The notes under the pieces are model-generated. The model had not been told where the DNA came from. It did no database searches and was given only the letters and a program-made list of their open reading frames with translations. From positions 1-40,762 of the IMG/VR virus record IMGVR_UViG_3300040971_000149: DNA of 40,762 bases; one strand, written 5' to 3'. This DNA comes from a virus (Duplodnaviria > Caudoviricetes). Positions 1-40,762 of the stretch are shown piece by piece (the stretch's first letter is position 1; each line of letters starts with the position of its first letter). Made by a program: the position numbers and the translations under genes.

Positions 1-41
1 AATCCTGGTTTGCCCATGTTCGAGTCATGGTGGGGGCACCA
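1..41 (+). tRNA. 3' part of a host tRNA (truncated by window edge; isotype not determinable)
   Basis: T-arm CCATG-TTCGAGT-CATGG (14-30), acceptor strand TGGGGGC, discriminator A and encoded CCA (39-41); the anticodon lies outside the window. Confidence 0.85.
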
Positions 42-49
42 GTACAGAC

Positions 50-101
50 AGCGGTTTGCAGTTTTTCGGACACATCCGAGACCTGTGAACCGCTTTTCTT
101 T
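50..101 (+). terminator. Intrinsic terminator downstream of the tRNA
   Basis: Imperfect hairpin AGCGGTTTGCAG...TCGGA-CACA-TCCGA...CTGTGAACCGCT followed by TTTCTTT. Confidence 0.6.
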
Positions 102-129
102 GGTTCATCCGGTCTTGGCTGCCAGAATG

Positions 130-212
130 TGAGCGGTCGCGATAGTTGAGAATTTTTTGCACGGAAGATGAGAATTACTCAGGCGGAAAAAATTCTCATT
201 TATCGTGCAAAA
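130..212. repeat. Prophage end (MTase side) with three putative transposase-binding sites
   Basis: TGAGAATT-containing motifs at 130-154, 155-176 (TTTTGCACGGAAGATGAGAATT) and inverted 191-212 (AATTCTCATTTATCGTGCAAAA). Confidence 0.8.
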
Positions 213-230
213 GTGGTCGGCGTGAGGCAT

Positions 231-260
231 AAAAAAACGGGCCGATTTCGGCCCGTTTTT
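231..260. terminator. Bidirectional intrinsic terminator
   Basis: A7-CGGGCCGA-TT-TCGGCCCG-T5, just after the stop of the 289-441 gene. Confidence 0.8.
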
Positions 261-288
261 CGTATCGTTTTTGTCCGATCCGACCAGG

Positions 289-441
289 TTAGATTGCCTC
301 GTATCCGGAGCGGATCAGGCGTTCACCTTCGGCCATGGTGACAACCCAGAATTTCATGTCGTCGCCGAGGATGATCATCATCGCCTTGACGGCTCGGTCT
401 GCGAAGTCTCGTGCGATCTGCTGCTTGGAAAACTTGAACAT
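289..441 (-). CDS. Small hypothetical protein (50 aa, MFKFSKQQ...), terminal moron
   Basis: GGAGG RBS before ATG at 441; AT-rich upstream region; followed by terminator. Confidence 0.7.
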   Translation of the reverse strand: MFKFSKQQIARDFADRAVKAMMIILGDDMKFWVVTMAEGERLIRSGYEAI

Positions 442-526
442 TTGGCCTCCCGCGTTTTGGTGATCAAACCATTGCTCCACGTGGGCGACGAGTCAAGTTA
501 ATAGTGCAAAATCAACGTGTTACCTA

Positions 527-1288
527 TTAATAGTTCGTGATAAACACTTCTTTGGCAGGCTTCACCCCTTTACCCACCGTGTACGTCAGTGTTTCGCTCT
601 CAATTCTGAAATCGCGAAAGATATCACGGACCTCAGGGACATCATTCAGCGTCAGCAAAAACTTGCCCCGCACACCAGCCAGGATTTCCCGCAGTCGGGC
701 GAAGTCGTCGCGGCTGAACATCTCCTTGCCGTAATAATCCTCACAACCCCAGTAAGGTGGATCCACAAAGAAGAACGTCTCCGGGCGGTCATATTTGGCG
801 ATGACATGGTCGTATGGCAGGCACTCCACGTAGGCCCGCGACAGGCGCAGATGTGCGCCGGACAGATCCTCCTCAATACGCAAGAGGTTCAACTTCGGCG
901 GCCGAGTCACGGCGGTGCCGAAGCTCGGGTTTACAATGCGGCCACCAAAACAACACTTCTGCAAATAAAAGAACCTGGCAGCGCGCTGCACATCCGTCAG
1001 CGTCTCTGGTTCCACCCGCTTCATCCGGTCAAACTCGTCTCGGCTGACCAGCATCCACTTGAAGTAGCGGATAAACTCTTCCAGATGATGCTGGACAACC
1101 CGGTAGAGGGTGACCACATCGCGGTTCAGATCATTGATCACCTCGACCTCGGATTCGGGCTTGCGAAACAAGACCCAAGCCCCGCCCGCGAACGCCTCCA
1201 CGTAACAACCATGTTCCGGGATCCGCGCGATGATGCGCTTCGCGAGCTGTGACTTGCCTCCGATCCATCCTGACAGTGGACTTTTCAT
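527..1288 (-). CDS. D12-class (Dam-like) N6-adenine DNA methyltransferase
   Basis: WIGGKS, EAFAGGAWV (SAM-binding), INDLN and DPPY motifs; occupies the Mu mom position. Confidence 0.92.
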   Translation of the reverse strand: MKSPLSGWIGGKSQLAKRIIARIPEHGCYVEAFAGGAWVLFRKPESEVEVINDLNRDVVTLYRVVQHHLEEFIRYFKWMLVSRDEFDRMKRVEPETLTDVQRAARFFYLQKCCFGGRIVNPSFGTAVTRPPKLNLLRIEEDLSGAHLRLSRAYVECLPYDHVIAKYDRPETFFFVDPPYWGCEDYYGKEMFSRDDFARLREILAGVRGKFLLTLNDVPEVRDIFRDFRIESETLTYTVGKGVKPAKEVFITNY

Positions 1289-1329
1289 TATCCTTCCGTT
1301 GCGGTTACGCTTCAGCCGTGCTACCCGAA

Positions 1330-1448
1330 CCTACCTGCCGGAATGTCAATTGCGGTAGGCTTGGGGGGCGGCGGCTTCGGCCGTGGACCGGTGTTGGAGC
1401 ACCGGGCCAGTGGAGGCGCGGTAACGCCTCTGCCTGCTCCTCTTTTTT
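1330..1448 (+). ncRNA. Candidate structured antisense RNA upstream of the MTase
   Basis: Four-way junction with cUUCGg arm (1372-1383), CCGGT-GTTGGAGC-ACCGG arm, GAGGC-GCGGTAAC-GCCTC arm, closing stem 1363-1371/1432-1442, then T6. Confidence 0.5.
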
Positions 1449-1477
1449 CGATCAACAATTTCAGGCTACAGCGGCCC

Positions 1478-1900
1478 CTATTCCCCCACCTCATCAGGCC
1501 ACAAAAGCGGGGGCAAGGCCGCAAGAAACTCCCCCTCTGTCGGGATAGGGGCTGTACCATCCTGCACCTGCCCGAGGACGGAATAGGCGGTTGCAAACGT
1601 CTCATCCCGCCAGACAACACCAGCCCGGCCCTCGGCCCGGAATTTCCAGTGCGTGCTGGTCGCGTAGGAGCATCGCGACAGGATGCCGTCATAGAGGCGT
1701 TCCCGCGCTTTCGCGTCGAGGCGGTCTTGGGCGAGCTGGGAGTAGTGACGCAGTGTAGCCTGTGGGTCGGCGCTTTGCTGCCCGATTTCCCGTTGCTCCG
1801 ACAGCGCCCAAAACTCGGCCTCTGTGATTTTCTGGGATTCTACCCCACCTATCGGGTCACCGGAGTGTGGGCCGTGTTTCGGATGGGTAAAAAATGCCAT
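1478..1900 (-). CDS. Tail fibre assembly/chaperone-like protein
   Basis: Directly after the tail fibre gene; SYATS...FRAEG...WRD...LPPLLWP pattern resembles fibre chaperones. Confidence 0.7.
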   Translation of the reverse strand: MAFFTHPKHGPHSGDPIGGVESQKITEAEFWALSEQREIGQQSADPQATLRHYSQLAQDRLDAKARERLYDGILSRCSYATSTHWKFRAEGRAGVVWRDETFATAYSVLGQVQDGTAPIPTEGEFLAALPPLLWPDEVGE

Positions 1901-1909
1901 ATCGCCCTC

Positions 1910-2794
1910 CTATGCTGTCGGTTGCGTGACGAGCAAACGATGATTCCGCGTTTTTGTTGTATATGTACTGGTCGTACTGGAGCGCTTCTGTATCGTAACA
2001 ACATCACCGACCAGGACGTCAATTGTTTTTGATCTAGTGGCGTATGTCCCGGATGTTTGGTTCCATTCTTCGAGAGCCTCACCGTTTTTGCAAATCCGCG
2101 CATATGCAGTCCCACTCAATGCGCAGGCCATCTCAAACGACACCGTTACCTGTCCTGGATGGTCTACTTTAAACATCAAATCTTTGTGGCCGGATGTACT
2201 ATCAAAAACGCCATCAGATATTTGCTGGAGCGCGCGCACATCTCCCCACACGGGGATTGCATCATACGATACAACACTCGCACACGTCCGCTCGGCGTCA
2301 CTCGCTAAGTAGATGCTGCCGCCTGCCTCGTGTTGATATCCTGGAGTGGCTGCCGCAACCGGCTTGGCGGCACAAACCCATCCTGCCCCGGTGCACACGA
2401 TGATAGCCGACAACCCAGCCCCGATGCCCAGCGTAGTGGCACCGTCAATCGTCTCAGACCCGGACGGATCAATCGTGATGGATCCCGTGCCGGTATTAGC
2501 CACGGCGACCACAAAACCAGCCCCCAGTGTCGCGGAGGCGGTCAGGGATAGGGTCCATGTTCCGGAGCACGTCAGGAGCTTACCCCGGTCAGTCGCAACG
2601 ACGGTATAAGCGGATGCCTTCGCGGCCACGCCAGCCCCAAAAATCGCCCCAAGGGCGGCCTGGGCTGCTGCGGCAGTTCCCGCTGTGCCGAGCAATCCGG
2701 ATAGGTACGACACCAGATTCGCAATCCACGTCTTCTGCTGGTCCTCTGTGACTGTGCCACCCGTGAAATCAGCGGCTACCGGTAGCGTTGGCAT
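1910..2794 (-). CDS. Tail fibre / receptor-binding protein
   Basis: Ala/Gly/Thr-rich N-half (YTVVATDRGKLL, ITIDPSGSETIDG) with a lower-GC C-terminal domain; follows the J-like gene. Confidence 0.8.
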   Translation of the reverse strand: MPTLPVAADFTGGTVTEDQQKTWIANLVSYLSGLLGTAGTAAAAQAALGAIFGAGVAAKASAYTVVATDRGKLLTCSGTWTLSLTASATLGAGFVVAVANTGTGSITIDPSGSETIDGATTLGIGAGLSAIIVCTGAGWVCAAKPVAAATPGYQHEAGGSIYLASDAERTCASVVSYDAIPVWGDVRALQQISDGVFDSTSGHKDLMFKVDHPGQVTVSFEMACALSGTAYARICKNGEALEEWNQTSGTYATRSKTIDVLVGDVVTIQKRSSTTSTYTTKTRNHRLLVTQPTA

Positions 2795-5452
2795 TTAATA
2801 CCTCCAGGCAAGGGTTGATCCGTCAACGTTCCACGCCAGGGTTGAGCCATCAGCGTGCCACGCGTAGCTGGCTGTGGACCCATAATGAATCATGACCCAC
2901 GGGCCACGGGCCGCGCCGACAGCCGCCACGCGGATGATGGTCGCGTTGCCATAGATGGCCTGGGCGGTGTATGAGTTTGTCGATGTTTCGCCGGTTCTGA
3001 TCCATGACTCGTAATCATTGCTTTGTTCAATAATATAGTGATCTGCCCAAGGCGCATGGTTCCAACTCAACAGCATGGCCGTCGGATTAAGGGGCATTGA
3101 TCGAGAGATGAGCCCAGACAGGGCCGGTGCGAGTTGATACCCGGCAAGCTGGCTGGTTTCCGCCGGCGGGATGGCTACGCCATCCTCGATTGTGTGCACG
3201 CGCGGATCTTCGTTGACACACTCGATTTCGATGTCCGTCATGCTCCTGGGCACAACTGACAGGACGCGGGCAGGCTGATAGACCGTCGCGCCCCAGCCGA
3301 ATATAACATGGGTCCGCTCCCCGTCCGTGCCGGTGTATGGCGCCCATGCCCCTCCGTTGGTCGGGTCATCCACCAACTCGACTTCATTGGCTGTAGCCCC
3401 TGCGACCACTTGGAACGGGCCGTGAAATTCGCCGATACGAGTCCGGAACGCTACATAATGCGTTTCCCCGTCGGCCCATGTCAGATCCTCATCAAGCGTC
3501 GCCGTCAGAGTGGCCGCGTCCCAGGCGACAACCTCGGCAGACTGCCCCCAGCCGGGCATGACATGCTGCACCGCGATCAGGTCGCCCATGGACAGGGACT
3601 GGCCCTCGGCGTCAGCCGTGAATGAAATCAGCTTGCGCCGCCAGAGGTTGCACCCGACTTTGTAGAGGCCTTCGCGGCCAGCCTGGTTTCGGTCCACAAC
3701 CCCGAACAGCTCCACCGTGGGTGGCTTGGTGGTCGTGGCACCTGCCACGCCGACAGTCACGCGCCGGTCAGCCCAGGCCACGCCATCGAAATACTTGACT
3801 GTGACTTTGTCCGCCGTCTCTTCGCTCGGCATGACGTAGTTGATCTTGAACGATCCCTTACGGATGTTGCGCATGCTGAACACGGCCACGGGCAGGCTCT
3901 CGGCCTGGTCCCGCACCACGCGCAGAATCCCGCCTTGGACATAGGGCTTGACCCGCCCGGCCTCCAGGATGGCGCACAACGCTTCCCATGCCCCGCGCAG
4001 GGAATCGAACCGGCCGTTGAATTCATCCCCTCTGGTTGCCAGGATGCCGTTCAGGGTCAGCAGCGCGTCCAGGTCGATGCGGCTTTCCGGCCAGATTTCC
4101 CGGGCCAGATGCGCGGCAGCCCACGCAATGGACCTCGTTGCGGCGCGATCACTCCAGGCATAGCCAGTCCACTGCTCCAACTCGCGCGTGGCGATCAGGC
4201 GGACCTTGCGGGCGCTCATACTCGACAACTGGTTCGTGGCCCGCATTTTGACCGCGACGTGGGTCATGTCGTCCCAGGTCGTGTTGTCGCGCAGATAGGC
4301 CCTGAGCCCTGCCCACGCGATGGCGTGTCCGTAGCGCGTGTCGGTCTCTTCCACGTTCGTGCGCTTGACGCGGGCCTTGTAGCGACCGGGAGTGACGGCC
4401 ACCTTTTCGGAGTACCGCTGCGGTGTGGGCGTGCTGGCCGTGTAGGTCACTGACCTGGCCGTATACCACGAACCGATTTCAGTGCCGAAATCGTCGATCT
4501 GACACAGCATCAGGTCCGCCGTGACCGTCATGGACGAGAGCGACCCGTTGTCGTTGGCGTGATAAAGCCCGCGCGCGCAAACTAGGTCGAAGCCGATATG
4601 TTGCGACACAGTCTCTGGTGCCGAGGCCGTGAAGTCGCCGACGTTCGTGTTGTAGGGCATTTCGTTGCCGGCCACTTCGGTGGCTGTGACCACCGCCCCA
4701 GGAAACATACCCAGCGATTCGCCGGGATTGATGACCTCGTATTCGACTTCGTCGAACTCGGAAAACGGCGTGTCCTCAATGCCGATGGACTCGATATCAT
4801 ACCAGCCGCGCCCGACGCACAGGAGCATGTAGAGGTATTGCTCCTGGCCGTGGTATTCCATGTATGGTTGGGCGGCCAGGTCCGGATAAAAGGCCATGCG
4901 CCCAAAGTGCTCCGGGATGGCTTGTTCCAGCCTGGCCATGTTGCCCTGGGCCTGCAGGTTATAGGTTGGGCTGGCCGTCTGCGTTCCGGACCCGAGGGCA
5001 AGGTTTTGGTTTTGCGCCGGGAGCAGTGCGTTGACCAGGGCCGAGCCGACCATCATGACTGCGCCTGCCCCGATAGCCCCCCACGCGGATCCTCCAAGCC
5101 CAAGAAGAGTCCCGCTGCCAGCGAACATGGCGGCCCCTCCGATCCACGCCGCCATGCCAGCAGACAGCGCCACAACCGCCAACATGGCGATCATCCTGAC
5201 CGGGTTCGACCCACCGCCTCCACCCTGTGGGATGGCCTCCACGTCCACGAACATGAGCACCTGTCCGCGCTCGACGACGACATGCCAGTCGCGGCGCATG
5301 ACCGGCTTGCCGTTCAACAGGGCGATGTACGGCCGTCGCCAGTCCGGGGCCAGGGCCTGGATTTGCTGGCCGGGCACCAGCGCCGTGACGGTCCGATTCT
5401 GCGGACAGAGGGCATGGCGTAAAGTCACGAGCGTGGCGCAATCAGTCCGCAT
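2795..5452 (-). CDS. Host-specificity / central tail tip protein (lambda J/TipJ-like, N-terminal I-like region)
   Basis: 885 aa; ubiquitin-like start, PQGGGGG linker, IPEHFGR...YPDL motif, C-terminal FN3-like segment; synteny. Confidence 0.85.
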   Translation of the reverse strand: MRTDCATLVTLRHALCPQNRTVTALVPGQQIQALAPDWRRPYIALLNGKPVMRRDWHVVVERGQVLMFVDVEAIPQGGGGGSNPVRMIAMLAVVALSAGMAAWIGGAAMFAGSGTLLGLGGSAWGAIGAGAVMMVGSALVNALLPAQNQNLALGSGTQTASPTYNLQAQGNMARLEQAIPEHFGRMAFYPDLAAQPYMEYHGQEQYLYMLLCVGRGWYDIESIGIEDTPFSEFDEVEYEVINPGESLGMFPGAVVTATEVAGNEMPYNTNVGDFTASAPETVSQHIGFDLVCARGLYHANDNGSLSSMTVTADLMLCQIDDFGTEIGSWYTARSVTYTASTPTPQRYSEKVAVTPGRYKARVKRTNVEETDTRYGHAIAWAGLRAYLRDNTTWDDMTHVAVKMRATNQLSSMSARKVRLIATRELEQWTGYAWSDRAATRSIAWAAAHLAREIWPESRIDLDALLTLNGILATRGDEFNGRFDSLRGAWEALCAILEAGRVKPYVQGGILRVVRDQAESLPVAVFSMRNIRKGSFKINYVMPSEETADKVTVKYFDGVAWADRRVTVGVAGATTTKPPTVELFGVVDRNQAGREGLYKVGCNLWRRKLISFTADAEGQSLSMGDLIAVQHVMPGWGQSAEVVAWDAATLTATLDEDLTWADGETHYVAFRTRIGEFHGPFQVVAGATANEVELVDDPTNGGAWAPYTGTDGERTHVIFGWGATVYQPARVLSVVPRSMTDIEIECVNEDPRVHTIEDGVAIPPAETSQLAGYQLAPALSGLISRSMPLNPTAMLLSWNHAPWADHYIIEQSNDYESWIRTGETSTNSYTAQAIYGNATIIRVAAVGAARGPWVMIHYGSTASYAWHADGSTLAWNVDGSTLAWRY

Positions 5453-5852
5453 GGCGACCTCCGGTGTGACGCAGGTACTCGCGGCGACCGAAACCGGACG
5501 CGCCCCAGGCCGCGAAACGGGTGAAGATCACGCCCGCACCCTTGACGCAGTGCAGCACGCCCGGCCCGGTCGGCGTCTCGATCCATATCCCGACGTGACG
5601 CGGCTTGTGGACAATGACCAGGTCCCCGTGGTGCGGCTCCCAAACGTTTCGCCAGCCTTGCTTCTCGGCCTCGCCGGAAATGAGCAGGGCCAGGGCCACA
5701 CCGTCGGCATAGTCCCGGTCCTGATCGGCCAAAACGTCAACGCCGAAATGCACCCGTTGGACGTGAGCGAAAAAAGACCCGCAGTCCCAGGCGTCAGGCC
5801 CGGCCGCGTGCTCGCACCAGGGTAGTCCGATGTATTTGGCAAACTCGCTCAC
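5442..5852 (-). CDS. NlpC/P60-family tail assembly protein (K-like)
   Basis: YIGLPW, WDCG, HVGI, VLHC motifs; GTG start overlapping upstream stop (GTGA). Confidence 0.85.
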   Translation of the reverse strand: MSEFAKYIGLPWCEHAAGPDAWDCGSFFAHVQRVHFGVDVLADQDRDYADGVALALLISGEAEKQGWRNVWEPHHGDLVIVHKPRHVGIWIETPTGPGVLHCVKGAGVIFTRFAAWGASGFGRREYLRHTGGRHAD

Positions 5853-6376
5853 GAGACCACCAGCCCAGGGTGCGTCTCGGACGTGTAGACCATGGTCGGG
5901 TATTGCTTGTTCCGGAACTGCGGAAATCCGCACTCCATGGTCACGGCGTAGATGTCGGAGGTGATGACTTGCGCCTCCATGGTCACGGGCGGGTCATTCT
6001 CCGGCCCGTCCAGCAATCCAGCCCCCAGGTACTCCCGGAACGTGACGTAGACCGGCGTGGTGGAGTGCACCACGGAATCAATGGCGGCCGTGATGGCCGG
6101 ATCGATGTTTTCGATACTGATTTTCATCCGTCCAGGGCCGTCGGCGGTCATGTCCGGGGTCACGAAATCGAACTTGTAACGGATGAACGACACGACAGCG
6201 CCGGGGTCAACCGCTGCGTCAGCCTCAAGCCTCGCGTCAATGTCGTCGAGGCCGTAGACGATACGGATTGGCTGCGTGAGACTGGCGTGACGGATCTCCA
6301 GGGTGAAGTACTGCACGTCACCGGGCGCGCTGGCCCTGGCTTCCAGGATGGCTTCCGACAATGACGGATCAGGCAT
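5849..6376 (-). CDS. DUF1833-like minor tail protein
   Basis: EARASAP...TLEIRH...PIRIV and C-terminal YP..VYT...HPGL pattern; position between distal tail and NlpC genes. Confidence 0.75.
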   Translation of the reverse strand: MPDPSLSEAILEARASAPGDVQYFTLEIRHASLTQPIRIVYGLDDIDARLEADAAVDPGAVVSFIRYKFDFVTPDMTADGPGRMKISIENIDPAITAAIDSVVHSTTPVYVTFREYLGAGLLDGPENDPPVTMEAQVITSDIYAVTMECGFPQFRNKQYPTMVYTSETHPGLVVS

Positions 6377-6731
6377 GGCGCACCTCAAGGGTGGCGGTCA
6401 CGGTCCAGCGCAAACCAGACAGAGGTGTGGACTGGAACGGTCCTGAGAACCTGGCGTCATACGTGGCGACACCCCCACCTCCTATGGCCAGTGGCGCCTG
6501 GAACCAGGCCGCTCCCCCGTTTGCTCCGTCGAGGCGATAGAACCAATCCTGAAAATCATTCATGTCGGCGTCGGACTTAAAGATCCACTGCACCTTGACC
6601 TTGGAAAACCTGCTGGTGGAGATGCGACGCACACGGCCGACACCAATCTCAAATTGGGCCGATCGGAGGCACTGCTCCTGTGGGTCAACACTATAATCAG
6701 CGTAACACGGGACTGGCGGAGCCGTAATCAC
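6369..6731 (-). CDS. Distal/minor tail protein
   Basis: Follows tape measure; GAAWF..PL, ARF..PF, WTVTATLE pattern. Confidence 0.7.
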   Translation of the reverse strand: MITAPPVPCYADYSVDPQEQCLRSAQFEIGVGRVRRISTSRFSKVKVQWIFKSDADMNDFQDWFYRLDGANGGAAWFQAPLAIGGGGVATYDARFSGPFQSTPLSGLRWTVTATLEVRHA

Positions 6732-9700
6732 GAGAGCCTCGAGCGTTGCGACAGTACACGTGCCGTGGCCCCGCGACCCTGCGCGATGTTGGCGGCCAGG
6801 CGCGTGTCGATCTGGTCAAAGAAAATATCAAGGGTGAACGAGCCGTCCTGGCCCTGGCTTTGTTCGACCTGTCCGCCCTTGCCCGGGGATTCGTGAATGT
6901 TGACGGAGATGTTTGGAGCGCCCGAGGCGCGGACCCCGAGCCGCCCGGACGAATCCCGCGAGAGTGGCATGATGGCCTCCGGACCTGCCTCGGCAAACAC
7001 TCCCCCCAAGGCAAAGGGCCGGTATCCGCTGGCATCAAAATACGTCGGTGTGTTGCGCACGGTGTTGACGTAGCGGTCCAGCCCACCGTTAAAAACATTG
7101 CCTTTGGCGCTGGCGATGCCCAGGCCGCTCGTGACGTTTGTCAGAGCAGATGCCCCGGCGGATCCTCCGTTGAAGAGCCAATCCAGGGCCGAAGACAGCC
7201 CGCCAGCCAAGGGTTGCGTGATGGATTGCTGCATGGCCAGGCGCGCGAAATCGGCGATGATCGAGTTGACCACGTCCGTCGTGGACGTTTTGACGCCCAT
7301 CAGCATATTCACTGCGGCGTCCTCGATGCCCTGCATGGACTTCGTCGCCGCGTCTTTGGCCGTCTCGAACCCGTCACTGGCGGTCGTGGCATAGTCCTGC
7401 ACGCCCTGCTTGAGCCCATCCGCCCAGGTCTGGGTCCGGGCGGTCGCGTTCATTTCTTGGATCTTGTCCAGGATGGCCTGCAATTCCGCCCGGGCCAGAG
7501 GGTTCGAGGCGGCGAGCATCAGCCGCTCGATCTGCGGGATCAGGTCCGATTCCAGCGCCCGGGCCTGCTCGCCGATGGTGGACTTGAGCTTTGCCCGGGC
7601 CGAGGCTTCCGTTTCCAGGCCGGTGATGACGCGGGACTGGAGGGACTGTTCGGTGGCGGCGATGATGGCCTGGGCGTCTGACATGGCCTTGTCCACTCGC
7701 TCCCGGGCGGCCTTGGCCTGATCCGCCGCCAAATCGGCCACGGCCGTGTCCGCCTGGATGCGCAGGACCTGGGCGCGGCCTTCAGCCTCGGCAATTTTTT
7801 CGTCCAATTGGCGGATCTGATCTGAAATCTGTTCCGCACCGCGCTTACCGCCCGGGTTCAAGGCCTCCAACCGCGCCTTCTCGGCCGCTGCCTGGGCCGC
7901 GATCCCTTCCTGGGCCGCGATCTCGGCCTGGGACTCGGCGGTAATTATGCGTCGGCGTTCCGCGTAATAGGCTTCCAGGCCGATTGTGTTGGCCTCGAAC
8001 CCGCGCTGGGCGATACTCATTTCTCCGGCCAGGCGAGCCTTGAGGATGTCCAATTCCCGCTGGGACTGGGCCTGCATGGAAGAGAGCGCGGACTTGCCGT
8101 AATCGTCGAGGTCCAGAGACTCTCCGGCCGCAGATCCTTTTTTCTTGAAGCTCTCGCGGATCAGGGCCTCGGCCGCCTTGTACTCCGCCGAGTCCACCGC
8201 GATTCCGGCTTCCTTGGCCTGGGCAGCCAGGTCCTTGAGGGCGCCGCCGATCGGGTCAATCCTGTCGCGGAACTTGTCCAGCCACTGGTTAAACGATTTA
8301 CCCAGGATTTCGGCTCCCAAAGCGGATCCGGTCGTTCTGGCCCCGGCCTCCAGCTTCTGCCGGCCCAGGCGCGCGGCCTCCTGCAGGCGGCTATATGCTT
8401 GGCTGACTGCGTTTTCGGCGTCGCGGATCTCCATGTCGTCGGTTTCCCACAACCGACTGACCTTCCACGCGTCGCCCTTGGACGCGACCACCGCGTTACG
8501 CGCTGCCTCCGCAGCGGCAACATCCTCCCGGAAAGGTGCCAGAACGTCTTCGCCAAAGGCCTGGGCATTGCGCATACGCTTGAGTGCGTCGACAGCGCGG
8601 TCCGTGGCTGATGCGGCCTTGTCTCCGGCGTCTTCCGCCTTGTTGCCCCAGATCATCCAGGCCGTGGCCCCGGCCGTCAAAAGCGTAGTGATGATACCGA
8701 TCGAGCCACCCATGAGCCTGAGCACGCCGGTCCACCCACGGGCCACGACGCTGCCTTGGGCCTGGGCTGTATTCAGGGCCGTGGTGGCCGTGGTCAGATT
8801 TGCCCGGGCCGCCGTCAGGGCTTGTTCCGCCGCCACAGACCGGAACATGGCCGGGAGCGCGGCCAGTCGCCGTTCGGCGGCGATGACCTCAGCCCCGGCC
8901 TCGGCCACAACGGCCTGATGTAACCGGATGGTGCTCGCGGTGGCGGCGGCCTGCGCGGCCACAGTCTGGGCCGCCCAGGTCACGGCGGCCTGTCCGCCCC
9001 GGACCATGGCCACGGTCAACCCGCCCACGGCCGCCACGGCCACGCCGCCCAGCATCTCGCGCATATGCTCGGCCACGTAGTCGAAGGTGGCGGCCACGCT
9101 CTGACCCGCCCCGGTCCACTGGTTGGCCGCGTCCACCATGCGCCCGAATTCATCGGACGCGTGGCTTGCGGCCTGGCCCATGGTGCGCTTGTAATTCTCG
9201 GCCTGGGCTTCCAACACTCCGGCCTGGCTTTCCAGGGCCGCGACGACCACGTCCGTGGTCAACAGCCCCTGCTCGGCCAGTGCCCGGAGCTTGCCAATGG
9301 GCAGTCCCAGGCCATCGGCCAGGGCCTTGGCCAGACGCGGGCCGTTTTCCATGATGGAGTTGAACTCTTCGCCGCGCAGCACTCCGGATCCCAAGGCCTG
9401 GGAGAACTGACGGACCACGGCGGTGGATTCGGCCGTGGCCGCCCCGGACAGCTGCAGCGCCCGGGCCGTGACCTCTGTCGTGGTGGCGATGCGTTCCTGG
9501 GTCAGTCCGTACCCGGCACCGACCTGCGAGAGTCGGGACAACAGCGTGGCCGTCGATTCATAGCCGGTGCCGGTCTTGGCCGATACTGCATACGCCCGTT
9601 CCTGGGCCGCGTTAAAGGCGTTTTGGGAGCCGACGGCGATGAGCAGGCGGGAGTTGACGCCCTGGATCTGGTCAGCCAGTTGCCCGATCCGCTGCGCGCG

Positions 9701-9931
9701 ATTCGCCAGCGCGAACACGCTGAATGCGGCGATGGCGTTGGTACGCATTGAGTCCAGCTGCTCGGAAATGGACCGGATGCCGCCCTTGGCCTTGGTCATG
9801 CCCTCGGCCACGGCGGTCCCGGAACGCTTCCCCTCGACGCCGAACTGGCGTAAGGAAGACTCCACGGACCCGATCTTGGCCTTGATGTCCGCGATGTCGC
9901 CCGTGATTCTGACCGCGAGGTTATTGCTCAT
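6728..9931 (-). CDS. Tail tape measure protein
   Basis: 1067 aa, Ala-rich helical; QFSQALGSGVLRGEEFNSIMEN motif; C-terminal ASAKGNVF...EAGPEAIMPL. Confidence 0.95.
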   Translation of the reverse strand: MSNNLAVRITGDIADIKAKIGSVESSLRQFGVEGKRSGTAVAEGMTKAKGGIRSISEQLDSMRTNAIAAFSVFALANRAQRIGQLADQIQGVNSRLLIAVGSQNAFNAAQERAYAVSAKTGTGYESTATLLSRLSQVGAGYGLTQERIATTTEVTARALQLSGAATAESTAVVRQFSQALGSGVLRGEEFNSIMENGPRLAKALADGLGLPIGKLRALAEQGLLTTDVVVAALESQAGVLEAQAENYKRTMGQAASHASDEFGRMVDAANQWTGAGQSVAATFDYVAEHMREMLGGVAVAAVGGLTVAMVRGGQAAVTWAAQTVAAQAAATASTIRLHQAVVAEAGAEVIAAERRLAALPAMFRSVAAEQALTAARANLTTATTALNTAQAQGSVVARGWTGVLRLMGGSIGIITTLLTAGATAWMIWGNKAEDAGDKAASATDRAVDALKRMRNAQAFGEDVLAPFREDVAAAEAARNAVVASKGDAWKVSRLWETDDMEIRDAENAVSQAYSRLQEAARLGRQKLEAGARTTGSALGAEILGKSFNQWLDKFRDRIDPIGGALKDLAAQAKEAGIAVDSAEYKAAEALIRESFKKKGSAAGESLDLDDYGKSALSSMQAQSQRELDILKARLAGEMSIAQRGFEANTIGLEAYYAERRRIITAESQAEIAAQEGIAAQAAAEKARLEALNPGGKRGAEQISDQIRQLDEKIAEAEGRAQVLRIQADTAVADLAADQAKAARERVDKAMSDAQAIIAATEQSLQSRVITGLETEASARAKLKSTIGEQARALESDLIPQIERLMLAASNPLARAELQAILDKIQEMNATARTQTWADGLKQGVQDYATTASDGFETAKDAATKSMQGIEDAAVNMLMGVKTSTTDVVNSIIADFARLAMQQSITQPLAGGLSSALDWLFNGGSAGASALTNVTSGLGIASAKGNVFNGGLDRYVNTVRNTPTYFDASGYRPFALGGVFAEAGPEAIMPLSRDSSGRLGVRASGAPNISVNIHESPGKGGQVEQSQGQDGSFTLDIFFDQIDTRLAANIAQGRGATARVLSQRSRLS

Positions 9932-10070
9932 GCATCCAGCCCTTTATCCTGTCCTTGTGTTCGTGTGCCTGGTCCTGGCCGGAAAGCTCGGACCCTGGTT
10001 CTTCGTCCCGGCCGCCGGGTTCGCCCTGGCCTACATCGTTTCCTTTCTGCGGTGGGCGCTTTCTTCCTAG
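9930..10070 (+). CDS. Small membrane protein (46 aa), antisense to the tail operon
   Basis: MHPALYPVLVFVCLVLAGKLGPWFFVPAAGFALAYIVSFLRWALSS; two hydrophobic segments; ATG overlaps the tape measure ATG head-to-head; no clear RBS. Confidence 0.5.
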   Translation: MHPALYPVLVFVCLVLAGKLGPWFFVPAAGFALAYIVSFLRWALSS

Positions 10071-10082
10071 AGGGGGTATCCC

Positions 10083-10226
10083 ATGCTCTTCCGCCTTGCC
10101 TTTCAGCTGCTCTGCTACGCCGGGGCCGTGGTCGTGGGGGCTTTTCTCTGCCAGTTTGTCGGGGCCTGGATCTTTCTGGCCCTTTTCGGGGCCGTGTTTC
10201 TGACCGCCTGGAAAGGGGTCATCTAG
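10083..10226 (+). CDS. Small membrane protein (47 aa), antisense to the tail operon
   Basis: Hand translation MLFRLAFQLLCYAGAVVVGAFLCQFVGAWIFLALFGAVFLTAWKGVI; AGAGGGGG RBS-like run upstream; below the ORF-track cutoff. Confidence 0.65.
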   Translation: MLFRLAFQLLCYAGAVVVGAFLCQFVGAWIFLALFGAVFLTAWKGVI

Positions 10227-10506
10227 CCCGCTCCCGATCGATCTTCAGTGCCTCTGCCTCCATGGCCCGGCAGTCCGCGAAGGTCTGCCGCCTGTCCTCC
10301 ACGCCCAGCATGTCCATCACCGTGGCCAGGGCCGGATAATCCAGACCCATGACCGTGCCGCTCATGCCTTCCACCCGCCACTGCGTGTTCATGGAGAGGA
10401 ACACCTCCAGGCTTTGTTCGCATTCCGGCCAGACCTCGTAGGGCTCAGGGTCCGGCATGATCAGGATCACGCCCATGGCCAGGGCGTCCGCCTTGGCCTG
10501 CTCCAT
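10219..10506 (-). CDS. Tail assembly chaperone second ORF (DUF1799-like; C-terminal part of frameshift product)
   Basis: VWPE...F..M.TQWR...GLDY.A...ME.EAL motif; frame is open through the slippery site. Confidence 0.85.
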   Translation of the reverse strand: MEQAKADALAMGVILIMPDPEPYEVWPECEQSLEVFLSMNTQWRVEGMSGTVMGLDYPALATVMDMLGVEDRRQTFADCRAMEAEALKIDRERAR

Positions 10507-10544
10507 GTCTCCGGGACCTTCCAGCAGATGCCGGACGGCCCCGG

Positions 10545-10901
10545 TCAGTTTTTTCTGCGGCCCTCGGGGCTGTGGGCCTCGTAAATCGCAGCGACGACGT
10601 CGGACGCGATAGGACATATCTGCAGGACTGCAGCAAGATTTTCCGGCGTGAACGGGATGGCCGCGCCTTCCGGATCCGTCACCCCCCTCCAGTCCATCAC
10701 CAGGTCACCGGCAATGGCGGCATCCGATTTCGGGAGCAGCGCCGACGAGTCTTTTTGCAGATGCAGGCTTTCCAACGTATCGCGCGAGAGGCGCGGGATC
10801 TGGACCTGGATTTCATAGGGGGCCGATGTGCCGTCTTCGGCCACCAGCGACCCTTTGACCGGATACCACAACGAATTAGACTGTCCGAGGATCAGAGGCA
10901 T
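10545..10901 (-). CDS. Tail assembly chaperone (G-like)
   Basis: Between tail tube and tape measure; DW.GV.D..G..IPFT.ENL motif; ends at slippery site. Confidence 0.85.
   Translation of the reverse strand: MPLILGQSNSLWYPVKGSLVAEDGTSAPYEIQVQIPRLSRDTLESLHLQKDSSALLPKSDAAIAGDLVMDWRGVTDPEGAAIPFTPENLAAVLQICPIASDVVAAIYEAHSPEGRRKN
10548..10554 (-). other. Programmed -1 frameshift site (A AAA AAC)
   Basis: Chaperone ends AGA AAA AAC TGA; the -1 frame reads KKLTGAV into the DUF1799-like ORF, as in lambda G/GT. Confidence 0.85.
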
Positions 10902-10924
10902 GGGAGGGCTCCTTTTTGCAAGCA

Positions 10925-10951
10925 AGGGCAGACACGCAGGTCTGCCCCTAC
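10925..10951 (-). repeat. GTAG-type REP-like palindrome
   Basis: Minus strand GTAGGGGCAGACCTGCGTGTCTGCCCT; 18 nt identical to 30506-30523. Confidence 0.65.
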
Positions 10952-10953
10952 GG

Positions 10954-11919
10954 TTATTTCACGATGATGAGCAGCTCGTCATTGCCGGACACGGGGCACA
11001 TCCGCATGTCCACGGACACGGCCATGCGGCCCTGGGCGTTCTCGTACTTGGGCCGTCCGAACTGCGCGGCCGGGGCGTAGAACTGCACGATCTTGCCCGC
11101 TCCGGTCCCGTGCTTGAAAGCCATGGTCTTGGTGGTCACGGTCTTGGCGTCCGTGAACATGGTCACCTCGCTGGCGGCTTCCAGGCGCATCTTGGCCGTG
11201 GCCTTGATTTCGCGCGCCGTTATATCCACCTCGGAAGAACCCAAGAGCGTCATGAACTCGGGCGATCCGCCCAGATCAAGCTCCATACTGATGCTGGGCA
11301 GCGTGGTTCCGCCGGTGACGGCCCCGGTCGCGTAGGTGCAGCCCGTCACGATGTCGCCGGTATTGACCGCCGCCACGGGCAGGGGCGCCTTCCAGGCGGT
11401 CAAGACCACGCCGGTCGGGTTGGCCGTGGCCTCCGGGTCGGCCTGCTCAATGCCCACGAACTTGAACTTGATGACCGGCTTGGCTCCGGGAGCGATGGAC
11501 ATGACCGCCGTGCCCCGCGCGCCCTTGACCCGGTGCGTCACCCCGTCAACCGCGTACAGAAACGAAATCGCCTCCTGGCTGTTGGTGATCGGGTTATAGA
11601 TCACGTACGACCCAGCCGTGACCGTTTCGGCCATGGCACAGGCGCGCAGCAGTTTGCCCCAGGCTGGGACGGTCCCGGCCGTGCCGGACCCGGCCAGCTC
11701 CACCGTGAATTCCAGGTTGACCGGGCTGTCGCCCATGAGCTGTTCGGCCGCGCCGAAATACGGCCGCAGCAGGTCGCGCTCCACGATTTTGTCGTCATAA
11801 CTGATGGTCGCGTCGCTGATCAGCAAGGCGTCCGTCGCGGCGGCCGGGGCCAAATACGTGCCCGCCGTGGTCTCTATCTTGGCCAGAATGACCATGTTGC
11901 GGAAATATCTACTCGCCAT
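10954..11919 (-). CDS. Major tail tube protein (non-contractile tail)
   Basis: ILAKIE...R.LLRPYFG...VELAGSGTAGT.P.WG.LL.AC pattern; no sheath gene in the window. Confidence 0.85.
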   Translation of the reverse strand: MASRYFRNMVILAKIETTAGTYLAPAAATDALLISDATISYDDKIVERDLLRPYFGAAEQLMGDSPVNLEFTVELAGSGTAGTVPAWGKLLRACAMAETVTAGSYVIYNPITNSQEAISFLYAVDGVTHRVKGARGTAVMSIAPGAKPVIKFKFVGIEQADPEATANPTGVVLTAWKAPLPVAAVNTGDIVTGCTYATGAVTGGTTLPSISMELDLGGSPEFMTLLGSSEVDITAREIKATAKMRLEAASEVTMFTDAKTVTTKTMAFKHGTGAGKIVQFYAPAAQFGRPKYENAQGRMAVSVDMRMCPVSGNDELLIIVK

Positions 11920-12070
11920 CTGTGTGTTCCTCCGTGGTCTCGGTCACCTGCTCCGGCTGCCCGGGCGCGTCCTCGGACCGGCGCAACCCGCCGGCATCAA
12001 GCACGTAACTGCCCCCGGTCTGGGGGAGGGGCGGCTCCATGGCGGCCGGGGTCGTTGTTTTCTTGCTCAT
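11909..12070 (-). CDS. Small hypothetical protein (53 aa)
   Basis: ATGA coupling; MSKKTTTP...GGSYV; lies just before the tube gene. Confidence 0.6.
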   Translation of the reverse strand: MSKKTTTPAAMEPPLPQTGGSYVLDAGGLRRSEDAPGQPEQVTETTEEHTDGE

Positions 12071-12498
12071 GATGTCCTCCGGATCTCCTGATCCAGGGTG
12101 AAAAGAATCTCGTAACCAAACACGCCTTTGCCAGACGCGACCGGCGCAATCTGGTCCCGGCCCTTGGTCAGCGGCGCATCCAAAATGGTCGCGCCGGTCA
12201 GGATGCCGAGCACGTCCTCGAACAATTCCAGGGCCGCCTGCTTCCGGTCCAGGGTGGCGCGGTAGCGCTTGGCCAGCGGGTACACGGCCCAGGTCCATTT
12301 CTCGGGCTGAACATGGGCGCCGAGCATCGCGTTCGGCCCAGACTGGCCACCCGCGTACACGACCCACACGGCCGCGTCCTGGAAGGCCAAGGCCTTGTCC
12401 TCATCCAGGCCCAGGGGCATTGACCCCACCTTGACCGTCGCCGCCAGCCCGGCCGAAAGCAGGGCGAGAATGGCGTCCTCGGCGGCTTGTCTGCTCAT
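12067..12498 (-). CDS. Tail terminator (Mu gp37-like)
   Basis: EDAILALL...AVWVVYAG pattern; position after the G-like gene; ATGA coupling. Confidence 0.7.
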   Translation of the reverse strand: MSRQAAEDAILALLSAGLAATVKVGSMPLGLDEDKALAFQDAAVWVVYAGGQSGPNAMLGAHVQPEKWTWAVYPLAKRYRATLDRKQAALELFEDVLGILTGATILDAPLTKGRDQIAPVASGKGVFGYEILFTLDQEIRRTS

Positions 12499-12968
12499 TG
12501 CAAATACCCCCACAAGGTGGCCCGGATCTCGGCCCAGTCCAGACTGTCATCATCCGGTAGAAACGGCCGGGCCGGTATGGTCACCGAGCTGCGCACGATG
12601 CCACCAAAGGCCAGGGCCTTTTTGGTCTTGGGCCGGATCACGCCGCCGAACTGGTGAATGGCGGCGTATGGCACATTGGTCTCCACCACGACTTCACGAG
12701 CCGAGGCGGCGATGGCGTTGACGCCGAGCGAAAGACGCAATGTGTTCTTGTCGATCAGCGTCTTGTCCCCCGTCTCCAACGCCCGGCGCGACGGCTTCCA
12801 GGCCACACCGGCCGGAGACTTCCCGGACTCGAACGCCTCATCGACCTGGTTGACCACAATCTCGCCGATAGTCTGCATGACCGGGGTCATGTCATCGAGC
12901 TTTGCGGACAGCCGTTGCAACAAATCCAACACCGGACGGGTGTCGATCTGAATGGTCACGCCAGACAT
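12495..12968 (-). CDS. Virion morphogenesis / tail completion protein (Mu G-like)
   Basis: SPAG.AW.P, TNVPYAAIHQFGG and IPARPFL motifs. Confidence 0.9.
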   Translation of the reverse strand: MSGVTIQIDTRPVLDLLQRLSAKLDDMTPVMQTIGEIVVNQVDEAFESGKSPAGVAWKPSRRALETGDKTLIDKNTLRLSLGVNAIAASAREVVVETNVPYAAIHQFGGVIRPKTKKALAFGGIVRSSVTIPARPFLPDDDSLDWAEIRATLWGYLQ

Positions 12969-13408
12969 CAGAACTTCTCCCACTTGCCAGCGGTGAAGAT
13001 ACGATCCGGCGCCGAGACCAACACCTCTCCAGTCTCAGGCTCCGCCGTCGCTCCGGCCTCCGGCCCCAATGCCACCCGACCGGCTGCGATACCGTCAAGC
13101 AGACGCTGACAGCGGACTGTCTCCCGCTGCCAGGCTTCCGGCTCATTCACTCCGTGCCGCCGCAAATAGAGGTTATGCACGGCCAGTTTGGTCGAGAGCC
13201 GGGCGATGATCGCCGGCACCGGCGAGAGGGGAACCTCCCGCACGGTGCCGACGTAGGTGTCGATTTCGCTGTCCGCCTGGCCGATGGCCTCTTCCAGCAC
13301 AGCCGTGACCACCGGATCCGCGACCGCCCCGGCGCCGTCATCATCGGCCAGCTGCAAAACCTCGTCAGCCGGCAGGATCTTCAGCAGATCAGCGATCGTG
13401 GAGTACAT
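12968..13408 (-). CDS. Head-tail adaptor (Mu gp36/DUF1320-like)
   Basis: MYST.ADL, AI..AD.EID.Y, VPL..VP, L..IA.G...LG motifs. Confidence 0.9.
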   Translation of the reverse strand: MYSTIADLLKILPADEVLQLADDDGAGAVADPVVTAVLEEAIGQADSEIDTYVGTVREVPLSPVPAIIARLSTKLAVHNLYLRRHGVNEPEAWQRETVRCQRLLDGIAAGRVALGPEAGATAEPETGEVLVSAPDRIFTAGKWEKF

Positions 13409-13410
13409 GG

Positions 13411-14388
13411 CTAGGAGACCACCACCGCGTCACACACGCCATCCATGTTCGGGATTGGCAAGGGCTTGCTTTCAGCCACCAGCTTGTAGCCGCTCGGGTC
13501 CTTCAGCTCGATGGGCTTCACGAAGAACGGCAGGGGCTGCAGGTTGGCGTCCAGATCGTCCAGGGCGCAGTAGGGCAGCGTGTGCCCGGCGTCCGTGGCG
13601 ATCATGCGCAGGGTTTTGAGGTCCAGGCAGGCCGTTGCCGTGCCGGTGGACGGGCTGCGGTAGGTCTCGGCGCGGCGCTTGACGAGGTACCCGCCAATGT
13701 CGGCGCCCCGTTCGGACAACTCCACGCGGATCTTGGCCGTGGATGTGCTGGCCTCGGCAATGGCGAAGATGGCCTCGTAGGCGGTCTTGCCGGCCCAGAT
13801 CTCTTTGACCGAGCCATAGCCCTTTTCTTCGAGCTTCTCTTCCATGGCCTGCAGCACAGAGAAGATGTCCTTGAGCTTGGCGTCGGCCACGCTGAAGAGC
13901 TTGGTCGGTGTCACGGACAGTGGGCTGCCGAATTCAATGGTCCACGTGTCGAACCCGCCGCCCTCGATCTGCACGGGCCAGCTCAGCGTGCCGGACAAGG
14001 ACACCGCGCACATGGCCTCCGTGGTCTTGTGGCAGGCACGGCGCAACATCTCGGTCCGACCCAGAGCCCAGGCTTCGCGGCCCTCATGCCCCATGACTTT
14101 CAGGTTGTTCAGATCCACACCGGTGACCATGGCCGACGGACGCACGGGCAACGGCTCATAGAAGGCCACCGATCCGTTGTTCGTGGCCATGGGTACGGAC
14201 GGCGCGCCCCGGCGGACCAGGGGCAGCTCGCGGGCCACGTCTTGCACCAGGTCCGCGCCGACGACGGGCAGGCCCTGCTGCGGGCGATACCCAAAAACGC
14301 TGTCCATGACCGGGGTCTTCAGGATCGGCAGCTGCTTAAGGCGGCGGATCAAGGATTCCACGGTGAACAGACTGGCTATGTTAAACAT
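13411..14388 (-). CDS. Major capsid protein (lambda E-like)
   Basis: 325 aa after the decoration gene; PLVRRG, TTEAMC, DPSG....ESKPLPIP motifs. Confidence 0.85.
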   Translation of the reverse strand: MFNIASLFTVESLIRRLKQLPILKTPVMDSVFGYRPQQGLPVVGADLVQDVARELPLVRRGAPSVPMATNNGSVAFYEPLPVRPSAMVTGVDLNNLKVMGHEGREAWALGRTEMLRRACHKTTEAMCAVSLSGTLSWPVQIEGGGFDTWTIEFGSPLSVTPTKLFSVADAKLKDIFSVLQAMEEKLEEKGYGSVKEIWAGKTAYEAIFAIAEASTSTAKIRVELSERGADIGGYLVKRRAETYRSPSTGTATACLDLKTLRMIATDAGHTLPYCALDDLDANLQPLPFFVKPIELKDPSGYKLVAESKPLPIPNMDGVCDAVVVS

Positions 14389-14399
14389 GAGAGGCCTCC

Positions 14400-14765
14400 T
14401 TATTCGGGGTAGATGGTCGCGGTGCGCAGGGCCGCGAGGTCGGTTGCGTCGGGCGCGGCCTGGGCCGTGATGCCGACTTTGAGATGCTGCAGCAGCACGG
14501 ACCCGTGGATGATGACCAGACCGGACGTGGCCTTGGTGGTATCCAGATCCTCATCCAGCACGGCCACGGGCGTATCCAGCGGGGCGGTGCCTTCGGGATC
14601 GTATTCCGCGTAGTCGCCGTCGGCTTCGCGGGCCAGAATCAACCCCAGGGGCAACGTGCCCTGATCGGCGGCAAAGGTTCCGGTCACGATGACCGGATGA
14701 TGTCCTGCTCCGCGTGCGCGGACATCGTCATAGGAAAAAGTTCCCAGTCTTCCATTGATGGGCAT
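14400..14765 (-). CDS. Head decoration protein (lambda D-like)
   Basis: G.IL, YDP...D.P.AVL, HG.V pattern; between protease and capsid. Confidence 0.8.
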   Translation of the reverse strand: MPINGRLGTFSYDDVRARGAGHHPVIVTGTFAADQGTLPLGLILAREADGDYAEYDPEGTAPLDTPVAVLDEDLDTTKATSGLVIIHGSVLLQHLKVGITAQAAPDATDLAALRTATIYPE

Positions 14766-14774
14766 GGCGTCCTC

Positions 14775-15179
14775 CTAGACGTGAGCGGTCAGGTTGCCGA
14801 AATCGACGGTCTTGTCCTGAGCCGGGGCTGCAAATTCATCGAACAGGCCGTGCTTGGGACGGCTGGCCATGAAGTCCCAAAAATGGGCCTCCAAATCCTT
14901 CTTGCCTTCGGACGCGCTGAAGCAGATCTCCTGCCCTCTGTCGCCCAGAGCTTTGGCGAATTCGACGACCTTGGGCTCATCCGTCGGCAACGCCTTGCCG
15001 GCCGCGACCAGGTCCTTGAACTTCGCGGTCCGGTCAGCCTTGCGCTGCGCTTCCTGTTGCGCGGAAAATTCCGAGCCGACGCGCTTGACCTCGGCCTCGG
15101 CCGTGGTGGCCCGCCCCTCGGCGACCTCGCGCAGCTTCTTTTCCTCTGCCAACTGCTTTTGCAGTTCTTCGACAGTCAT
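14775..15179 (-). CDS. Internal in-frame scaffold protein (Mu Z-like)
   Basis: AGGAGG RBS 5 nt before an internal ATG (MTVEELQKQL...). Confidence 0.7.
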   Translation of the reverse strand: MTVEELQKQLAEEKKLREVAEGRATTAEAEVKRVGSEFSAQQEAQRKADRTAKFKDLVAAGKALPTDEPKVVEFAKALGDRGQEICFSASEGKKDLEAHFWDFMASRPKHGLFDEFAAPAQDKTVDFGNLTAHV

Positions 15180-15590
15180 GGTGTCCTCCTGAAACTGGTA
15201 TTCGAAATGTTCGTTGTCGGCCGCGAACTGGACCGGCCCCAGCCCGGCAATGGCCGGAGGCACGGCTCCGAGCAGGGCAACGTGCCGCAAGCTCCCGTCC
15301 GCGAAAAACGATGCGGACTTCTGCTTGAAGTGTCCGGCGCCAACGATCTGGCGCACTGCGTCCGGGATCTGTTTGTACCTGGCCTGCAACGCGTCGCCGG
15401 ATCGGCGCAGCGCTTCCACCCAGCCGTAGGCCGGGGCGTTGTCCTTGGGGTGGCCAAAGCACAGCGGGACCTCCCGCTGGGAGGGGGCAAACTGGGTCAC
15501 GGCCCGGTCCAGGTCGGCCTTGGTGAACGTCCGTGTCCGGCCTTGGCTGTCCGTGTGCGTACCGGCGCGAAAGATGGTGTCCCAGGGCAT
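14775..15590 (-). CDS. Head maturation protease/scaffold (Mu I-like)
   Basis: W..IFRAGTH, P...GHP....PAYGWV, LRHVALLGA.PPA..GL motifs; coiled-coil C-half. Confidence 0.85.
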   Translation of the reverse strand: MPWDTIFRAGTHTDSQGRTRTFTKADLDRAVTQFAPSQREVPLCFGHPKDNAPAYGWVEALRRSGDALQARYKQIPDAVRQIVGAGHFKQKSASFFADGSLRHVALLGAVPPAIAGLGPVQFAADNEHFEYQFQEDTMTVEELQKQLAEEKKLREVAEGRATTAEAEVKRVGSEFSAQQEAQRKADRTAKFKDLVAAGKALPTDEPKVVEFAKALGDRGQEICFSASEGKKDLEAHFWDFMASRPKHGLFDEFAAPAQDKTVDFGNLTAHV

Positions 15591-15865
15591 TATTCCTCCA
15601 TGGCCTCTTTCAGTGCGCCGCCAGCCCGGAAACGCACGGCCTGGCGCTCGGGCACCTCGACCGGGCGACCGTCACGCGGGTTGCGCACAGTGCGAGCGGC
15701 AAGGCGTTTCACGGCCAGTTTGCCCAAGCCCGTGAGCGGCACGCTCTTGCCCTGGACCAGGGCCGGGATGGCCACCCCTGGCAAGGCGTCCAGGACCCGG
15801 CCGCACGCGGCCTGGCTCTCTCCGGACAGCTCCGCCAGCGCGGCGATCAGTTCCGATTTCTTCAT
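15590..15865 (-). CDS. HU/IHF-family DNA-binding protein
   Basis: MKKSELI...V.LTGLGK...R.AR..RNP.DG....VP....VRF..G..LK; GGAGG RBS. Confidence 0.92.
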   Translation of the reverse strand: MKKSELIAALAELSGESQAACGRVLDALPGVAIPALVQGKSVPLTGLGKLAVKRLAARTVRNPRDGRPVEVPERQAVRFRAGGALKEAMEE

Positions 15866-16106
15866 CGACCCTCCTTGCCCGCATGCGGGCCACCCTGTCG
15901 GCGGGTCATCGGTGGCATCCAACACGCCACCCTGACCGGCCGTATTTCGCGTTTTAGACTAGGTTTATACTAGTCTGAACGACCCGCCCCGACCCAGCGT
16001 CCACCCCGACCCCCTGAAACGCGACAGAAGGCGAATACGGGGCAAAACCGTTTTCACCTGGTCTGGGGAGGTGGATGGTTGGGTGCGGATCGTCGTCATG
16101 AGCGCG

Positions 16107-16155
16107 ACAATGCCGCGATTTGCGGGGGTTTGCAGAAGCAGGGGCGTTGTGTGCG
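16107..16155 (-). promoter_or_regulatory. Putative activator-dependent late promoter (head/tail operon)
   Basis: CGCACACAACGCCCC-N5-CTGCAA-N17-CATTGT; same architecture as 25662-25710. Confidence 0.7.
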
Positions 16156-16158
16156 GGC

Positions 16159-16184
16159 AAAAAAAAAGGCCCCGGAAAGGGGCC
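16159..16184 (-). terminator. Intrinsic terminator after MuF and the Cys-rich gene
   Basis: GGCCCC-TTTCC-GGGGCC-T9 on the minus strand. Confidence 0.85.
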
Positions 16185-16217
16185 TTCTGCAGTTGCGAGG
16201 AGGGATGTGAGCCGACC

Positions 16218-16445
16218 CTACGGCATGGGCTCGTCGAACGTGAACTCCGCGTCCGTGTCCACTGGGGCCGCCTCGAACAAGACGCCGTTGTCGCCGGGAT
16301 AGGGGGTGTCGTGACGCACCCGCAGCAGCGCGATGTCCTGCGGGATTCCGTCCGGGAAGGCCGCGCACCGCCAGCGCTCTCCGGCCCTGGCTTGGAAATG
16401 CGCGCACCGCAGGCAAGGCACGCACTTAATTCTTGATACGGACAT
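16218..16445 (-). CDS. Small Cys-rich protein, candidate immunity protein of the MuF toxin
   Basis: CxxCxH...CAAFPDGIP..I......H..P.PGDNG..FE; GGAGG RBS; overlaps the MuF stop. Confidence 0.75.
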   Translation of the reverse strand: MSVSRIKCVPCLRCAHFQARAGERWRCAAFPDGIPQDIALLRVRHDTPYPGDNGVLFEAAPVDTDAEFTFDEPMP

Positions 16446-17754
16446 CCACGCCTCCGTACGCCCGATAGAGCGTCATGATTTTCGGGTCATACTGCTTCCC
16501 GGCCAGCAGGCCGGCGTACACTTCCGAGACCAGTTCCAACGGTCCGGACGTCGCGTATTCGCTTACGCCGTCCCGAACCAGATGCGCAACCCTGGGATTC
16601 AGGCGCGGTGCCGCATGCAACGCGTCGTAACGCAACGGGGCCGCATAGCGGACCATGGAATGGCCGAGTTCATGCCGGATGACATGCTTGGGCTCCCCTG
16701 TGGACCAAAACTTCTTCTCGTACTGAAGCGAGGTTTGCTCCAGCAGGGCGCTGAAGGCAAAATTCGGATTGATTGCCAGCGTATTTTCCCGCGCAATGTA
16801 CGCCATGGGGGAATCCGGATCATTTACGAACACCTCGGGCATGACCCGCACCAACTCCGGACACCCGATGCCCAGCTCGTGCGCTTCGGCTAAGCCGGCG
16901 TTGACGTAGTTGGCCACACCCAGTGACTGCCGTTCACTGAGCCCGGCATAATCGACCTGTGCCCCAGCCTCCAAGGCAAAAGCCCGCGCTTCATCCATGC
17001 TCGCAGACTTGCGAAACTTGATAAACCGTGGCTTCGCCAGCCGATCCTCCAGCTCCGCCCGCATCCAATCCGGGTAACGCGACAGATCCGGCTGCCAGAA
17101 CTCCTTGCCCGGATTGCCCTCGAAACCCTTGTCCGGCATGAGCGGCCGCGCCGGCATGGGGCCGTTCGGGCCGATCGGCTCGATCAGCTCTCCCAGGCCG
17201 TTGCCGTCCCGCACCTCCAGGCCGCGCTCTCGCACCTGGCGTTCGGACAGGGTCTTGACCTTGCACCGGCAGCGGTGCCCGTTGGGCGGATACCAGGTGT
17301 CCCAGAAGGGGCTGTCAGCCCGGTACACGCGGCCGTGCAAGGCCCGGTGCGTGGGCCGGGTGCGGGAGTCGTTGACCGCGCTGTATTGCCAGTAGGGTCT
17401 GGCATCGGCCACGGCCATCATCTGCTTGTAGCGCCCCACGTTGTAGGCGGTCTGGATGTTCGTCCTAAAGATCGTGTCCACGCGCCAGGCCGCCTTGCCA
17501 GTCCAGCCGTTCTCCTCCCAGACGTGGGCCAGGCTCTTCTTCCAGTCGCCAAAGGATTGGCCGGATTCCAAAACCCGCGTCATGCTGTCGAAGACCTCCT
17601 GCAGCATGGACGCCCGCGCCAGCTTGGACACGGTGAAAGCCCGCACACGGTATTGCTCGGCCAGACGGTAGAACTGGCCCGGCTTCAAGAGGACCTTGGA
17701 CCGCCAGAACTCCACGGCCTCGGCCATGGGCAGGGGCTTGAGGTCAACGGCCAT
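16426..17754 (-). CDS. MuF (Mu gp30-like) head protein with C-terminal HExxH metallopeptidase-like extension
   Basis: MuF motifs IFRTNIQTAY, YSAVNDSRTRPTH, YPPNGHRCRC, PDKGF; then HELGH (16660-16674) and SEYA....E..SE. Confidence 0.88.
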   Translation of the reverse strand: MAVDLKPLPMAEAVEFWRSKVLLKPGQFYRLAEQYRVRAFTVSKLARASMLQEVFDSMTRVLESGQSFGDWKKSLAHVWEENGWTGKAAWRVDTIFRTNIQTAYNVGRYKQMMAVADARPYWQYSAVNDSRTRPTHRALHGRVYRADSPFWDTWYPPNGHRCRCKVKTLSERQVRERGLEVRDGNGLGELIEPIGPNGPMPARPLMPDKGFEGNPGKEFWQPDLSRYPDWMRAELEDRLAKPRFIKFRKSASMDEARAFALEAGAQVDYAGLSERQSLGVANYVNAGLAEAHELGIGCPELVRVMPEVFVNDPDSPMAYIARENTLAINPNFAFSALLEQTSLQYEKKFWSTGEPKHVIRHELGHSMVRYAAPLRYDALHAAPRLNPRVAHLVRDGVSEYATSGPLELVSEVYAGLLAGKQYDPKIMTLYRAYGGVDVRIKN

Positions 17755-17769
17755 GAGCTACCCCTTGCC

Positions 17770-17866
17770 CGTCATTGCGAGAAGTCTTCGACGAAGCAAT
17801 CCAGGAAGCCTGGACATGGGCGAAAAAGACATGGATTGCCACGGCCGAAGCGGCCTCGCAATGACG
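17770..17866. repeat. REP/RPE-like palindromic element between portal and MuF
   Basis: Terminal IR CGTCATTGCGAG/CTCGCAATGACG and inner IR GCAATCCA/TGGATTGC. Confidence 0.75.
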
Positions 17867-17873
17867 TGGAAAA

Positions 17874-19421
17874 TTATGCTCCGTCATCGTCCGCACCCAC
17901 CACGGCCCGCCCGTGCATGTCCGCCGCGACCAGGCCTCGCTGCAGGAGGTCCTCCAGATCCGGATCGGCCTGATCCATGGCCGCCAGGAGGAGCATTTTC
18001 AGATCCTCGAAATCCTTGGCTTGGCGGATCAGTGTGTCGATGTCCGCGCCGATGCGGGCCGTGATGCCCACGGCGTCCGGCATGATGGCCCCGATCAGGC
18101 CCTCCAGGGCCTGCTGGTCCGGGGTGAATGCGGGGCGCCGAAGGGCAGCCGCCGCAAACTCCGGCCCACCCGCACCCTGGCCCTTACCACCCGGTTCCAC
18201 TGTCGCCCCTTCCACCTCGAACTCATCCTCGGCTAGGCCGTATCTGCGCGTGAAGTGCGGCCGCGTGAATCTGACCCCAGCCTCTTTGAGTTTTTTGTCC
18301 AGATCAGCCTGGGCCGAATGGTCCTCTGGCTTCACGAAGGCAAACGTCGGTGTGGGCACGCCGGGCGCGTTGACCTGGCCATAGGTCCAGGCCAGATTTT
18401 CCATGAATGTGCAGATCAGGGTTTCGTCGGCATCACGCAGATCGCCCAGCACGTCATAGTGCGTCTCGGACGCGGCCCTGGACCCGTTGCTGCCGATGTC
18501 GGCGGTCAGGGTCTGGCCCATGAGCACCATGGCGATGGCGCTGTCCATGTAGCGGACAAGGGCCGGGTGCAGGTCTCCGGCCGTGCCGGTGATGGTGTGC
18601 ACGTTGACCTCGGATCCGGCGGTGACCACGGCCACGGCGTCCTGCACCATCTGGGACAAATTGCTGAGCATGTCCTGGCGCTCGGCCTTGAGCGCCCCAG
18701 ACCTGGCCTTGCCGATGACCCAGGGCATCCCGAACCGTTCGCACAAGGTGGTCCAGAAGCGGATGCCGCCTTTTTTGATGGCCACGGGCCACAAACAGCG
18801 ACTCAGCAGGCGCAGACCGTAGGGGTTGGACGCGTCCGGAAAGTGCCGAACGGCCACGGCCTTGTCCTCGGGCACCGGCTCGGCCAACGCGCCCTGCAGG
18901 CCCTTGAACTTGAGCACGTCGTCACTGTCCCAGCCAAACCACTCATGCGGACGCTGGCGCAATCTGGCTATGCGCATGCGGCCCTGCACGGCCTGCCAGA
19001 CGATCTCGAACACCGTGGACCCGAAGAATGGGGCGTCCAACACCTGGGACCACAGGTTGTAGAGGTCGATATCCTCCAGGTCCGCGCGCAGATCCGACGC
19101 CAGACGCTCAGCCTCGGGCGTGGCATTGGCATCGCCGACCTTGCCCGCGGCCAGGGTGAATTCCTTTTTCTTGAGCGTGCCGACCTTGCGCAGCTGAATC
19201 GACGACAGAACCTTGGGATCGGCCGTCAGCTCCCGCAACACCTGTACCCCGTCGCCGGTCTTGACCAGTACGGGGTCCGGATCGGGCAGGTACCCAATCC
19301 AGGCGGACGGGTCGAAGCCCATGGCCGCGTTTGGTGTGTACAACTCACGCGCCAGGTCCTCGCGGCCCGGCGCTTCAAACTCGACGAACGTGTCGGGAGA
19401 TGTCCAGATTCCGGCCATCAA
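17874..19421 (-). CDS. Portal protein (Mu gp29/DUF935-like)
   Basis: LPDPDPVL, NPYG.RLLS...WP, ERFGMP, LMGQTLT motifs. Confidence 0.93.
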   Translation of the reverse strand: MMAGIWTSPDTFVEFEAPGREDLARELYTPNAAMGFDPSAWIGYLPDPDPVLVKTGDGVQVLRELTADPKVLSSIQLRKVGTLKKKEFTLAAGKVGDANATPEAERLASDLRADLEDIDLYNLWSQVLDAPFFGSTVFEIVWQAVQGRMRIARLRQRPHEWFGWDSDDVLKFKGLQGALAEPVPEDKAVAVRHFPDASNPYGLRLLSRCLWPVAIKKGGIRFWTTLCERFGMPWVIGKARSGALKAERQDMLSNLSQMVQDAVAVVTAGSEVNVHTITGTAGDLHPALVRYMDSAIAMVLMGQTLTADIGSNGSRAASETHYDVLGDLRDADETLICTFMENLAWTYGQVNAPGVPTPTFAFVKPEDHSAQADLDKKLKEAGVRFTRPHFTRRYGLAEDEFEVEGATVEPGGKGQGAGGPEFAAAALRRPAFTPDQQALEGLIGAIMPDAVGITARIGADIDTLIRQAKDFEDLKMLLLAAMDQADPDLEDLLQRGLVAADMHGRAVVGADDDGA

Positions 19422-20947
19422 AACCCCCTGAACATTTGGCTTGAGTGAGAGGTCATGGCGGACAGGGCCTCGAATGGCTCGCCACCTTCCATCCTCTTGA
19501 TTGCATACACCAACATGGCCCCAGCCACGGCGGCATCACCGTGGCGCTTGCCGCTGCCGTCCTCGGTGCGCACGTCCGGGATCTTGGGCACGCCGCGCAC
19601 TCGTTTGATGGCGCGGTAATCGTCAAGGATCGCCGCGTCCTTGGGCAGGTCCATGGTCCGGTCCTCGAACTGCGATTTCAGCAGCGGCATGACCTCCCGG
19701 TACCAGGACTCGGACAGCATGACCTCGGCGATGCGGTCTGGCCCGTATTTCTGGCGCATCAATTCGGCCAGGGCCTGCCCGTTGCCACGCGCGTCCATTG
19801 CCCCGGAGCGAAATTGCGGCATGCGGTCCACCAGGTAGAACATGATCTGCTCCTGGGTGCGAAACGGGCAGTCGCGCAGCTCCAGGATGAACCTGGTGGC
19901 GATGTCCAGGGTCGCGGTTTCCTGCCCGACATGGATCACGGACAGGTCCACGGTGCGGCCAAAGTCCTGGCCGAAATGATGCGTCCAGCGCGGATTCAGG
20001 CCCGTGAGCAGATCCAACAGGTGCTCATCGCACCAATCCCAGGTCCAGCCGTGGGCGCGGTCCAGGGGCCAGTCCACGAAGTCCTTGGCCGGCGGTTCCC
20101 AGCGCACGACCGGGATATCCGGTTTCATGACGCTTTCGATCATGTTGCGCGGCAGGTAGATGCCCGTGCCCGAGGACGGGATGCAGAACAGTTCTTCGTC
20201 CGCGTCCGCGCCATACGATTTGATGATCTTGGCCCGATACTCGCGTTCCGCCTCTTCGGTCCACACCAGACCACGCACCAAGCAGATTCTGCGATAAAGG
20301 CCGTCTGCCAGGGCCTCGTCAAAATCGATATGATGAACGGAATACGGCAGGCGGCCTGCACGGCAGTCTTCAATCAAGGTGTTAAATGGGTTATCCTGCC
20401 CGAATTGTGTGCTGATGATCACGACCTGGCCACCCCACATGAGCAGCGCCAGGGCCGCCTTCAGAAGCCCGGCCAGGTCGTCGTGGAACGCGGCCTCATC
20501 AAGAACAACACGGCCCTGACGTCCGCGCAGATTTGTCGGGCGGCTCGACAGAGCCACGACCTCATGCCCGGAAGCAAAGGTAATACGAAATGCCGTAATA
20601 TTTTTGTCCGGATCAGGATCTTTGAATATGTATTCTTCGATCTCGGTACAGACTTTGTTATAAGCCTTGGCCCACCAGGCACATGTCTGGATGTACTCCC
20701 GGGTCATCTCCTGGTTGTAGCCAATGTAGAGCACGTCCATGCCGTCCCGGCCTTCGGTGGCCGCCACCAGCACATCGTCTGCGGCTTCTGCCCATGTCAG
20801 CCCAATCCGGCGGGACTTATCTCCGATTTTGACTTCCGACTGATCCGCAGCCCATCTCTGTTGATACCCGAGCAATACCGGCGGCGCGGTATCAGATTCG
20901 TGCTCCCCAAAGGAAAAGAGTTTGGCGTCCGGCAGATGAACCGTCAT
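19418..20947 (-). CDS. Terminase large subunit (Mu gp28-like)
   Basis: KSRRIGLTWAEA, LRGRQG.VVLDEAAFH, GQDFGR, HGDAA motifs. Confidence 0.95.
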   Translation of the reverse strand: MTVHLPDAKLFSFGEHESDTAPPVLLGYQQRWAADQSEVKIGDKSRRIGLTWAEAADDVLVAATEGRDGMDVLYIGYNQEMTREYIQTCAWWAKAYNKVCTEIEEYIFKDPDPDKNITAFRITFASGHEVVALSSRPTNLRGRQGRVVLDEAAFHDDLAGLLKAALALLMWGGQVVIISTQFGQDNPFNTLIEDCRAGRLPYSVHHIDFDEALADGLYRRICLVRGLVWTEEAEREYRAKIIKSYGADADEELFCIPSSGTGIYLPRNMIESVMKPDIPVVRWEPPAKDFVDWPLDRAHGWTWDWCDEHLLDLLTGLNPRWTHHFGQDFGRTVDLSVIHVGQETATLDIATRFILELRDCPFRTQEQIMFYLVDRMPQFRSGAMDARGNGQALAELMRQKYGPDRIAEVMLSESWYREVMPLLKSQFEDRTMDLPKDAAILDDYRAIKRVRGVPKIPDVRTEDGSGKRHGDAAVAGAMLVYAIKRMEGGEPFEALSAMTSHSSQMFRGF

Positions 20948-21540
20948 TTGATCCCCAGGATCTGTTTGCGGATGGCGTTGGCGCTTTCCAGCGTGAGGCC
21001 CTTGTTCTGTGGCGTGTCAGTCTCATCCTTGGGCCGGAGCTGGGCCAGGTAGTCCATGGCCTGCTTGATGTCCTTGATGGCCTTGAAGTCGACCTGGGCA
21101 GGGTCCGCCAGCAGCATGCCCAGCTTCAACCGCACGGCCTCTTCCAGGGCCTCCGGGATGTCGGCAGTGGACCGGATGTCCGCCGGCTGCGCGGTGGCCT
21201 GTTCCAGGATCTTCCCGGCCCGGGCGGCCTCTTGCTGCTTCATAGCCAGGCTTTCCAATGCACTGACCGCGAAACTGAGCTGGCTGGCTTCCATGCCACT
21301 GGTGGCCCCGACCAGACGTTCCAGGACCTTGTGACGGCCCATGATGACGTTGACCCGGATTTCGCTCTCGGCCTTGGCAATCTCCACACGCTTCTCGCGC
21401 CAGCCGTACGTGTCCGCCCACCCCTTAAGCGTGGTCGCGCTGACGCCCGTGATCTCGGCCACGCGGTCAAAGCTCAGGCGGTCGCAGCAGTACAGCTCCT
21501 GGGCCTGCCACACGGTCTCCGGCGGATGTTCCCAGCCCAT
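20944..21540 (-). CDS. Terminase small subunit (putative)
   Basis: N-terminal HTH (VAEITGVSATTLKGW...GW), C-terminal IRKQILGI; directly upstream of TerL. Confidence 0.75.
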   Translation of the reverse strand: MGWEHPPETVWQAQELYCCDRLSFDRVAEITGVSATTLKGWADTYGWREKRVEIAKAESEIRVNVIMGRHKVLERLVGATSGMEASQLSFAVSALESLAMKQQEAARAGKILEQATAQPADIRSTADIPEALEEAVRLKLGMLLADPAQVDFKAIKDIKQAMDYLAQLRPKDETDTPQNKGLTLESANAIRKQILGIK

Positions 21541-21541
21541 G

Positions 21542-21784
21542 TCAGCCTTCCAGCGCGCGGGTCAGGATGGCGATTTTGTTGTCCAGGCCGTGCAGCTCGG
21601 TCAGGCGCTCTTTCATGGCCAGGGCCAGAGAGAGGACGTGGTCGCCGTCGATCTGCTCCGGGTCGCTGGCCAGCGGCAGGGCCGCGCGCAGGCTGTCCCG
21701 GGTGGCCGTGACTTCCGCCGCGACGATCTTGCGCCGACTGCGCAGGTCCTCTCTATGCCCCATGTTTTCGCGTCGTTCGCTCAT
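21542..21784 (-). CDS. Hypothetical coiled-coil protein
   Basis: ATGA coupling within the late operon. Confidence 0.7.
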   Translation of the reverse strand: MSERRENMGHREDLRSRRKIVAAEVTATRDSLRAALPLASDPEQIDGDHVLSLALAMKERLTELHGLDNKIAILTRALEG

Positions 21785-22218
21785 TTGTTCCTCGCTTCAA
21801 TGATTGTGACCAGGCGTTCCACGGCCCTGGTGTTATTGACCACCAAGGTCTGCAGGGCGTCGGCTACGCGTTCGTAGTCCTTCACCAACTCCACGTTGTC
21901 GTTGTAGAACCGGACGGCCTCGGCGTGTTCCTTGCCCAGTTCCCGGCATACGGACTGGGTATCGGTCCGGTAGGCGTCCAGGATCTGGGCCGTCTCCTTG
22001 CGGTGGCACTCCACCATGGATGACATGTCGCCGCGAAATTCCTTGTGCATCTGTTCCATGCGCCGGGACCGGCCGTGTTCCAGGACCAGGATGACCACCA
22101 GCACAACGGCCGGGCCGGAAAAGGCCAAGGCCAGCAGGCCCGGCACGCCCAGCGCCCCGAGCACCTTGGCGATGATTTGCAGGGCCGAAACCAGGGCTGT
22201 AATTTCCTGCGGATTCAA
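21781..22218 (-). CDS. Hypothetical membrane protein
   Basis: AAGGAGG RBS before TTG; hydrophobic N-terminus followed by coiled coil. Confidence 0.7.
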   Translation of the reverse strand: MNPQEITALVSALQIIAKVLGALGVPGLLALAFSGPAVVLVVILVLEHGRSRRMEQMHKEFRGDMSSMVECHRKETAQILDAYRTDTQSVCRELGKEHAEAVRFYNDNVELVKDYERVADALQTLVVNNTRAVERLVTIIEARNK

Positions 22219-22228
22219 GGGGCCTCCT

Positions 22229-22495
22229 TCACGATAAATGAGAATTGCGGTCGTATTCGTCCTGACACCCGACGCACCGTAGCGGCCCGTCGATGGCCCG
22301 CAACCGGCGCGGGTCAATCTCTTCCTCGCAGTCGATGCAGGTCGTCTGCGTCCGGCCAGGGATGTGGCTCATGCCACCTACCGCCGCCAGCGACGCGGCC
22401 AAAAACAGCCGCTCCATGACCTGGCTCTGGTCGGCTTCGTCGCCACGGCGGTCGTCTGCCTCCTCGGGCAGGATCGGAGCATGCGGGCTACTCAT
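22229..22495 (-). CDS. TraR/DksA-family C4 zinc-finger protein
   Basis: DEAD acidic tip; CIDCEEEI...RL.A.....RCVGCQ. Confidence 0.85.
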   Translation of the reverse strand: MSSPHAPILPEEADDRRGDEADQSQVMERLFLAASLAAVGGMSHIPGRTQTTCIDCEEEIDPRRLRAIDGPLRCVGCQDEYDRNSHLS

Positions 22496-22823
22496 CGACC
22501 TGGCTCCCAGTCGTTTCGCTTTGACTCCCCTCCTGCAAAGGAGGGGTGGCCCGCAGGGACGGGGTGGTCTGCCTTTCATAGCATTCCACACAGGCCCGCA
22601 GCCCGCCGATATACCCGCGCAGCAGATCATCCCGCAGCATCAGCGCCTCGACATTGCCCGGCCCGTCCAGGGGCAGGGTGCCGTTGATCTCCGGTAGCTC
22701 GGGCGCGATCGGCGCCGGGCATTCGACCACCGCCGCAGTTACATGTAACGGCGCGGGCCGTGCCGTGGCGCAGCTACAGAGGGCGATTGAGCCGATCAGC
22801 AACAGCAGTGCGCGTCGCATCAT
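22488..22823 (-). CDS. o-spanin (Rz1-like lipoprotein)
   Basis: Signal peptide with lipobox LCSC; Pro-rich; overlaps the i-spanin end; GGAGG RBS. Confidence 0.75.
   Translation of the reverse strand: MMRRALLLLIGSIALCSCATARPAPLHVTAAVVECPAPIAPELPEINGTLPLDGPGNVEALMLRDDLLRGYIGGLRACVECYERQTTPSLRATPPLQEGSQSETTGSQVDE
22525..22568. repeat. REP-like element within the o-spanin C-terminus
   Basis: CTCCCCTCC-TGCAAA-GGAGGGG-TGGCCCGCAGGGACGGGGTGGT double hairpin; encodes TTPSLRATPPLQEGS. Confidence 0.5.
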
Positions 22824-23214
22824 CGATAACCTCCCGTAGGGGCGAAAAATCTTTCGCCCTTACCTCGGTTCGCATGGCGTCCAAAATTCGTTTTCGCGCC
22901 ACGGCCGCGCCCGCCGCCTCGGCCTCGCGGGCCTGGGCCTGGCGCAGGCTGTCCTGCACAAACCCCGTGGCATTGCGGGCCAGGGCCAGCGTGACCTCCA
23001 GACGGACGATGTCCGACCTGGCCCCGGCCAGTTCGGCCCGGGTTGCATTGTGGGCCACCTGACAGGCCTGGATCTCCCGCGCCGCGTCAGCCCGGGCAGC
23101 GTCGAGGCGCAGGCCCTGCACGTAGGCCCAGGCGCAGGCGGCCAAGACCATCGCGCCCAGTAGGGGCAAAAAATTTTTTGCCCCAACGAACCGCAACACA
23201 TTATTCAGCAACAT
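22774..23214 (-). CDS. i-spanin (Rz-like)
   Basis: N-terminal TM followed by Ala-rich coiled coil; follows endolysin. Confidence 0.75.
   Translation of the reverse strand: MLLNNVLRFVGAKNFLPLLGAMVLAACAWAYVQGLRLDAARADAAREIQACQVAHNATRAELAGARSDIVRLEVTLALARNATGFVQDSLRQAQAREAEAAGAAVARKRILDAMRTEVRAKDFSPLREVIDDATRTAVADRLNRPL
22836..22863 (+). repeat. GTAG-type REP palindrome, copy 1 (inside i-spanin)
   Basis: GTAGGGGCGAAAAATCTTTCGCCCTTAC. Confidence 0.75.
23160..23187 (+). repeat. GTAG-type REP palindrome, copy 2 (inside i-spanin)
   Basis: GTAGGGGCAAAAAATTTTTTGCCCCAAC. Confidence 0.75.
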
Positions 23215-23833
23215 CACACCCTCCCATGCCCCACCCGGCCGCCCGATAGAGATTTGTCCAGCGGTGCAGGATCCGCGTCGGATAGGCCCTGTTTTCCCGG
23301 AAATTCGGGCCAGACCGCCCAGCGTTGTGCAGTGCCACATGGTCCCACAGGCCAGGATCCAGCCCGGCCAGTCTGGTCTGCTCCTGATCCCTCCACACCC
23401 ATCCCAGCCCCCCGTTGTACGCGCTCAGGGCCATGGCCCAGCGGTCGCAGTCCGAGGCCGCGCGGATCCGTTTCCAGAGCCACCGATCATAGCTGACCAT
23501 GGCCCGGATGGCCCACGCCGGGCTGTACGGCAGGGGCTCTCCCGTCTCCGGAGCCACCTGGGGCAACCAACGCGCAGTCGCGGGCATGAACTGCGCCAGC
23601 CCTTGGGCGCCTGCAGGCGAGACAGCCTGCCCATCCCAGCGGCTCTCCTGGTGGATCTGCCCGGCAAACGTCGCGACCGGCGCGTCCATACCCCAAGTGG
23701 CCCGGGCCTCGCGGGTCAACAACGCCCGATGCCGCCGGGCCTGATCCGGGATCTCTCCCGGCATGGCCCAGGTGGCCAGGGCCAGCAGCAGGCCCAGGGC
23801 GATGAGGATGATCGGGGCGATGCGACGGATCAT
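23201..23833 (-). CDS. Endolysin, SLT-type lytic transglycosylase with N-terminal hydrophobic anchor
   Basis: QES.W...AVS..GA.GL.QFMP.TA, AYNGG.G and ENR.YP motifs. Confidence 0.92.
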   Translation of the reverse strand: MIRRIAPIILIALGLLLALATWAMPGEIPDQARRHRALLTREARATWGMDAPVATFAGQIHQESRWDGQAVSPAGAQGLAQFMPATARWLPQVAPETGEPLPYSPAWAIRAMVSYDRWLWKRIRAASDCDRWAMALSAYNGGLGWVWRDQEQTRLAGLDPGLWDHVALHNAGRSGPNFRENRAYPTRILHRWTNLYRAAGWGMGGCDVAE

Positions 23834-24003
23834 TGCAGGTCCGTGGCAACGGGCGGCGCCCACGTCTCGCCGTCGAATGTCCAGCCAGCGCGGACCTGAT
23901 CGATCAGCTCGGGGGGGATGTCGAGCCAGGTCATGGATGGGTGAACCGGGAAACCGTCGTGGTGAATGTCAACGACTTTGTCCTGATAAATAAGCGCCTT
24001 CAT
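23830..24003 (-). CDS. Small fibre-chaperone-like protein (57 aa)
   Basis: Hand translation MKALIYQDKVVDIHHDGFPVHPSMTWLDIPPELIDQVRAGWTFDGETWAPPVATDLQ; coupled at both ends; V..GW.FDG....PP resembles fibre-assembly N-domains. Confidence 0.7.
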   Translation of the reverse strand: MKALIYQDKVVDIHHDGFPVHPSMTWLDIPPELIDQVRAGWTFDGETWAPPVATDLQ

Positions 24004-24702
24004 TTATTCGTACTCCTCAACTATACAAATACCGTCGCCACCGGCTTTTCCTACTGTCGCGACGGAAGATACTCCGAGCATATGCCCCCCTGCGCCACCA
24101 CCATATTTTCCGCCAAGTTCACTGTATGTACCGCCAAACCCCAATACGCTAGATCCGCCAGAAATTGAGTACGAGTATAAATTACTGCTACATACTATAA
24201 TGACACGCGCCGGAGACTCCCCAGCAATGTTTATATCTCCACCAACACCAACACCTCCAACAATAATGCTTCCATAAATTGCCCCATTAGCTGGTCCAAG
24301 CGCCGAACCGCCTGCTCCACCTGTAGCGGAGCAATGTGATCCAAAAGACGTTGTACCACCCACACTTCCACCACTACCCGCAGGTGGGGCTGCGCCACCT
24401 GATCCAATGGTGACCGCTTCTGTGGCGTCTAGCTCGCTCGCTTGGATATTTTTTTCGCAATACCCACCGCCAGCGGCTGACATGCCCAGCGAAAATTGGG
24501 ATGATGTTGTGGCCTTTCCACCTCCACTAGACCCGCCGCCACCCACGAGCCTGACCCGAGCAAATTTGAGCCAATCCGGCTTTTCATACGCCCCGGACTC
24601 AGTAAACGTCGTCACCCGCCGCAACCGCCCACCCGTGCTACTCACAGGCAACTGGCCGCGCAGCTGGCCGTCCTTGTCTCGGATCTCGACAAAATTACTC
24701 AT
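24004..24702 (-). CDS. Glycine-rich fibre-like virion protein
   Basis: FTESG.Y.KP, VRLVGGGG, VTIGSGG, GGTTSFG..CSATGG, G.DG.CIVEEY; lower GC. Confidence 0.75.
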   Translation of the reverse strand: MSNFVEIRDKDGQLRGQLPVSSTGGRLRRVTTFTESGAYEKPDWLKFARVRLVGGGGSSGGGKATTSSQFSLGMSAAGGGYCEKNIQASELDATEAVTIGSGGAAPPAGSGGSVGGTTSFGSHCSATGGAGGSALGPANGAIYGSIIVGGVGVGGDINIAGESPARVIIVCSSNLYSYSISGGSSVLGFGGTYSELGGKYGGGAGGHMLGVSSVATVGKAGGDGICIVEEYE

Positions 24703-24917
24703 GATACAGCTCCAAACGTTAAATACCCCGTCCCGCTCGGATCAGGGACAGGATGACCGTCAATGTAGATCGCATTGGCCGGGACTGTCGGTGTCGGCTC
24801 TACTGCCGCGCCCAGCCTCTGCTGTAATTGCAGGGCCGGGATCCGGCCCAGGGCAGCCAGGCTCCTGGCCGCGCGGTCCGGGCGCCGTCCGCCGGGTAGG
24901 ATCTCGTCACAGCTCAC
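24699..24917 (-). CDS. Hypothetical protein
   Basis: Overlapping start/stop coupling on both sides. Confidence 0.55.
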   Translation of the reverse strand: MSCDEILPGGRRPDRAARSLAALGRIPALQLQQRLGAAVEPTPTVPANAIYIDGHPVPDPSGTGYLTFGAVS

Positions 24918-25303
24918 TGATCCAGCCCCACCACGGTCACGTCGCCGGTCCCGGTAAAATGCAGGGCGTCCACGACCCCGGCCGTGTTGTCGATGTAGAA
25001 GGGCTCGTTCGCCACGAGAGGGTACGCCCCCGGGTTGTCGGCCACGTTGGCCGTGACCGTGATGCCCGTGTCGGCGGTGCGGATCTGGATGTAGCGGTAC
25101 CCGAGCAGCTCATCCACGCTGCCCGGAGACTCCACCGCGTGGACATGGCCCAGGGCATAGTGCGGCTCGTCACTCGTCTTGGTCCACCCCGTGCCCAGGA
25201 TCCGGTACGTCTGAATGGACTCCCCCGGCTCGACCATCACGTTGTTGCCAGCCAGGTTCGGGACGATCGCTGTGGTGCCAGTTGCATTGGTGTAAGTCGG
25301 CAT
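24914..25303 (-). CDS. Hypothetical beta-rich protein (possibly structural)
   Basis: Thr/Val/Gly-rich ORF with phage-like codon usage directly after the holin. Confidence 0.7.
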   Translation of the reverse strand: MPTYTNATGTTAIVPNLAGNNVMVEPGESIQTYRILGTGWTKTSDEPHYALGHVHAVESPGSVDELLGYRYIQIRTADTGITVTANVADNPGAYPLVANEPFYIDNTAGVVDALHFTGTGDVTVVGLDQ

Positions 25304-25305
25304 GG

Positions 25306-25602
25306 CTACAACCCCAGCCCCACGGCCAGCATGGCCGCCGCGACGATGATGGCCCGCCGAATCTGGGCGGCGGCGTATTGTAGGGGCGAAAAATCTTTCG
25401 CCCCTATCGCTGGCCGGTCAGGCCGCGCATACGGGAACGTCCACCGGTCGATCCAATACGCCGCGAACGCGGCCAGGTGGATCAGGGCCAACTTGTAGGC
25501 GATGATGGGGGCCTGTTGGGGCGAGAGCACCCAGACCAGGGCGAAGAGCAGGGCCGCGAAAACCGCGCACCAGAACATCCGAATCCTGAACCGCATAACC
25601 AC
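25306..25602 (-). CDS. Holin (2-3 TM type)
   Basis: SPQQ.P...YKL.L..LAA...YW.DR..FPYARP...RRAIIV.A.ML...LGL; first late gene; AAGGAGG RBS. Confidence 0.85.
   Translation of the reverse strand: MVMRFRIRMFWCAVFAALLFALVWVLSPQQAPIIAYKLALIHLAAFAAYWIDRWTFPYARPDRPAIGAKDFSPLQYAAAQIRRAIIVAAAMLAVGLGL
25380..25407 (+). repeat. GTAG-type REP palindrome, copy 3 (inside holin)
   Basis: GTAGGGGCGAAAAATCTTTCGCCCCTAT. Confidence 0.75.
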
Positions 25603-25661
25603 CTCCTTGTTGTTGGGGCGGACCTATGTGTCCGCCCTCTCCCAGGGCCGTTGTAGGCGTC

Positions 25662-25710
25662 AGAATGCGGGAAAATCAGGTGGCTTGCAGGACACGGGGC
25701 GTTGTGTGCG
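25662..25710 (-). promoter_or_regulatory. Putative activator-dependent late promoter (lysis/packaging operon)
   Basis: CGCACACAACGCCCC-N5-CTGCAA-N17-CATTCT; same architecture as 16107-16155. Confidence 0.7.
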
Positions 25711-25747
25711 AGGTGTTTTGGACGGGTTTAGACGGCGTGGAATGGGC

Positions 25748-25773
25748 AAAAAAAGGCCCCGCGTGGGCGGGGC
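25748..25773 (-). terminator. Intrinsic terminator ending the early/middle region
   Basis: GCCCCGC-CCAC-GCGGGGC-C-T7 on the minus strand. Confidence 0.8.
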
Positions 25774-25811
25774 TGGGGGTGGGTGCAAGGGCAAATAATT
25801 ACAATCGCCGA

Positions 25812-26321
25812 CTACTTCAAGCTTTCCAGCTTACGCTGTATCTCTGCGAGAGCATCCGAGGCCTCGACACACATAGAACGCATAGCCGCAACGTTGTCGC
25901 TCGGCGCCGAGGAAAGCCTCTCGGAAAGTCCTTTAAAAGCCCGTGCCAACCACTGAGCGTCGTCTGCGCCAGTAGATTCTTCCTGCACGGGCATAGTCTC
26001 TTGTAATCGCTTGCCAAGCGCCGATATGATCATGTTGAAATTTTTTTGATGCCGGTGGGCGCCAGCGATATTCGACCCAAGCTTTAGTGCCGAATCAATT
26101 GCAACAACGCATGAATTATCATCACGTTTTTCAACTACGATTGCGATATTTTCTCCCCATGAAAACAAACTCATCCCCGTACTCGCAATAATCCTTCCTA
26201 GTACTTTATCATTTTCTTTCAGCGCCATGCCTGTTTCCGGGATGACTTTCAGTAATGTCTCAAAAACGACAGCGTACGGGTAGGGGACTCCCTGCTGCGT
26301 TGTCTGGTTTGCGAATCCCAT
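25812..26321 (-). CDS. Hypothetical protein, low-GC moron
   Basis: GGAGGTG RBS before MGFANQ; AT-rich codons; SLFSWGENI motif. Confidence 0.75.
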   Translation of the reverse strand: MGFANQTTQQGVPYPYAVVFETLLKVIPETGMALKENDKVLGRIIASTGMSLFSWGENIAIVVEKRDDNSCVVAIDSALKLGSNIAGAHRHQKNFNMIISALGKRLQETMPVQEESTGADDAQWLARAFKGLSERLSSAPSDNVAAMRSMCVEASDALAEIQRKLESLK

Positions 26322-26340
26322 AACACCTCCGTATTGATAA

Positions 26341-26727
26341 TTAATTTTCAATCTTCCACGTATCTATGGGCAGATCGTAGCTCTGGATGATGCTGTTCAG
26401 CCGGATCCAGTACTTCCGATCCTTTGGGCGTTCAACGATCATCACGATGCCAGCCCGCTTATTTGACTGCATGGCATAATTCAGCGCCTGCCCCACAGAT
26501 TCCGCCCATTTTCTGGCATGCTCGACTTCCACGGCATGGGTCGCCGTCAGACAATCACAGCGGGTTCCGTCCGACATGGCGGCTTCTGTCTTGCCACGCC
26601 CCGCGCACCACTGGTCTCTGTACCAGTCCTCACCATGCTGCCCAGCCGACGCAAACTGGGAACCAGCCAAAATCGCCAGTATCATCATGATCATTTTCAT
26701 GATGGTGCGCATAGCGTACTTTTTCAC
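26341..26727 (-). CDS. Exported protein with possible PD-(D/E)XK-like fold
   Basis: Signal-peptide-like N-terminus ending ASA; E..Y, DG.R.DCLT, EVE...KWAE..GQAL.Y pattern; exact start uncertain. Confidence 0.65.
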   Translation of the reverse strand: MKKYAMRTIMKMIMMILAILAGSQFASAGQHGEDWYRDQWCAGRGKTEAAMSDGTRCDCLTATHAVEVEHARKWAESVGQALNYAMQSNKRAGIVMIVERPKDRKYWIRLNSIIQSYDLPIDTWKIEN

Positions 26728-26785
26728 AAAGCGCAGCTATTTCCCTATGTATGACAAGTCTTTTAGCAGCCCAGGCAGCCGACCG

Positions 26786-27232
26786 TCATTCCTCAAAATC
26801 CCCCATCATCGCCTCGACATCACTGGCCCGCACCCGAACCGGCTTATCCCTCAGGGCCACCAGTTTGCCCTCGGCCACCAGGTTGTAGACCTGTCGCTCG
26901 GAGATGTTCAGGCAGTAGGCCACTTCGTCCACGCGCAGGGTGTGCTTGCGGCTGGCCAGTTCCTGGGGCGAGAGCTGGAACGGCTCGCCGGTCTGCGGGT
27001 AGTTGATCGGCAGCGGCGGTGGGAACCCGGCCGGGCGGTTCAGGCTGCAGGCGCGCGGGCAGGCGATACAGCAAAAAACATCGCCCCGTGTGAACCAGTA
27101 GGGGCGCTGATGCGGCTTGGCCTGAGCGTTGGGACACCCCAGCCGCTCGTAAACATCCGGCCTGGGCTGGGCGTCGTAGGGCCGCCAGCCGTCGGCGACC
27201 AATCGGATCACGGTGCGAATCAGGTTTGACAT
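26786..27232 (-). CDS. DNA-binding protein with C-terminal excisionase/MerR-like HTH; candidate late activator
   Basis: LRVDEVAYCLNISERQVYNLV.EGKL; Cys cluster upstream; GGAGG RBS; last early gene (Mu C position). Confidence 0.75.
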   Translation of the reverse strand: MSNLIRTVIRLVADGWRPYDAQPRPDVYERLGCPNAQAKPHQRPYWFTRGDVFCCIACPRACSLNRPAGFPPPLPINYPQTGEPFQLSPQELASRKHTLRVDEVAYCLNISERQVYNLVAEGKLVALRDKPVRVRASDVEAMMGDFEE

Positions 27233-27582
27233 AACACCTCCAAAAATTCTCTCAGAGCCTGGGCCTCGCGCTCGGCCTGCATCCGGCAGCCCCGGCACCC
27301 GCGCCGATCGGGCCTGCGGCACCTGGCGCAGCGGGCCGCGATGATGACCCCGGCCATGTCCTGGGCGGACGGAACGCTGATCCGCGCCGGACTCGCCGGG
27401 CCGCCCTCCAGTGCCTCGCGGATGATGGCCGACTGCCGGGCCACGTTGCCCGGGTAGCGGTCATTCATGACCTGGTAGACCGTGGACCGCGTCAGCTCCG
27501 GATGCCGCTTGCAAAACGCATGGATCGATCCGTGCCGGGCCACCACGGCCTGGCGCAGGGTGTGTCCAGGCGTGTCACCCAT
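27220..27582 (-). CDS. Hypothetical protein with HTH-like region and Cys cluster
   Basis: LTRSTVYQVMNDRYPG and CARC...CRGC; overlaps both neighbours. Confidence 0.65.
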   Translation of the reverse strand: MGDTPGHTLRQAVVARHGSIHAFCKRHPELTRSTVYQVMNDRYPGNVARQSAIIREALEGGPASPARISVPSAQDMAGVIIAARCARCRRPDRRGCRGCRMQAEREAQALREFLEVLCQT

Positions 27583-28087
27583 TCGAGGCCGCCTTGCGGT
27601 CAAAAGCCCGCTCCCGGGCCTGCAGGTCCGTGAGCAGGCGCTTGATCTGATCCGGATCATGCAGCCAGGCAAAGGACTCGACCAAAAATTCCCGCCGCAC
27701 GCGGGTTTCCAGGCTACTCATGGAGTAGCCGAGCTTCTTCCAGATGGCCAAAATGGCCCGCTTCTGCGGACCGTGCTCATCACCGTCATGGACTTCGATC
27801 CAATCCGGACGGGCCTTGGGCGTGACCCGGGTATTGCCGTGGGAGCGCTTGGCGTCGGACGGTTCGCGCTGGGCGCAGGACGCGCCCTTGGCCGTGAACA
27901 CGGCGCCCATGTCCGCCAGCATGTCCACCAGCCTGTTCAGCTCCGCATACGAGAGCTTGGTAGAGCTGGTCTTGCCCCGGAACGTGTTGCCGAGCAGGGC
28001 GCGGTAGGTCTCTTCGTCCATGTCCGGAAGCTGCTTCCTGGCGATGGCGATCTTGGCGTAAAGGGGCTGTCTCGATAGCGGCGACAT
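27575..28087 (-). CDS. gemA: GemA (Mu gp16/DUF1018) family regulator
   Basis: AKIAIARKQL..MDEETYR.LL....GKTS...LS..EL and I.A.W..L motifs. Confidence 0.85.
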   Translation of the reverse strand: MSPLSRQPLYAKIAIARKQLPDMDEETYRALLGNTFRGKTSSTKLSYAELNRLVDMLADMGAVFTAKGASCAQREPSDAKRSHGNTRVTPKARPDWIEVHDGDEHGPQKRAILAIWKKLGYSMSSLETRVRREFLVESFAWLHDPDQIKRLLTDLQARERAFDRKAASNG

Positions 28088-28110
28088 ATGCTCTCCGTTG
28101 TATCGTACGA

Positions 28111-28773
28111 TCAATTTTCTTCTGTCGCCGGCATTGGCTCGTCACACCGGCCGCAGCGCAACAACGCAGCAGGCTTGGCCCAGGCCTTCAGCCCACAGGA
28201 TCCGCAGGCGTAGCAGACCTTGTTTTTGGTGGCCTTCTTCGCCGCCAGGCCAGGGGCGACCGGAGCCGCGTTGATCAGCAACGCGTCGTGCGTCTCGGCC
28301 AGAAAATTCGCGGCCACATGGGCGAATGCGCCGCCCGACATGATGTAATGCGAGCAGGACTGCCCGGTCTGCTTGCCTCCATTGTCGCCAGTCGTGGAGG
28401 GCATCAGCCCGACTTCTTTCATTTTGTCGGCCCACTCCCTGTTGTGGTAGGCCCGGTTTGGCGGCGTGCCGAATTCCTGCTGCCAGAGGTGCACCATCTC
28501 GTGCACCAGCGTTGACAGGCTGCGCTCCGTGGTGATTTCGGTCCGGAAATAATCAGGATTCATGGCGATCTCATGGACACGCGCATCGCTGTCCTGGCGC
28601 AACACGAACCGCTGCGGGCTGAAGTATCCCAGGGCCTTCTTGTGCCGATGCAACGTCATGATCACCTGCGGCAGCTCGCCGCCGAACAGGTGACGATTGA
28701 AGTGGTCATAGGCCTTCTGCAGCAGGTCGTACTGCTGCTTGGAAATCTTGCGATCGGCCATGACGTTGCTCAT
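28111..28773 (-). CDS. SprT-like zinc metalloprotease
   Basis: FN..LF.G.LP, STLVHEMVH.WQ, YHN.EW..KM and C-terminal CxxC...CxxC. Confidence 0.88.
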   Translation of the reverse strand: MSNVMADRKISKQQYDLLQKAYDHFNRHLFGGELPQVIMTLHRHKKALGYFSPQRFVLRQDSDARVHEIAMNPDYFRTEITTERSLSTLVHEMVHLWQQEFGTPPNRAYHNREWADKMKEVGLMPSTTGDNGGKQTGQSCSHYIMSGGAFAHVAANFLAETHDALLINAAPVAPGLAAKKATKNKVCYACGSCGLKAWAKPAALLRCGRCDEPMPATEEN

Positions 28774-29135
28774 ACGGCCTCCAATTCCTGCGGTTCCTGG
28801 TTTTCATTCCAGGCGTCTTCCTCTGACCACAGCCGAAACGCCAGATCCCGCGCCTCCGCCAACTCCCGGGTCAACAGATCCACCCGGGCCAGCAGCTCAC
28901 GGTTCTGGGTCGTCAGGATCCGCCGGTGCGCTTCGCTCTCGGCCAGCTCGCCACCGAGGCCGCGCAGCTGCTCTTCCTGACCCGCGACCACCTCCATCTG
29001 GGTCGTCAGCGTGGCCAGAGCTGATCGCAAATGCGAGTCCTGTTCTTCCAGCCGGTCCGCGATGGCGCGCAGCACTTTGCGGCCCAAACGCTGGTTATTG
29101 GCCATGATCAGATTCACCATTTGCGCCGTTGTCAT
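28770..29135 (-). CDS. Hypothetical coiled-coil protein
   Basis: GAGGTGAGG RBS; ATGA coupling to SprT. Confidence 0.7.
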   Translation of the reverse strand: MTTAQMVNLIMANNQRLGRKVLRAIADRLEEQDSHLRSALATLTTQMEVVAGQEEQLRGLGGELAESEAHRRILTTQNRELLARVDLLTRELAEARDLAFRLWSEEDAWNENQEPQELEAV

Positions 29136-29298
29136 GCCTCACCTCGCGGCTCAGCAGTTTTACAGGTGTTTTTACGGCCAACGACGTAATAGGGAGGAAG
29201 CCACGCCTGACACTCAATTCTGCCCGACTGTGGCCGCTCGCGTGAGTAGCGGCACTGTTCACACGTCACTTCGCCCTGGTTGGCCTTGCGGTAGTTCT

Positions 29299-29643
29299 TC
29301 ATGCCTCACCTCCAAAAGGGTCAAAACATCCTTGGACCGCCTCATGCTCGGCAATCACCCGCTCCAAGTGGTCGATCCGTCGCAACAGATCGACCCGATC
29401 GTCCTGGATTGCCGCGTCCTGCTCCGTCATTGCGAGCGCAGCGCGGCAATCCACCTCCTGCGCGGGCTCCCGGTACACGGGCACCAGCTCCCCAACATAA
29501 AACCGGCGCGGCCCGCGCGGCGTATTCAGCTGCACGCGGCCGTCCGGATCATGCCGGAGGATCCGGCCGGACCGGCCACGGACCTGGCCCAGCGCGTTGA
29601 TTTCGTAGCCCGGGCAACCAGAGATGGGGTGAAATTCATGCAT
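29299..29643 (-). CDS. NUMOD4-motif protein (no HNH domain seen)
   Basis: EFHPISGCPGYEINALGQVR resembles the NUMOD4 pattern; may start upstream at 29751. Confidence 0.6.
   Translation of the reverse strand: MHEFHPISGCPGYEINALGQVRGRSGRILRHDPDGRVQLNTPRGPRRFYVGELVPVYREPAQEVDCRAALAMTEQDAAIQDDRVDLLRRIDHLERVIAEHEAVQGCFDPFGGEA
29587..29639. repeat. 53-bp direct repeat, copy B
   Basis: 52/53 identical to 30327-30379. Confidence 0.95.
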
Positions 29644-29747
29644 CACGGTGATGCTTCCCAAGCGTGTACAGCTCTTCAACATATTTCGGCACTTCGTAAT
29701 TCGTTGTTGAAACACACAATTTGTCACCTCATATCGAAATCGTATTT

Positions 29748-30167
29748 TCATGTTGAAGGGTTGGTTTTGTTCCTCTTGCCAGAAACCATCGGCTCATAAA
29801 AATAGGCCCATAAGAACCGTTCAAGCGCGTCCGAAAACGTTGGTGTTTCCTTGATTTCTTCGTTCTCGAAGGGCTTAAAAGATGTGTAGTCAACATACAT
29901 TTTTTCACAAAGCTCTTGGTGCCACACAGCTCTCTGTACTGATGGCGTTTGGAAAACAACCGACCTAACATATTTCTCTATCAACTCTTTATTTCGATGA
30001 ATTGCCGCTGCCTTACGCTGCTCTTCGCAATGACCATTTGACCAATGGTACACCGCCTTTGCTGCCAAGTGAAAAAATAAAACCTTTGCGTAAACACAGC
30101 CCTGTATGTGTATATCCAAAGAATCTTTTGACTTAAACTCCATACTACATGCGCCACATTTTAACAT
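29748..30167 (-). CDS. Low-GC hypothetical protein with N-terminal zinc-finger-like motif
   Basis: CGAC...F.....L..H...C; lies between the 53-bp repeats. Confidence 0.7.
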   Translation of the reverse strand: MLKCGACSMEFKSKDSLDIHIQGCVYAKVLFFHLAAKAVYHWSNGHCEEQRKAAAIHRNKELIEKYVRSVVFQTPSVQRAVWHQELCEKMYVDYTSFKPFENEEIKETPTFSDALERFLWAYFYEPMVSGKRNKTNPST

Positions 30168-30275
30168 ATTCCATCCCTCGCACTGTGATTGACTAAATAT
30201 ACAGCAAGTTGTAGCGGCTCGTCTCTATGAGCATACTCCGCCTCCCTGACTATAAAGAGATCTCCCTGGAAGAGA

Positions 30276-30386
30276 TCAACGGCGACCTTTGCGTTGACGT
30301 TGATCCCGCGACCAAGCCAAGCCATTGCCCAGCGCGTTGATTTCGTAGCCCGGGCAACCAGAGATGGGCTGAAATTCATTCTGCAT
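30276..30386 (-). pseudogene. Truncated 5' duplicate of the NUMOD4 gene
   Basis: AGGAGG RBS, MQNEFQPISGCPGYEINALG, then diverges and stops after 36 aa. Confidence 0.65.
30327..30379. repeat. 53-bp direct repeat, copy A
   Basis: 52/53 identical to 29587-29639. Confidence 0.95.
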
Positions 30387-30987
30387 GGCCATCCTCCTGA
30401 CGTGCCACACCCAGCCGTTCCCGCCAGCCCTTGATCCCCTCGGAAATGGGCACCGGCGTGTATTCCTGCCCCGTCCCCGTAGGGGCACGTGTACCCGCCA
30501 GGGTGGACCTGCGTGTCTGCCCTGACCCGTGTGTCTGCCCTGGTTCGGAGTGGTTGTCCGGCCGATGCTTGGCCTCTTTCTCCCGCGTCACATTACCCTG
30601 GTGCCAAGCCTTCTCGGCCAGCTCATAGGCAATCTTGCGGACCAGGTTCGGGTTTTCCAAGGGCCGCCGCAGGTTTGGCATGTCCAGCACGCGCTGGACG
30701 GCCTGCACCCAATACCCAGGCCCGTTCGGCACCACGCGCCCGTTGTCCCACTGGATCTGCGGATCGTTGACCAGGGCCGCCAATTCTTTGATGAGCCGTT
30801 CAGCCCGCTGCCAGGTCATGACCTGCTTGGCGTCCGGCTTGCGGTACAGGCCCAGATAGGACCACACCAGCCGATGCAGATCCACGGGCAACGCCGCCGC
30901 AGCGACCACGGCGGCCTTGGCATCATCGCCCTGCAGGTAGGCCTCTATCGAGGCGCGGAATCCGCAGTGCGGACAGGTGCCGTTCAT
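30376..30987 (-). CDS. Mu-like phage early hypothetical protein
   Basis: N-terminal CPHCG, Y.GL.R......W.R...L..EL pattern; ATGA coupling; tail contains REP-derived sequence. Confidence 0.8.
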   Translation of the reverse strand: MNGTCPHCGFRASIEAYLQGDDAKAAVVAAAALPVDLHRLVWSYLGLYRKPDAKQVMTWQRAERLIKELAALVNDPQIQWDNGRVVPNGPGYWVQAVQRVLDMPNLRRPLENPNLVRKIAYELAEKAWHQGNVTREKEAKHRPDNHSEPGQTHGSGQTRRSTLAGTRAPTGTGQEYTPVPISEGIKGWRERLGVARQEDGHAE

Positions 30988-31499
30988 TTGTGTCTCTCCC
31001 CGCTGGGGCGCATGAACACCAGCCAGTGGGTCATGCCGCGGCGACCGCTGACTTGGCCGCATAGGGGCGGATGCGGCGCAAGAGGGAGTATCTCGGACAG
31101 TTTGATCTGTGTCTCCGACCACTTGAAGACCAGCACGCCATCTGGGTGCAGGACGCGGAAACACTCGCGGAACCCGGCAGCCATGTCGGCCTGCCATGTA
31201 TCGGAGAGTAGACCGTACCGCGCCGCAAGCCATGACCGTGGCCCTGCGCGCTTGATGTGCGGCGGATCGAACACGACCAGGGCGAAGGCATCATCCGGGA
31301 ACGGCAGCGCCCGGAAGTCCATGATCTGGTCCGGCTCAATACGCAGTGTGCGCTGGCCATCCTCGCGTCCATGGCTGCGGTCGGTGACTGTGACTGTCTC
31401 CGCACGACAATCACCATAGATCGCATCGGGGTGCCGCGAATCGAACCACATGGATCGTGGACCGCAGCAAGGGTCAAGGATGCGCGGACGACTGCTCAT
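30984..31499 (-). CDS. Small SAM-dependent (DNA amino-) methyltransferase
   Basis: ILDPCCG..SMWFD, DFR.LPF.D..F.LVVFDPPH and FKW.E motifs. Confidence 0.85.
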   Translation of the reverse strand: MSSRPRILDPCCGPRSMWFDSRHPDAIYGDCRAETVTVTDRSHGREDGQRTLRIEPDQIMDFRALPFPDDAFALVVFDPPHIKRAGPRSWLAARYGLLSDTWQADMAAGFRECFRVLHPDGVLVFKWSETQIKLSEILPLAPHPPLCGQVSGRRGMTHWLVFMRPSGERHK

Positions 31500-31903
31500 T
31501 CCGTCACCAGCTCGATGTCTTTGAACATCTTTTCATACTGGATCCGCGCCGCGCGGACGGATGGGAAAAATGGCGTAAATAAGACTATTTTCTTATTCAT
31601 GTCACCAAAGAGCTCTCTTGCTTCGCGTTTTCCGTACCGCTTGGCCCACTTCGTGGCGGCGTCCCGTTGTTTTTTCGGCCACAGGTACTTTTCAATGCGG
31701 CGCATGTAGCACTGTTCCGGGCAGGGCTTTTTGTGATTCAACCATTCACCCCGCACCCAGCCATCCACATACACCCAGATGACCATCTTCATTTTGTCTG
31801 TGGCGACTTGTAGAGTCACTTCGTGGTCATCCATGCGTAAACGCGCACTGGCGCCAGGCCAGCGCAGATTGTCTTCGACAGCCTTCCAGTCTTCGCGTGT
31901 CAT
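31496..31903 (-). CDS. Hypothetical protein
   Basis: ATGA coupling on both sides (MTREDW...). Confidence 0.75.
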   Translation of the reverse strand: MTREDWKAVEDNLRWPGASARLRMDDHEVTLQVATDKMKMVIWVYVDGWVRGEWLNHKKPCPEQCYMRRIEKYLWPKKQRDAATKWAKRYGKREARELFGDMNKKIVLFTPFFPSVRAARIQYEKMFKDIELVTE

Positions 31904-32097
31904 CTCACCCGCTCCCTGATCCTCCCCCACGTCAGCTGACAAAGCCGATCGGGGTCGGTGATGGTTTTGCCGCAGAATCCGAGGTTTTCACCCCGCTTGC
32001 CTTTTCGCTCGATCCACCCCGCGCAATGATTTTCACAATAGGCGCGGGGCACGTCTGAAATTTTGGGTACATCGGAATCAGCCGGGAGATTGTGCAT
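31900..32097 (-). CDS. Small Cys-containing hypothetical protein
   Basis: GGAGG RBS; stop overlaps the next ATG. Confidence 0.55.
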   Translation of the reverse strand: MHNLPADSDVPKISDVPRAYCENHCAGWIERKGKRGENLGFCGKTITDPDRLCQLTWGRIRERVR

Positions 32098-32161
32098 TCA
32101 AACCCCTCCACGAACGTCGTCTGCATGATCTGGATGAAATCACCGTCCATCGGACATCCAC

Positions 32162-32223
32162 TGGCTGCTCATCAGGCCCGGGCCGCCACGCCCGGACGAC
32201 AGCCCCAAGGGGCTGTTTCGCAG
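32162..32223 (-). ncRNA. Type II hammerhead ribozyme
   Basis: CUGC-GAAA-CAGCCCC-UU-GGGGCUG-UC^GUCCGGGC-GUGGCG-GCCCGGGC-CUGAUGA-GCAG-CCA: complete core, three stems and a possible loop I/3' tail pseudoknot. Confidence 0.92.
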
Positions 32224-32226
32224 GGG

Positions 32227-32826
32227 TCAAACCGCCGCCATATCGAGCGGCACGTTCACGTACCGATCGCCATTGCCCACCCGCTCCAGGAGCCGGAAAT
32301 AGGCCGTGGTGCCCGTCACCTGCAGGCTGTCCGAAATGGCCTCCATGGCCCGATGCCAGCGCTCATCGTCGATGTTCAGCCGCCGCAGGCCGAGGATGCG
32401 GCCCGTGTTGATGCGGCCCTCTTTGTCCACCTGGAAGGCGTCGTTGATGAGCGCCTGCAGCTCGGAGCGGCTGCCCTGGGTCCATTCGCGGATGCATTCG
32501 TCGATCAGGGCCTTGGCCGCCTGCAGGCGCTCGTCAAAGGTCAGGTTCTCGCTGATCTGGCGGCGCAGCTTGAAGCGGCCGTCAAAGCTCATCAGCGTCA
32601 CGTTCCCCTTCTGGCCGCCCACGGTGGCCCCGTATTTCTCGGCGGCCAGGGCCACGAAGGCCTCTATGTCGCCCATGATCTCACCCTTGAGCTGGCGGAT
32701 CTGCGCTTGCAGGGCCTTGATTTTCTCGGCCTTTTCAACCACCAGCTCGTCACGGGCCAAATCGATGGGCTGGATCTGTTCAATGGGCACCAGGTGGCCC
32801 AGGGCGTTCTGCTTGTAACCGTCCAT
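32227..32826 (-). CDS. DUF3164-like protein
   Basis: GY..NA.G.LVP...I..ID..RDELV, GG.KGNVTL.SFDG, FDERLQ.AK.LIDEC motifs. Confidence 0.85.
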   Translation of the reverse strand: MDGYKQNALGHLVPIEQIQPIDLARDELVVEKAEKIKALQAQIRQLKGEIMGDIEAFVALAAEKYGATVGGQKGNVTLMSFDGRFKLRRQISENLTFDERLQAAKALIDECIREWTQGSRSELQALINDAFQVDKEGRINTGRILGLRRLNIDDERWHRAMEAISDSLQVTGTTAYFRLLERVGNGDRYVNVPLDMAAV

Positions 32827-32835
32827 GATTCCTCC

Positions 32836-33150
32836 CTACAAATTCGCTACCGCGCACGATGCGCAGTCACCCTCACAACCCTTCGGCACCATCACCACGA
32901 TCCGGCCCTGGGCCAATTTCCTCGGGTCCAGCCTGCTCAGACCCGGCCCAATGGGCGGGATGTCGGCGGCAGGCTTGGCCTCGGCTTCCCGAATCGGCAC
33001 ATACAGCTTGCCCTCCAGCTCCTCGGCCAAATCAGCCAGTTCCATCAGATTCGTCCTGACAATCCGGATCACCGCCGCCTGGTCCTCGGTCACCTCGTGC
33101 AGCAAGGCCCCCAGGGCCAGGGCGTTCGTCTTGATTTTTTTACCCAGCAT
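32836..33150 (-). CDS. Hypothetical protein
   Basis: In-operon ORF with GGGGG RBS-like run. Confidence 0.7.
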   Translation of the reverse strand: MLGKKIKTNALALGALLHEVTEDQAAVIRIVRTNLMELADLAEELEGKLYVPIREAEAKPAADIPPIGPGLSRLDPRKLAQGRIVVMVPKGCEGDCASCAVANL

Positions 33151-33165
33151 ATTTCCCCCAAATCG

Positions 33166-33249
33166 TTAGAAGTGCCTGTCCCGCAGCGCCCAACCCAGGG
33201 CCACACCGACCACCAACATGAAAATCGCAATCCCTGCCGGCCACATCAT
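33166..33249 (-). CDS. Single-TM microprotein (27 aa)
   Basis: MMWPAGIAIFMLVVGVALGWALRDRHF; ATGA-coupled; GGAGG upstream; fills the intergenic gap. Confidence 0.6.
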   Translation of the reverse strand: MMWPAGIAIFMLVVGVALGWALRDRHF

Positions 33250-33788
33250 GACGCGTCCTCCAGCTCCTTGCAGGCCTCGGCCATGGTCCGCAGGGCCTCG
33301 CCCATGGTCTGCAGGGCTTTTTTGCGCCGGATCTGGCGCAATTTCGCGGCCTTGGCCTCGTCATCGGGCAGGGTCACGGGGTCCACGACCATCTGCACGC
33401 GGCCGTCTGGCAGCCTGCGCACGATCTCCTGGGTCTCCAGGGTCGTGGTCCACTGCCGCGCATAGCCACGGCTGGCCCCGGTCAGTTCCATCAGATCCTC
33501 GACGCTGACCACGCGCCGGGCGCGCAGGATGCTCCACATCTTGGCCCGCAGCTGCACCTTCTCGGCCCGTCTGGCCCATCCGTAGCGCCCGATCTCGACC
33601 CGCGTGACCTCTCCGGACCGCAGCATGTCGCGCAGGGCCGCCTGCACCATGGCCCGCACCTTGCGCCCGGCGACCATATCCGCCGGGGCCGCGTGGATCG
33701 CGGCCTGGGTCAGCTCCGTCACCGTGGCCTGGCCGCGTTGCTCCAGGGCCTGGCGCACCAAATCAGCAAATGATCCCGTCCGTCCCAT
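33246..33788 (-). CDS. Hypothetical winged-helix-like protein
   Basis: Directly after the ATPase; MW.ILR..R..S..DL..LTGAS..Y pattern. Confidence 0.75.
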   Translation of the reverse strand: MGRTGSFADLVRQALEQRGQATVTELTQAAIHAAPADMVAGRKVRAMVQAALRDMLRSGEVTRVEIGRYGWARRAEKVQLRAKMWSILRARRVVSVEDLMELTGASRGYARQWTTTLETQEIVRRLPDGRVQMVVDPVTLPDDEAKAAKLRQIRRKKALQTMGEALRTMAEACKELEDAS

Positions 33789-34498
33789 CAGTTCCCCCTC
33801 AGCAGCTGCTTGAGCGCGATCCGCACCATTTCCCGGTCTACATTCTGCCCGCCCTTGCCCTTGGCCATTGGCACCAGAGTGGTGGCCAGACGCCGCACTT
33901 CCCGGAAATCTCCGCCCGTGTCCTTGGCCGCCAGCTCGGCCGCTCCCTTGTCGAGGCGCAGCCCGGCCACCTCGGCAGCGTAGAAGACGATGTCGCTGGC
34001 CCCGATGGGCTCGAACTCCACCACCTGAAACACGCGGCTCCAGACCCGGCGCTCGGCCTGCAGGTAGCTGATCAGATCGACCTCGCCCACAAAGACGATG
34101 GGCGATATTGACAGATCCGTCAGGTCACGCGCGAGGTCCAGGAATCTGGGCGGCAGTTTCTCCGGTTCGTCCAGAATGATGATCCGCGGCCGCACGACGA
34201 GGCGGTCCAGCACGGCCGTGAACGCGGCGGCCTTGGTCCGGGGTGGCGTCAACACGCCAAGCTCCCGGGCCAGTGCGCGCAAAAACTCCATCTCAGACGA
34301 GGTCCAGATGGTTAAAACGCGCATGTAAATGGCCTGATGCTGGGCCGCGTACCACTGGGACGTCCGCGATTTGCCGAACCCGGCAGGGCTGAACACAACC
34401 CCAAACCGGCCCTCGCCCTCGGACAGGGCCAGCGTGTCCATCAGGACCTCGTAGTTGCGGACGTTCCGCGTCTTGACAAAGGACGGGTTGAGCTTCAT
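33788..34498 (-). CDS. Transposition AAA+ ATPase (MuB-like)
   Basis: Walker A SPAGFGKS, Walker B IIILDE, R..SR and GGDFR motifs; follows the transposase. Confidence 0.9.
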   Translation of the reverse strand: MKLNPSFVKTRNVRNYEVLMDTLALSEGEGRFGVVFSPAGFGKSRTSQWYAAQHQAIYMRVLTIWTSSEMEFLRALARELGVLTPPRTKAAAFTAVLDRLVVRPRIIILDEPEKLPPRFLDLARDLTDLSISPIVFVGEVDLISYLQAERRVWSRVFQVVEFEPIGASDIVFYAAEVAGLRLDKGAAELAAKDTGGDFREVRRLATTLVPMAKGKGGQNVDREMVRIALKQLLRGN

Positions 34499-34561
34499 GC
34501 TTGCGTCTCCTTTTGGTTTTAGGCCTGTCGCGCGGCGGTCACCGAGCGGCGGGCCGTTTTT

Positions 34562-36841
34562 TTATGAATGGGCCTGGGCCTCTGTCGCCGGCACGGCGTG
34601 CAGCAGCGCCAACTTCATCCTGAATTCCTCAAAATATCCGCTGAGCTGGCCGTATCTGGCCGTCTGTTCGAAGTAGCGCATGAAGGCCGAGAACTCCGCC
34701 GGGATCAGCATGCCCTGGGCCTCGGCATCGAGCAGCATCTCGTACCGATCTTCCTCCGGGTACGTGCCGCGCACGTCCGTCCAGAACTGATCCGCCGCGC
34801 TGATGGCGTAGGACTGCCAGTCCGGCTCGGCCGCTTCGGGCTCCGGGTCCGGCGCGGGCTGATTCATGGCCTGGAGTTCGGCCAGCTCGGCCGCGAAATC
34901 GTCATCAGTGGTGGGTAGGACCGGCGCGGTGGGGCGGCCTGGCACGGGCTGGGCTGCTGGCGATTCGCCCTGTGCGGCTCCGCCCGTCAGGCCTATGCGC
35001 TCCAGGCTGGCCGCATATCCGGGCATGATCTCGCCCGTCAGCAGCTCCGTGGCCGTGGCGCTGGCCATCTTCTCCGCATGCTTGCGCATCTCCAGGCTCA
35101 GCTTGAGCAGGCGTTGATCGTCATCGGAGCCCAGGACCTTGGCCATGGGGTTGACCTTGGCCTTGAGCTGCGCCGCGCAGATGAATGACCCGTCCAGCTC
35201 GTACACGTCCACGCTGGTCAGATCCTGCGGGTCGTATTTCACGATCACATCGTGCTTGCGGCCGTACAGGCGCGAATCGAAATAGGTGATTTCCTTGGCG
35301 GAACCGACCAGGCTGCCCGGCAAGGACACCTGACACCGGGACACCTGGCGCGAGCGGGCCGTGAGCATGCACTCCCGCAGGCCGTCCAGGTGCTCCGCGC
35401 TCAGACCGTCACCGCGCCCGGCGTCAAACACCTCGCGCGGGCAGCGGCCCTGCAGGTGGCTGCGCGGCTGGGGCTGCTCCACGTAGTAATCCACCCAAGA
35501 GGCCACGGCCCGGTGCGCTTCCGGCAAGGTCATCACCGGGCTGCCGCTGGCCTCCCAGATCGCCCGGTGCGCGAACTCTCCGCGTTTTTGATAGGCTGGC
35601 TTGAGGTCGATGCACGAGCCCGTTCCGCCCGGCATCAGCTCTTCCAACTGTCTGAGATAGCCGAAAAATCGTTCCACGGTCTTGGATTGCCCGTGATAGG
35701 CCCAGGCAAAGGTGGTCTTCATGCCGAGGCGGGTAAAAAGCCCGTCCACGCCGCTCTGGCTCAAGTCGCCCGTGAAGTGCGTGCCCTTGAAGGCCCGGCC
35801 GTTGTCCAGATAGGCCACCTGCGCGGGCTTACCGAGGCGCAGCAGCGCCCGGCGCATGGCCGCGGTGATGACCAGCGTGTTTTCCTCCGGCGCGATCTCC
35901 CAGCCCACGGGGTAATTGGAGGCCATGTCGTACCACATGACCAGGGTCATGCGGCACGGGCGGCCCGTGAACGGGTGGATGATCTGAAAATTGAGGCGAT
36001 GCCCGTCCGCCACCAGCACCGCGCCGGGCCACAACATGCCCAGATCGCGGTCCACGTACATGGCCACCTTGTCGTTCCAGGCCTTCACGCCCTCGCGGCA
36101 GAAGACCCACACGTCCTGGTTGCGCTCCTGAAAGGTGGTCAAAAAACGGCGGAACGTGGCGTCCGATGGCACGTCCTGGCCCTGGGCCGCCAGTAGCTGC
36201 TGGGTCATGGAGATGCAGGTGGACAGGCGCACCCGGTTCGGGTGCAGGGCCAGACGCAGCACGGCCTGCTGCATGGCCTCGGTCAGGCTGGACTGCCCGC
36301 GCAGGGCCAGCCCGCGCCGGTCAGCCAGGTGGAACGCGTCGGCCGTGCGGGTCAGGGTCACCTTCCAGCGCTCCAAAGTCTTCCAACTGACCGGGCCGAT
36401 CTCCCGGAGCAGCTCCGGATAGGCCCCGGCCAGGTAGGCCTGGATGAATCCGTCCCGGGCATGGGCCTTGTTGGCCGAGCGGGACACGGCGTCCGTGTAG
36501 TAGCGGACCAGATCGGCCCGCAGCATGGCCTTGCGCTTGCGCGGGATGTCCAGCACACGCGGGGCCAAGGCGGGCACGGCCGGAGCCAGGGAGCGGCACC
36601 GCACCGGGGCCGAAGTGGCCACGGCCAGGGCCGTGGTTTCTGCCGTGCAAATGGCCTGCTTGGCCTCCCGAGCCACCAGTGCCGCGCGCACGTCCGAGGG
36701 CAGGGCGTCCAGGGTGAAAACGCGCCCGCCGCCCTTGCCAGGACGCTTCCGGAAGGGCCAGCCTTCCTTCTTCACCCTGTAGTCCACGGACTGGGTCTTG
36801 ATGCCCAATGCTTCGGCGATCTGCGCGGTTGTGTAGCTCAT
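34562..36841 (-). CDS. Mu-type DDE transposase
   Basis: N-terminal HTH with GKGGG; catalytic VADGH, YLDNG and KTVERFF; C-terminal YDP.DL..V.VY...G.FIC.A. Confidence 0.95.
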   Translation of the reverse strand: MSYTTAQIAEALGIKTQSVDYRVKKEGWPFRKRPGKGGGRVFTLDALPSDVRAALVAREAKQAICTAETTALAVATSAPVRCRSLAPAVPALAPRVLDIPRKRKAMLRADLVRYYTDAVSRSANKAHARDGFIQAYLAGAYPELLREIGPVSWKTLERWKVTLTRTADAFHLADRRGLALRGQSSLTEAMQQAVLRLALHPNRVRLSTCISMTQQLLAAQGQDVPSDATFRRFLTTFQERNQDVWVFCREGVKAWNDKVAMYVDRDLGMLWPGAVLVADGHRLNFQIIHPFTGRPCRMTLVMWYDMASNYPVGWEIAPEENTLVITAAMRRALLRLGKPAQVAYLDNGRAFKGTHFTGDLSQSGVDGLFTRLGMKTTFAWAYHGQSKTVERFFGYLRQLEELMPGGTGSCIDLKPAYQKRGEFAHRAIWEASGSPVMTLPEAHRAVASWVDYYVEQPQPRSHLQGRCPREVFDAGRGDGLSAEHLDGLRECMLTARSRQVSRCQVSLPGSLVGSAKEITYFDSRLYGRKHDVIVKYDPQDLTSVDVYELDGSFICAAQLKAKVNPMAKVLGSDDDQRLLKLSLEMRKHAEKMASATATELLTGEIMPGYAASLERIGLTGGAAQGESPAAQPVPGRPTAPVLPTTDDDFAAELAELQAMNQPAPDPEPEAAEPDWQSYAISAADQFWTDVRGTYPEEDRYEMLLDAEAQGMLIPAEFSAFMRYFEQTARYGQLSGYFEEFRMKLALLHAVPATEAQAHS

Positions 36842-36965
36842 GCCCGGCCCATCCTGTCGATTCTGTCCATTTTCCCGTCCGTGTCAGTCCGTGTACCTAG
36901 TCCAAGTTCAGTCCTTGAATGCCCACCCGGTCCCGAGACCGGGCAGGTGTTGAAGGAATGAAGCG

Positions 36966-37163
36966 TCAACCCATCACCCGTTGCAGCCTGTCAGCGACGG
37001 TGCACACCTTGAATGGCGCGTCTTTTCCGTGTACTTGGGCAAACTTCTCGCGCATCATTTCCATGATCGCAGCGCGGTGGCCCAGATAACCCTGTCTCCG
37101 CTTTTCAGCAGGATCATCCGATGAAACAAGAACTTCAGTATCCGTACGATTTTGTTGGATCAT
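36966..37163 (-). CDS. Small hypothetical protein
   Basis: ATGA-coupled to 37160-37486. Confidence 0.5.
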   Translation of the reverse strand: MIQQNRTDTEVLVSSDDPAEKRRQGYLGHRAAIMEMMREKFAQVHGKDAPFKVCTVADRLQRVMG

Positions 37164-37471
37164 GGCTGGAAACTCCTCATGGCAATCTGTTGGTTGAAAG
37201 AGACTTTTTTTGTGTCAGATGCGCCCGTATCGAGCGCTTTAGCCTCGCCAAGGAAGAAATTGCCTCGGCTACCGTCCCGCATGATCTGGAAAGCTACCCC
37301 CTGGAGCGCAAGGCAATCGGCGCAGGCTGGGTCATCACAACCGCGATTACAGCCAAGCAACCGCTCGAATATCTGTTGTGCCCCGACTGTGTTGCCGCAG
37401 ATTTGGCCGCATTCGACCGGTTCATGGCTCTCGTTGACGCCGGTCGACACAAGGGCATCAATCCGGTGTGA
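37121..37471 (+). CDS. Antisense hypothetical protein with two CxxC motifs
   Basis: CVRC...CPDC, protein-like composition; opposite to the early operon. Confidence 0.55.
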   Translation: MKQELQYPYDFVGSWLETPHGNLLVERDFFCVRCARIERFSLAKEEIASATVPHDLESYPLERKAIGAGWVITTAITAKQPLEYLLCPDCVAADLAAFDRFMALVDAGRHKGINPV

Positions 37472-37486
37472 TAGCGCCACCGTCAT
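37160..37486 (-). CDS. Hypothetical ORF overlapping the antisense gene
   Basis: AGGAGG RBS; ATGA coupling at both ends. Confidence 0.45.
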   Translation of the reverse strand: MTVALSHRIDALVSTGVNESHEPVECGQICGNTVGAQQIFERLLGCNRGCDDPACADCLALQGVAFQIMRDGSRGNFFLGEAKALDTGASDTKKVSFNQQIAMRSFQP

Positions 37487-37668
37487 GCCGTCCTCCTAGC
37501 CCGACGCGACGCCTGGCGCCGACGCGCCCGGTTTCGCTGAGAGTGATGGCGCTGTCCGATTGTCGCCGTGGGCCTGCGGAATTGTCGGAATGTGCGCTGG
37601 GGCTCATATTTCGCGAACAGAGCCGCCGCATCCGCGAAAATCGGCCACAAACAGATCCAGCCGTTCAT
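37483..37668 (-). CDS. Small basic hypothetical protein
   Basis: AAGGAGG RBS, ATGA coupling, Arg-rich C-terminus. Confidence 0.6.
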   Translation of the reverse strand: MNGWICLWPIFADAAALFAKYEPQRTFRQFRRPTATIGQRHHSQRNRARRRQASRRARRTA

Positions 37669-37892
37669 GCCGCCCTCCTTACGCCCTCGTACCTCGTCCC
37701 CTTGAAACACCCGCGCGGACATCCGCGCCGCCTCAGCCATTCCGCGATCGGCATGGACACAGACTTGCCCAGGAAAAAGGCGCTGATCATCTGTTCGGAC
37801 ACGCCAATTTCGTCGCTCATCATGCGCCGCGTGATGCCTTCCAGCTCCATCCAGGACTTTATTTTTCTGCGTGCTTGCTCAGTCATGCTCAT
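37665..37892 (-). CDS. Cro/Ner-like HTH regulator
   Basis: GIT...MSDEIGVSEQMISAFFLGK..S; early operon divergent from the repressor. Confidence 0.8.
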   Translation of the reverse strand: MSMTEQARRKIKSWMELEGITRRMMSDEIGVSEQMISAFFLGKSVSMPIAEWLRRRGCPRGCFKGTRYEGVRRAA

Positions 37893-38338
37893 AGTCCATG
37901 CCGTCCTTTTATCTTGCGGAGTCGGTCCTTGAGCTTCCGCTCCTCAATGATCACCTCGCCCAGCTCGGCCAGCCCCAACGTCTCTTCATCCGCCAACCCA
38001 TACCCAGTGCCCTTCAACATGATCCGGGCCAGACGCGGGCTGCGCAGCACAATCATCCAGGCCGTGGCGATCTGTATCGGGAAATAGCGGTCCGTGCGGG
38101 CCTCGCTGGTCCAATTGTCGATGTGGTTGCGGCTGATCTTCTCGCTCGTCAGACGGGAAAGCTCTTTGGCGATGATCTCACGCGGCATGTCCGTGTCCGC
38201 AAGATCCAGTGTCAGGGCCTCGCGGATGGCTTCGCGGCGGGCCAAATCACCGGCATCAAAGCGCGTTGTGTGCGCATGATGGATGGGGAGAGAGAGCTGT
38301 TTTGGACCCCTGTCAGAGGGGTTGCTTTTTCCTGCCAT
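37889..38338 (-). CDS. Putative DNA-binding regulatory protein (first early gene)
   Basis: RE.IA.ELS.L....IS...IDNWTSE.R....P pattern; divergent from the repressor. Confidence 0.7.
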   Translation of the reverse strand: MAGKSNPSDRGPKQLSLPIHHAHTTRFDAGDLARREAIREALTLDLADTDMPREIIAKELSRLTSEKISRNHIDNWTSEARTDRYFPIQIATAWMIVLRSPRLARIMLKGTGYGLADEETLGLAELGEVIIEERKLKDRLRKIKGRHGL

Positions 38339-38406
38339 TGCCAGCGCGATTCCTTCCGTTTACAAGTTGATTTATGCGACTTGTTTTTTTCAACCTCACA
38401 AGGCCG

Positions 38407-38435
38407 GTTTAAATGCTTTGCTTTTAAAATGTCAA
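38407..38435 (-). promoter_or_regulatory. Candidate early promoter
   Basis: Perfect TTGACA -35 (38430-38435) with a weak -10 (TTAAAC) 17 bp downstream. Confidence 0.5.
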
Positions 38436-38443
38436 CAGTAATT

Positions 38444-38580
38444 TTGTTTGGAAGTTAAAAGAGCTGGTGGATAAACTAAAAGAGCTGTTAAATGACTGAA
38501 AATAAAAACAATAACGCCAACTTCCAAACAACAGGTTTATTTGGAAGTTCTTTTGGAAGTTCGGCCTCCAAACTTCCAAA
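38444..38580. promoter_or_regulatory. Operator/enhancer-like repeat cluster
   Basis: TTTGGAAGTT x5 (38447, 38519 inverted, 38540, 38552, 38571 inverted) and TAAAAGAGCTG x2 (38456, 38477). Confidence 0.65.
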
Positions 38581-39121
38581 TAGCTTTGATGCGACCCTCG
38601 ACAGATTGAAGTCTGTTTTTGGCGTGAAGACAGACACAGATTTCGCGAATAAAATGGGCTTTCGGCAGGGCGCAGTATCCAGCGCGAAACAGAAGCAGGC
38701 CATTCCGCCGGCCTGGATCATGGAAGTGGCGTTGACCAAGGGTGTGTCAGCTGACTGGCTGTTAACCGGCGAAGGCGAGATGAAGCGCGGCGCGGCCGCA
38801 GCGGAGCGGCCAGCGCAGCTAGCCGAAGACAGGCCCATATATAATGATAAGGGCGAAGACTTTGATATGGGTGAGGTCCTGGCTCAGACCATCGACATCC
38901 TGAACTCCAGGACCGTTTACACGACGGCCATCGTCAGCAACATCAAGGCCTTCCACAAGGCCATCACCACGGAAAAGAAGATCGAAGACCTGGAGGCCAA
39001 CCTCACGCGCCGCCTGGATGCCCTGGAGGCCGAGAACGTGGAAATCCGCGCCCGGAACCAACAGCTCTTGGAGGATGTCGACAACCTCCGGTCTCGATTG
39101 GCTCTGGAAAACACCGGATGA
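38492..39121 (+). CDS. Prophage repressor (186/HP1 CI-type HTH) with coiled-coil C-terminus
   Basis: LDRLK..FG..TD..FA..MG.....VS.......IP..W.......GVS.DWLLTGEG; no S24 peptidase motif seen. Confidence 0.85.
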   Translation: MTENKNNNANFQTTGLFGSSFGSSASKLPNSFDATLDRLKSVFGVKTDTDFANKMGFRQGAVSSAKQKQAIPPAWIMEVALTKGVSADWLLTGEGEMKRGAAAAERPAQLAEDRPIYNDKGEDFDMGEVLAQTIDILNSRTVYTTAIVSNIKAFHKAITTEKKIEDLEANLTRRLDALEAENVEIRARNQQLLEDVDNLRSRLALENTG

Positions 39122-39267
39122 TCGACCCTACCATCTGCGCCGCACCTGGTACCGCACTGGAAACGTCATACACGCGGCCAGGGCCTGGGGCGCCATAGGG
39201 TGGAGGCATGCAGGGTCCCGCCACCAGCACGCCGCCTGATGTCAGACATTCCGTCTGACAATCACTA

Positions 39268-39310
39268 CTATTGATCGTACGAAACAAAAAAGGGGCCGCC
39301 AGGCCCCATT
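39268..39310. repeat. 43-bp direct repeat, copy 1 (includes a minus-strand terminator)
   Basis: CTATTGATCGTACGAAACAAAAAAGGGGCCGCCAGGCCCCATT; matches 40425-40466. Confidence 0.9.
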
Positions 39311-39350
39311 TATAGAGAATCGGGCTGGGGATAACGGCAAGGAGATTTGC

Positions 39351-40409
39351 GTGCATCAATTTGTAATCTCGAAACATGAAGACTTTTTTGACGCAGCGAT
39401 CTTGCTCGAAACAAAGGAAATAAGCTCTGACAATATTAGAATTTCTGAAGATTTCTATTTCATCTTAAAAATTGATGACCCAAAATGGGGTGACTCAGAA
39501 TTATTTGATTACAAAAAAGCATCTGTAATTCTTAAGTTGCAGGAAGACATACTAGGTATTTATAATAAAATTTCAAAGAAGAACGTACAGATAAAGGACT
39601 TGCAATATCATGAAGATCTAGTTATAACCGTCAAGGTTGAAAATGGATGTATTCAGTATCTAACAAAATTTGCAGAAATATATGAAAAGATCACAAACAA
39701 GATGAACAACGATCAACAATTCATTTGCTTTCTGTTACTTTCAGGCGTTGCATTCGCTGGGATATCATATTGGGCAATCACGTCCCTGTATAAAACGTAC
39801 AAATCAAACGAGCTTGAATTAAAGAAAAAAGAACTTGAACTAAAAGCAAAAGAACTTGACTCAAAAGAAAAAGAGCGCGTTCTCGATTCTTTAGACAACG
39901 CTATTGATGCGCTGTCTCAAAATACAGCTACGCCGCGATTCCTTTCACAGCATATTTCCGATTTTGGCACGGTATCACTCTGCAACGAAGACCCAGTATC
40001 AAAGTCCGAACTTCCGCGCATGCCTGATCTCAAGGACAAGGAACCTCTCAAATCGATCACAATGCATATAGATGGCGTATATCCACTGAAAAAATACGAT
40101 TTCGAAACGCAAAATCTTCAGATATCTATTGGGACAAGGGGCGTTTGGTTCTCAACAAAAAGCATGCTCGACTCTGAAAAGGAAAAAATAAGAGAACTTA
40201 TTGACGAGTCACTTCTGCTTGAGTGCTCTCTCAGCGAAAAGCTCCAAATCAATGCAACTAAAACAGAAGATAATAAGATCATAGGAATAATCATCGGTAT
40301 CGGCGAACCCAGGGCGACAGCGGTAAGCTATATTGAATTTCTGAAGGCAAAATTTTCTGAACCTCACCGCGAAAAGGTCCGCGTTCTCCCGATCAAGATA
40401 CCAAGATAA
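39351..40409 (+). CDS. Low-GC moron protein with one TM segment and coiled coil
   Basis: AAGGAG RBS with GTG; strongly AT-rich; FICFLLLSGVAFAGISYW TM, then ELELKKKELELKAKE. Confidence 0.85.
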   Translation: MHQFVISKHEDFFDAAILLETKEISSDNIRISEDFYFILKIDDPKWGDSELFDYKKASVILKLQEDILGIYNKISKKNVQIKDLQYHEDLVITVKVENGCIQYLTKFAEIYEKITNKMNNDQQFICFLLLSGVAFAGISYWAITSLYKTYKSNELELKKKELELKAKELDSKEKERVLDSLDNAIDALSQNTATPRFLSQHISDFGTVSLCNEDPVSKSELPRMPDLKDKEPLKSITMHIDGVYPLKKYDFETQNLQISIGTRGVWFSTKSMLDSEKEKIRELIDESLLLECSLSEKLQINATKTEDNKIIGIIIGIGEPRATAVSYIEFLKAKFSEPHREKVRVLPIKIPR

Positions 40410-40424
40410 AGGTAAAAATTACGC

Positions 40425-40466
40425 CTATTGATCGACAAAGCAAAAAAGGGGCCGCCAGGCCCCATT
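40425..40466. repeat. Direct repeat, copy 2 (includes a minus-strand terminator)
   Basis: CTATTGATCGACAAAGCAAAAAAGGGGCCGCCAGGCCCCATT; 1 indel and 2 substitutions versus copy 1. Confidence 0.9.
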
Positions 40467-40468
40467 CA

Positions 40469-40641
40469 AATTCTCATTTTCCGCGCAAAAGCTGTAAAAA
40501 CTCGCCAAAAATTCTCAACTCATCTTTCGCGCCAAATCATCCCGCCCAGACGCCCAGCAACCCGCACCCGTCAAGCATCCGTCGCCAATCCAGCCACCTC
40601 AACTCCCTCATTCCCTAATTCTCATTTCTCCTGACCCCCCA
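40469..40641. repeat. Prophage end (repressor side) with putative transposase-binding sites
   Basis: AATTCTCATTTTCCGCGCAAAA (40469-40490), degenerate site 40510-40536, terminal AATTCTCATTTCTCCTGACCCCCCA (40617-40641). Confidence 0.8.
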
Positions 40642-40762
40642 TACTGGTCAGCACCATATTTCATCGCCCCCATCACTGGACACACCGGCTCGAAACGATT
40701 CGCAGGCTGCATGCCACGTCTCTTGGGAAGAACTCCAAACCCACACGTGTCCGGCCCCGACA

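What the first reader, a model, noticed from the sequence alone, without database searches (positions are those of the whole stretch)
32162..32223. Self-cleaving hammerhead ribozyme inside the early operon
Seen: a complete type II core on the coding strand, starting 3 nt after the DUF3164-like stop. Stem II is CUGC/GCAG, followed by GAAA, a 7-bp stem III, the GUC triplet, an 8-bp stem I and CUGAUGA; loop UGGC can pair with the 3' GCCA. Predicted cleavage is between 32198 and 32197. Known: hammerheads occur in bacterial prophage regions, with largely unresolved roles. Inference: it splits the polycistronic mRNA into a transposition half and an accessory/late-activator half with different stability, which could time lytic development.
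Basis: partly seen in the sequence, partly recalled or inferred. Interest (0 to 1): 0.8.

Follow-up and report, generated by a model that had tools for sequence, protein, structure and literature searches.

The report
Hammerhead ribozyme in Mu-like phage operon
A genuine self-cutting "hammerhead" RNA motif sits between two early genes of a Mu-like phage and likely cuts its long early message in two; such motifs are already known in this phage group, but what the cut is for is untested, and common laboratory phages carry a close copy.

Summary
Real, of a known kind. Window 32159-32223 (-) is a type II hammerhead (Rfam RF02276, 73 bits against a cut-off of 37), 3 nt after the DUF3164 stop of a Mu-like transposable phage; predicted cut 32198/32197. 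Enrichment of such ribozymes near Mu-like phage genes is in print (PMC10085705), as is the transcript-processing idea (PMC3088659), and this scan found the same on other DNA. Added here: 69 of 72 viral contigs found by the RNA motif alone are Mu-like; the ribozyme lies after the transposition genes (77 of 78) and before gemA (85 of 91), abutting the upstream stop (median 1 nt) and the next start, whatever the flanking genes. It is optional (12 of 34 DUF3164-gemA intervals). Likely role: one cut that frees the accessory-gemA block as a separate message. Timing of lysis is unsupported. JBD30, RcapMu and LESphi4 carry it, D3112 and DMS3 a close match, so the role can be tested.

The parts
32159..32223 (-). 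Type II hammerhead ribozyme, whole Rfam model
   Evidence: RF02276, 73 bits, E 1.6e-13
32220..32223 (-). Stem II 5' strand; 32221-32220 make the conserved 2 bp, 32223-32222 an optional extension
   Evidence: sequence; family counts
32199..32219 (-). GAAA core strand and 7-bp stem III with CUUG loop
32197..32200 (-). GUC triplet 32200-32198; predicted cut between 32198 and 32197, 29 nt after the DUF3164 stop
   Evidence: sequence; triplet GUC in 161 of 162 relatives, fixed by the search pattern in most; cleavage itself not shown
32176..32197 (-). 8-bp stem I; loop 32189-32184 holds the pseudoknot strand UGGC (32188-32185)
   Evidence: all 8 pairs show double changes among 57 distinct relatives
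32162..32175 (-). CUGAUGA core strand, stem II 3' strand and pseudoknot tail GCCA (32165-32162)
32227..32826 (-). DUF3164 gene, upstream neighbour
   Evidence: PF11363 E 6.7e-83
31932..32150 (-). 72-aa ORF starting 12 nt after the ribozyme tail, weak ribosome site; only its first ~30 codons are conserved
   Evidence: (8 loci)
31900..32097 (-). 65-aa Cys-rich ORF with a good ribosome site, overlapping the 72-aa ORF in another frame
   Evidence: (13 loci)
33788..36841 (-). Mu-like transposase A and ATPase B, upstream block
26786..28114 (-). gemA (27575-28114), an unnamed ORF and an HTH_17 protein: end of the downstream block
   Evidence: PF06252, PF12728

Best explanation
A canonical type II hammerhead ribozyme fills the gap between the DUF3164 stop codon and the next gene of a Mu-like phage early operon, and it likely cuts the long early transcript once, between 32198 and 32197, releasing the accessory-gemA block as a separate message. 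Shown: the motif, its covarying stem I, its strand, and a family-wide place after the transposition genes and before gemA, tight against the upstream stop and the next start. Inferred: it folds during transcription with a 2-bp stem II and a loop I-tail pseudoknot and cleaves without protein. The upstream piece (A, B, DUF3164) would keep its stop codon and end in the stem III hairpin with a cyclic phosphate; the downstream piece would begin with a 5'-OH and the stem I hairpin just ahead of a ribosome site. In hosts that decay RNA through RNase E, such an end is poorly recognised (recalled), so the distal genes would be uncoupled from the decay and translation of the proximal ones. It is an optional tuning module, not an essential switch.
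For: Rfam 73 bits. Stem I: 99% of cells paired, 8 of 8 pairs with double changes, 0 of 500 shuffles reach the covariation score; pseudoknot keeps pairing at its two free positions in 159 and 162 of 162, and one relative, L174, changes both sides. 69 of 72 contigs found by the RNA pattern alone carry Mu-like early genes on the same strand; copies lie after MuA 70 of 71, MuB 77 of 78, DUF3164 70 of 71, before gemA 85 of 91 (labels checked on 28 of 28 sampled proteins). Upstream stop within 15 nt in 155 of 165 and a start within 25 nt in 156 of 169, against 12% and 27% at random positions; 138 of 147 without the one array: no room for a promoter or terminator. Stop-to-cut distance 21-50 nt, so no message loses its stop. 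No promoter-like site on the - strand between 36860 and 25500. Published: 14 of 18 consensus hammerheads cleaved in vitro, and clustered prophage ones cleaved in vitro and in E. coli (PMC3088659).
Against: No cleavage or RNA end was observed for this or any locus here. Only 12 of 34 complete DUF3164-gemA intervals carry one, so it is dispensable. The window has lost the ~200-bp gene that follows the ribozyme in L002, L003 and L008 and is among the 12 of 153 with no clear ribosome site next to it. The loci are related phages, not independent trials, and the pattern was drawn from Mu-like examples, which favours a Mu-like result. The random-position control is lenient, since genes in these operons are packed tightly anyway. 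RNase content of the host was not examined.
Confidence: 0.6

Rival explanations
1. Translation-gated switch. A ribosome ending at the upstream stop would cover the stem II strand and GAAA, and one starting at the next gene would cover the pseudoknot tail, so cleavage would depend on translation, or cleavage would free the next ribosome site.
For: Stop within 5 nt of stem II in 124 of 147; the SD-like motif starts at the first base after GCC, which is a pseudoknot base, in 42 of 153, and 1-6 nt after it in 53; in 19 of 153, and in JBD30, the start lies 8 nt or less after the tail with no SD motif between.
Against: Tight packing is the rule in these operons (annotations), so compaction explains the same distances; footprint sizes are recalled; in the window the adjacent start is weak and predicted to be paired.
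Confidence: 0.15
2. DNA-level cassette boundary. The conserved stop-ribozyme-ribosome site unit would act as a short homology that lets accessory genes be swapped, with cleavage secondary.
For: 94 distinct upstream/downstream family pairs; two-copy phages flank single genes; one contig has 24 copies between small ORFs.
Against: The catalytic core is kept while stems vary with compensation, which is selection on RNA, not DNA identity; most carriers have one copy; the interval is as variable in phages without a ribozyme (12 to 5479 bp over all 34). No breakpoint test was run.
Confidence: 0.1
3. Relief of polarity. Cutting the nascent RNA would detach Rho loaded on upstream RNA from the polymerase, so that the distal genes are transcribed.
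For: Always in the middle of a long operon ahead of gemA; early transcripts of the related phage Fc02 dwindle distally (PMC9936078 passage; whether Fc02 has a ribozyme was not checked).
Against: Pure inference from recalled Rho biology; no Rho site was tested.
Confidence: 0.07
4. Neutral passenger, or slowed in this phage: the 4-bp stem II could out-compete the pseudoknot, and the gene it served is deleted.
For: G32165 conflict; lengthening stem II by one pair lowered activity in one tested construct (PMC3088659 passage); downstream deletion; absent from most relatives.
Against: Core intact; the near relative L001 differs by a compensated pair in stem I; the same 5' extension is in L001 and L008, and L008 keeps the gene.
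Confidence: 0.08

Closest known systems
Hammerhead ribozyme type II, Rfam RF02276 (Perreault et al. 2011, PMC3088659)
   Same: Open stem II, closed stems I and III, full core, 2-bp stem II, loop I-tail pseudoknot, intergenic in a prophage operon, proposed to process long phage transcripts.
   Different: Single copy here rather than a cluster; this sequence has not been assayed; optional 2-bp extension of stem II.
Self-cleaving ribozymes enriched near Mu-like phage genes (stated in PMC10085705, citing its refs 25 and 26, which I did not read)
   Same: Exactly this context; the paper says the reason is unknown.
   Different: The passages I read give no position rule; the rule 'after A/B/DUF3164, before gemA, stop-abutting' comes and may already be visible in the supplements of those references.
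Hammerhead II annotated in Pseudomonas phage LESphi4 (OQ594957.1, P41_nc1)
   Same: Same Rfam family, one gene ahead of gemA and the late activator in a Casadabanvirus.
   Different: Other flanking genes; Gam-type rather than DUF3164-type phage.
Engineered 5' insulator ribozymes (RiboJ type) and RNase III sites of T7 early mRNA (both recalled)
   Same: A cut just ahead of a ribosome site that gives a defined, structured 5' end.
   Different: Analogy of function only; neither was tested here.

Membership tests
Hammerhead ribozyme type II (RF02276) | Score over the curated cut-off across the whole model | tested here: met
   73.0 against 37 bits, positions 1-66 of 66
Hammerhead ribozyme type II (RF02276) | Core CUGANGA, GAAA and NUH triplet | tested here: met
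   CUGAUGA, GAAA, GUC in the sequence
Hammerhead ribozyme type II (RF02276) | Stems I and III closed by loops, stem II open | tested here: met
Hammerhead ribozyme type II (RF02276) | Pseudoknot between loop I and the 3' tail | tested here: met
   4 bp possible; one-sided changes keep pairing; one double change in L174; the two middle pairs were fixed by my pattern
Hammerhead ribozyme type II (RF02276) | Site-specific self-cleavage in Mg2+ | not testable with these tools
   needs a bench assay
Mu-like transposable phage early operon | Transposase A, ATPase B and gemA in one direction; Mu-type head genes | tested here: met
   Mu-transpos_C, AAA_22, GemA, Portal_Mu, Phage_Mu_F, Mu_Gp36; phrog_310, phrog_296
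Mu-like transposable phage early operon | Mor/C-type late activator after gemA | tested here: inconclusive
   no Mor family hit; an HTH_17 protein holds the place
Mu Gam-like end-protection protein (for DUF3164) | Sequence similarity to annotated Gam proteins | tested here: not met
   DUF3164 profile scores 1.6 and -0.8 bits on the JBD30 and RcapMu proteins; no PDB match; no fold comparison was run

The most novel reading that the evidence does not exclude
Mu-like phages use a portable stop-ribozyme-ribosome site module as a translation-gated gate ahead of gemA and the late activator: ribosomes at the flanking stop and start compete with folding, and the cut decides how much activator message is freed, so self-cleavage sets the early-to-late transition. 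In D3112-type phages the next start lies 4 nt after the pseudoknot with no separate SD, so cleavage itself would switch on translation.
Probability: 0.15. Interest if true: 0.7.

Novelty: new member of a known kind. Interest (0 to 1): 0.3.

Why it matters
The RNA class and its link to Mu-like phages are known; the purpose of ribozymes in phage operons is described as open (PMC6765202, PMC10085705). This locus does not answer that. The useful result is that the module obeys a tight position rule and that single-copy examples sit in genetically tractable phages (RcapMu, JBD30, LESphi4; close matches in D3112 and DMS3), where one inactivating core change tests the role directly.

Tried and rejected
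Expression: no RNA holder listed; the two runs laid were contigs of probable DNA from other organisms and say nothing on RNA ends. Earlier findings by sequence: none. DUF3164 as Gam: not supported by sequence. Other ribozyme classes in the same interval: no Rfam match other than Hammerhead_II in 47 of 47 DUF3164-found loci, apart from two CRISPR repeats far from the gene in L176. The 220-nt element after DUF3164 in L166: no Rfam match better than E 0.43, 0 of 76 pairs with double changes among 5 near-identical copies, and a 14-base scan gave 121 loci with no diverged homologue. A 4-bp stem II as the conserved fold: rejected. A fixed partner gene: rejected. A terminator at the site: none. Paper searches for a functional study of the ribozyme in a transposable phage found none; the library lacks most subscription papers. 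PMC5785228 was not held. PHROGs named 2 of 24 array ORFs, both of unknown function.

Full report
Observation. Rfam gives one match in the 40.8-kb window: Hammerhead_II at 32159-32223, 73 bits against a cut-off of 37, E 1.6e-13. A strict descriptor finds one site in the window and none in 60 shuffles. The cut is predicted 3' of C32198, 29 nt after the DUF3164 stop. One detail needs correcting: CUGC/GCAG and UGGC/GCCA share G32165. Among 162 distinct relatives the first two stem II pairs are always kept, the third in 42 and the fourth in 47, so the working fold is most likely a 2-bp (at most 3-bp) stem II plus the pseudoknot.

Setting. The window is a Mu-like transposable phage: transposase A, ATPase B, DUF3164, accessory ORFs, SprT-like, gemA, an HTH_17 protein, then lysis, Mu-type head and tail genes, all on the minus strand. 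The nearest named genome with this DUF3164 is a Desulfomicrobium MAG at 87% identity, so that host is likely but not shown. No promoter-like site lies on the minus strand between 36860 and 25500 and no terminator-like site at the ribozyme, consistent with read-through transcription.

Structure evidence from relatives. On the 3' half of 60 of the 162 ribozymes (the window plus 59 drawn at random; 57 distinct rows) 99% of cells pair, all 8 stem I pairs show double changes, and 0 of 500 shuffles reach the covariation score; sliding the partners drops pairing to 18-57%. The pseudoknot shows only one-sided changes there, and its two middle pairs were fixed by my pattern; L174, found through its protein, changes both sides of one of them.

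Position rule. A scan of viral contigs with the RNA pattern alone gave 132 loci from 12 of 64 parts of the collection, about 670 stretches estimated in all. 80 had long flanks; dropping 8 second windows on the same contig left 72. 69 of 72 carry a Mu-like early marker on the ribozyme's strand; two of the other three have short flanks and one is the array below. Counted per copy, the ribozyme lies after MuA in 70 of 71, after MuB in 77 of 78, after DUF3164 in 70 of 71 and before gemA in 85 of 91. Marker labels came from profiles seeded on the window's proteins; 28 of 28 sampled members, weighted to the weakest hits, had the expected Pfam domain. Among 172 distinct ribozyme-plus-flank sequences, an upstream stop lies within 15 nt in 155 of the 165 with usable flank (median 1 nt) and a start within 25 nt in 156 of 169, against 12% and 27% for 1210 random positions. 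Without the array the figures are 138 of 147, with 124 within 5 nt. An SD-like motif begins at the first base after the GCC tail in 42 of 153 and 1-6 nt after it in 53; 17 have one later, 31 have none and 10 have no start within 40 nt. The neighbours are not fixed: 52 upstream clusters among 139 genes and 58 downstream among 143, the commonest being phage HU upstream and DUF2786 downstream. Limits: these phages are related, the pattern was drawn from Mu-like examples, and genes here are tightly packed anyway.

It is optional. Of 47 loci found through the DUF3164 protein, 34 hold the whole DUF3164-gemA interval; 12 of these carry a hammerhead (10 by my pattern; L173 and L174 by Rfam). Five pairs among the 34 look like the same phage. 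It follows the DUF3164 stop directly in 6 of 33 viral loci and in L169, L173 and L174. Close relatives differ: L166 has it just before gemA, L006 about 2.9 kb downstream, and L002 and L003 have two copies. In the window and L001 the ~200-bp gene that follows the ribozyme in L002, L003 and L008 is deleted, leaving a start 12 nt away with a weak ribosome site that is predicted to be paired.

Mechanism. Shown: motif, strand, covariation, position. From the literature: 14 of 18 consensus hammerheads cleaved in vitro, clustered prophage examples cleaved in vitro and in E. coli, and the pseudoknot was needed for speed (PMC3088659). Inferred: one co-transcriptional cut; an upstream piece that keeps its stop (stop-to-cut 21-50 nt in relatives) and ends in a hairpin; a downstream piece with a 5'-OH hairpin end just ahead of a ribosome site. 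That such an end resists RNase E-led decay is recalled, not tested. I put this processing reading at 0.6. Rivals are a translation-gated switch (0.15), a DNA cassette boundary (0.1), a passenger or slowed copy (0.08) and relief of Rho polarity (0.07).

What is known. PMC3088659 described type II hammerheads, the pseudoknot, their place between prophage genes of varying identity, and the processing idea (passages, section 6 and the Discussion read; supplements not opened). PMC10085705 states that the strongest gene associations of bacterial hammerhead and twister ribozymes are with Mu-like phage genes, reason unknown (passages); the two papers it cites were not read, and their supplements may already show the position rule. 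PMC6765202 calls the role in bacteria largely elusive (passages). PMC4378225 on Pseudomonas Mu-like genomes and PMC9936078 on Fc02 transcription do not use the words hammerhead or ribozyme respectively in their main text (passages). Eight searches found no functional study in a transposable phage. Earlier notes of this scan report the same kind of element, including in Mu-like prophages.

Testability. A Pseudomonas-type copy matches 145 of 50,697 phage records, 119 of them Pseudomonas phages, including D3112 and DMS3 at 94.7% over 87% of the query (those two were not scanned with Rfam). Rfam confirms it in JBD30 and RcapMu, and GenBank already annotates it in LESphi4. In these three and R960, gemA or its place and the late activator follow within one to five genes.

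Verdict. Real; a new member of a known kind in a known context; interest 0.3, mostly for the position rule and the tractable carriers.

Noticed in passing
G001:C1:9932-17520 (L180; also L064, L065): A 57-kb viral contig holds 24 Rfam type II hammerheads in 7.6 kb on one strand, mostly 150-450 nt apart between small ORFs; no Mu-like marker within L064; 2 of 24 ORFs tested have a PHROG, both unknown. Similar arrays were noted earlier in this scan.
   Followed up: partly
L166:7595-7815; same in L004-L007 about 3595-3813: In Desulfomicrobium-type relatives the slot after the DUF3164 stop holds a 220-nt highly structured stretch (z -5.25) with two long hairpins and no Rfam match, ending at a ribosome site. 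It may be another processing signal or part of a short ORF; no covariation, no distant homologue found.
   Followed up: partly
window 31900-32150 (-): Two overlapping ORFs: the first ~30 codons are conserved in one frame and the Cys-rich remainder in another across L001-L003 and L008. Overlapping genes or a frameshift; L166 has the second alone with its own ribosome site.
   Followed up: partly
L185:7005-7080 (JBD30) and 19 of 153 loci: The next start codon lies 0-8 nt after the pseudoknot tail with no SD motif between, so the ribozyme's own 3' strand sits in the initiation region.
   Followed up: partly
L002 about 3660 and 3845: The ribozyme tail and the end of the next gene share a short repeat in L002, near the ends of the deletion seen in the window and L001.
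   Followed up: no
window 39292-39307 and 40448-40463 (-), ORF 39351-40409 (+): An identical terminator-like hairpin lies on both sides of a 352-aa AT-rich-looking ORF on the opposite strand (phrog_6191, unknown): a moron-like insert.
   Followed up: no
window 15590-15925 (-): The HU gene lies among the head genes here, whereas in many relatives HU is in the early operon and is the commonest gene just upstream of the ribozyme.
   Followed up: no
window 527-1288 and 30984-31499 (-): Two DNA methyltransferase genes, one at the tail end and one in the accessory block.
   Followed up: no
L061 about 480: The one copy lying upstream of the transposase gene, in a contig that has a second copy in the usual place.
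   Followed up: no
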